Shown here in pieces: positions 1 through 64,000 of a stretch of 64,000 nt of DNA. Source of the stretch: Octopus sinensis (Eukaryota). The notes under the pieces are model-generated. The model was not told where the DNA came from. It did no database searches and worked only from the letters and a program-made list of their open reading frames with translations. Every line of letters begins with the position of its first letter. Positions within the stretch are counted from its first letter, which is position 1. The position numbers and the translations under genes are program-made. Where the stretch lies: positions 13,454,001 through 13,518,000 of the forward strand of contig NC_042998.1 in assembly GCF_006345805.1 (NCBI RefSeq). The letters are read 5' to 3'.

Positions 1-46
1 TCTCCCCCCTCTCTCTCTCTATATATATATATAGACAGAGAGGGAG

Positions 47-203
47 AGAGTGGTTGTATACTGTCAACTTAACGTGACAGTCCTGTAAGGGGGAAATGTG
101 TCAAGGCAGACAAGAAGCGTCGATGCTTCATAGGGCTAAACAGTGGTGTTGTAATTACCCCTTACATGACTGTCACGTTAAGTTGACAGTATACAACCAC
201 TCT
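47..203. mobile_element. Short fold-back element (46-bp inverted arms, ~65-bp spacer); MITE-like or PLE-derived
   Basis: 47-92 AGAGTGGTTGTATACTGTCAACTTAACGTGACAGTCCTGTAAGGGG is the reverse complement of 158-203 with one mismatch; it lies beside CT/TA/GA microsatellites. Confidence 0.75.
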
Positions 204-257
204 TACGCTCCACCACCGTACATATCTCTATGAGATATTTAGAAATTTACTATTTCT

Positions 258-258
258 G

Positions 259-343
<85 letters not shown>
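258..343. repeat. (TA)n microsatellite
   Basis: Direct reading. Confidence 0.95.
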
Positions 344-344
<1 letters not shown>

Positions 345-408
345 AAATATGGTATAATTATAAAAGGCAAGTTTTAACCATTTCTCCGCACACTGAAAAG
401 AAAATCAC

Positions 409-915
409 CTACCTTAATCGAAATGGAGACGAACAACATCCCTCCATGTGATCGGCTTGAAACATTGCAACGATATTCAGATATTTTCTATTTATTTTTA
501 TCGTAGTCTTAATTGAGAAATAATATATATATTCAGGGAGAAGTGAAGATGTAGTTGTTTTGAATCTGAAATCTGATACCAGTTTTATCTGCATGACAAT
601 TCCATCTTTCTGTTTGATTGTCTTCCCTACTGTGTTGCTTCTTCCACAATTTGTGGAATTTGATGTGTTTAACTATACTCCGAATGTCACCTTCAAATCC
701 AGGCAGTTGCGGATTTGGTGATGAGTATTTCCTTGTTTTGAATGCATGCTTCATTTTGAAGTTGTCAATCCTTACTTTTTCGCAACTTCATTCGTAAGTA
801 TGTAACAAAAATTAGTCCAGCAACGGGTAGGACATCCCAGATCCGCTATGAAGCATCAAGTTTCTATAATCATTTATTGCAGCAATTGTTATGTATTTTC
901 CTCATATTTCCTTTA
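409..915 (-). pseudogene. Decayed N-terminal part of a Penelope-like retroelement RT ORF
   Basis: Frame-broken minus-strand peptides ...INDYRNLML..., AFKTRKYSSPNPQLPGFEGDIRSIVKHIKF, HADKT and ADHME resemble the PLE pre-RT pattern GFKx..P..L..FE.D....I.NIKF...ADKT...DRME. Recognised from memory of the family, not by search. Confidence 0.55.
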
Positions 916-2440
916 CTGACATTATAATTTCTTTGATTTATATAATTTTAGTAAGAAACAATTGTATCTTTGATTTAATTCAAAATTTGTAATGCGGTCG
1001 ATTTCTTTAATTGTACGCCTTTATGGTTGGAAGCAGTCTCTTGAAATGCTTTATAACATGAAGATTAAGGGCAGCATGTATTTCAGAGTAAATGGTTGTA
1101 TCATTAAGCTGAACTTTTGCTAAATCTCAATAAATTTTGGCATCCATTATGGCAATTATACTAACTTTATCTGGATTTTGTAGATTATTGTATTATCGTT
1201 TTGGAGCTTTGGAATACAGACTTCACTTGGTTGTAATATTTGATCTGACATACGTATTTTGCTTAAGTAGGGATTTGAATATATATAAAAATGTATATTT
1301 CCTTTTTTTTTTGCTGAATTAATTTCGATGTGTCCCTTAACAGGTATTCATCACACTCACTGTATTTATCCATTAAAAATTAAATCAATCAACAGTAAAT
1401 TCAGACAGAATTTTTGTGGTTATTCTCTTCTAATTCAGGATGGTTGGCTACTAGTGTAGATGTAAAGAATAACAATTTTGCTAAAATTTTACAAAATTTG
1501 ACTTTCACTATTAATATGTTACTTTTTGTTAAATACATAATGTTTGGGTCTATTATTACAATTCTTCTCTTTTGCCCCAACGCCTAAATTTTCTCTGATT
1601 TTTCTGCTTGTTGTGCTGACATTCAGACATATACATATTTTTATTTAGCACTTCCATTTTCTATTTGATGATCTGCGCTACTTACTTTTCTCGTTATGTT
1701 TGACCTTGTTTTTATTGTCTTTCTAGTCTTTCATGCATTTTGAGCATATTAAATAATCAAGTTTTCAATCTACATTTAGCACAATGTTTCCCATAATTAA
1801 CCACCGGCGACATATGTGTGCATACTGAAAATGATCCCCTGACATTTCTTACCCTAGACTTATTATTTTATCAAATGTTCTCAAGTGTCGCTCTTAAGAA
1901 AATTTGTTTTTCTCCCGTCATTTTATGGACAAGAGAAGTTGTTGTCAAGTTTTGCCATTTTGTATACTTGCTTTCCACGTTGCTGTTGACAAAAAAATTA
2001 CGAAAATTTGTAACAGTTTTTTTTCGTTCGTGGTTTGCACTATCGTGGCAGAATAAGTTGGTCTTTGTAGGAAAAAGTCTATTATCTATAGAATAATATT
2101 ATGGAAATGTCGAGTGCCTCTATTCAAACAATCTATGGAGGGAATAATATAAACGGAATACTTTCCTGCAAAAGGCATGTTTCTCCTATTAGATGTCATC
2201 AAATTTTAGGGAAGAAAATGTGGAACCTACCAAGAATTCCCAACGACCTCGAACCAACAAGAGAAAACAAGAGAGACAGAGACAGGTAGAAACAAGGAAA
2301 ATGCCACTTGTATTTGAACACTATACAAATATTCTTATGAAAAAACTTTTTCTTTTAATTTTTCTAATTAAACAATTAAATGTTACAGTTGAAAAAGTCT
2401 CAATGACTGAAACCGATACTGAAATGTTTTTTATAAAATT

Positions 2441-2963
2441 ATTTTCGTCGTTATGTTCTGAGTTCAAATTCCGCCGAAGTCGACTTTCTTTCATCCTTTC
2501 GGGGTCGATAAATTAGGTACCAGTTCCGCACTGGGGTCGATATAATCGACTTAATCCGTTTGTCTGTCTTTGTTTGTCCCGTCTGTGTTTAGCCCCTTGA
2601 GGGTAGTAAAGAAATAGGTATTTCGTCTGCCATTACGTTCTAAGTATAAATTTCGCCGAGGTCCACTTTATCTTTCATCCTTTCGGGGTCGATTAAATAA
2701 GTACTAGTTACGCACTGGGGTCGATATAATCAACTTAATCCGTTTGTCTGTCCTTGTTTGTCCTCTCTGTGTTTAGCCCCTTGTGGGTAGTAAAGAAATA
2801 GGTATTTAGTTTCTCCATACGCCCTGAGCTCAAATTCCGCCGAAGTCGACTTTGCCTTTCATCCTTTCTTGGTCGATAAATTAAGTACCAGTGGCGTACT
2901 GGGGTCGATCTAATCGACTGGCCCCGTCACCCAAAATTTCGGGCATTGATTAGAAAAGAATAT
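2441..2963 (+). mobile_element. SINE family A, three head-to-tail 5'-truncated units (~183-bp period)
   Basis: B-box-like GAGTTCAAATTCCGCCG recurs at ~2460, ~2642 and ~2827, each followed by GTCGACTTTGCCTTTCATCCTTTCGGGGTCGATAAA; the same family is dispersed elsewhere in the window. Confidence 0.85.
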
Positions 2964-5104
2964 ACCTTCAACGTTAACGAACAATTTGTCTTTTATTTAT
3001 TGTTTCAATGAACAGTAAGGATCAAATTAAAGCATATGATTTCTATTTAATGGCTATTTCTTTGCTTCCCACTCATAAAGTTCAATCACAGACGCAACAG
3101 AGCGAGAGAAAGCAAACACAAAGCAGACTCGAAAATGCATGCAGTGACTATTTTAATTATTGAAGCAACACATTTCATGCTACGTGTATTTGTATCTAAT
3201 GGAACTGGTAGGAGGGGAATCTCACGGGAATTGTTGAATGAGTTTGTGTCAAATTATTCTTGCTAGTACTATGCAGCAGACCGTGGAGAATAATATTCCA
3301 GAAATGTGGAATTAACTCGGTAGTTAAGGAGGAAAACGTCGACCATTTTAATTACAGCACCAAGTCCATTTGTTATATATTCTGAGGAGAAATAAAGATA
3401 GATGTAGAAAAAGAGTGAAAGCAGCAAACATAGATACATAGGGTCAGAAAGAAAGAGTGGTTTGAGAAATATTATAGGAAAAAATTGAAAGAAGAGAGAT
3501 AAAGACAGAGAAGTGAGGGGAGAGGAGAGGAATAACTAGATTGTGAGAGAAGGGCGGTTAAAGAGAAACAATACTACAATTTTCAATCGCTGCCCATGCA
3601 TACGTATTGTCAAGCTGCCAAGCAAGTTTCAATGCACATTTAACAGACATTCAATGACTGTTAAGTTGTTTCAGCTGTACTTTTCCCGTCTAAATCATAG
3701 AGAATATATAGATTAAAGATAGATACATTTATTTTATTTTCCATTTCGTTTGAGTTATATTTTTATTTTATTTTCCATTCCGTTTGAGATGCATATATAT
3801 TTATTTTTCTTTTAGATGTGTTGCAAGTCGTTATTACATGTAGATTCTCACATATACATATTCAAATATTATGGTAAGTAAACAAAGTTAGGCCGCGGTA
3901 CAAATGAGTTTAGAATCAGTTAATATAGACTATGCTATTTATTGGAAAATATTTGATCATCAAAAAACTTCCAGAGATTGTAATGTTTCTGAATGGTTTT
4001 AGATATAGATTGTTACGGAATGCAAATCAGAAGGAAAAGTGAAATACTAGGTCACACCAAGAGAGAGAACATAACTAGCATTCACACATACACTCGATCT
4101 CTTTGATATGTTCAAATAATATAATGTTAAGTCATGTTTATTATTTTGATGGCAATAGTTTAATAGTGCATCTTATGAGTTCTTCATGTGTAAATCTTAT
4201 GAAACGGTTTGATTCCAGTTCGCATGCATGATAAATGCCTTGGAAATAAAGAAGATAATTTTATTTCAAAGAAAAGCAGAAGTCATTTTACACAAGTATA
4301 ATGTATAGGATGCTTTTATATTATACGAAAGCAGTGTATAAAGAATATTTATTATCATTAAATTCTGAATATTGTGATGTCGTAAAATGCTTTAGCTTTT
4401 AATAAATGTTTTTAAAATGCTTCTTTTTACTACAAGCAAATGTAGAGAATATAAAATTTACATTTCTGTATAACTTCTGTCTGTTCATTAAATGATTTCC
4501 ATGTCAAGTATATTTTACATTATATGACAAGTTGTATATAAGGATATGGTATTTAAATATATCTCAGTTCGAAGAATAAATAATTCACTCATTAATCACG
4601 CGAGAATTATGTTTGATAACGACATTTATTTCGTCAGTTTGCGTCACTTTAAGCTTAACTTTTCATTATGCGTTGATATATATATGCAAATGGAGAAGAA
4701 CATAGAAAAACTAATAAAATAAATAAATGTATATAATCCATATGATGCAATAGAGGCAGCTCTTGATTACAACGTTATATGTCAAACATATCCTAAATAT
4801 ATGTATTGTTGAGAGGTTGTAGACTGCTGTGGTTGTCCAGAGAAATGCCGCTTTAATAAGTAGTGTTTTCAAGTCATTATTCTTTAAACTTAGATGAAAT
4901 TCCGTCGATGTTGCGGCTTGTCAATACCCCACAATGAAGTCACTTTCTAGAAGTTGCTTCGACCTCACTCAAGTATATAAATATTTTGAATAAACATCTC
5001 TTTAGTTTTGCAAACCAGACGCTGGTCTGAAGGAAATTCAAAGTATGCAACAGATGTAACGCTATGTTATATCTTTATCAATAAGGTACACATAACTTAT
5101 CGTT

Positions 5105-5392
5105 AGGCACATGGCCAAGTGGTTAGAGCAGCCCAATCGCGGTCGAGAGATCTCATACCGGGGGATGTGTGTGTTTATGAGCGAAACACCTAAGCTCCAC
5201 GCGGCTCCGGCAGAAGGTAATGGCGAACTTCTGCTAACACTTTCGCCACAACTTTCTATCACGCTTTCCTCCTGCATCTTGCAGTTCACCTCCGACGGAC
5301 CGGCGTCCCGTCTAGGTGGGGAACCTATACGCCAAGGAAACTGAGAAACCGGCCCTTATAATTCAGGTATGGCTCGAGAAGGAACAAACAAC
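5105..5392 (+). mobile_element. tRNA-derived SINE family E (head partly deleted)
   Basis: A-box-like TGGCCAAGTGGTTAGAGC; the 3' part CGACGGACCGGCGTCCCGTCTAGGTGGGGAACCTATACGCC...GAAACCGGCCC is shared with the family C tandem SINE; (AAC)-like tail. Confidence 0.75.
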
Positions 5393-5629
5393 ATAACTTA
5401 TACATAGGATTGAAAATCAGAGGATACAGTTGTTGTTCGAGAAAAGCCCTTTTATAGACGCAGCTTATTAAATACGCAGTGCTCTTTAGAGCTCTTAGCA
5501 TAATGAATACTGAAATCTGTTTGAGATTTTTGATTTTAAAAAAGTGTTTATTTTTAACGCAGATACAAAATGCTGTCGCTACGACGAAGCTCATACTCTG
5601 ACACAAATCGACAATTATTGTTTTTTGGC

Positions 5630-5840
5630 TCACGCCGGGCGAAATGCGTAGCCGTATTTCGTCTGCCGTTACGTTCTGAGTTCAAATCCCGCCGAGGTCG
5701 ACTTTGCCTGTCATCCTTTCGGGGTCAATTAAATAAGTACCAGATACGCACTGGGGTCAATATAATCGACTTAATCCGTGTGTCTGTCCTTGTTTGTCCT
5801 CTCTGTGTTTAGCCCCTTGTGGGTAGTAAAGAAATTGGTA
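5630..5840 (+). mobile_element. SINE family A copy
   Basis: CACGCCGGGCGAAATGC...TTCTGAGTTCAAATCCCGCCGAGGTCGACTTTGCC...; matches the units at 2441-2963. Confidence 0.85.
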
Positions 5841-6015
5841 TCATAGTAGTCGCTGTTGTGAGTTTCTCTGTCATTGTGTGTTGCTAACACGGCCGTCATT
5901 TATTTTCTTATGTGTTGTCAGAGCACTCGGTCTGCTGGTTAATCTGCTACTCTCTGCTACCTACTGTTTTTGTAACCGGTCGACTACATTCCATCTGTCG
6001 TCTGACAGTGGCGGT

Positions 6016-6350
6016 GACCCCCTTCGGTCAGACACTGACCATGGGTTTGCACATAGAGAGTTACTCTCTGAGGCACAAGTCTGGGCAAAGTTGTTTTATG
6101 TAAGACCAGCAGTCGCCCATGCATACCGGCCTCCCCTCTCCACGTCACCGATGTTGTCCAAGGAAAAGGCAAGGGCCGATACAGCTTGGCACCTGTGACA
6201 TCGCAACTCATTTCTACAGCTGAGTGAACTGGAGCAACGTGAAATAAAGTGTCTTGCTCAAGAACACAACACGCAGCCCGGTCCGTGATTCGAGCTCACA
6301 ACCTCACGATCGTAAGCTCGACGCTCTAACCACTGAGCCACGCGCCTTCA
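6016..6350 (-). mobile_element. tRNA-derived SINE family D, full length
   Basis: Minus-strand head GGCGCGTGGCTCAGTGGTTAGAGCG...TTACGAT...GAGCTCGAATC has A and B boxes and an ACG anticodon-like loop, followed by GTGTTCTTGAGCAAGACAC; second copy at 58581-58905. Confidence 0.85.
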
Positions 6351-6934
6351 GTAGGGACTGTCGGGTCAGTAGGGACTACAATGCGATAAAAGTAGCGATC
6401 TTGATCTGAAAAACCGCAAAAATAGCGTACTGTGTTTAGATCCGGTACCTCGTATGTGCGTGTGTGAGAGTGTGTGTGTTTAATGCATATTACTGTAAAT
6501 AATTTTTTGCGAGTTGTTGAACGAAAAGCACCGTCCTGTACGTAACACCTAAATACAAATCAAAATATTTTCCGAATTTGGGTATGTAGAGCAAAGATTA
6601 CTTTGTGGAATCACATTATGGTATATCATATAAAGGTTACAAGTATGAAAACGGACTCATGTGGATATTATAAGAGAACAAATGTCTTTGTAATGTCGGA
6701 CAATATATAATGATTTATTGGTAATGTACTAGAAAACACTAGACAGTTCGATGTAGAGCATATTTTATTAGAAGGAAAATGTAATTAATATACATTATTA
6801 ACATTCGATAGATATTTGTCCTTATCTTGTTTGTTGTTAACAACGTTTCGGTTGATATACCCTCCTGTCTTCTTCAGGTGTCTTGGGGAAATCTCGAACC
6901 TGGGTTCTCATTTCTAAGGTATTTTTCGATGAGG

Positions 6935-6952
6935 TTATTATTATGGTTATTA

Positions 6953-7008
<56 letters not shown>
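6935..7008. repeat. (TTA)n microsatellite inside the composite element
   Basis: Direct reading; it explains the poly-L/I/N ORFs. Confidence 0.95.
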
Positions 7009-7021
7009 GCTGTCGTTGTTG

Positions 7022-7097
7022 TTCAGGCCACTACTTGGAATCGAACTCGGAATCTTGGGGTTAGTAGCCCGCGCTCTTACCACTACGCCAAATGCCC
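7022..7097 (-). pseudogene. tRNA-like (Pol III type 2 promoter) head, not a functional tRNA
   Basis: Minus strand GGGCATTTGGCGTAGTGGTAAGAGCGCGGGCTACTAACCCCAAGATTCCGAGTTCGATTCCAAG: A box TGGCGTAGTGG, 7-nt loop CTACTAA, B box GAGTTCGATTC; acceptor and T stems pair poorly. Confidence 0.7.
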
Positions 7098-7100
7098 CAG

Positions 7101-7146
7101 GACACCTGAAGAAGGCTGGAGGGTATATCAGTCGAAACGTTGTGTT
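7101..7146 (+). ncRNA. Minimal type I hammerhead ribozyme motif (PLE-type)
   Basis: GACAC-CUGAAGA-A-GGCUG(loop)CAGUC-GAAA-CG-UU-GUGUU: 5-bp stem I, 5-bp stem II, helix III reduced to palindromic ACGU. A more decayed copy lies on the minus strand at 6838-6882. Confidence 0.7.
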
Positions 7147-10100
7147 AACAACAACCAAGATGATAACAAATATCTGTTGAATGTAAATAATGTACATAAT
7201 TCTTCATCTCTTAAATATAGAACTATAATTGATATATTTGAATATTTCGAGAGCTGAGAATAGATATTTCTTGATCATTAGGTAAGCTTTGATTAATTAT
7301 ACCAAATGCTCTACAAATATCTGAATAAAACGTCTGAGTAATTTTTCTCTGTTGTTTACTTGTTTTTGGATGTAATATGAAAATTAACACGAACGTAAGT
7401 ATGTAGTTTAAAATCTAAGAAAATTGTGATGCAAATATTCTTTAATGTTCATGCAATAATATTTTTCCGTCGGATCCCAATAATTTTCGATAGGTGTTTT
7501 GATACACAATCTGAATTTACGCAATATATTTTTTCATGATAGCTTACTTGATGTGGCTATCTATAATCTTTCTGTTATGAACAACACGAACACACGGTAA
7601 GAAGGAATATAGACACAGTAAAAAAAATCATTTCGGAAAGGAAAAATATTTGCTAAATATATTGGGTACACAGCTCCACAGCTAGGGAAATACAGTTATA
7701 TTCATATCCACATTCAAACATGCTATGAATACACCTAAGATAATGGACGATGCGTAAAGGCCAGTTCAGAGGAGTTGAACCGTGTTGGTATTCAAATTAA
7801 ATTTTGAGTCATTTGTAAACATATGAGGATCTCTTTTATATTCTTTAATGCCTTTCATTTTCTATTTCTCTCTACATCGTCTTTATGAAGCAGGCATCTT
7901 AACTTCCTCATATATGTTGCTTTGCCTAATACACAAATATATATCCAAAATAGCTGACCGACTTTTTATCCATCTATTTATTTCTTGCTGTTATGCAAAC
8001 TCTTAAGTCAGCATCGCAAATCTGATTGTCATCCTCTTGCTTAATTTCTTTCTTTTACGAAGACAGGTCGTGACACCTGTCAGTCTGCAACGAGATCTGG
8101 TCACGGAAGAGTGAAATAGAGATGTATTTAGGGATAAAGAAAATAGCTTAAACACGTCCAGTGTTATGCATTGACGGTAAATTTCAACTTCCTATTTTGA
8201 TTTATGCACGTTAGGTCGGCTGACATCGGATATATCTGCTTATGTGTCAAAAAGAAAAACAGATTAGTTTGAGAAAGGAGATTTAAGCCTGAAATATTCG
8301 CTGTCAGATATACAGCTTAAAATGTGTCCATCCAGAACATTTAGATAGCCAGAACATTTAGATGATATTGCAGGTAAAACCAATAAGTGAATGGAATTAA
8401 ATTAAAATAAGGAAAATAACGAAACAAATATACAAAACGCAGATGTTTAGCGAATTTTTTTAGCAGTATATATTCTTATATTTTTGTATTAATTAAAGTT
8501 ATGTGTAAAGTGTCTTTATTTCTTCTTATCGATTTTCATACTTATCACTTCGAACTAAGCCCAGAAGAATAATTTTCTCCGTGTCTTTTGCTTTATACCA
8601 ATGTACTGCTTTGTATTCTTTAATCAAATGAAATGCATAACATTAAAAAATGACAAAGTTGTCTATAATATATTTGTATTCGTTAACAGATTTTAATTTT
8701 CAGCCGCAGTTTCAGTTATTAAAATTCACCTCTGTAGCACCGCATGTTTCTAGTACGTCTAAAACTCTAATGGGATACCATAATGTAATTTTATATAAAC
8801 ATGTAGATATGAATATAAATTTCATGTCATTTTCGAGTTCTCTTAATTATTACTATTAAATTGATACGGGTTATTTTGTTTGGAACTTAATTTGTTTGTC
8901 TGCATTCTAAATGTTGGAGTTTACGGTGTAATACGCAGTGTAACGCTTATATGTAATACAATTCATGCACTTCATAAAATTAAACAGTACAATTTACTTG
9001 TTCTCAATGCATAGATAAAATATAGAGTAAATAAGTAATTTACGAAGTCACATCATGATAAAAACGGCGTTGAAATTTATGCATACGGGAATAAAAGCGG
9101 AATATTCGTTCTGGAATGTTTTTAGTCGTTTTGTAGGAGCAAATATATCATAGCTTCCAGAACATAACTTTATAAAATCTGACTTGGTTACTTTGATATA
9201 GAATCTGCATCTGAGATACGCTTGATATGTTCTTGACTTAATATAGAAATAAACAGCACATGCAATTGAAAAATATTGAATTTCAGTTATTTGTGGAAAA
9301 ATATTAAGTTTTATGTAACGCAAAATTCTATATTGATGATAATACGTAAAACATAACTTCGACATATATTTGAAATAGACATGATTCTATGGTATCATAT
9401 AAATATGTTATAATTTGAAATACCTCTTGATGGCAGTACACGGATTCGAAATTTAAGACTATATATATATGGTTGCCCTTTGTAAAATATTTTCTGCTGA
9501 AATTAAAATATATTAGAAGTTCATGTGAACGTATTTAAACAAAGATGTGTGACAGTGTATCTCCACTCCTGTGTTATCTGTGAAGAGTTAAACGCCTTTA
9601 TACAAGTGATATAAAATGATCGGTGTGAAGCACAAAAGACAATTTTACATGTAATTTAAGACATATCTGAGCACATTCTATCAAAACCTATAACTGATAT
9701 TTTGATAATATTCTTAAATGTACAACATTCTTCAGTTTCACATTAATTACAGATAGCAATAGCTAAATGTCTGTTTCTGAGTGTGTCCAAATACATACGA
9801 TAGTAGCCTACTTATACATAAAAGCAAAAATATCGCATTGTGGTTCACAATTTAATTATGTTCAAAATATGGTAAATCAAGAGAGGTGTATACTTGTATA
9901 ATTGGGATATATAATTGGACATTTTAAATAATTATATTAAATTCAAGTAGATTTCGAAGCTGTGTTTAGGCAAATCATTAGGAATATTATATGTTATTTT
10001 AATCGGAGCACAATTAATATTTTCAATACGTGGAGTCAGAGAGAATGAGAGGGAAAAAATCACTACTCTTAAAATAAACTTATCTTACTTGTTAACATCT

Positions 10101-10960
10101 CAACTACTCCGACCTTTCCCACTCAAAATCTCTTCAGTTTTGAAAACGATACGAATTTCGGAAACCTCCAAAGAAGAAGCCTCACACCGCACAACTTAAG
10201 CCAAAGAGGTACTTTTAAATGTGTTTCCTGACGATGCCACTCCTGCTCCAACGTTAGTAGTCTTACACCCGTTTCTCTTTCTACGTCTCTCACAATTTGT
10301 TCTCTCTCCTACAAATTTTTGCTAACATATGAAACTTATTTAGCCCTGTGATCCTTATCAGTCACAGTCACTTGTCTTCAACTCACGTAATATATAATTG
10401 TATTGTTTCTAATTATTTTCTTTCCTGAACAATTCTAGTCATTTTCTCTCTCGAGAACTTTTCTGTGGAGAAAGATTAAGAACGAAACAATGCAATGCCA
10501 CCGTATTATCTTGCAATACATTTTACTTGACAATACATGAACTGCAGCGACAGAACAACACCAGTGCCAGTATATATTTAGAGGCTGTTTGATCACATAC
10601 ACACACATACACTTACACACATAAAATCTATTGAGAGATTGGTAAACATTTACTCACACACATATACACACACAGACATACAGACAGACACATACACATA
10701 CAGACACACACATATATAAACAATAAATTAAATAGAGAGATTCAATTGACAATCTAATAATTTATTTATAATATAACATTATATACTATGAATATAATAT
10801 GATATAATATAACATAAAAACTTATTCAAAAGCCAAAAACGACAACAATTAGTTTCGACTTATATACATTATTTGATTTATAAACAATTCATATCCATTT
10901 ATATAAGTGGCTTCAGAGTTTTGGCTTAAAAGACAGACGAAATTCCGTGTGAAAGGACAG

Positions 10961-11014
<54 letters not shown>

Positions 11015-11824
11015 ATATATATACATATATACCCATAAACATGTAAAGATATTTGTATATAACAAAGCCTACATGGCCATACACGCACAAATGCAAACGC
11101 ATAAATAGATGCAACATATATATATATATATATTATATATATATATATATACAGAAATATATGCAGATACATACACAAGGATATATACGCGTACATACAC
11201 TCTCTCAAAAGCAAACATAGATTAAACATCGAGTAAATAATACTATAAATGACTCTAAATATATAAATGATACTGATTTCCCATTTTCTAACTGCTGTCT
11301 CCACTACAAACGAATATGATTTTGCAAATTTCTCTCATAATCGCATTTATAGGAGAAAATATATCCAATGTGTAATACTTAATATACTGACACTAGCTTT
11401 TCATCTGTCAATAATTTATTTACTAACATAAGGCAAGATTCTCAGCTCGCTCAAAATAACAATACATTATCATCGAATACTAATAGGGGTAGTAAGACAC
11501 GGAATGTTACCTAATATAATTTTCTATTTTGAAGAGGGCCAGACGCGTGCTATAAATATTTTCTTTCAAATTCTAAATGATACTTTTTTCACAATATTTA
11601 CAAAGTTTATAACTGTTCAACCGTTAAAATGTCTTATTCAACTATCCAATTTGGGATCTGTTATAGGGATATCACAATTTATTAAACAAATAGAACATTA
11701 ATTCTTATCAACAAAATTTCTATTATTAAAATTTCTCACGCCGCCTACTGATTTTGTTATAACATTCTTTGGAATTGTAGCCATAGAATTACTAGGAAAT
11801 GTCATGGAGAATTTTGTGTCAGCT

Positions 11825-12125
11825 GCTGATTGTGGCGCAACATCTGCAGTGGCCGAAATAGGACCACACAGTAATGGCACTATTGCATGCAATGAATACA
11901 TTTCAAGATGCTCTGCCCTGGCAGTACTGTATTTTCCTTTATTCGAGGACGATTTTCTACTGCGACTAATTTCTGTTTCTCTTCCCTTTGCGTAATACTC
12001 GTCTCCAGCTTGGGGGTCATCTTTCGCAACATCCTTCTATCTCAGAATTTGCAGACCTATTGATTTCATATCTCTCTTGTAGACGTCCTTAAAACGATGA
12101 TGTTTTCAAAACCAACGTGGTCATC
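11825..12125 (-). mobile_element. RTE-clade LINE 3' fragment (decayed)
   Basis: Minus strand HRFKDVYKRDMKSIG...KDVAKD matches the RTE C-terminal R(Y/F)KD..KRDMK...WE..A.DR pattern, followed by a Cys/His-rich remnant (ACNS...GHCRCC). Confidence 0.65.
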
Positions 12126-13503
12126 ATTGCCTTTCATTTTGTCAAGGTAAATAAAATAAGAACCAGGTGAAGAAATCGAGAGTCCCCTTACCGAAAATTC
12201 CAGGCGTTGTACCAATATTAGAAAGGATATTAACAGAAACTATTGAAAGCGTCCTCTATAAATATTAAATAGGGAAGTATCAGTAAGGTAATTACAACAA
12301 TTTGAAATCTATGTAGCAATTAGTAAATTATTTTATTACGTTCTCAGACGTTTATTATGAGGTTTACCAGATGCCCTCGCGTGCACACACACATACACAC
12401 ACACAAATACATCTGGCGGAGATACCAAATCTTTGGTAATATAAATCAGCCTAGCTGGAGGATATGGTTTTAATGTACGTGTAATGATGCATGACTTAGA
12501 GTCTCTAACATTTACCACGCAAAAAGCAATTAGTATTTTATAATAATAGTGTCCAATACTTAATACTTTATCATCCATTTTGTTACATTTACTCACTCCT
12601 AGACAACATCTAAGATTATTAATCTATTTTATAACTGTTGTTCCATGACACATGATTATACGTCGAGGCTTTACTATATCTAGTTCCATATGAACATCAC
12701 ACAGCTGGTATGTTATTTCTAGGCAGATCAGCTTTCATTTTAACGAAATTATGTTTCTCACTCTAAAAGATTATATACAAATAATGTAATGTAAAACACA
12801 ACATCCAAATGATAAACAATATACTCGGTCATTGTATATTAAAGAAATTTACATATAAAAGAGTAAGTTATATGCGTACCTGTACATGGCTAGAGTATAT
12901 TGGATTTTATTCAGATAAACTGGCGTTCATTTTGGTGCCTGTATTTAAATTATTTAGAAGTCTCTAGAGAACAATAAGAAATTAGAATGTATGAAATCAT
13001 TTAATGGTGAATATAAATTTCCCACTTAACACCAATGAAATTGCCTTTAATTCAGCATTTATGTACTTGTTTAGACGAAATCTTATCACTGAATGGTAAT
13101 GATCATAAAAAGAAGGCTAATTACATATAAATCTGTGGCAATTAATAAAAAGCTAGACTAATCTATCACCGCATAAATTCAATGCAGTTACTGATTAGTT
13201 GAATTGTTCGACATGTACAACAGTCTAGCAATAATTGGCGTTTCTCTCAGGCAGCATATAAACTTAATAATCTTGAAGTATCTGTCGATTCTAATCCTCC
13301 AATTATAAATCACGCTTTCGTAATGAAAACAATATAAATCATACGTTAATTAGGATTTCTTTGGATTTAAAGAAAAATTAAACAATAATCTTTGAAGTTT
13401 ATCAGGTTTAATAACGTTAATATTCTAGACAAGATATCATCATCATAACAACGTGGCCCACCATCAGAAATAAGGTATACATACTCATACGCCCAATCCC
13501 CCC

Positions 13504-13825
<322 letters not shown>

Positions 13826-16638
13826 ATATTACCTGCGTATGCGCTTTATATAACAATCAGTCACATGATGTATTAGCACATGTAAAAATTGGCACATACG
13901 ACGCACTTAATATCTCCCATAGAGAAAGCAGTATTTCATTATTTGCACACACAACGCCCTTTAATGTCTCCCATAGAGGAAGAAGCATTTTATTATTAGT
14001 TTGAACTGAAAAAGTGATAAATCACTACGTGCTTGTGTTTTTCTCAAACATGCCAGAACGAAAATTATAAAAACAATTTACCTGAGAAGATAAGCTGAAG
14101 TAGCCGTACATCGTGAAATTTCAAATAAATCAAATTCGCCAAACACTGTGGTACGTATGAGGGAGCATACAGAAGTATGCTCTCTCATGCACTTTTATTC
14201 CAAGTAATCAGAAGCCAAATCAAACACATAAAAATACACGTATATATTCATTTTTCTATTCAGTAATTGGTAATAGATTTTTAGTACACATATACAGTGC
14301 ATGTGACCCTCAATCCATATAGGAGTAAACAATGAAATTGTAAATCCTTTTAAACCTATTTCCAAATATTAACAAACATTTACACAAACAATAATTAGGT
14401 TCGAATCTTCTATTCACCAGTAATTAGACGCGTACACGAATCTCACGCGTTTATGTCTGTTACACAGAAACGAGAAAGCAAATACTTAATACTGTTTTTG
14501 CACGTTGACACAAAATTGCATTTGTTTCTCTTTCCTTGCTGTAGAGAAAAACATTTCTTTGGTTTTTCAGCTAACCCAAAATTTAACGTATTCTTTAATT
14601 GACCACTTCTATTGCAGAACACGCGATGTCGGAAGATTCAAATCTGTGTCTTTGTGTTCGTCAAAGTAATGTTTTATTAGTGGCAGTACTTGAAAGGGTT
14701 GATATACAAGCACACTCTCAATTTAAATACAATCTCCAGTATGAAAGAACAGTAAAAGCTACACTGAATCACGAGGCTGATTGTCATCCTTCAGGATTTC
14801 CCACTACTCGGCATAATGCTACGACGGTTTAAGATAATCTTCCATTTGTTTTCTAATACATGTTTGCAAAATGTGATGAACAAAACACGAATATTTTTTC
14901 GCAGAAAATATATTGAATTGCAGCTGTTTCATCGTTTCTTTTAAATATGTTATAAGGTTTGTGTTCTTACAGGGAAAGTTCAAAAATGATTCCGCTCCGT
15001 AATATATAACGTTCTTCTTGATTGACAATGCCATATTTTTCTTTTATAAGACGCTAAATTTTGTTGTTAATAGCGCTTGTGATATATGCCATTATGTTTT
15101 ATATTAGATAAAGGCAAATGCTTTGTGTACAAAAGAATTGATTTATTTTAAGGTTTATTGTTTATATGTGCTATAGTTATTTGTTTCATAGCAAATGGTA
15201 AATGACATGAATCTAAAATAGATATATTGAGGTTTTGAGAAATGAAAGTATTAAAAATCGTGTCCTCAAATTGAAAGACCCCTCAAAAGATGAAGAACAA
15301 ATATAAAGGAAAATTAAATCCGCGTGCGCATGGCAACAGAGAGACCGATGTATTGATATTTGTGACATTGACTGGTCTAAAACGGGCGCAATAAACATTA
15401 AATATATGGAACAATAGGAGCTATGCACTGAAAATAAATGCCGTATAATAACTAAACTAGCCGATACTTCAAACAAAAGAACGGAAATAACATCAAATTG
15501 ACATTATAAAAACAATTTCTACTTTGCAAACTACAAAGGCAGAATAGAAGCCGATTGATCTGCAGTGTTTAAACAAATTGAAACAACTAGAAGCTACTTC
15601 ATTCACTCTTTCCAGTCTGTGGACAAAATAATGCAGTGCAATTTTACAGAATATTTTCAATGATTCAGCCATATTGTATGGGCTAATTTCGAGTAGAAAT
15701 GTAAGTTTCTGAACATTTTACTTGTACCAATACTAAAGAGATTTATATAACTTCAAGTATTCAACAATTATCGGTATGGTTTGACTATTGCATCACCAAC
15801 AATGTCATTATCTCATCTATGTGCCCTTAACACCTGGCATTCTGCGTTTTTACACACGAAAAATTCCTTCCATGGTTTTTCTAGTTATTTCAGTGTAACA
15901 TACGAATCGTTCCTTAATTTGTCTTGAATATCATTTCATTGTTTGAAAGTTAATTCCAAGTGAAAACTACAGTAAAATTTACAAATACCTAGATTTCCCT
16001 GTCAAGAAATTGTGCCACTCACACAACGCAAATGGCTCAAGAATGCAGATTTCAGTCATAACGAATTCGATATCAAATGAATAACTACTGCCTCACATAC
16101 TTGTCACTTTCAAGCCGTTCGACCAGGAAAGACAATATATGATACAATGATACATTGAGTGAAAAAATTTCCACAGCAATACAACAAGACTTCTACTGAT
16201 ATATTACTATAATTTTGTATCGGAGAGAACAATGTCTCATTTCAAAATCACTCCAATCGAAGCCTTTAATAATATTCCATGTTCATTTTAGTTACTTCTA
16301 TTCATGACTGGGAAAAATTGAATATCTGCGCAAGCAAACAGATACGAAAAATCATGCACACGCACGCACAAACACATACACACACACACACACATAGATA
16401 TTAAAGCTTCCTTTCTGTAACATAAGTATAAGCATTGAATATTAAATTGACGGAGCAAGCAGTGCTTTTTATTAAAATATATATTTATTAATATTCACAG
16501 CGGAAACGTTTACATTAACTTCGAAGTTAAGTTTTGCTTGCTATCATTAGACAGTGAAATGTCATCGAGCATGCCGAAAGATACTGCCAAACGTTTTCTT
16601 TCTATCTCTCTCGCTCCTTCTCTGTCTTGCTTTATCTG

Positions 16639-16674
<36 letters not shown>

Positions 16675-16676
<2 letters not shown>

Positions 16677-17105
16677 TAACCGCAATGTGGTGTAAGATCT
16701 GTGTTAGTCAGTCCCTGCCACAGCGAAAGCCAAGCTGATTTACATTTAGGAGTTTGTGGATTTCCAGGATGCCTGCTATCCTTGATCTTACCACTCTTTC
16801 AAACACTTTCATGGTGTTGGAGGTGAGTGAAATTGGGCGATGGTTGACAGAGAGGGATCTGTTTCCCTGTTTAAAAACCAGGATGACAGACTGGGATATG
16901 AGCTGAGTCAAAAAGAATTACTCAGGGACTGCAAGTTGGTGTCTCCACTCCATCAAAAGACTAGCGGGAATCTATCAGGACCTACAACAGAATAATATCT
17001 GATCTCATTTATTGACGCTATGATGTCCGAAGCAGTGAAGGTTATGTTCGAGATTTTATCTTGGGAATCAACTTCGCTGGCTTCCCTTACGTCAATATCA
17101 GTAGG
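16675..17105 (-). mobile_element. CR1/L2-group LINE ORF2 fragment (start of RT), decayed
   Basis: SVVGPDRFP...VILVFKQGNRSLSVNHRPISLTSNTMKVFERVV...NQLGFRCGRD*LTQIL matches GPD...P.FKxG....NYRPISLTS...K..E...QHGFR.GRSC.TQL. Confidence 0.9.
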
Positions 17106-17113
17106 ATCACTAT

Positions 17114-17127
17114 AATAATATATATAT

Positions 17128-17225
<98 letters not shown>

Positions 17226-17345
17226 TATATATATATATATATATAATATATACTTATATATATATATGTATATATGTATATATAATATATACTTATATAT
17301 ATATATATATGTATATTATATGTATATATAATATATAATATATAC

Positions 17346-17394
<49 letters not shown>

Positions 17395-17445
17395 ATATAT
17401 ATATACTTATAATATATATCATATATTATATGTATATATATATGT

Positions 17446-17495
<50 letters not shown>
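17114..17495. repeat. Long (TA)n microsatellite
   Basis: Direct reading. Confidence 0.95.
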
Positions 17496-17502
<7 letters not shown>

Positions 17503-17750
17503 TACCAACAAATGGTTCCGCGTTCAGTCACACTGCGTTGCACCTTGGGCAACTGTCTTCTACTATAGCCTCGGGACAACCAATGCTGGTGTGTTTACGT
17601 CCCCGTAATCTTAGCGGTTCTGCAAAAGAGACCGATACAATAAGTACTAGGCTTACAAATAATAAATCCTGGTGTGGATTTGCTTGACTAAAGGAGGCGC
17701 TCCAGCATGACCACAGTCAAATGATTAAAACAAGTAAAAGAGTAAAAGAA
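17503..17750 (+). mobile_element. SINE family B copy with internal deletion
   Basis: ATGGTTCCGCGTTCAGTC...CACCTTGGGCAACTGTCTTCTACTATAGCC and tail GCTCCAGCATGACCACAGTCAAATGA...GTAAAAGAGTAAAAGA. Confidence 0.85.
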
Positions 17751-17758
17751 TATTTGTA

Positions 17759-17807
<49 letters not shown>

Positions 17808-17823
17808 GTATATATACGTATGT

Positions 17824-17865
<42 letters not shown>

Positions 17866-19261
17866 CGTATGTATATATATATATACGTATATACAAACTT
17901 ATGGGTAGATAAACATAGTTCTTAATCCGATTTTCACACTTTATTTTATTTTTAGAATTTTACAATATTACATATTACAAATAATTTACTGTTCGTGACA
18001 ATCGCCAAGTAAATTAACATGTGTAATGAAATGATTGAATACTTTCGTAATGAATTTCCGAGAGGTTTTAGGAAGTTGGCCCATAGAATACTATTTTGAC
18101 CAATCACTGATACTTTTGAGCGTCACAGTTTGATAAGCACCATAACACCGTTAACAGTGACATTTTTTTTATATTATCGAAATGACTGTTACCGATCAAA
18201 CGAGCCGGTAAATTATACGAGTACCTCACAAATATACCATATATATTTTGCGTCTATATTGTGCATATATATATGCAAATTGTGACTCTGAAATATTTCT
18301 CTTATCTCAAATTTGTCTACATTTGGCATATAATATTTGTCGTAATTCCTTTCTAATGTGTTTGTACTAATCTTAGTCCTTCTGTTACTAAGGTTAGACC
18401 AATTGTTTTGCTGCTAAGACTTATTGGCATTGGAACATATGTCCAGAACTATACATTAATCTCCGGAGAGTTAGCATGTACTTTTCCTTAATGAATTGAT
18501 TATACATATAGACACGCACAGAAATATGCACACGCACAGAAACACACACACACACGCACGAACACGCACACACACACACACACTTATGTCGATGAAGGAA
18601 TGTATGCATGTATATATGTGTTTATCGATTTCTATTGATTCTATTGAATTCCGTATTTGTTTACGAAAGCTGTTACATGAATAAATCAATGATCAATGAT
18701 ACGAATTAATGATAGCACTAATGTTTCATACGATGATGATTAAATGTAATCTTGTGCGCAAATATTTTTTTGCTTGTCTATATTATTAATTTTATTTAAC
18801 AAAATTAAAGTATTGAAAATAATTTTTGTTGTAATACCATTGCATTCTATTAGGTTTCTCATCTCGAAAATGGACAGCATCGACATAGAAAGGAATATTC
18901 AAAATAAAGTATAAGAGAATGAAATATGTATGTAGAACTTTTACTTCGTTAGTGTTGATTAGTGTCATATTCAAATGGCTGGGCGTTGTCACACTTATTG
19001 GGTGTTGTCAATGCTACGTAATTGATACAGAGATTTCAAGTTTGCAATAAATTCGAAATGGAAGTTGTTTACAAATGATTATTTTTGTCATTTATTTCGC
19101 ATCTGATGACAACAGATCACATACATGCATATACAAATATTCAAGCATAGATATATGGGCCTAAAGTCATGCACAAAATCAGTTTAATTTGCTGTGAAAT
19201 TATGTAGGGTGTGTTTCCATTTTTCTGAACCTAAATAAAATTAGTACAATACTGGTGAATC

Positions 19262-19464
19262 TTTTTCTGCTCTAGGTACAAGGCCCGTAATTTTTGTTGT
19301 AGTGAACAGTCGATTAGATCGGCTCCATTACGCAACTCGTACTTAACTTATCGACCCCGAAAGGATAAAAGCAAGTCGACCTCGGCTGAATTTTAACTCA
19401 GAACGTAAAGACAGGACGAAATACTGCTAAGCATTTCGCCCGGCGTGCTAACGATTCTGCCAGC
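19262..19464 (-). mobile_element. SINE family A copy
   Basis: Reverse complement of the family A body (TCGACCCCGAAAGGA...GTCGACCTCGG...CATTTCGCCCGGCGTGCTAACGATTCTGCCAGC). Confidence 0.85.
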
Positions 19465-19778
19465 GTTGAATACACACGCACATGTTGAATAAACACGCAC
19501 ATGAACATTATAATAAAATAATAAAAATGATAAAAATAATGTAATAAAGTAAAATGTCAGCACACGTACACACACACACATACGGACACATAGATATTTA
19601 AAAATATACGTACATATAAGTGAATATGTCCACACATATTTACATACATACACATATACCTATACGAATTCGTAATTATGTATGTATATATATACACACA
19701 CTACGAAATAATATTTGTCTATTTTTACAGAAACAATAGGGCTTCAAAGGACTGGAAAAGAAGTTATTAAGTGTAAAT

Positions 19779-20634
19779 GAGACGAAGATAGGGAAACATT
19801 GGTTATAAAAAAACATTCAATTTGAGTCAGTGTGTTTATATATAACACCATACCGCAACATTTAATCACATATATGTCACCAAGGTTCTTAAACTCATAA
19901 AAAATACATATACATAAAAACACTGAAGGTAAAATTATATATTAGAATAAAAGAAAAGAAAATACAAATAGAACTGCCTATCAAAAAGGTAAATAAACGA
20001 CTAAAAATTCGTAAACTACCAAAGATCTAATAGACAAAGATAAAATATTTGTGCAAAGACTAAAAAATTATTATCAAATGATTAAAAAGTCATTTTAATC
20101 TCTTCATAAAAGTGCGTCCAAAGTTCATAAATAAACAGACTTCATTAATAAACAAACTTCCTCAGGTCAAATTCGCATACATCTTTAAAAAAAGTCTTTT
20201 TTACTGTCCTCACACAAGTACATACAAAGTTCATCAATAAACAGATTTCCACAGGTCAAATTCGCATATTTCAATAGCCATTTCTGGTGCTCAGCATCGC
20301 GGTTCAATAACACTAATGCGCATCACGGTGATGACCTCCTCATCAGGATGAACATGAAATAGGATACATGCACAGAGCAATATTTTATCATTTTTGGAAG
20401 TTTACACATTTTTAGTCGTTTATTTATCGTTTTGATAGGTAGTTCTATTTGTATTTGATTTCATTTTATTCGAATATATATTTTTGCCTTCTATATTTTT
20501 ATGTATATGTATTTGTTGAGTTTAAGAGCCATGGTGATATTTATACGTGGTAACATTTTTGAAGTATGGTGTTATATATAAAGACGTTGACTCAAATTTA
20601 CTGTTCGTTCTATAACCAATGTTTCTTTCGTCTC
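19779..20634 (-). mobile_element. Old fold-back element with ~245-bp inverted arms and a decayed long-stem-II HHR-like motif
   Basis: 19779-20026 is an inverted, diverged copy of 20390-20634. The minus strand has CTGATGA (20346-20340) and GAAA (20284-20281) bracketing an imperfect long hairpin. Internal direct repeat ...CAGGTCAAATTCGCATA occurs twice. Confidence 0.65.
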
Positions 20635-21010
20635 TCTCTACCCCCTCTCTGTTTCTCTCTCTCTATTTTTTCTCTCTGTTTCTCTCTCTATATATATGTT
20701 TATCTTTACAGCCATGAGATAGTGATATTATGGGTGCAAAGTTCCTATTTATACGTAATATTTAAATGATGTTTTTATCCTTTGGAAAAAAACATTATAA
20801 ACGTAATGAAGAGGCATAAAATAGTTGCGCATTAGGTTTAAAAATGATAAATGTTATTCCTTAATGACATGCATGCACAAAGAAGAAACACACAAACACA
20901 TATTTATGAATGCACATACGTACATAGCTATTAATATATACATGCATACATATTCATATATACACATATGTATATAAGCATTTATACATACATATATGTA
21001 TATATATATA

Positions 21011-21043
<33 letters not shown>

Positions 21044-21279
21044 CATACACATACACACGCAACTGCATGAACACACTCACAAAAACCTATGCATATACAT
21101 TTATCGTGTGTGTTTTGGGGGTATAGTCATCAAAAACAGCACAGCTGGCACCCTAACGTATGGAGGGTTCTATTATTTTGCAGACATATAACATTCAATT
21201 CTTTGATGGAATAAACAATAAGCAATGTTTCACAATCATGGCTGCAGTCTAATGATTGGAACAAGTAAAATATAAAACC

Positions 21280-21316
<37 letters not shown>

Positions 21317-21361
21317 ACACACGCACGCACACAGATATATGTATGTGTATGTGTGTGTAGG

Positions 21362-21512
21362 TAGCATGTTTCTGTACGGTTTCTGTCAACCAAATCCACT
21401 CGCAATGCTTTAGTCAGTCCTAGACTTCATTAGAAGAAACTTGCCAAAGGTGCCATGAAGTGGGACTGAACGTGAAAGGTTATGAAACCCGTTTCTACAT
21501 CGCTACGCCTGC
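21362..21512 (-). mobile_element. Degenerate SINE family B 5' part
   Basis: ACCAAATCCACTCGCAATGCTTT...ACTTGCCAAAGGTGCC...GTGGGACTGAAC. Confidence 0.65.
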
Positions 21513-21568
21513 TTGCATAAATAGAAGCTATTCTGTATCCATTTTGATTTTAATCAATTTATTTGGAA

Positions 21569-21965
21569 CTAGCAGTATCGCCCGGCGTTGCTCGGGTTTG
21601 TAAGGGAAATAACTATATAAGCATTTTTAGAGATGTAAAGTATAATAGCCATCTCAATATGGCTAACCACAAAGGGGGATGTTACTGTAGCTTTTTACGT
21701 TCTGAGATTTAATAATAAATTTTTAGAGAGTTACTTCCCTTATATATGCCAAATATGCTTTAAAAATGATAAAAATTGATTGTAAATTTTTCTTTTTTAA
21801 TCGTAGATTCATCGTAGACGCGCGCTAATACCCAGAAGGGCTCGATATGAATCACGACTATAAGATACCCGGTTTTGGCTAAACTGCACCGCGAAATGTG
21901 GGAGAAGTTAGGAATCTAAATCGTAGGAGACAGACAGCACACAACCTCACTTTTATATATAAAGA
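21569..21965 (-). mobile_element. Non-autonomous Helitron
   Basis: Minus strand starts TC(TTTATATATAAAAG) and ends CTAG; GC hairpin CCCG-AGCAACGC-CGGG (21581-21596) lies just inside the CTAG end; inserted between A and T with no TSD. Confidence 0.85.
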
Positions 21966-23094
21966 TATAACTGCGAAGCGAGGTTACAGAAATGACATTT
22001 GCTGAACCTACAACACTCAAGGATCGACCATGTGACTGCATGATTAAAATCCAAATTTGTTAACCTCTCCACCATTGTGACGTATGAGTATCCAGGCACA
22101 AACACAAGAGCGCGTACTCATATATACAGGAATACAGAAAATGGGTTAGTATGTAATCTTTTGAGCATTTGTCATTATATTTTTATATCTTTTTATATTT
22201 AGTTAAAGCATGTTGTTGAACAGAAGCAAAGTTCACAAGCAATCAATATGAAAAATAAATAATTCAAATACTTCTCATCATATGCAAAACAATTCTACTA
22301 TTGCAGGTTTACATATAATGAGTACATAATAAATACAAATGTATTTAACAACAGCTATATTTTCATAGTTTATATTTCGTATTTCACTCCGCTATACACA
22401 CGTATGTACATATGTATATACATACATACACACACAAGCACAAACACACAAACACACACACAGACACAAACACATATATATGTATGTATGTATATATACG
22501 TATGCATGTGTGTAATCAGGATTATTTAGCAATGCATAAATATGATTACATAAACAAAATCTAAACGCCTATACGCGTGTTCCGGTGTGAGAATTTCCAT
22601 GCGCGTGTGTCTGTGTAGAAAGTTGTAAGTACACGATTATATGGGCGTTGTGAAATCTACTTAATTGATAAGGTCGGATTTTATGATGTATTGAACTATA
22701 AATTGAGCCATATTCGAATAATGTACAACTTTATTTTATTTACAAAGCAAAGTTTATGAATTTCCTAAACGTATTCATTATAAAACTGTGATATATCATA
22801 AAAAGTTAAATCAATACAGCATGTAAGTCCTTAATTACGATAGATATTGCATTCTAATACGAATGTAGGACATTGAAGTTTACAATCATAGCTTTATTGA
22901 TGCCAGGAGAATTCTTGCACATTTTTATACACATGTATATATATATATGTATACACACGTCAATATGTTACAGATGAATACACACAAATATAGACATAAG
23001 TAAAGTACACACATATGCACAAGCACACACACATATTATTATACACATAAACGCACATATATCTATCTTTCAATCAATTTATCTATCTGTGATA

Positions 23095-23278
23095 CTTTAT
23101 GCTAAAGAGTTCAGGCTCGAAACGTAAAATACTTTCTCACCTTCCCAAGAGTCAATCTAATACACCTGCTTCTTGTTTATACGCTAGTCTTTCGCTTTTT
23201 TTTTTTCGAAAATTTCAATTATATTCATACATGCATAATAAATACATACATACATACATACATATATATATATAATAT

Positions 23279-23329
<51 letters not shown>

Positions 23330-23540
23330 CGGGAAGCTTTATGAAAATAGACAAAAGACGAAGGCAGGTGGAAAACAAACGAACAATTGTATTAGTATGG
23401 CGCTCAGGAAATATAAATAAAACAAGTCTTTAACGTTTCGAGCCTACGCTCTTCAACAGAAAGATACACAGAGAGAAAAAAAACACAGAAAGAAGGAGAG
23501 AAAAAAAATGCGTGCAGTAGCTAACGAATCAACATGGCGA
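23095..23540. mobile_element. Tail-to-tail pair of HHR-bearing short elements (GAGC/GCTC family) flanking a (TA)n tract
   Basis: Plus copy 23095-23225 (AAGAGTTCAGGCTCGAAACGTAAA...) and minus copy 23330-23540 (TTTAACGTTTCGAGCCTACGCTCTTCAACAGAAAGA); related copies at 23735-23910, 28597-28810 and 57960-58140. Confidence 0.7.
23427..23464 (-). ncRNA. Minimal hammerhead-like motif with variant core (CUGUUGA)
   Basis: UCUUU-CUGUUGA-A-GAGC(GUAG)GCUC-GAAA-CG-UU-AAAGA: perfect 5-bp stem I, 4-bp stem II, palindromic ACGU; A6 is replaced by U. Confidence 0.6.
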
Positions 23541-23598
23541 TCTGATTTCGGCCAGAGGTCAAAGATCAAACATGAGACGCGAGAGGGAAATAAGGGGA

Positions 23599-23636
23599 GA
23601 TAATAGGGTTGATAATAGGGTTGATAATAGGGTTGA
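23599..23636. repeat. 12-bp tandem repeat (GATAATAGGGTT)x3
   Basis: Direct reading. Confidence 0.9.
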
Positions 23637-23693
23637 AGGACCAGCTAATAGTGCGTAGGAGGGGTCTGGACGTGTGTATGTATAGGGTTGGTG

Positions 23694-23728
<35 letters not shown>

Positions 23729-23734
23729 AGGGGA

Positions 23735-23910
23735 GAGTTAACGAAAAAAACAAAAGATGAAGGCAGGTGGTGTACAAAACAAATAGATGTATCAATATAA
23801 CGCTCAGGAATAGGAAAAGCATTTCACATTTCGAGCCTACACTCTTCTACAAAAAGGAACATAGAAAAAGACAAGGAGAGAAACTAGGTGAGAAAAAACC
23901 TGTGTAGTGT
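23735..23910 (-). mobile_element. Third, more decayed copy of the GAGC/GCTC HHR-family element
   Basis: GAAGGCAGGTGG...CGCTCAGGAA...CATTTCGAGCCTACACTCTTCTACAAAAAGG parallels 23350-23465. Confidence 0.7.
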
Positions 23911-24323
23911 CTACCGATCTATATATATTTACATATATATCTATGTATGTGTATAGAAACATTATGTGTTCGTGTGTGTGTGTGTGTACATAAATGCGCA
24001 TTCTCACAAACACATGTTCCTGCATGCGTAGTAAGACGATAGTTTTATATTCCCTCATACTAAATGGGAGTTTTAAATCTTGCTTTATTTGAATACATTT
24101 CCTCAACAGCCAACTTCTTCGAACATTTCGTATGCACATTTGGTCCAAATATTCTTCATTATTTCGCTGACCATGTATTATCATCATTTAGAGGAAGGCT
24201 ACTTATGTTACTGTATAACTGTATACGCATAACGTATTAAACATACACATTCATACGCTCGCATGTTTTCTTATAACCAAAGACAGAAACATAGAGCTAT
24301 AAATATGTGTGTATATATATATA

Positions 24324-24600
24324 GAGTATTAAATAAGGGTAGAAATTGATATTAATCAATTAAAACCAGTGGCTTAGCATATTATAAAAAATCTGAAGAT
24401 TAAAAATTGTTTTACATACAAAATTTAGAGGAGTGACCACTAAAAGTGGACAGCTTTTATGATAAACATAGACGTCAATCGCCATTACCATGGGTTCTCA
24501 AGAAACATCTCAGCAAAAAAACAAAATGTAAAAATAAGCAAGTCAAATGAAAATATACGAAATATAAAACGAAGGCGTGAGTTTATGTAATAATCTATAT
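24324..24600 (-). mobile_element. Copy of the 43.2-kb fold-back family (single arm)
   Basis: GGGTAGAAATTGATATTAATC...CCAGTGGCTTAGCATA...ACAAAATTTAGAGGAGTGACCACTAAAAGTGGACAGC is the reverse complement of 43280-43435. Confidence 0.75.
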
Positions 24601-24667
24601 AGGGAAAACTCTAGAAGGGCCTTGTTCTGCATTGAGTGTTATATAACTGAGGACCAGTTATATAAAT

Positions 24668-25035
24668 TTGGGACTAGTTGCAGCAATAGCCTAAGGTTTA
24701 AAAGGCCGCAACACTTCAATGCCCTACCACAAAAGTTGAGAAACCTAGATAATATGGATGTACATGTTTTCAAAATGGGAACTAGACATCCTCTTCTCCA
24801 CAATGCCAGATGAACCGACTGCCCAGTATGAGATACTGCACACGGCAGCGAATTCAAACTCCCTCATTCCACAAACGAGCTAAAGGCTGCGATAAAAACA
24901 GATACAGGAGTGGTGATGTGAAATCCCCAGGTTAAGGAAATCAGCCGAAGGGTAATCATAAGTAATGTGCAAAACCACGATGGAGCTCCGCATGACAGCA
25001 GCCGTATGGCTGAAGAGAACGAAAGAACAAAAGAA
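24668..25035 (+). mobile_element. CR1-like LINE 3' end (ORF2 C-terminus plus 3' UTR)
   Basis: TSCSNSLRFKRPQHFNALPQKLRNLDNMDVHVFKM...PDEP matches CR1-type NS....GP.LFN.LP..LRN.....FK..LD......PD.P; tail GGAGCTCCGCATGACAGCAGCC..TGGCTGAA...(GAAAAGAA)n. Confidence 0.8.
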
Positions 25036-25042
25036 TTATATA

Positions 25043-25352
25043 TGTAAGTTTATGAATATATTCTATATCTTATGATGTACTGAGGTATGGTGCAGACGTA
25101 TGACAGCTATTTACATTGGAGTTACAGCACGCAGCATAGGAGAGCATATTGTTGGGCACTGGGGCGCGCTAAAAGAAGAAAAAAGGCTCGTCAGCGCCAC
25201 ACCAACATGATCAAGCAGAACATAGAGGCTCAATCAGTAGCATAGAGGTCAAAGGATTATCAAGGAATAGAATTAAGCCGACACTTAGTAAGATCTCAGA
25301 AGCTACACACATAGAAACAGACATACATAGCCTTAACAGAAAACACGAATGA
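25043..25352 (+). pseudogene. Penelope-like GIY-YIG endonuclease domain remnant
   Basis: Translation CKFMNIFYIL*CTEVWCRRMTAIYIGVTARSIGEHIVGH, then after a frameshift SSAPHQHDQAEH...SKISEATHIETDIHSLNRKHE*. This matches PLE C..NVIY.I.C..C...YIG.T.R....R..EH...S....H....H...RKI.EA..I......LNR. It is not represented in the ORF track. Confidence 0.8.
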
Positions 25353-25483
25353 ATCAATAACATCCACCACCACAGCACACAACTTAACGAATAAAGACTG
25401 AATGGAGCAAAAAACAAGAAAAAGTAGATACAAACAGCGTGATACACATACAATAGAAATATATGCACATACCTATGAAAAAA

Positions 25484-25889
25484 TGTCTATGTGGTAAGAA
25501 GCTTGCTCACGAACCACATGGTTCCGGGTTCAGTCCCACTACGTGGAACCTAGGGCAACTGCCTTCTACTATAGCCTCGGGCCGACCAAAGCCTTCTGAG
25601 TGGATTTGGTCGACGGAAACTGAAAAATGCCCGTTGTATATATGTATGTATATATATATATATATGTGCGTGTATATGTTTGTGTGCTTGTGTTTGTTCC
25701 GCCACCATCTTTTGACAATCGATGTTGGTGTGTATACGTCCACGTAACTTTACGGTTCAGCAAAAGAAACCGTTGGAATAAACACTAGGCTTACAAAGAT
25801 TAAGTCCTGGGTTCAATTTGTTGCACTAAAGGCGGTGCTCCAGCATGGCCACAGTCAAATGACTGAAGCAAATGACTGAGTAAAGAGTA
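25484..25889 (+). mobile_element. SINE family B, near full length, with internal (TA)(TG) tract
   Basis: GTGGTAAGAAGCTTGCT...GGTTCCGGGTTCAGTCCCAC...GGGCAAC...; tail AAGGCGGTGCTCCAGCATGGCCACAGTCAAATGACTGAA. Confidence 0.9.
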
Positions 25890-26235
25890 CATACAAAAAC
25901 TATATAAAGGGCACGGATACAAACAACGTAGGAAGCGAACTCATACACACACACAAACAAACATACAGTAATTTCACAGGCGGTGGCAACCATATCGGCA
26001 ACACGACTAACAACAAGGCAGCAACAAAAACAACAGCAATAACAAGGTGTAACACGATGGCAGAAGCGTGGACGGACACAAAAACATTGAGTTAGAAGGG
26101 CGGTACAAAATATAAGGTACAAGAGCAGTAGCAGCGGTAACTGTGTAGGGAACAGAGGTAAAGAGAGAGTCATAGTGATATTGAGAATAATGACACATAC
26201 ACGCACAAGCGCACGCACGCACACACATACACACG

Positions 26236-26271
<36 letters not shown>

Positions 26272-26480
26272 TAAACATATAAGTATACACAAAGAGGTAC
26301 TGAATAGAATAAGCGGAGCAAGAGCACACACGAAGATGGAAAACTTCACTGAGGAAGTCCGGACAATGGACATGAGTAAAATAAGAACAGGAATAAACGA
26401 ATGAAGAACGAATAGAGAGTGCATATATTTATTTGACAAAAGAAAGAAAATAAAATAAAACTCACCATACCGAAATACGT

Positions 26481-27406
26481 GGGGGCAAGTATTTTGTGGT
26501 CAGGGTGTTAGCATCATGATCGTGAGATTGTGGTTTCGATTCCTGGACCGGGCGACGCATTGTGTTCTTGAGCAAAACACTTCATTTCACGTTGGTCCAG
26601 TCCACTCAGCTGGCAAAAATGAGTAACGCTGCGATGTACTGGAGTCCCGTCCAGCTGGGGAACACATACGCCATTGAAACCGGAAAACCGGGCCCATGAG
26701 CCTGGTTAGTGGAGGCGCGTGGCTTAGGGGTTAGGGTGTCAGCACCATGATCGTAGGATTGTGGTTTCGATTCCTGGACCTGGGGACGCATTGTGTTCTT
26801 GAGCAAAACACTTCATTTCACGTTGCTCCAGTCCACTTAGCTGGCAAAAATGAGTAACACTGCGATGGACTGGAGAACCGTCCAGCTGGGAAACACATAC
26901 GCCATTGAAACCGGAAAACCGGCCCATGAGCCTGGTTAGTGGAGGCGCGTGGCTTAGGGGTTAGGGTGTCAGCACCATGATCGTAGGATTGTGGTTTCGA
27001 TTCCTGGACCTGGGGACGCATTGTGTTCTTGAGCAAAACACTTCATTTCACGTTGCTCCAGTCCACTTAGCTGGCAAAAATGAGTAACACTGCGATGGAC
27101 TGGAGAACCGTCCAGCTGGGAAACACATACGCCATTGAAACCGGAAAACCGGGCCCATGAGCCTGGTTAGTGGAGGCGCGTGGCTTAGGGGTTAGGGTGT
27201 CAGCACCATGATCGTAGGATTGCCGTTTCGATTCCTGGACCTGGGGACGCATTGTGTTCTTGAGCAAAACACTTCATTTCACGTTGCTCCAGTCCACTTA
27301 GCTGGCAAAAATGAGTAACACTGCGATGGACTGGAGAACCGTCCAGCTGGGAAACACATACGCCATTGAAACCGGGTAACCGGGCCCATGAGCCTGGCTA
27401 GGCTTT
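26481..27406 (+). mobile_element. Tandem array of four tRNA-derived SINE family C units (~230 bp)
   Basis: Units start at ~26481, 26711, 26941 and 27172 (GGAGGCGCGTGGCTTAG..GGTTAGGG...GGTTTCGATTCC...GTGTTCTTGAGCAAAACAC); units 2-4 are nearly identical. Confidence 0.92.
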
Positions 27407-27892
27407 CAAAAAGGGTGAATTCATTAGTTATACTTTATACCGAAATACAATAATATCTGTTTCAACACACGGCTTTACATCAGGAATCTTGCAACACAAA
27501 TTCACACTCACACACAAACACAAACACATACACACAAACACACACATACTCACATATTTATATGAAGCATTTTAGTGAGATATTCAGTGTTTCGCCACCG
27601 AAGTTGTTTCATTAAATTATATCTCCAACAGTATTTTCTTTTTCCTGATATGTATTCATAGATTATTATGTTGTTTCTTGTGGCAACACTAATTGCATTT
27701 ATACATCCCTCTGAAACACAGATAATATCCACATTCAATTGGTGTCGACAAATAATTATAAGCAGATAAATAGAAATATGTTAAAATTCAATCAAACAAA
27801 CATTGGTGCGTTCTCACAAAACAATCAACACCGCAATTTTTTAATGCATTTAAGTATGTTATGTACCGATGCATATATTTTATATGTTCTTG

Positions 27893-27955
<63 letters not shown>

Positions 27956-28490
27956 ATGTGTGTATATGTATATATATTTACAAGAACATACATATATATA
28001 TATATGTATGTGTGTATGTATGCTTGTGTGTGCATGTTTGTCGGTGTTGGTAAGTATATGCGTATATGATTTTGTTGTTTTCGCATACATTTTGGAATTC
28101 AAGAGATTTTTTTTTTTTACTTTTGTATAATTAGGTGGCTCTGTGTTTATGAAAATGTAAAATAGGCTTCAGATAATGAGTGCGTTGAAATGTATTTTTT
28201 TCATAGAACATCATATTGATTAAATCAGTGAAGTAAAGAATAACAGCCGTTCTATATCAACTTTACGTATTTGACTTTCGATTAAATGCGAAGTTTAATG
28301 TCTTGTTTGGCTGGTGACGTGAAAGAGATGTACTAATATACTAAAGATTTTATGTTGCATGATGTTACTAATAAACATATGAATGTTCTGGAGCAATTAC
28401 CCAAAAGAAAATGTTACATATACATATAAATACATATATACATATATACACACACACACACACATATATATATATGTGTGTGTGTGTGTG

Positions 28491-28810
<320 letters not shown>

Positions 28811-31800
28811 ATGGCCAGAAGAAAGAAGCTAAATTAAATTGAGATAATAATGGTAATCCGGCAGGTGAGTAAGGGCGTGTGTCTACGCGAGAATGGTGTG
28901 TGTGAGTATGTCTCTGTGAATGGAGACAAGTACGAGTGAATGTATGTGTGAGCGAGTTTAAAATTATGTGGGCCTGTGTGCGTATATGGTGTATAAGTAA
29001 ACAAGTGCGTACTTTTTGTTCAGTGATGTCTGTTTATATATGGTGTGTATGTGTGTGTGCGTGTGCATTTTGACCTTGTGCATATCTGTGGGGTTATCAT
29101 GTATGTGTGCATATGCGTGATTGTGTATGGAAGTGCATGGCCTGTGTGCGTGTATGAGAGAGCTTGCGTGTGTGTACAAATAAAATGTTGCATGTTGTGT
29201 GGGGTGATGTGCGGTTTGTGTATCTGTGTGTATGTGAGTACATATAGACGTGTCTAAATGCGTGCTATACTATTGTGCTTGTGTATGTGTGAGTATGTTA
29301 TGTGTGTGTGTGTGCATATGCGCGTGCGTGCAAACGCTTGCGTTTCGCAGTTGATAGTTTCTTTTCAGCTTCTCTTCTTTGTAATCACCTATATTTTATC
29401 TTCAGGTAACAATAGTCGGGCCTCAACTGCTGCTCATGAGATGTCTTACTCAGCTAAGAGCCTGCCTCATTTGACAGACAAGTCCTCTTCACGCATTTAT
29501 CGTCTAGCATTGGAATTCGACTATTCATGGTTTTTGGTGGGAATTTCAAAGTAGTTAGTTCGTTTTCCATTTCCACCTCAGCGTAATGGTGGTATTGAGG
29601 GTTATTATAAACGACCATCACTACCTCAGGATTTGCTGTTGTCCATAATTTAAGAATCATCGGCTAAGACAATACTGCAAAATTGCTGCCTGGTGTAGAG
29701 AATGGTTTGGCATAGTTAAAGGCGGTATACAATGCCTATACCTCAGCATCGTTCTTTTTAATGATCATGTTAGTGCTTTGCCAACAGCATCCGGTGCTCT
29801 GTTACTGCCGTAGTTCTTCTTTCATTCCTATTTTATGGCATGCAGAACATACGTAGGAAGTATTATTTTTAAGCCGCATCCCTAGGCCGAAGTGTGGAAC
29901 AATATGGGCAAACATCCCTGGTCATATATTTTCTAATATAAAGATATCTCAAGCTGAATATTATATGTTGTTTCATAAATTTAATAGTTATTTATGCATG
30001 GTAATATTGAGTCCTGAGTTATAAGGGAACATCATATACTATTACTTTTAGAGACAAGACAACAATATTTTTACTACATGCAGGAAAATAATATATTGCC
30101 TCTACACGTTTGTTTCCTAAAAATGCACGCATAATATGCGAACCAGCGAAAGCCTCTGAATTTGCACGGTTCCTGTCTTTGGTTTTACTTTTTATTATCG
30201 ATATATTTTCTTATAAGGGTATCAATGTACATTGACATTGTATAGATATGTTAACTTTCAGTGATGTAGCTATCCCAAACAGATATTTCTTTGTAAATGA
30301 TATTTCCATACAGAAAGCTATTTTCCCTAATACTACTAGTAATATTTTCATGAGAAACCATCTATATTGATATTTACATAAATTTCATACACATCCTATT
30401 AGAGATCTATAAATGAGCTTGAGCAAATATGTTTACATAAATATTATAGATCATTAAAGGACTTTAGTAGTAAGGGCTAACAAACTTTTAACGACCGATA
30501 GCATAAACTACTGAAGAAAAGCAAGATATATATCGATGAGGAAACTAAATAAGTCTTAGTCAGGTTCATCGTATGTAAAATATCTACCAACATCGTTTAG
30601 AGGAAATACCTATCATGCTGAGTTGGGGGGCTGAGGGGCAATATTTATCGTGAGAATATTAGAACTCGGAGCAACGAAAAAAATAGAAGGAAAAATGTAA
30701 GTACAAAGAATTTTAAGCAACTTGTAACTGATTAACACTTACGATGCTTTGTGATATATTGTAAAAGAAAAAAGACAAATATTAAAAATGAGAATCCAGT
30801 AAACATTTTTGGTAGTATGACTGTCAGGCTGTTGAAAATGAAACGACAAAACAATTGCCACAAGCGAATATGCTAGTTCTAAAATCTTTCTAAGAGTCAG
30901 TTTGGACAAATCAGCGCTAAACGTATTGTGCGAAGTATAAGAGAGGATGATGTCAGAAGTATAATTAGTCTAGAGAGATAAACATATTAAATTTTCGTAG
31001 CGTAGGAAAACAATTTGTCATTTATGAAAACGAATGTCGAAACCATATACACAGAAGTGGGTATAAAAGCAAAATATCATTTCTGTAAGAGAAACGGAAC
31101 ATTTCTTCTGTAATTGTTGGTAATCATATACAATCTCCTAAATGGTTACGTTCAGAAATTATCAATAGATTTCAAATGATTAAGATAAAAATAAAATGAT
31201 AATACAATTATCATATAGTAATTAGTATGAGGCTTTCTAACATCAACCACTGAATGAGACGGCTGGCTAATTTTATGATCTTAATGAATACGCATTGCTT
31301 TACAGTAAGATATTCAGCAGAGGAATTAGGATACTTTTATGGCGTTATAATATTATCAAAAGTGAGAAATGAGAGATTACTGCATGAGGACAATGATTAT
31401 GCACAGTAGAAACTAACTGATAATTGAACAGAGAAGTATGCAACGCATTATGCGTCTGTTACATCTGGTTATGTCGTATGCGACATGGGCTTTGAACATG
31501 GAATGTTGAAAATTGAATTTGGAATTATTTCTTTGATGATAATTGTAGCTGTTGCTCTTCAAGGTTTATTCTTCATTTTGTCACATCAGTATTCATTCGC
31601 TGTGCACAATACTTCACGTGTATCTTCACATCAAATATTTATTTTATCCCTTGAAATTGCCTTGTTGTTCAATTTCCTACAACGTTTTATGCTATATTCA
31701 AATATAAGAAATTTGCCACTTCAGCCTACGAGTACCAGATGTACTTGGGTTTCCATTATCTTATCTTTGTGTGTTATTGAAAATACTAACACCGCGTCAA

Positions 31801-32023
31801 TCAAATAAATATGTGGTAAATCTGTAAGAGTACGACATTTATGTGATATCATTACACGCATATTACGTAGAGAAAGTGTTATTATGCGTTCATAAGTCTT
31901 TTAATGGGTTTCAATCATTTTCCCTCTTGGGAAAGGCGAAATATATATTGCTACCTTTCTTTTTTTATTTATGATAGTTTCGCGTCAATTGCTTTGCATG
32001 TTTGTATGTTCGTTGGTGGTTTT

Positions 32024-32066
32024 TCTGGGCGTAAAGCTCTGGGCGTAAAGCTCTGGGCGTAAAGCT
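32024..32066. repeat. 14-bp tandem repeat (TCTGGGCGTAAAGC)x3
   Basis: Direct reading. Confidence 0.9.
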
Positions 32067-33304
32067 AAAATTGTGCTACTCTTTAAGTGGTGAGTTTAAC
32101 ATTTCCAAATGTGGTTTTTGCCTTATAATTTATCTGACTATTTAAATGTACGCCGTTCTTCGGTATATTCATTCATTTTTTTTATATTGGTATGTCTATA
32201 AGAGTATTATTTCCTGTCGACAATGTCAATATAAAGATGTAACTAGAAACCATTTTCAATATTCAATTACTCAAGGAGAATATACCGCGTTTTATAAGCT
32301 GATATATTTTTTATATACCCTGAACACATACGCACAATAACATACATGGATGACACCGTCACATTCATTGCAACTCATGTTCAGACAGAGCTGAGAAATT
32401 TGTTAAAAGTTTTTAAATATCTACTTTGGTAATCTCGAGTCATAGTTTGATATCGCAGAATTTTATAACTATCTCTGCCCCTGTCACTATTGTTAACAAT
32501 ATATCCTAAAGCAAATTGACTTACCTTGAAAAAGGATTGATACTAACTACAATATAATAACTATAAATGCCATGGTCAATTCCCCTCCTGCAGACAAGTA
32601 GGAGTGCCCAGAAGTATACTAGACGTCTGAAAGAGTTTCATGTCCAATATGAAAACAAAATCCAGTTAACAAAAATTACTGCATTTCAACTGAGCAATAT
32701 TAACGCCAACTACGAAAATGAATGATAGCGCCGAAATAATTGATCTGGAATTTAGACTTAATAAAATAATTATTTGTATATCGTATATCTGTGGAGTTTA
32801 TGCTTGGAGCTTACATAGAGTCAATGACAGAAAAGTAGGTTATTTAGAACAGTAACCTGAAATAAGATGGCAAACATTAGCAATTTCAAAGCAGAATATC
32901 TATCATAATCGGGGGTGAATCATTCTGCGTTTATACAATATGTGTGTAACGCATATTTCGAATATCGTTGATATTCCATCATAAAATATTGACATTACTT
33001 ATAATTTACTTTAACACGCATAGATGTTATGCAAATTTAATAACTTACAATTTCCATTTATAACCATTATAATACATTCTTCTATACCGCAAGTACACAG
33101 ATTGAAGATCACCCCCATACAACTTTTTTCAAAATTATTTCATTATCGCTTCAGACACCGTATAACTTCAACGAATGAATTGCATCAAATTTGATATTAG
33201 ATTGCCACCGAATACTGCTATACATACATAAATAGATACATATGTGTGTGAACGTGTGTATGCGTGTGTGTGCGTATGTGTGTGTGTATATATGTGTCTG
33301 TATA

Positions 33305-33344
<40 letters not shown>

Positions 33345-33349
<5 letters not shown>

Positions 33350-33536
33350 TAAATATTAGGGAATATATCCAAATTTACAGGGAAATTTGTAACTGAATTA
33401 TTGGAAGTCCACCTGAAGATTGTCGATCAAGACAAGAAACGATTGTAGTGGCGTTTTTTTGACTATTTATTAAATTTTATGTATTGATTAAGTCTTTCCT
33501 TGTTTGTTTTGCAAAATAGTGGTTTTGTCTCAAATA

Positions 33537-33544
<8 letters not shown>
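33345..33544 (+). mobile_element. 200-bp minimal member of the 52-kb HHR element family, inserted in (TA)n
   Basis: 33345-33385 matches 52051-52091 directly; 33400-33544 is the reverse complement of ~52135-52282; (TA)n on both sides. Confidence 0.85.
33409..33451 (+). ncRNA. Canonical type I hammerhead ribozyme
   Basis: CCAC-CUGAAGA-UUGUC(GAUCAA)GACAA-GAAA-C(GAUU)G-UA-GUGG: full CUGANGA/GAAA/UH core, 4-bp stem I, 5-bp stem II, short stem III; predicted cleavage after GUA (33447). Confidence 0.85.
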
Positions 33545-33582
<38 letters not shown>

Positions 33583-33634
33583 CATATATATGTATATATA
33601 TATATATATATATATACATATACATACACACACA

Positions 33635-33745
<111 letters not shown>

Positions 33746-35012
33746 TAAGATCCAAAGATCGAGTTGCAGGAAGACGTTAGCTTCAAGCAAACTGTAGTAA
33801 AAATATAAAGAGCAACTTTCAGGCACACTAGTGGTTTATTAAGACGGAAGTTGTGTATTTTTCTCATGAAAGTACGATAAAATGAAAAAAGTTAATTTTA
33901 CATTTCACGGTAGGCAACTAAGTTTGCCAGGTATACGAATAAGAATACATGAGTTAAGGTTTGTGTTATGCTCTACACAATGTTAGAAGCATGTTTATCG
34001 TATAATTTTGCTTATACAATTGCTTAAAAGTGCTTAAAACTTGAAATGAATAGCTATCTCTGATAGATTGTAACAAAGGAATATGCATGTAAGTGAAATA
34101 ACACAAATACACATACCAACGTATATTCGCACACATATGCCGTATTTTAATGAGCCCCTAACGTATCAAGAGATACATAACCTATACACCAGACACATGC
34201 ACTAAACACTAGATTAATCACACTTATTTTATGAAGTAAACTGTATATATTCTACAGTGCCCGTCTGTATATCAGAGCTGAAAAAGGGTTAAAGACTAAT
34301 AGGATATAACAATTCGACATTCATGTCTGAAAGCTAATTTTCTCTCATATTCTTAAGAGACCAACATCATTATATGTCAAGTACTTATCTTGTTGCTGTA
34401 TGGCATCTGTGATACATTATGCAGTGAGATGTGCACTGCGTTCGTCATACCGAAGCTTTGTAAACTATCAATAATTGCCATCGATAAAATGATTTATGGT
34501 AACATAATTATTCATATGTTCTATGGAGAAATGTCAGAAATGGCGACAACGCATCTTGGAACTTTAGCTTTGTGCCTCAATAAATGAACTTCAATTTCTA
34601 TGGATGCTGATTTAGCCTTCAACTCTCAAAGATATCAGAATGTTAAGTACTGGCAACATACAGTGTTCTTGTTCATAGATTATATTACGAATATTAGCAT
34701 TTAATTCAGTTATAAGCAGTCTCATTCATAATAGATGTTTAAATTTTTATCACGATACATGTGTGCTTAATTATATTTCGCAGAAAATGATATTACATTT
34801 AAATGTATTTAGAGACATATATTTTGTTTACGAGAGGAAACAACTAAATATATAAGTATTAAATATAATCTTGATAATCAATTTCTCTCATTAATCTTTT
34901 TACCTACCACTTACAAAATATGCAATAATAACAGTAGGATATTTTAAGTGCATACTTCAAAAGAGATTTCCAAAACGACACGATTAATGCCGAATGTTTT
35001 CTCATGAATGAC

Positions 35013-35214
35013 TACTCTTTACTCTTTTACTCTTTTACTTGTTTCAGTCATTTGACTGCGGCCTTTAGTCGAGCAAATCGACCCCGGGTCTTATTCTTTG
35101 TAAGCCCAGTACTTATTCTATCGGTCTCTTTTGCCGAACCGCTAAGTTACGGGGACGTAAGCACACCAGCATCGGTTGTCAAGCAATGCTACGGAGACAA
35201 ACACAGACACACAA

Positions 35215-35249
<35 letters not shown>

Positions 35250-35418
35250 CATATATACGACAGGCTTCTTTCAGTTTCCGTCTACCAACTCCACTCACAA
35301 GGCATTGGTCGGCCCGGGGCTATAGCAGAAGACACCTGCCCAAGATGCCACGCAGTGGGACTGAACCCGGAACCATGTGGTTGATTAGCAAGCTACTTAC
35401 CACACAGCCACTCCTGCG
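35013..35418 (-). mobile_element. SINE family B, full length
   Basis: Reverse complement of 63173-63590 with a (TACTCTTT)n tail. Confidence 0.9.
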
Positions 35419-36004
35419 ACTATGTTTTTTTTTGTTTTCCTGACATATCACATTAGGATACACATCACTAATCACTTAGTATTTTACTTACGTAATGGGA
35501 CTACATTAGCGCATACACATTAACGAATACACACGCTCATATAAACACACACGTGCGCATATCTTTCACACACAGACAAACACACACACACACACTTATA
35601 TACTACATACATATCTCCATATCAATCTTAATAGCAGATACACAATTTATGAAGTCACCCAGATGCATTGACAACTATACTAGAGAGGCATCTGTTCACG
35701 TTGCTAACAGACAATAGCATCCTAACCAAGACTAAGAACATGGAACCCATGTATAAAAGTGCAGCCTCACACATATTCGACAGCATTATCACTTGGTGTT
35801 GAAACAGATGATCGTCTATCTCAAATTTGATGCGCTTGATTTCTAAATTCGATATACGTGTACATTTAGAAGGGTGTCCAAATTCATATTCCATGCGACA
35901 ACAGTGAGATGATATCAGAAAAACTGCTGAATGAAAGGAAACATTGGTATTTACATATACTTATACATACACTTCTGGCTTTCTTTTCTCTTTGAATAGA
36001 TTTA

Positions 36005-36432
36005 CTTTTTCTTTCACTCCTTGACTTGTTTTAGTCATTTGTCTGCGGCCATGCTGGATCACCGCCTTTAGTCGAGCAAGTCGACCCAAGGACTTATTCT
36101 TTGTAAGCCTAGTACGTATTCTATCGGGCCCCGAAAGGATGAAAGGCAAAGTCGACCTCGGCGGAATTTGAACTCAGAACATAGCGGCAGACAAAATACC
36201 TATTTCTTTATTACCCACAAGGGGCTAAACACAGAGGGGACAAACAAGGACAGACATAGGTATTAGGTCGATTACATCGACCCCAGTGCGTAACTGGTAC
36301 TTAATTTATCGACCCCGAAAGGATGAAAAGCAAAGTCGACCTCGGCGGAATTTGAACTCAGAACATAGCGGCAGACAAAATACCGCTAAACATTTCGCCT
36401 GGTGTGCTAACGTATCTGTCAACTCGCCGCCT
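36005..36432 (-). mobile_element. Chimeric SINE: family A head, duplicated A unit, family B 3' tail
   Basis: 36128-36432 is family A, with CCCCGAAAGGATGAAA...GAACATAGCGGCAGACAAAATACC present twice; 36005-36127 is the family B tail (AGTCATTTG..TGCGGCCATGCTGG..CACCGCCTTTAGTCGAGCAA). Confidence 0.85.
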
Positions 36433-39400
36433 TGCAATGCTTAAATATTGAGACTTTACAATGGTTGCATTGGTTCATTTTACTGAAAATGGATTTTGAT
36501 CGTCTTTCAGTAGAGACAATTTTTACGTATAAAACTTTTACGTGGAGCTGATCATGATTAGCTAATTCTGATGTCATAAAAATTAAAGGGTTAAGGACAT
36601 ATGTAGTTTCATGAAATATGCTTTCTAATTAGAGACTGGAAACTCTAGTTAAGTTACTGAAAATCACCTTACTGAAAATCACCTGTCTTGGATCGACTTT
36701 GCGTAACGGTAGTACTCGCTTGTCTTAAGGTATATGGTTATGCTCAGATAGTAGGACACAATTAAATGTGCTAACATGCAAAGTAATATCTACGTAGATA
36801 TTTTAAAGATTATTCCTGAGATCTCCGTGGAGTTTTATGGGCTTGAGATTACTACCCTTCGTATCTATATAGTAGTGTCACCGTGTTTACAACTGTAAAG
36901 GCGTCCAGGATAAATAATCCGAGAAAACCAAAATATTTTCCATCGTCGCAGTTCATTAATCATACACCATAAATTCTTACCCTCTCCTTTTCACTCAGTA
37001 ACAATAATTCTGAAATTTTAGTGCTTTTCTAGAAATCCTGTTATCGAGGCCGGTAATTCTGGCAACTAATTTTCTAAAGTCTACGGTGGTCAAGACGAGT
37101 AATGAGGTGAAGAAGTCTGGTATATCGAATTACGGAAATTTTGAGCTGCTTTATTAACACTAGTACCGGCTCATCCAAATCCCGCTACGTCAACGCCGTG
37201 GCTATTCTTATATAAGCGTTGTTGGTTTCGAGAACACATATACTGTATTACAATGCCAATCTCACTGTCGAGTGTTTTTATAAGTCGACATCTGGGAATA
37301 AATGGATGTTGAGTTTCTTCTTTTTAAGCGTGGTGTAGGATGCGTGTGACAATATGGTAATAGGATTACATACCTTTAGGAGGACAGCAAGAACTTTTGC
37401 TTTTCTGCTTATGTCATTATATGCGCTGTTGGTTTTCTTGCATGTTTAGTAATACTGTTTGTGTATGGACCAAATTTGTTTGGTGTATGTACTCTAGTTT
37501 TCAGTTACAATGTGTACGTAAGTTGAATGTTGAAATGTTTTAGAGATATAGTTAGGGTAAAGCGAAAATTTTAACATTTATATGGTGTTCATCGAATTAG
37601 ATTCTAAGTTCTGAATTTCTTTTGCTGAGAAGGACAACGTCTTAATTTCAAGACGAAGTGACACGCAAATGCGGTGGTAGTTGCATTCTTGGAGATTTAG
37701 TCTTTCTAATGCTTGCATCTCATTACATTTTCTGTTTCTCCACAATGCACGATGCCAACACAGTTTCGGCAACATCCTCTCTACTACGATAGATGCAGTT
37801 ACAAAACGAATTAAGTTAACGTCACTTGAGCAATGTGGGTCAAAATAATTAAAAAAATGCATGTACACTAAGGTTTTTTTAATCGTTCAAGCTGTCTTTG
37901 ATTATCTAACAAGATACACACGTACTGCTATCAAGAATATTTAACATTCGAACTGAGTGGAGATACTATCATAAATACACACTCTTGTATTATACGTGTG
38001 TGTATAACTCCTTCTCTCATCGTTTTGCGGGAAATTTATTTAATGCAGTTGCACCTCAAATCTTACGACGTATTGAAGTAATGTGTGATGTTGACAGGTG
38101 CATTATTTCAAATTTCCTTGGCTTAAATGAACGGAACGGCTGACTATCCAAATAACTCTGATTGTCTTTTGGGAAATATGAGGGGACTATGTTTGGATAC
38201 CGGTAATCTTCAGGGTAGGTTACGTGTTGAGGTTGTCTTTATGCAAGCATCATATTTCTCACGGGACCCTAATGACGAATCGGACAACGCCTTTGTGTTA
38301 CCTAACCTACGATATGTAGAATCTGACAGGTTTGTGAAATTAGATGTAGTGCAGCTTCTGCATTTTGAATTATTTCTGATTTTATGTGTGTTTGCTTGTA
38401 TGTAATAGATAAGATGAATAATCCAAGCAAACCATTTGCATGGATCTAGATAAGAAATTTATAATGCGTTATTAAATTACTAGCCTATTAGTTATTATTT
38501 TTGCTTTGATAAATCACTCTGAAGATAAATTCACATAATTACGAATGAAATTTCTGGAGTTAATCTATACATGTTGTCGAATACTTTAATTCAATTATAT
38601 GAATTCAAGTCATTAAGAAGCAATCTTAGAACATTTACTATTATCAATTAAGCAAATTTCACTTAGTGAAAAATTTACCTCATTCTCATACGCCCACATA
38701 TGAATGTGTCTGTGTATGCGCGCTAACATGTGCTTAATTTCGCATCAGTGCAGCCATTTTCAAACTGTACGTTGCTGCAAAATGCTCAGTCAGCCGAAAC
38801 GACTATAAATTAATGAGCCTCATCTGCAACTAATTTCAGACCGCCCTTTCTTAGTATGTAATTTAAAGTATTTACAATGAAAATGTTTTTTTTTAGTATG
38901 TATCTGGTTATTTATAAAATCATCTAAATTTTAATTTTTATGATAACAATAAAACTGTTTTCATTAACTTAATAAATTCAATTATGTTCAATCTATCATC
39001 CTGCAGTAAATATCGTTTAATACCTAACACCCGATTTCACGGATTTATGATGTGCCGAATAATATATCATGGAAATTTTATACTTAGAAATACAGATAAA
39101 AGACACTGAGAGATGAAAGGTATAATATAATCGACAAGGATTTGAATTTTGAAAGATAAATCGATGCCTCCTTGATTACAATATTTATGTCTTTTGCCCA
39201 GTAAAAGTATGATAAACTGTGAAAATATTATTCAGCTATCTAGTCAATACAGCAGCCATTTTGAGAATTGAACTGAATACTACTCGTACACGTTTAATCG
39301 ATCTCGTTTAGATTTAAAATAAAACGGTGGTTTTGGATTTAAATTCTTTTCATAAAAGACTTACCAAATACCGTTATTCTTTGTATCCTGTATTTTTCAC

Positions 39401-39545
39401 AAACTATCTTCTATCACCAAAAATAGAACTAATCTATACAGAAATTGATAAAATATTTAGCTCAAACTGCACTCAGCTTATTTGCTTTTCATTAATGTTC
39501 AGTCCACAAACTAAATATATATTAATGTCGAATTTTTGGATAAGG

Positions 39546-39746
39546 AAGGTGGTGAGCTGGTGGAATCGTTAGCACGCCAGGCAAAATGGCATAACGGCAT
39601 TTCACCTGTATTTATGTTCAGAGTTCAAATTACGCCGACGTCAACTATGATTTTCATCCCTTCGAGGATGTACTGAGGTTGATATAATTGACAATCATCC
39701 CCGCTCACCCAAAATTTCAGGCACTGTGCCTATTGTAGAAAAGATT
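39546..39746 (+). mobile_element. SINE family A copy (diverged, with head)
   Basis: AAGGTGGTGAGCTGGTGGAATCGTTAGCACGCCAGGCAAAATG...GAGTTCAAATT. Confidence 0.8.
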
Positions 39747-39811
39747 TATAGGATAACGACTAGATCCTTGTTTCCCATTCCATATTTGTTACTCTACAAT
39801 TAATGGCAAAC

Positions 39812-40032
39812 AAGGCACTGAGATGGCAGAATCTTTAGCAAGCCGGGCAAAATGCATTTCGGTATTTCTTCCTACTTTACGTTCTGAGTTCAAATTCCGA
39901 CAAGGCCAACTTTGCCTTTCATTCATTCGGAGTCAGTAATATAGATGTTAGTTGAGTACTGGGATCGTTGTATACGACTAGTTCCTCTCCTCCGAAATTG
40001 CTGATTTTGCACTAAAGTTAGAAGCCAATATT
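39812..40032 (+). mobile_element. SINE family A copy (diverged, with head)
   Basis: AAGGCACTGAGATGGCAGAATC...TTCTGAGTTCAAATTCCG...CTTTGCCTTTCATTC. Confidence 0.8.
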
Positions 40033-40371
40033 ATAAATAACATTTATATATTTAATCTTAGAAACAACGCTAGAAATATATGCACAGAATAACATAATAA
40101 GTTACTAATACTAATATTAATTAGAACCATTTCAACGCAAGGTATTCCTCTGTAGACGAATACTCACACTTGTTGCTTCGCTGCGTCAAATATTTAATGA
40201 GAGATTTCATTTTTCCTGCGTAGAAATGTTTTAGGACTGGCCAGGATGGTGCTTAACAAAGGAGATTATGAATTTTCAGTTTCATAATCATGTGATTGGA
40301 TCTGAGATCGAAGGGGCTCGGCAAAAATACCTCAAAATACTTTTTTCCGATGAACTAACCTCCTTGTCGAG

Positions 40372-40410
40372 AAGTAGTAATAGTAGTAGTGGTAGTAGTA
40401 GTAGTAATGA

Positions 40411-40456
<46 letters not shown>

Positions 40457-40631
40457 GGTAGTAGTAGTGGTGGTAGTAGTAGTAGTAAGTAGTAGTAGTA
40501 GTAGTAGTGTGGTGGTAGTAGTAGTGGTGGTAGTAGTAGTAGTAATGGTAGTAGTAGTAGTAGTAGTAGTGGTAGTAGTAGTGGTGGTAGTAGTAGTAGT
40601 GGTGGAGGTAGTAGTAGTAGTGGTAGTAGTG

Positions 40632-40669
<38 letters not shown>

Positions 40670-40789
40670 GGTAGTAGTAGTGGTGGAGGTAGTAGTAGTA
40701 GTGGTAGTAGTAGTAGTAGTAGTAGCAGTAGTAATATTAGTAGTAGTAGTAGTAGTAGTAGTAGACGTGGTGGTAGTGGTAGTGTAGTG

Positions 40790-40844
<55 letters not shown>

Positions 40845-40862
40845 CAGCAGCAGTAGTAGCAG
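40372..40862. repeat. ~490-bp (GTA)n/(GTG)n trinucleotide repeat
   Basis: Direct reading; source of the poly-V/T/S/Y ORFs. Confidence 0.95.
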
Positions 40863-41739
40863 AGTATACAAGTTACATGAAGAAAGCGATGAGGGTGATC
40901 ATGAATCCTTACGGCAATAGAATAAGATAACAAGAGAAAAGTCACCCAATTTGAGAAAATATTTATTTCCCATGCATTTGCATGTGACTCGTGTGTTAGT
41001 TCGAATGCCAACTGGAGCTTATTTACTGTTTACATATCAGAGATCGAAAACGAATGAATGTATTCAGTAAAATATTATTACACATAGAATGTTCTGGCTT
41101 CGTACCAGAGTAAATAACAATTATTAACATTCATTACCCTAGTTTTGGCTCGTGCATTTCAAATACTTTCAAAATCCCTCTATACGCATGCGCACATGCG
41201 CACCAACAACACCTACGCATCAAGAAAAATATAGCAACCCAGAAAGCGAAAGCTAGTTTCAATAGTGTAATCTGATACATCGGACCAAATGTAATAGTAT
41301 TAATTTGGTGGCATAAGCGAGTGATGTCGGCATGTTTGGGTCGATAAATATTCTGATATACTGATTCAAATCTTTAGTCTATTGAAGATAAACATTCTAA
41401 TGAGATTTGTTCTGCATGAAAGGCGTCTATGCTATTGATTCCAGTTATAGATATCCGGGAACTTTGCCAGGCAAGGAGAATCATGGATTCATGAAAATAT
41501 AGCCAAACTTACTAAATACGAAATTTTGAATTTGGATAAAGTTCCATATGATGAATCATTGGTAACAGCTGCATTAAATATATTTATGTACTCTGTGGAG
41601 TTTGTCTCGAAAGAATCATGCACGAATACACTCGTAAATACAATGCAGGCACAAGCATACACAAGCGTCTGCATTCACACACACACACGTACTCAGGCGC
41701 ACATGTATATCTACCATTATATATGCATACGTATACGTA

Positions 41740-41769
41740 CATACATACATACATACATATACACACATA

Positions 41770-41859
<90 letters not shown>

Positions 41860-41862
41860 GTA

Positions 41863-41960
<98 letters not shown>

Positions 41961-42012
41961 TTATATACATATTATATATATATATATATGTATATATATT
42001 TATATACATATA

Positions 42013-42081
<69 letters not shown>

Positions 42082-42105
42082 ATGTATATATGTATATATA
42101 TATAC
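41740..42105. repeat. Long (TA)n/(TG)n microsatellite
   Basis: Direct reading. Confidence 0.95.
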
Positions 42106-43125
42106 CTACATACGGATATATGTTTTATAATAGCATTATTACGCTTATTTTACTATAGCAGATTATGTTTCTATGCAGATCAGGGATTGGAACGGCGAAT
42201 ATAAATATATGGTATCCAGAGCGAAGTTGTTTGTCTTATATGCATTTCCGTCCATTTTCATATTCTGTAAAGATCGAATTTGACATTAATCTTATGGGAC
42301 AGGTGATATAAATACCAGTCATGTACTATGATCGATATAATCTGCTTTTGAAACACACAATACTTATACGCACTTACACAGAGATACTATTGCTAATCTC
42401 TCAACGATTTCACTATATCCTAGCTTTATTATTAAGACCGTTCTTATCAAGTAAATCGGACGAAGGATTTAATTGGCAGCATCACTATGAATTTTTAGGC
42501 ATAAATTTATTGTTGGCTTCTGTATTGTTCCTTACTTTAAATCTTTCGACGGTCGAATTTGTCTTTCGGTATTCCGCGAAAGATTAAATGAAATGATTAA
42601 AAATGGTGTATCTGTTACTTTCAAAATATTTGACGAGTGTATTTTGTACGAAAACATCGGTGGCTATTTACGTTTTGAGCTCAAAACCCGTTGAGTTTAA
42701 CTTTTTACTTTTATTATCTGAGGATGATACAAAATTCACCAGTGGGTTAAACTTTCAGATATTTTCGAGTTACTGCTTCTCGTGTAATACGTGGCAGTAA
42801 TCTTATACTAGACAAATTGTTATGCAAGTGAAATGATCGGAATTAGAAAACATTTTGAGTAATAATAACGATACAAGGAGAAAAATTGATTTCCAGATGA
42901 AAAACATTCTGATATCAAAAATTCTAGCATAAAAGAATGTATATTTCTGCGTATCACACGCTTCCTGGCTTATATAATCTGTTATTTGATGCTGTACCCA
43001 CCAGAATGCCACAGATTGGGATTGAGGTTAAATGCTTGAATATTTTTATGCTACATTACTCCGACGTCATGGGGTTAAAATTTGGATCACTCAGTCATAA
43101 CATTTTAATTTTATTTTATATATAC

Positions 43126-43155
<30 letters not shown>

Positions 43156-43160
<5 letters not shown>

Positions 43161-43437
43161 AAATTTAGAGGACTGACCACTAAAGGTAGACAGCCTGTAT
43201 GCTAGATATAGACATCAAAATCGCTAAAGTTGTTTTTTACTGAATTTTTTCTTGAGAACACATTCTTCGTGGAAAATTGCATTTTGACGTATATATCTAG
43301 CATACAGGCTGTCTAATTTTAGAGGTCAGTCCATTAAATTTTGTATGTAAACATTTTTTTAATATTCGGATTTTTTAAAAATATGCTAGGCCACTGGTTT
43401 TTATAGATTAATATAAATTTCTACCCATATTTAATTT

Positions 43438-43440
<3 letters not shown>
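43156..43440 (+). mobile_element. Fold-back element in (TA)n (~68-bp inverted arms plus 3' extension)
   Basis: 43156-43224 (ATACAAAATTTAGAGGACTGACCACTAAAGGTAGACAGCCTGTATGCTAGATATAGACATCAAAA) is inverted relative to 43279-43346; (TA)n on both sides; relative at 24324-24600. Confidence 0.8.
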
Positions 43441-43489
<49 letters not shown>

Positions 43490-43808
43490 AACGTATATTT
43501 AGTGACCAGCAGAATGCGAACCAAGACCTATATCAGCGGCTGTACAATTAATGAGAATAAAAAAAACCTGGACATCCGTAGATAATTTATATGTAATCAA
43601 TTCAGAAAGTGGATGACAAAACTAACTATAAAACGTCTTCGGAACACATTAAACTTTCGTTTTTGAAGTAAGTTACACTTCATACTCGTTTGCGAAAAGG
43701 TGCTTCTGTGTGGAAATTACGTTATTGATCGAATTCTTTATATCATTAAATGATTTAGTATTCATCATTTAAGAATCAGTTCCTCATCATGTTCCCATTC
43801 TCAAAGAG

Positions 43809-44074
43809 TGTTATATCGCAATACTACACAGTCGCTATGTGAGCTACGAAATACCAGTAGCCACTATTACGTCGCACGTTTGGATGTTTTCTACTCAACG
43901 CGACTCCACTCTTCTCTACTCTGACTGCTACTCAACTCGTACTCGGCTCGACTCTGACTAGTCTACGACTTATTTCTTTATTTCGACTCTGACTAGTCTA
44001 CGACTGGTAGACATCTCCCTCTATATCTACGTATGGGCTTGTCTACTTCATCGTCTGGGGGCGTCTACGCAACA
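43809..44074. mobile_element. Solo LTR
   Basis: TGTT...AACA termini; flanks AAGAG/AAGAA (5-bp TSD with one mismatch); homologous to 62439-62674. Confidence 0.75.
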
Positions 44075-44350
44075 AAGAAGCAACTAAATTATTATTTGAA
44101 GTGTTTTGAAAAGTGAAATTATTATTCACGAGAGGTAAACATTTTATTTGTTATCGTTTTAGCGACAAAAGAAAGTCAACACTTTTCATATCGAACTGAA
44201 CAAAAGACAGAGCAGTAAAATTTTGTGCATTCTGGCAAAATTGTAAGAACATTTCAACTGTGAAGTTTGAACTCGATTTCTTCAAATGAAGATCAGACTG
44301 TGCAAATCTCTACAATCATCTTTATAAGGATGAAGAAATTGGAGTAAATA

Positions 44351-45584
44351 TCAGGTCATCCCATAAGTTCTGTCCTAATTTTGAATAACAAAAACAAGTA
44401 ATCAAATGTTATATTTAATTGAAATTTAATCATCAATTTACCAGCTTTTTAATCCCATCACTATAAAATTCTTTTGGATTCAAGGCGAAGAATTCAGAAA
44501 TGTCAATTTCGACCTCCTCCGGGCTTGCGAAGGTTATATCCCCAAAAGATTCTGTAAACTACGAAACAAATGGTAGTCTGAAGGAGCAACGTCGAGAGAA
44601 TAAGTTTCAACCAAGCTCTTTGATCTTCTGTGATGTGATCTTTGCAGTGTTGATTCACGCATTGTTCTGATGAAACATTACTCCTTTTCGATTCACTAAA
44701 GCGGGTCTTCTTTTCTTCAAAGCTTGGTTCAAACGCTTTAATTGCTGACAGTAGACTTGAGCATTGATAGTTGCATTAAGTGGTAACATTTCAAAGTGAA
44801 TTACTCCTTTGAAATCCGGCCAGATAGAGAGAAGAACCTTTTCCCATTAAGTTCCCTTCTCGGTTGTTGTTAAGTTTTTTCCCTTTTACCAAGCCACTAT
44901 TTACGACGTTTAACATTTCGATAGAAGATCCATTTTTCTTCACCAGTCACAAGTTATCCAAACAGGGTGAAATGAGTTCGCGATAATGGAGAGAAGAACA
45001 GATGTCAACTGGAGATTTGTGTTTGCCCTCGGACAATTCATGAGGCACCCATTTTCCAAGTTTAGGAAGCTTTCCAAGTTGTTGGAGATGACGATGAACA
45101 GTTTTATCGTTTGAGCTAAGTTTCATTTCCAATTATTCAACTGATAATGCAGGATTCTCTAAAAGTAATGCCTCAAGGAGCTTGTCATAAAACCCAATTG
45201 AACATCCTGTTCAATCTTCATCTTCGAGGCTGAAATCTCCACTTCTGAATTTTGCAAACCATCTTCTGCAAGTTTTTTCATTCAAGCATTCTTTCCCATA
45301 AACTGAGTGTATGTTTCGAGGCGCTTCGGCTGCAAAGTTCTTTTTTTTTTTGTACTCATAAAGCATTATGTACCTTAAATGTTCTTTGGATACTTCCATG
45401 TTAGAAAGGTTTTTAATCAAAGAAATTTTAATTCTATTATTTCTTTAAAATAATATTTAACTAGTTTAAATGTACACAAATGCATAAAAATAATTTTTAA
45501 TTCCATAAGGCATTCTAAAATACTATTAAATTTCATACAAATTTAAGAAAGATAAAATCGGAGAGAAATAATGGAATGACTTGA
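44351..45584 (-). mobile_element. Mariner (Tc1/mariner) transposon, near full length, inactive
   Basis: Diverged TIRs TCAGGTCATCCCATAAGTTCTGTCC / TCAAGTCATTCCATTATTTCTCTCC flanked by TA; internal transposase remnant. Confidence 0.92.
44420..45399 (-). pseudogene. Mariner transposase pseudogene
   Basis: MEVSKEHLRYIMLYEY...RRWFAKFRSGDFSLED, GKWVPHEL, TGEEKWIFY, FHQNNA, DVAPSDYHLFRSLQN; multiple frameshifts and stops. Confidence 0.92.
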
Positions 45585-47155
45585 TACTTGACACCTTATA
45601 GTTTCGTATGATAAATCATAATAAATTTTGTTGATGCTACCTCATGATTCCTTCTATATAGATACAACTATTCCACGATGAAGACGAATGGTAAAAGTGA
45701 TTCAATGATGAACATAGCAAAGAATATGCTACTATAGATTTACTACAGATAATGTAGCGTATATTCACTTTATTAAATCTTATAAAAAAATCTTAAGGAT
45801 ACAAGTTTTTGTGATTTCATCAAACTTTTGCTGCACCCTACATGAAGGATGTGCGCGTCTCTAACTAATAGTGTACTTATGCGTTAGAAACGTATAACCA
45901 TTACATTCAAACTACTTATAAAACGCATCATATCAGATAAACGTGATGACGGTTTGAAGATTTATAAATTCAGACTCAGGGGAAATTAGGATTTAGCATA
46001 GCCATTAGTGTAATTCGAGATACAAATAAGCCACTGCACAAAATTTATCAATATTGAAATGATATTCTTTGAAAATGTCCCAAGAAAACTTAGACGAAGT
46101 TAAATTATTTTCTGAAACGTCTGCTAGTATTTAATGCATTTATACCGTCTCTCTCAGATATTATTACTATCTCAACACCTTCCTTGAATTCTAATGATAA
46201 TTACTAGCAAATTTAATTAAGACAAATTCTATTTACAGCAGTTATGTCTAACCTTGTGACTTCTTTTACACTTAAACCATTCGCACTGTCTACCAAGTTA
46301 AACTTTACTTCGTCTTGTAATCACTTTTACCGCATTAACTGTTTATTGGTAAATGCATGAACAGAATACTAAGAGAATAAAGCATACATATCAGGAATTA
46401 AATTGAGGCGAAAATTAATCATAGGAACAAAAAAAGAAGCTGAATTAAAATTTCGTTACCTCTTTATCTCCATTCTTGATTGTATAGCCGAAATCTAAAT
46501 AAGTATTGCCGTAAGTGTTATAATTGATGCAGAAATTCATTTACGCCATTATTTGATTTTCATTGTTTAATCGAATGTACTTGGTTGTATTTATTCTAAA
46601 TACTAAACCACACATTCTTTACAACTAAATTCGATTGTTTACATTTATTGGAAAAGTTTTGTTAAGCGTAAAATGTTTTTGTGCTGTAGTTCTGAGTAGA
46701 ACAAGAAGCAAATTCGACCAAATTTTCATGAAGTATTTCACATGAATGCATCGCAATAATCACATTTTAAGAAGTGATACCTTTACAGGATTGCTAGTTG
46801 ATATTACTGTATAAATTCATTTCGCCATGCAAACCATTATGAAATATATGGAATGAGGAGAGAGTTTAAACTGAGTCTAAACCAAAGAGATATACATCAA
46901 AGATATTCCAGAATATTTACAATACGCAATGTTGCTCCGATGGAGAATAGAATTGCCAGCGGCAAAAATATATAATCAAAATCCGGTTTACTGGAAACCT
47001 AGGATCGTAGAATGCATTAAATTGTCTTTCTATTAAAAGTTGTATTAACTTCAACATTAAAGATAGTTTAAAATCAACGATTGCAGAATGGTTGAGGAGA
47101 TTAATACATCAATGAAGTTATATTACATTCATATATATGCATGCATATATATATA

Positions 47156-47201
<46 letters not shown>

Positions 47202-47810
47202 GTATACATATATAGTTGTATATATAAATCTGCAACAATGGGAAATATAGATATCTATTTTAATTCTTCTATCTCAAAAATATATGCAAATATATTTGTT
47301 TCTGTTGTATTATATATTTGCTATTCTATTTTAATGCATTGGCAGAACAGCTACAAACACATTTATATATACGCGCACACATGATTTCGTACACACATAT
47401 GCATTCCTATATAAATATATATATATCCTAGATCAAAAATAGTATTGTTCTCCTAACGTATGAGATGTAGCCATTTGCATGTGCGTACCCAACATCTCAT
47501 CGAAGTCCCACAGTTTGTGGGCTCACATTCATACATGCATATGTCTGCATTGTTGTTCAAACGATGAATAGCTATGCGTAAAACATTGATTCGTTTTGTA
47601 CTCTTACTTTATTATCATCTTATGATCAACTCATAATAATGACCTTTTTGACTCGTATTACTGCCTCAGTCAATCTAAATGTATATATTTGTCGTTACCT
47701 GTCATAAATAGCCTTTTTCTATTTGCAATATGCATATTCGTTGATTTTTTCATAATTTACCCTTACATTTCCACGTGTATTTTATATTTTCGTTTCGTAA
47801 CATATTTGTA

Positions 47811-47890
47811 CTATATATATATATATAGATATATATATATTATATATATATATATATACACATATATATATATATATGTATATATATAAT

Positions 47891-47921
<31 letters not shown>

Positions 47922-47955
47922 CTATATATATATATATTATATATATAATATACAC

Positions 47956-48003
<48 letters not shown>

Positions 48004-48444
48004 ATATATATATATATATAATATATATATATATACATATATATGTGTGTGTGTGTGTGTGTGTCAACATACACACACGTATGTACGTATACGCATGCGT
48101 ACAACTCATTCCTGTATGACTATGAACCCTAAAACTGGAATTTCGAAAGGGAGTTTGGGTACGCACATACAAATTGGTGCATCTCATACGATAGAAGGAC
48201 AAAAACATTTTCGATCTAGGATTTATATATATTTATATGTGAATGCTTATGCGTGTACGTAAGCATGTGTGGGCGTATATATGAATGTGTTTGTAGGTAT
48301 CCTGCCAATTCATAAAAATAGAATGGCAAAGATATAATATGGAAACCAATATATTTGCATATATTTTTGAGATTGAATTAAAATAGATATCTATATTCCT
48401 CATTGTCTCAAACTTCCTCTTACTCTCGTTTACCCTCTCATGTA

Positions 48445-48488
<44 letters not shown>

Positions 48489-48841
48489 AATTGCTGTTAT
48501 TCCTTTATTCTTTATCTCTCTGAATGTTCTTTTTGTATAAATGCATACATACACACACACACACATATATATATAATATATATATAAACATATATATATA
48601 TATATATACGTATATATATATATATGTATATACATGTGTGTGCGTGTGCTTGTGAGTGCATGTGTGTATGTATATGTGCATGAATAAATATATATGTATA
48701 TATATATATATATATATACATGAATGTAAAAATATATATATGCGTACTTGTATGTATGCGATCGTATGCTTACTTATCATTTTTATATATATATATATAT
48801 ATATATAAATATGTATATATGTATATATGTATATATGTATG

Positions 48842-48893
<52 letters not shown>

Positions 48894-49350
48894 TATGTAT
48901 GTATGTATTTATATATATGTATAAACCTACTAAAAGTTTGGACTTTATGATGAACACTGGATGCAAATCGAATTCGAAAGCGCAATAAATATATAAAAAA
49001 GTATTAAGACGATAAATAGCATTTGACCTAATGAGAGATACTGTGTATATCGTCAAAAAGCACCAGAAGAATATTAATAAATATAATTAGACGCGAGACG
49101 AGGCTAATATATATTGATAAAGATTTATCAGAAGACAATATAGAAAGAGAAGAATTTTTTTTAATATTCATCACAAAAACGTAGATCGATCTCTCACCCT
49201 TTGATTTTTCCCAACATCAAACGTACACGATGAAGGAATAAATGCTATTATAAGAAAGAAAAAATATTATTAATTTTATCATGAAAAGATGCAAGCCTAA
49301 TCTAACAAATACATTTATAGACTTCCATATTAATATGCGTATATATGTGC

Positions 49351-49425
<75 letters not shown>

Positions 49426-49459
49426 ATATATATACATGTATACATACACACACTCAAAT

Positions 49460-49492
<33 letters not shown>

Positions 49493-49498
49493 AGTGTG

Positions 49499-49552
<54 letters not shown>

Positions 49553-49970
49553 CACACACACACACACATATATACATATATAGAGAGATATATACTTAGG
49601 CACCTATGTATGCATACATTAGAGTATATAACATGTATAAGTATACGTATACGCTTATTTATGCATATTTATCTGTATCTATTATCCATATATATATATA
49701 TATTATATATATACATATGCATTCGTGTGTGTGCGTAAGTTGCGGATTTATCACCACATACATTGGCACGTATATATGCGCATATTCTGTTATGTATCAG
49801 ATATAAGAATATGAAATATATATGCATATACACTAAAGTATGGGGATATGCATATACATATATATGTACATATAATCGATATACATATATATATTTGTAT
49901 ATATATATAAGTTGATATATATATATACACACACACACACATATATATATATATATGTATGTATGTATCA
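47811..49970. repeat. Cluster of (TA)n, (CA)n and (CT)n microsatellites
   Basis: Direct reading; several tracts separated by short unique spacers. Confidence 0.85.
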
Positions 49971-51693
49971 GTATCCACTTATATATACATGTTTGTGAAG
50001 TTGTGTGTTTTGTCTTTGTGGTTTTGTATATGTGTATGTTTACCATTAAGTGTTGGCTCCTGCAAAGACATTTATACTTTAGGACAGAAAAATATATCTG
50101 TTTTTTTTTTTCCTTGCTCACCTTTTATCCAAGTTTATATTAGTTTCTTTTTTTTTCCGCCTTTGCTAATAATTTTTAAAATATTAAAATATTTTCCAAT
50201 GAATTAACTTCCTGCAGGTAATATAATAATAAACTTTATGTATATCTTCGTACCGACCAAATATGAATAAACGTTTGTTGAATATTACTTTCATCACTAT
50301 TCCTCTTTATAATTCTCTTTTATATATTTTAATATATTCCGCTAAGAAATGTGATTTACACATAATTATAGGATATTTTAGTTTAGGTGATGAAGATTTT
50401 GTATTGACGAGTTATATTCTTAATATCTAAGAAAATCTTCATAATAGCAGTGTGTTGTCTGCTAACACATAACCTTGTAGATTGTTCAGTTTTTTCGAAA
50501 CATGAAACACGTGTTTGCTTCAACAAACAAACACCAACGTTTATATATATTTTTTATACTAATACGCAAAGCAACAATCGTAGCCTATAACACAAACATC
50601 ATTAGAAACGACTTATCTAAAGGTACAGCCAATATTCTTTATATTGTAATGTGAGAGTGGTGCTATCCGTTCGGTGAGGTTTCGCGCAATAGCTTCGGAC
50701 GTAGTTGAGTAATTTCGATACTTGAAACGTTTTCTACTGCTAACATCACTCATCATAACCATTAACATAGCGATGGAACAAAATGCAAAGCACGAAAACA
50801 AAAGTAAAGCGATGAACCAGGACAAAGAACTTTCAAACCTTTACATTAAAATTCCACAAGGTACATAAATATAACTAGTGTTCAGGGGACTTACTTTATG
50901 AATTACATTTTATTAAAATGTTAAATATTAATCAGCTAGATTCACTTTAACACCCAAAATTAGATCTATCAAAACTATCGCATATCAATTGAACTCTACA
51001 TTTTACATCAACTAGGAGAAATGTTTTTCAATGCTGTAAAACTTCCAAGTAATATGTCAGAGTTGATGTTACATAGAAAACCTCATTGTAAATTTCGTCG
51101 TTGAAAATGACCTCTAACATGCTAAGGAGTAATCTTTTAGCTGAGCAAACCGTAAGTAAAGCATCGCATCGAAACTGGAATAATTCTTCTTGTACATATT
51201 TAGCGTCAGATGTAGCATCAGGAAGACTGTAATTCCGTCGTGTAATTGAATGGACAGATTCGATCGTTTAGTTTCAAAGTATTATCGGCAAGATGTGACA
51301 CTATTTGGTTTCTCTTTACCTCAATGCAGCAATCTTATGAGCAACGTTACAGCAGCCATAATCGTTCCATTTTACAGAAATATTATCTCAAGAGATATAT
51401 TAATGGTACAAGCAATAGCTAGACGAAACTCAGGTTTTGAGTTAGAAGGGGTTTGAGTGTTGCTTACAGTTCTAAGATCACCATGTTGTTCAAAGCTAAA
51501 TAGGGAAGCCATGAGGCGTAAAATAACGACGAAGAGTCTTATCAAAATTCCCATTGACATTGTCAATACGCCTACGCACATCTCATTGGCAACAAATTAC
51601 GTGCGCGTCAGTTTCAGTCGGCCGTTTGCTTCCATTCAATGTTCTTTGCGTATAATTATATATGTTTATATGTGGGAGTGCTTGCAAGATATT

Positions 51694-51898
51694 CTTTTCT
51701 ACTCCAGGCACAAGGGTTAAAAATATTGGGCAGGTGTCAGTCAATAAATCCGGCCCTAGTACACAACTGGTCCTTAATTTATCGTCCCCTGACCGATGAA
51801 AGGCAAAGCCGACCTCGGCGAATTTTGATCTAGCAACGTAAAGACAGACGCAAAACCACTAAGCATGGCGTGGTAACATTTCTGGCAGCTCACCGCCT
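51694..51898 (-). mobile_element. SINE family A copy with ~17-bp target-site duplication
   Basis: Family A body; flanks AGTGCTTGCAAGATATT (51677-51693) and AGTGATTCCAAGATATT (51899-51915), two mismatches. Confidence 0.85.
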
Positions 51899-52230
51899 AG
51901 TGATTCCAAGATATTATCCCTGTACGTACACTACATGATATATATATATATATATCTATATATGTATCTCTCGCTCTCTCTATATATATATAGAAATATA
52001 TATAATATATATATATATATATAATATATATATAATATATATATATATATAATAATAAATATTAGGGAATAAATCCAAATTTACAGGGAAAAAATCAGAT
52101 TTAGGATTAAAATCCCATTTTATAGTAAAATATTATAAAATATTATTAGAGACAAAACCACTATTTTGCAAAACAAACAAGGAAAGACTTAATCAATACA
52201 TAAAATTTTAATAAATAGTAAAAAAAACCG

Positions 52231-52273
52231 CCACTACAATCGTTTCTTGTCTTGATCGACAATCTTCAGGTGG
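52231..52273 (-). ncRNA. Canonical type I hammerhead ribozyme (identical to 33409-33451)
   Basis: Reverse complement reads CCACCTGAAGATTGTCGATCAAGACAAGAAACGATTGTAGTGG. Confidence 0.85.
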
Positions 52274-53471
52274 ACTTCCAATCTAAAAAATCAAAATTTT
52301 AAAATATAAAAATAATAATTTTAAAATAATTAAAGTATGAATGAAAAAATATAAGTATATAATCATATATAACCTATATATAATCCATATATAATCAATA
52401 TATAAACAATATATAAACTAAAAAAAACCTATCAACAATTAAATATAAAATATAAAATATAAAATATAAAATATAAAATATAAAACAAAACAAAAAATAA
52501 AAAATAATAATAATATAATAATAAACTATATATACACCCATACACATATACCTAATTATATATGACCATCTAACTACATACACTAAATCACACACCTATA
52601 TATATCCCCATACATACACATAAAAACGTCTAGGCAACTATAAATAAATAAAATAGCTAAATACTTCACACAATACTTATTCATACTCCCACACACACAC
52701 ACATACAACCCACATTCACGCTCTAGAAAACGGACATCACTCAAAACTATGAACGGAGAATGGAATAAATGGAATTAAAAATTATATTCACTGGTAAAAC
52801 GAACACTACTTAAAAATTATGAATGAAACAATGCAATAAAACAACAGACATCGCAAATAGACACAAATTACTACGAATTCCTTAACAAACCTACCATGAT
52901 AAACCAAAACTCATAAAAACATATAATGATAAAATCTCCCTTTACTAAACTCTAAAACAAACCTATATAGCAATCCCCCTAACCTAAACATTCACACACA
53001 AATACACACACGTAAAACACACACCCACGACATATACAATACCCACACCACTTACACATACCAATACATACATATAAACCTCAACATATACTCCAAAAAC
53101 CACTCAACCCCACACAGACAATAAACACAAAAATTATGAATGGATTCTTTTATAAAACTACCATGATAAGCTAAAACTCACAAAACAGAAATGATAAAAC
53201 CTCCCTTTACTAAACACTATAACATACTTATATAGCAATCCCTTTAACCTATACATTCACACACAAAAACTCACACGTAAACCACACACCATAAAAAATA
53301 CAAACACCCCCCCACTCACACACACCACAAGTACATATAAGCCTCAACATATACACCAAACAAAATTACTTTACCAAGGAACTTAACATATGTATAAAAA
53401 GTATAACCGCTCTCGAAACGAACATCTCTAAAATAATGAATGGAGAAATGGAATAAATGGAATAAAAATAA

Positions 53472-55411
53472 TATTCACGTGGCAAAACGAACACCACTCA
53501 AAAATTATGAATGAAACAATGTAATAAAACAACCAACATCGAAAATAGCAAATTACCACGAATTCCCTAAAAAAACATGATAAACCAAAACTCTTAAAAA
53601 CATATAACGATAAAATCTCCCTTGCTAAACTCTATAACAAACCTATATAGTAATCCCCCAACCTAAACATTTACACACAAATACACACACGTAAACCACA
53701 GACCCACGACTTATACACATACCTATACTAACTTATAAACCTCAATATACACCAAAACCCACTCCCTCCCCACACAGACAAATTAACACATACATCCCAA
53801 AACCTAAATAACAAACCATATACACAGTACACAACACACACACCACACGCAAAACACACACACACAACAGATACATATACTCCCTCACATATACGCATAT
53901 ACATACTCACTAAACTCGATATATACAACAATTTACACACCCACACTCATACAGATAAATAAATTATACAACTAAAAACTCACACACAATCTCATATACA
54001 AAAACTCCTATGAAACAAACATTAAATACATCGTAATTAACCAGAATATCAAAAATAACAATATGACATAAGGATAAATAAAATACATACTTACAAGTCA
54101 GTTTCAAATTATGAAGTGAAATTAAATTCTTAGCCGTTAAAAAAACCAAACCAAAATTACGTTACCATAGAAAAAACTAATGTAAAAAAAAGAATACGCG
54201 CCATAGAAAGTAAACGTCATTTAAATTATGAATGGAGAAATAGAATAAATGGAACTAAAAACTATATCCACGTAGCAAACCAACACTACTTAAAAAAATT
54301 TATTATGAATGGATTCTTTAAAAAACTACCATGAAAAATCATTATATACATTTATGAGCTTTAGCTCACCTTAGCAGCTCTAACAAACAACTTGCAGTAA
54401 ACCCAAACCCATTCTCTAGCCTACCTCACTACTACACTATTCCATTCACAATTCCAAGCAACGCTAGTCCACACCCCCGGTTATTCACGTGGCAAAACGA
54501 ACACCACCACTCAAAAATTATGAATGAAACAATGTAATAAAACAACCAACATCGAAAATAGACAAATTACCACGAATTCCCTAAAAAAAAAAAAAAAAAA
54601 TGATAACCAAAACTCATAAAAACATTTATAACGATAAAATCTCCCTTTTGCTTAACTCTATAACAAACCTATATAGCAATCCCCCTAACCTAAACATCAC
54701 ACAAAAATACACACACGTTAACCACAGACCCACGACTTATACACATACCTATACTAACTTATAAACCTCAATATACACCAAAACCCACTCCCTCCCCACA
54801 CAGACAAATTAACACATAATCCCAAAACCTAATAACAAACCCATATACACATTCACACACAAACACAACACACGCAAAACACACACACAACAGATACAAT
54901 ATAATCCCTCACATATACGCAATACATACTCACTAAACTCGATAATATACAACAATATTTACACACCCACACCATACAGATAAATAAATTTACAAATAAA
55001 AACTCACACCACAATCTCATATACATAACACTCCTATGAAAAAACATTAAATACATCGTAATTAACCAGAATATCAAAAATAACAATATGACATAAGGAT
55101 AAATAAAACATACTTACAAGTCAGTTTCAAATTATGAAGTGAAATTAAATTCTTATGCCGTTAAAAAAACCAAACCAAAATTACGTTACCATAGCAAATA
55201 ACTAATGTAACAAAAAAGATACGCGCCCATAAGAAAGTAACGTCATTTAAATTATGAATGGAGAATTAGAATAAATGGCACAAAACTATATCCACGTAGC
55301 AAACAACACTACTAAAAAAATTTATTATGAAGGATTCTTTAAAAAAAACATGAAAAATCATTATATACATTTATGAGCTGTAGCTCACCTTAGCAGCTCT
55401 AACAAACAACT
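53472..55411. repeat. ~1010-bp-period direct duplication inside the 52-kb element
   Basis: 53472-54391 matches 54482-55411 (TATTCACGTGGCAAAACGAACACC ... CTTAGCAGCTCTAACAAACAACT); an older partial copy lies at ~52745-53130. Confidence 0.9.
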
Positions 55412-55813
55412 GGCGGTTTTTTTGACTATTTATTAAAATTTTATGTATTGATTAAGTCTTTCCTTGTTTGTTTTGCAAATAGTGGTTTTGTCTCTAATAA
55501 TATTTTATATATATATATATATATATGTATACATGAATACGTATATATGTGTGTATATGCGTGCATGTGTATATGCGAGAGTTTAGGCAAGCAAAATGCA
55601 AAGAAATAGGTTAACTTATAAGTAATAACCTATATACACACATAAAATTACAAATTGTGTTGAGTACTAATCTGAAATGGAGCATTCAGAGTTTTGCAAT
55701 GGATGCCTACTTAAATCTCTAGGTTTCTTGCACACGTTCTTTCTCTGGCGCGCTGTCTTTCTTCCATTCTCTTACTGTATTTCCATTAATGCATACACAC
55801 ACGCACACACATA

Positions 55814-55852
<39 letters not shown>

Positions 55853-56873
55853 ATATATATGCGTGTGTATATGCGCTTATGCATACCCACAAAATTTATT
55901 GTTTTCCAAATTTATGTCACGAAGCTCTTATATTCAACAAAATAATAGATCGATAGAATAAGTACCAGACCAAAATTAGTGCCGTTGGTAGGGTAGGGAA
56001 ATATTGTCGCTGAATCTCTTGAAGTCGGCACCACAGCATGGCCAGAGTCCAAAAAGTGAAACCAATAATGAAGGAATAACAGATCAATAAGAATTTTATG
56101 AACAGGCACATTTTATGTGCGGACAACTGAAAGCAGCTATAAACGAAGTGTAGACACATTAATCATTCACAATGAATAACTGTTGGAATTAATTATAATC
56201 AATGCAAATACATCTTCTCAGTAGCAACGTACGTAATCGCTTCCATAATTGAAACTAAGTTTGAAGATTAGTCAAATTTCATTTAATTTTATTTACACAT
56301 GTTTATGGCATACGCTAAAGGTTGTTTCACCACCATTTTACTTTATATTATATCTTCCTTAAGATTTTGTTTAAGTATCAACAGAAATATTTTCATTTAC
56401 ATATTTTGACTGGATATAAAAAAGCTTCAATGACTATATTGCATTAATCAGTTCGGGAGCCACAATATATTTAGACATTCAGACGCGGGATTAAAAGCGT
56501 TGATAGTAAAAGAAAAAAAAATGGAATTGAAAGCACCATGATACCATTCTCACTTTCGGTGATAAAATGTTGTACAACATTTTATCTTAATATACATATT
56601 ACTCCAACATATTTTTATTTATTTACATTTAGGTAATGTTTGGAATAGGAATGCATGATCCCTTTTATGGGGACTAGAATTAATAATGTACCTATTGCTG
56701 GTTAAAGCTTCTGAGTGTGCGTGTATCTCTAAGCTTATAACACATCCATGGGCAGCTACTTTGCTATCTCATCATCGGTATACAGAATGCTTTGAAAACT
56801 GCTTGTAATAATCTACGTGATTATGTGAATTTCAATTGACAACAGCTATATATATATATATATATATATATAT

Positions 56874-57108
56874 ACCGGAGTAAACACATAAATGTGAAAC
56901 ATGGTGGAAAAAAGAGTACTCAAATACCAGTGGTAGAGTAATATGCTTTATATAAAGCAGTAGAAAATTCAACAAAACCTGTTACTCTGAGTTTCCCGTT
57001 GCCCTTCATCGGACAGTTTTTGCTAGAAAAAACTGTCCGATAAACGGCAACGGGAAAATCAGAGTAACAGGCTTTGTTGAATTTGTTGCTGCTTTAAATA
57101 AAGTATAT
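56874..57108. mobile_element. Near-perfect palindromic element (81-bp arms, 6-bp spacer) in (TA)n with HHR-like motifs
   Basis: 56941-57021 is inverted relative to 57028-57108; each arm has CCGAT(G/A)A-..G(GCAA)CG.-GAAA. Confidence 0.8.
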
Positions 57109-57150
57109 ATATATATATATATATAAATTATATAGATATATATATATATA

Positions 57151-57410
57151 TGAAAAAACAAGTCAACATAGAAAATGCTAAAGTAATTTTATAAAGAACA
57201 TTTCAGTACCGGTCTCATTCATTTTGAGACCTTTTCAAGTGTAACGATTAAATAATTAAATTTAGAAAAATTAAAAGAAAAGGTTTTTTAAAAGAATATT
57301 TGTATAGTGTTCAAATATAAGTGGCATTTTCCTTGTTTCTGCCCTTCTCTGTCTCTCTTGTTCACAAGTGTGAACAAGAGAGCATTTTCTATCTTGACTT
57401 GTCTTTTTCA
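57151..57410. mobile_element. Short fold-back element in (TA)n (~30-bp inverted ends)
   Basis: TGAAAAAACAAGTCAACATAGAAAATGCT versus AGCATTTTCTATCTTGACTTGTCTTTTTCA; internal hairpin GGTCTCA/TGAGACC. Confidence 0.7.
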
Positions 57411-57836
57411 TATATATCAACTCGTGTGTTCCTTTTCATCCTTATACATACATATATATAATATATATATATTATATATATATATATATAATATATATAT
57501 ATATAAACCCACATACGCATACACGCACACACATACACACGCACACATACACGCACGCACAACTACACGCACATACGACACGCACGGACATATACACACA
57601 CACACACAAATGAACCCACACTTACCTCCCATACACACAGCACACACTCATACATACACGCACACACACATACTTCAAACTACCAGTACCCTTCACTGAC
57701 CATTCTTCCGCGCACATGGGTAGGTAGACAAAAGAGTCACTCCTACTTAGTTCTTCCTTGACCTTAAACGTTAGTAAGCCCAACTACACACATAGATTAA
57801 CAACCACAACCACACACACACGCTTACACGTGCTAT

Positions 57837-57873
<37 letters not shown>

Positions 57874-57959
57874 CTGCGAGGACGCACAAATCTCCTCTTG
57901 CAATCTCCTCTCTTTTAAAACACGTTTTCTTCACCCATTCCCTTCTGGTCATTCGAAAT

Positions 57960-58140
57960 GTGACGGCGTGTGTACCGTTGGCGAGTTTTTTCCCTCCGTC
58001 TTCCCTTCTTTGGATCTTTGCTTTTTCTATGTTTCTGACGAAGAGCTCCTTCTTTCATGAGCGTCCAATAATACTATACTTGTTCCACGTCCTCGCGTTG
58101 TTGTGTTTTCTGTTTGTGTTTTCCTGTTTGTATTAACCAT
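57960..58140 (+). mobile_element. GAGC-family element with truncated HHR (CTGACGA-A-GAGC; GAAA half deleted)
   Basis: GTTTCTGACGAAGAGCTCC followed by a tail TGAGCGTCCAATAATAC...GTTCCACGTCCTCG resembling the 23-kb family; ends in (TA)n. Confidence 0.55.
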
Positions 58141-58580
58141 ATATAGATATATATATGGAAAAAATAAAGATCTACTGATGAACTTAGATTTTAGTAAAAT
58201 ATGTTTCTCAATTTTCTTCTAACCTAATAATGTACAATATATTTCTTTGACACGTGGACATAGATAAAAGGAAATATATCGAGTAGGACTTAAAATCGTA
58301 GATTTATGTGAAAAAACTTCTCCATATATTGAAAACTCTGACATTTTTTCTGATTAATGAAGTAATGTCATTATAATTTGTTTCTTAAAAAGCATCTTTC
58401 AGTTTATCAATCAAGTTGTGTGAGCGACAATCATTACATTACGAAAAAACATGACACGCTATCTTTTTGAAATTAATCAAATTTCTATTTTTGACAATTA
58501 ATTGTAATTTAATTAATATTTCTCATAGCCTATTTGCACTGAACAAAGATTAGGATTGCCGGGTCAGTTCAGGGGTAAGT

Positions 58581-58905
58581 GTAAAGACCCCGTTCGGTAA
58601 TGAATGACAATGAGATTGCACCAAGAACCTAACCCTCCGAGGCACAAATCTGGGCAGTGTTGTTTTATGGAATACCAGCAATCACATATGCATATCAACC
58701 TCCAGTCTGCACGCCAGCAATGTTATCCAAGGTAAAGGCAAAGGTCGATACAACTTGGCAGCAGTAACGACGCATCTCATTTCCACAGCTGAGTGAACTG
58801 TAGCAGCATGAAAGTGTATCGCTCAAGAGCACAACACACAGCGTGGTGGTCTGGCAATCGAACTCGTTACCTGATGACACACAGGCGACTGAGCCATGCA
58901 CTTCA
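58581..58905 (-). mobile_element. SINE family D copy (diverged)
   Basis: Collinear with 6016-6350 (GAGGCACAAATCTGGGCA...CAGCTGAGTGAACTG...GCTCAAGAGCACAACAC...CTGAGCCATGCACTTCA). Confidence 0.85.
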
Positions 58906-59721
58906 TCCCCGATGACGATAAGATATACAGAAAAGGAAGTATGGGTTTCACAAAAGTTATTTCCCCTTTGTATCGTGTGATTAATTTAGACCTGAAATAG
59001 ATAGAAAGTATTGAACATTAGTTATAGAGATAGACCTATATATAAAACAATAAGAGCAAACAAGCTATAATTAGTTGCTGGAAGCTAAATCATTTGTAAA
59101 TATTTAAGCAACCAATGTGTAGTCATATGAATAAAAAGAAAGAAAATGACTGAATTGAATTATAATCTATTTTTTCAGTTTAAACAGTCATAAAATATGC
59201 ATGAGGTAAATACAAAGAGAACAGCCAGCTTAAATTTCTAAACTCCGAGAATCCGTTCCTAAACAGAAATTAGACATGAGTAAATCTTATTGAGAATAAT
59301 AACCAGAAGATTGAATCAACTTTAGCATTTTAATTAACGGTTTTAGTCGTAAAACCGATTAAATAAATTATACACACGGAAACAGAAACGTACATACACA
59401 CATATGAACATATATGCATGCATTGATACACGCATTCATAATATGTATGTATGTGTGTCAGCGTGTGTTTGTGTTTGTGTGTATGTGTGTATAAATATCA
59501 TTGAACGTGTGAAAATATTTAAGCTTGGTAATTCAGCATTTATTTTATATTGCCGTATAAATATGTAATGTGTGGATAAAGTCCATAAGTATATGCATGA
59601 GTATACAAGTATGTGAATACACTTCTCTCTGTTCATAGATGCTTGAATAAGTTTCCTAGATTTTATCTAGACACCTTTCTCGCAAACACAAACACACACA
59701 TACAAACACGCGCACTCCACC

Positions 59722-59765
<44 letters not shown>

Positions 59766-60134
59766 ATATATATATATAATATATATATAATATATATATA
59801 TATATATGTATGTATGTATGTATGTATAATTGCAAAGGGGGAGAAAGAAAGATGCTGAAAGCCGACAAAACAGAACGATATTGAGAAAGATGGTTATATC
59901 CAAACAACATGAGATAAAATTATCTATATCAAATATTTCTCAGAGACAACTATATGAAAAATTCCATTTGTTCTGTGTTTGTTGATATCTCTGTATGTTT
60001 AACAAACTTTATTGAATCGAAAGCTTTTGACGATTTAATATGTGTTTGTACTTTTGTGCATGTGTGTGTGTATGTGGCAACGTCTCCTATATAAGAATGG
60101 TATTTCACTTCGTTTTTTTTTTTTTTATAAAGTT

Positions 60135-60370
60135 GGTTTAAAATTTTGGCATAATGCCATCAATGTTTGGAGAAGGAATGGTGAATGTCGATTACAAGAC
60201 CCATTGCTCAACTGATACTTATTTTATCGGCAATATAAACTGGTACTGATTTTATCGACACCAAAGGTATAAAAGGCAAAGTCGATCACGGCAAAATTGG
60301 AAATCAGAGGGTAAAATGATCAAATAGCATTATGCCCGGTGTTCTAACTAATGTAACACCTTACCGCCTT
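60135..60370 (-). mobile_element. Degenerate SINE family A-related copy
   Basis: CTGGTACTGATTTTATCGACACCAAAGG..AAAAGGCAAAGTCGATCACGGC...ACCGCCTT. Confidence 0.7.
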
Positions 60371-60564
60371 GATTTGTAAAGATATACGCAAACAGTATTT
60401 ATGTAGGACGAAGTGTGTGTGTCTGAAGGGCTGCTACTGAATGGTGATATAGAGCATATGAAATATCTTAAGAAGCTTCTATAAGATTCTACATTTGAGA
60501 AAGGTAGAAAGAACGACTTACTGATGATGCGTATATATATAAATATATATATATATATCAATAA

Positions 60565-60603
<39 letters not shown>

Positions 60604-60605
<2 letters not shown>

Positions 60606-61438
60606 GGGGGTAGCTAAATGTAACAAGAAACGTTCTCTGAAAAACCCGTTGTAATCTGGGATTCCGCCTCTAGAAGCCACATGCAGCGCTCAGGCACTTC
60701 CGCTGACTGGCGTCGTCCTCTGTAATCGGACTGCCACGTTGTGCATATTTGTTTGTCGATTTTTGCGACGGCTTAAACGAAGATCAGCATGCTTCTGTGA
60801 AATTCTGATGGGGAAAACCGTGGCTGAAATAGTTGACATACTTCAAACAGCCTACAAAATCGCTGCTTTTATCGAGACACAAGTTTACGAGTGGTTCCCA
60901 GACCTTAGGAATAATCAATTGTTGCTTGAAGACCAACCGAAGAATTGAAAACATCATGAACATGCATGGCCTGATCTTGGAGTCAGTTACCGAACAACGG
61001 ACGAACTTGTGGATATGACAAATGTATCCTTGATCTCCTTACCAACGAATTTTGAGCGAGTGTTTGCGAGTATTTGTCCCAAAATTTGTGTCTCATTTGC
61101 TCACGGAAGTTCAAGGGCAGTCACGACTGAATGCTTGACCTGAACTAATAGAATAGTTGGAAGTTGATCCGGACATTTTTTCGAAGGTGTCTCTGGTGAC
61201 GAAAGCTGACAATACGGAATATGCGGATATAGAAGTGGTGTAAAAACAGAATACGACGGAGAGGTTAAAAGACATCACTTCGCAATAAATCCAGAACTCC
61301 TTCGAATAGTTTAAAACGCAGGTGGACCGATGCTTTGCTTCAAATGGAGAATACTTTGAAGTTGATAAAATTGTAAACGTAGAACTAAATGAATAAAGTA
61401 ATATTGCAAATGTCCAGCTAGTTTTAGCGCCACCCTCT
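60604..61438 (+). mobile_element. Internally deleted mariner transposon (second family)
   Basis: MGKTVAEIVDILQTAY...QVYEWF...LEDQP; KFVSHLL (WVP-motif equivalent); EVDPDIFSKV..GDES; C-terminal RWTDA/..SNGEYFEVD; weak TIRs GAGGGGGTAGCTAAA / GAGGGTGGCGCTAAAA. Confidence 0.85.
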
Positions 61439-61451
61439 TATACACACATAC

Positions 61452-61499
<48 letters not shown>

Positions 61500-61715
61500 G
61501 TATGTATATGTATGTATATATATAGAGAGAGACAGACAGACAGAAAGAGAGGAGAGAGAGAAAGAGAGGGAGTGAGAGAAGGAGAGGGAGAGATAAGTGG
61601 ATAGATATACATATATAATTAGATATATTTACACATATATACATATATATATATATACATACCTATCTATCTATATATTTAAATATACATACATGCATAT
61701 ATATATATATATAAA

Positions 61716-61759
<44 letters not shown>

Positions 61760-62438
61760 TACATGTTTTGGTATCTTAACGCACTTGGCAATTAACTAAA
61801 TATTAACCCACCTGGTTAACAGATAGCTCTGGAAGAGTATAGCTGATGTTTACCATTTGTCACGCATTTAATAGAATTAACAACGCAACATTATCTTCTC
61901 AAAAGGTATTAAGTACTACGCGACACGATATAAACAGCAACAGTTACTGCACATGCGACGTCGTGTAAATAGGAGCATATCAAGTGAGTGGAGTTTTACT
62001 CACATTATGCTATGCATGTTTCCATTGTAAGGCTTTTAATTGTTCATCAACCTATTACATAATATGGATTACAGAGCCATAATACTTTGTAAAACTACAA
62101 ATGTCAGCCTGTAGAAACATTTCACACTATTCTTATTCTGTTATCACTATATGAATACTGATAGTAATTTTGTCCGTTTCACGTTTAAGTAAAGATATGC
62201 TTTCATGTTCACATTCGAGCAAATTTATCGTAGTTTTGAGAGAGATTCTGTGCACCGCGACTAATTTGTAAACACAAAATATTAACATATATAAGACTGT
62301 TGCATGTATCGATAAATGGAGAGATGTGCAAAAATCTAGGCTCCACGAACTCCTTCAGGAAGCTTCGAGACTACTCAGCTGGAATGTGCTACATTTTCGA
62401 AATATTTTGCTCCTGTCGATAGGTAATGAAACCAGTCC

Positions 62439-62674
62439 TGTTATATCGCAATACAACACAGTGGCAGTGTGAGCTACGAAATCCTCGACGCCGCTGTTAT
62501 ATCGCAATACTACAAAGTGGCTGCGTGAGCATCTCATCCTCGACCCAACTGTTATATCGCACGTTCGGATGCGTCTAATACTCAACTCTGTTCTCTACTC
62601 TGTTCTAGTCTTCTCCCTCTATATCTCACGCATCGGGATAGCCTACTTCATCGTCTGGGGGCGTCCACACAACA
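62439..62674. mobile_element. Solo LTR with perfect 5-bp TSD
   Basis: AGTCC|TGTTATATCGC...CACACAACA|AGTCC; internal ~55-bp subrepeats starting TGTTATATCGCA (three copies); homologous to 43809-44074. Confidence 0.85.
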
Positions 62675-63172
62675 AGTCCCCTGTAGCGCAATCTGCCTTA
62701 AAAAGATATTGGATATATTCTATAACACTACAAAGCATCATTGGCATATAAATATACAATTTTCCTCAACAATCTTGTCCTTAACCTCTGTTTAATCCAG
62801 CTGCACTTTAAGGAAATCTGTTGTAAATCATGCTCTATATAACTGAAAAGAAAGAAATATGTACGAACACGTAAAATCGTAGGATATAAAAGTTTCGGAA
62901 AATGTGAAGCAATAGAGATATTCTCGCATTATTTTCATAACTAAGAATGGATTGCATTACACACAAAAAAAAAAAACGGAAAAAAATACTTAAATTGCTC
63001 TCAGTGGTTTTATATGATGACATTTCAATATATGAAGGAAATGAAACACATAATTAGATTACGAAATAAAAATAGGATGCTATTCATGGATGAACTTGCA
63101 ATTTAGCGATATAACACGAGATACTGTAAAAATTATCGATGTAATTAAAGGATTGACAAAAGTCATATACAT

Positions 63173-63590
63173 AGGCGCAGGAGTGGCTGTGTGGTAAGTA
63201 GCTTGTTTACCAACCACATGGTTCCGTGTTCAGTCCCACTGCGTGGCATCTTGGGCAAGTGTCTTCTGCTATAGCCCCGGGCCGACCAATGCCTTGTGAG
63301 TGGATTTGGTAGACGGAAACTGAAAGAAGCCTGTCGTATATATGTATATATATATATGTATGTGTGTGTGCATGTGTTTGCGTGTCTGTGTTTGTTCCCC
63401 TAGCATTACTTGACAACCGATGCTGGTGTGTTTATGTCCCCGTCACTTAGCGGTTCCGCAAAAAGAGACAGCTAGCATGAGTACTGGGCTTACAAAGAAT
63501 AAGTCCCGGGGTCGAGTTGCTCGACTAAAGGCGGTGCTCCTGCATGGCCGCAGTCAAATGACTGAAACAATTAAAAGTGGGTAAAGAGTA
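63173..63590 (+). mobile_element. SINE family B, full length
   Basis: Head AGGCGCAGGAGTGGCTGTGTGGTAAG...GGTTCCGTGTTCAGTCCC, CORE-like CTTGGGCAAGT, internal (TA)(TG), tail GGCGGTGCTCC.GCATGGCCGCAGTCAAATGACTGAAAC. Confidence 0.92.
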
Positions 63591-64000
63591 TCCGATATCA
63601 TTTGTCTAACACTAAATTTCTCTGTAAATATATGTGTTTGGGTGTGTGTGTGTGTGAGAGAGAGATAGAGAGAGAGAGAGAATGTGTGTATGTGTGTTTG
63701 TATGTGTGTTTGTGTGTGTGATTCTGCATTAATTTATATATTTCTAGCTTTAACCGGTTTCACAGTTTACACTGATTTACAAAAGTACAAATAGAATGAC
63801 GTAGCTTATGTCACAGCTCTCTTGTTTCTCGCAAGTGTTTGAAGTTTACCCTGTTTTTAGAGTTCATGGCTCAAAGTATTATATGTTTTGAATAGGATTT
63901 GATTGGTAGATGTGATAGTCATATGACTAGTCATCGCCATGATGGATCGTTAGCCACTAAACCCATTTTCTCTTTCCTTGTTTCTCTCCTTGATTTTTCT

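Follow-up and report, generated by a model that had tools for sequence, protein, structure and literature searches.

The two hammerhead motifs found in the analysed window, a 64-kb stretch of Octopus sinensis DNA, very probably lie at the ends of Penelope-like element (PLE) insertions that lack an ORF, with a spliced mRNA as the source of copy 1 and an unspliced transcript as that of copy 2. Copy 2 keeps an intron that is missing from copy 1 with exact boundaries, and therefore copy 1 likely came from spliced mRNA. PLEs have long been described as intron-keeping, yet most of the time these elements likely bring spliced mRNA back into the genome. Dispersed and opposite-strand copies of PLE hammerheads are already known, while the splice junction beside the motif is new. 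A wider reading, for and against which we consider the chances to be balanced, is that PLEs routinely reverse-transcribe their own spliced sense mRNA, as well as host mRNAs spliced to their acceptor, twice per molecule, that most insertions of these families are processed, ORF-less palindromic stubs, and that intron retention reflects survivor bias caused by priming sites upstream of the ORF.

The 43-nt motif at 33409-33451 (plus strand) is identical to that at 52231-52273 (minus strand), as the first-pass annotation had noticed, and exact identity between the copies extends over 54 nt (33400-33453). A scan for CTGANGA...GAAA requiring stem II returned these two hammerhead-shaped motifs and no others in the 64-kb window. 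The earlier claim of an intact core also holds, since CUGANGA, GAAA, a UH cut site and three helices are all there. Read from the sequence, stem I is CCAC/GUGG (4 bp) followed by CUGAAGA, stem II is UUGUC/GACAA (5 bp) followed by GAAA, and stem III has, as had been described, only 2 bp (A-U and C-G) closing a GAUU loop; the cleavage triplet is GUA, with the predicted cut positions listed below. Next to the core stands a U-A pair in place of G10.1-C11.1, which is highly conserved according to Cervera and De la Pena, and the corresponding position in sister families reads A-U, U.U, A.A, A.C or A.G, often unpaired. Rfam gave nothing at gathering score in the whole window, none of its 37 matches at E<=10 in 33200-33700 was a hammerhead, and the 43-mer folded no better than shuffled sequences (z -0.70). 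In an alignment of seven hammerhead sequences, 97% of stem cells are paired. By its core and helices the motif is a type I minimal hammerhead and a predicted ribozyme.

Insertions of this element consist of head-to-head arms in (TA)n, which end at about +152 (X) or about +221 (Y) from the motif start, and both X and Y lie between the hammerhead and the ATG of the ORF, which is further downstream. The parts of the two insertions in the window are as follows.

33345..33385, minus strand: short arm of copy 1, holding only the final ~41 nt of the PLE tail, down to Y in (TA)n; the tails of copy 2 and of the full unit have a matching end
33384..33399, plus strand: 3' part of exon 1 of copy 1, TA/A subfamily variant, joined straight to exon 2
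33400..33408, plus strand: first 9 nt of exon 2 of copy 1, which come after the TTTTAG acceptor in intron-keeping copies
33409..33451, plus strand: hammerhead motif of copy 1, predicted cut after 33447
33452..33544, plus strand: tail of copy 1 to X, then (TA)n
52051..52230, minus strand: full tail of copy 2 to Y, then (TA)n; equivalent to the leader ahead of the ORF in tandem units
52231..52273, minus strand: hammerhead motif of copy 2, predicted cut after 52235
52274..52282, minus strand: first 9 nt of exon 2 of copy 2
52283..54094, minus strand: retained intron of copy 2, 1,812 nt, from GTAAGT at 54094 to TTTTAG at 52283
54095..54117, minus strand: exon 1 of copy 2, 23 nt, with the putative start at the A of TCACTT (54117)
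54118..55410, minus strand: remaining non-coding 3' region of copy 2, 5'-truncated, no ORF
55411..55507, plus strand: inverted second arm of copy 2, 97 nt, ending at X, then (TA)n

Copy 1 joins a 41-nt Y arm to a spliced X arm, the AA at 33384-33385 being common to both, and copy 2 joins a 3.36-kb Y arm to the 97-nt X arm. The two tails differ, in line with the first-pass annotation, by two substitutions and two single-base indels. Copy 2 corresponds to positions 4163-7520 of a 7,299-bp unit, beyond the ORF, which stops at 2792, and its non-coding 3' region contains an internal duplication of ~1 kb that carries a second donor at 55117. PLE proteins gave no tblastn match in the window, and neither copy holds ORF sequence. 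The inverted arm of copy 2 begins 1 nt beyond the predicted cut site, which we treat as chance because arm ends show no cut-site excess. The sense strand of the copy 2 intron is composed of 49% T, 24% G and 5% C and is built of internal repeats, and this composition explains the strong skews at 52-56 kb. A hyper-edited one-off was considered for the skewed body of copy 2 and dropped, since this 3.1-kb body is itself a genomic repeat, with copies 97-99% identical.

The homology between the copies breaks at ATTGGAAGT, where the first-pass annotation saw diverged upstream sequence; by its letters, this point is instead an exon-intron boundary and the break a splice junction. In copy 2, a pyrimidine tract and AG stand upstream of ATTGGAAGT, and a GTAAGT donor lies 1,812 nt further, at 54094. 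In copy 1, the donor-preceding letters run directly into ATTGGAAGT, with the GT-AG intron precisely absent, and the same exon-1 letters precede a GTAAGT donor in the intron-keeping loci L074, L076, L087, L116 and L123. The spliceosomal features found in the DNA are a GT donor, a pyrimidine tract, an AG acceptor and exact excision.

Genome-wide, intron retention holds for long PLE copies but not for most exact junctions, of which 1,429 are spliced and 625 intron-keeping; this ratio is approximate, as it counts arms, and the intron-keeping pattern spans a homopolymer and misses a variant acceptor. A positional sample of 97 arms, taken from 60 loci around the core matches that come first in the list for contig C1, contained 51 spliced arms, three spliced at a donor 4 nt downstream (+4), 30 intron-keeping arms and 13 short or odd ones. 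Three exon-1/tail haplotypes (subfamilies), with introns of ~1.3, 1.82 and 1.81 kb, each occur in both spliced and intron-keeping form, copy 1 belonging to the first haplotype and copy 2 to the third, and the +4 alternative donor is used in two subfamilies. The exon-2 leader holds one upstream ATG and the intron 49.

Two sister families were examined by searching the exon-1-like stretch alone and then reading the sequence that follows, with donors predicted beforehand. In family 2 (178 matches), 27 of 30 loci were spliced, two carried an AG|GTATGT donor, one of which has its acceptor 1,464 nt on, and one was of another kind. Family 3 (225 matches) gave 24 spliced loci and six donors among 30. 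Moreover, host exons were found at the same acceptor. In locus L121 (C1:96556950-96560450), two host exons, from which a 69-kb GT-AG intron has been removed, are joined exactly to PLE exon 2, and this captured host transcript was inserted as two head-to-head arms. The source exons (L229 and L231) lie at C1:88.52 and 88.59 Mb, and the second ends at a GTAAGT donor; the PLE acceptor that captured them was not found in the 400 kb downstream. Other foreign sequences abut the exon-2 start at L163:620-900 as well as in L151 and L178, and in L163 the same open frame ending ...GAAG is present on both arms, probably as another captured exon. On both arms of L102, exon 1 runs into a position that lies 9 nt before the acceptor and is not preceded by AG, which suggests a template switch or an unusual splice.

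No sequencing run recorded as RNA contains the stretch. Copy 1 is covered by contigs from four runs, three of them guessed to be RNA and one of unknown kind, and one of these contigs shows the +4-donor junction; genomic spliced copies could be the source in both cases. A literature search, with subscription papers mostly outside its reach, returned no report of spliced genomic PLE copies.

The extent of the spliced arms points to a transcription start at the A of TCACTT. The 80 loci L068-L147, 20 of which were selected for their junction pattern, contain 72 spliced arms; 60 of these reach no more than 23 nt before the donor, and 12 reach exactly 23 nt, which is this A. Another 12 spliced arms are longer: four belong to one duplicated insertion (L140), five result from TA-repeat run-on, and three have variant upstream sequence. 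L140 is spliced yet truly extends past the putative start site, so read-through RNA can also be spliced. In family 2, 26 of 27 spliced arms extend no more than 27 nt, with seven at exactly 27 nt, again at the A of TCACTT.

The two arms of an insertion share their form. Among 44 head-to-head pairs (two of them tandem duplicates), 42 combine X with Y. The arms agree in splice form in 36 of 36 pairs (eight unclassifiable pairs dropped), in tail variant in 42 of 42, in loop 3 in 40 of 40 and in exon-1 variant in 22 of 22, each agreement exceeding all 20,000 shuffles, and the rare forms in L102, L108, L121 and L163 are found on both arms. Part of this agreement could come from repair between arms. 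In copy 1 the two arms have no sequence in common, which rules out that one is a fold-back copy of the other. In L148-L187, many arms have no hammerhead and begin in an AT-rich stretch ~50-70 nt after the motif start, where truncation looks, by eye, denser than within the motif.

Longer loci are tandem 7,299-bp units arranged as exon 1, intron, exon 2 with the hammerhead, tail and ORF. The ORF starts 276 nt after the motif, stops at position 2,792 of the unit and has the motif order DKTRN, IQIDID, MGAPDS, GLYRDD, CTCRDKSNC, VVYKC...YIGST, CYLC and CRH, from which it is predicted to encode a reverse transcriptase (RT), a CxCX5C linker and, at the C-terminal end, a GIY-YIG domain. Its frames are broken, through decay or assembly error, in all of the fetched copies, the longest PLE frame being 560 aa. 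The ORF has 48 homologues among 7,994 scored candidates. Pfam recognised neither RT nor GIY-YIG on the element's own pieces, GIY-YIG was found by Pfam in two of 20 aligned relatives, and sequence searches of the ORF against Pfam and PDB gave nothing informative. In a fold search with a predicted model (pTM 0.32), the top 50 matches were all RTs or RT complexes, though weak (best E 0.027). The layout is that of EN+ PLEs, with partial tandems, an inverted truncated arm, an optional tail and a hammerhead in the terminal repeat, and the (TA)n target was confirmed at insertions. Motifs of the Hydra clade, as described in section 11 of PMC8557442, are also present: SDKTRN (DKT), CTCRDKSNC (CxCX5C), CYLC (CxxC) and CRH (CxH), with no CCHH. 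On these motifs and on by-eye likeness to the supplement alignments, the element appears to be a Hydra-clade PLE. A candidate counterpart of the clade's N-terminal RWK motif is RIKWK, which lines up with RMRWK of a homologue. A Neptune/Nematis assignment was replaced by Hydra once the published Hydra motifs were compared. An asparagine-rich insert of ~100 aa between RT thumb and linker (L061:184-1863, residues ~211-323) is missing from most homologues, and similar inserts are reported for rotifer Penelopes (PMC3846280). As well, L085 contains, at 3025-4371 (minus strand), a 449-aa frame that belongs to another Hydra-like PLE family.

We propose that transcription would begin at the A of TCACTT and that the intron would be spliced out to give an mRNA. 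The RT-endonuclease would then nick (TA)n on both strands and copy one RNA from X and from Y. Copied in this way, spliced mRNA would yield only an ORF-less stub of at most ~255 nt, because X and Y precede the ATG of the ORF. Long and full-length copies would derive from RNA that reads through tandem units and is mostly unspliced, so that intron retention in viable PLEs may be survivor bias, for which an antisense template is unnecessary. The hammerhead would act as a weak dimer-type ribozyme, with loop 3 pairing with a second sense copy. In vitro, an Anolis PLE was shown to use internal start sites, to cut two strands and to insert without needing cleavage (PMC11167929). The reason why PLEs keep introns is stated to be unknown in PMC8557442, and PMC3846280 leaves open whether the template is antisense or unspliced sense RNA; priming sites ahead of the ORF would offer a simple geometric explanation for the former. 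The findings also show that host exons can be turned into processed copies by PLEs. If the wider reading is true, the stubs preserve, like fossils, the element's start site, its splice variants and the host exons that it captured. The start site, splice forms, two priming points and loop-3 variants also define exact constructs for priming and ribozyme tests.

A template of antisense RNA with self-priming, which the discussion in PMC3846280 proposes for retained introns and head-to-head arms, has a very small probability as the general route here. Palindromic head-to-head junctions are indeed the rule in this element too, but antisense RNA cannot hold the sense-strand GT-AG excisions that form the majority here, and arms with no common sequence, as in copy 1, are impossible by self-priming. 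For the spliced copies an antisense template is excluded, since spliced sense RNA accounts for most exact junctions in three families. It is also very improbable that the intron-less copies form a separate non-autonomous family, similar to SINEs or retrozymes, that arose once, through deletion or splicing, and then multiplied by itself. The intron-less copies are in the majority, short and uniform, and metazoan retrozymes do bear type I hammerheads (PMC7229834). However, exact excision is found on three haplotypes that are also present with the intron, it recurs in two sister families with different donors, alternative donors and host exons meet the same acceptor, and the arms stand head to head rather than as direct tandem monomers, by which this explanation is largely refuted. 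Copying of spliced sense mRNA is the reading that we retain for these stubs.

The first-pass annotation took the identity of the two motifs to mean that either the family is young or the ribozyme is constrained. The family is young, with 0.2-0.45% substitutions per site across 23 arms that were chosen by element body. Constraint is not borne out by the pair identity, since across these 23 arms substitutions occur at 2 of 989 motif sites and 10 of 2208 tail sites (P=0.36), so that core and tail, whose divergence had been proposed for comparison, do not differ in substitutions. With indels included, the motif has fewer changes than the tail (P=0.02), homopolymer runs being located in the tail. 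Between families, a tail stretch of ~55 nt is conserved as strongly as the core, and the core-versus-tail comparison therefore does not single out the ribozyme. The 29-nt core pattern has 1,772 exact matches in the genome (reversed control, none), far above chance, a looser hammerhead pattern 4,594 (control, one) and a tail 25-mer 5,594. In a DNA search of the octopus's own genome, which returned 1,088 candidates, nearly all of the 40 scored were 97-100% identical over motif and tail. Two copies per window are unremarkable, as ~17 such windows would be expected genome-wide, assuming 1,200 insertions. The identity of the pair is thus explained by youth, reflecting recent amplification.

There is correspondingly a very faint prospect of local constraint on this particular pair and of an action on host pre-mRNA, whether through cleavage or a 19-kb duplex. 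In its favour are the identical motifs, two arms complementary over ~144 nt and the lower number of total changes in the motif across copies. Against it, the exact copies number 1,772 genome-wide, substitutions alone do not differ between motif and tail, and copies 1 and 2 belong to different subfamilies and splice forms. No host exon was recognised in the window, and 106 window ORFs, filtered for length and complexity, gave no host family above the Pfam cut-off, only a transposase piece. With the copies on opposite strands, one transcript would hold one sense and one antisense copy, and a ribozyme dimer within it is ruled out; pairing between sense and antisense copies would mask the ribozyme. 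Long-range pairing of copies 1 and 2 is possible on paper, but an inverted arm belonging to copy 2 itself lies 3.2 kb from it. A host-gene role for the motif pair finds no support. Since copy 2 keeps its putative promoter and an acceptor of working type, read-out from the minus strand or exon trapping is possible.

According to the first-pass annotation, hammerheads with a weak stem III often cleave as dimers. The weak stem III of the motif fits a dimer-type hammerhead, as do self-complementary variants of loop 3. In a hand count of the first 100 of the 4,594 loose-pattern matches, loop 3 was GATT in 56, AATT in 30, ATTT in nine, GATC in three and other in two, and it was self-complementary, with G-U allowed, in 89. 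The window's GATT lies between two fully palindromic forms, which is what a dimer helix would predict, and the predicted loop-3 duplexes have energies of -5.8 and -6.4 kcal/mol. Among the same 100 matches, position 7 and loop 2 vary, UGUC/GACA is nearly constant, and the pair adjoining the core shows no constraint. As to a ribozyme gated by splicing, spliced contexts favoured the active fold ~4-100-fold at 37 C with just 20 nt downstream, an effect that was gone with longer context. Covariation in the seven-sequence alignment was not above shuffles (139/500). A candidate compensatory change in stem II was rejected, being a single pair, not above shuffles and unpaired in other families.

We lean towards weak cleavage, assisted by dimerisation or by a protein, and the hammerhead is likely to be uncut, as a rule, in the RNAs that get copied. 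A possible though less favoured view is that the fold is kept as a signal for dimerisation or protein binding and cleaves rarely or never in vivo. It would suit the arm ends, which show no pile-up at the cut site (10 ending exactly there against 12 at a control two bases upstream, and three of 10 arms starting at the cut are mutated full motifs), the copied RNAs that run through the motif intact, the lack of a G10.1-C11.1 pair, an active monomer fold predicted at <1% in nearly all contexts, and the Anolis PLE, whose insertion in vitro did not require cleavage and which gave no RNA-seq ends at the cut (PMC11167929). On the other hand, the families share the core letters, the UA cut site and the stems, a conservation that is partly fixed by the search pattern, with position 7 and loop 2 varying freely; the Anolis hammerhead cleaved once protein was added (PMC11167929), a Schistosoma hammerhead cleaved weakly as a dimer (PMC4209133), and cut RNAs may simply escape copying.

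Among known systems, the Hydra clade (Craig et al. 2021, PMC8557442), which includes Hydra-1_Obim, resembles the octopus element in DKT, CxCX5C, GIY-YIG without CCHH, CxxC/CxH and the (TA)n target, as well as in the terminal-repeat hammerhead and in having tandem and inverted truncated copies that bear a tail. However, the clade is described there with a unit of <3 kb and a tail of 30-40 nt, whereas the octopus element has a 7.3-kb unit, with a 4.5-kb non-coding region and a 1.3-1.8-kb intron, a tail of ~70 nt, an N-rich ORF insert and KWK for RWK; the hammerhead sequence published for Hydra-1_Obim also differs from the window motif. Head-to-head insertion structures and opposite-strand hammerhead pairs from truncated PLEs are described in PMC4209133 and PMC3846280, and dispersed, opposite-strand PLE hammerheads were reported in 2014. 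Similar to the hammerheads in PMC4209133, the present motif has a short helix I, a palindromic helix III and many single or opposite-strand copies, near-identical as in a currently invading family; it differs from them in its helix II of 4-5 bp and in having no G10.1-C11.1 by the core. The D. virilis intron end adjoins helix I according to the same paper, while the octopus acceptor lies 9 nt before it.

D. virilis Penelope (Schostak et al. 2008, PMC2377424) is alike in the start site and intron inside the pLTR and in an upstream copy driving the downstream ORF, and most of its transcripts are spliced in D. virilis. Its intron, as reported, is 75 bp long and begins 46 bp after the start, compared with 1.3-1.8 kb after 23 nt in the octopus, and its genomic copies are described as keeping the intron, which most octopus arms do not. 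Anolis Poseidon PAc (Frangieh et al. 2024, PMC11167929) shares two internal RT starts that define the tail, an AT-rich target cut on both strands and an uncleaved RNA template. The PAc starts are placed inside the ORF and are non-homologous to the target, whereas X and Y lie before the ATG, are AT-rich and blend into (TA)n. Metazoan non-LTR retrozymes (Cervera and De la Pena 2020, PMC7229834) are likewise short non-coding repeats with type I hammerheads and thousands of copies. They are described as direct tandem monomers of 150-450 nt bounded by the cut site, which the octopus copies are not; unlike retrozymes, the octopus arms are inverted and bounded by the putative transcription start and two putative priming points.

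Finally, other repeats are present in the window. A fragment of Transposase_1 (mariner-type DDE) was identified at 44658-44846 on the minus strand (E 7.7e-16). Two tandem arrays look SINE-type, one at 26498-27401 with 231-bp units (3.9 copies, 96%) and the other at 2451-2919 with 184-bp units, and relatives of these SINE-like repeats occur near 5650, 19400, 36150-36430 and 51800.
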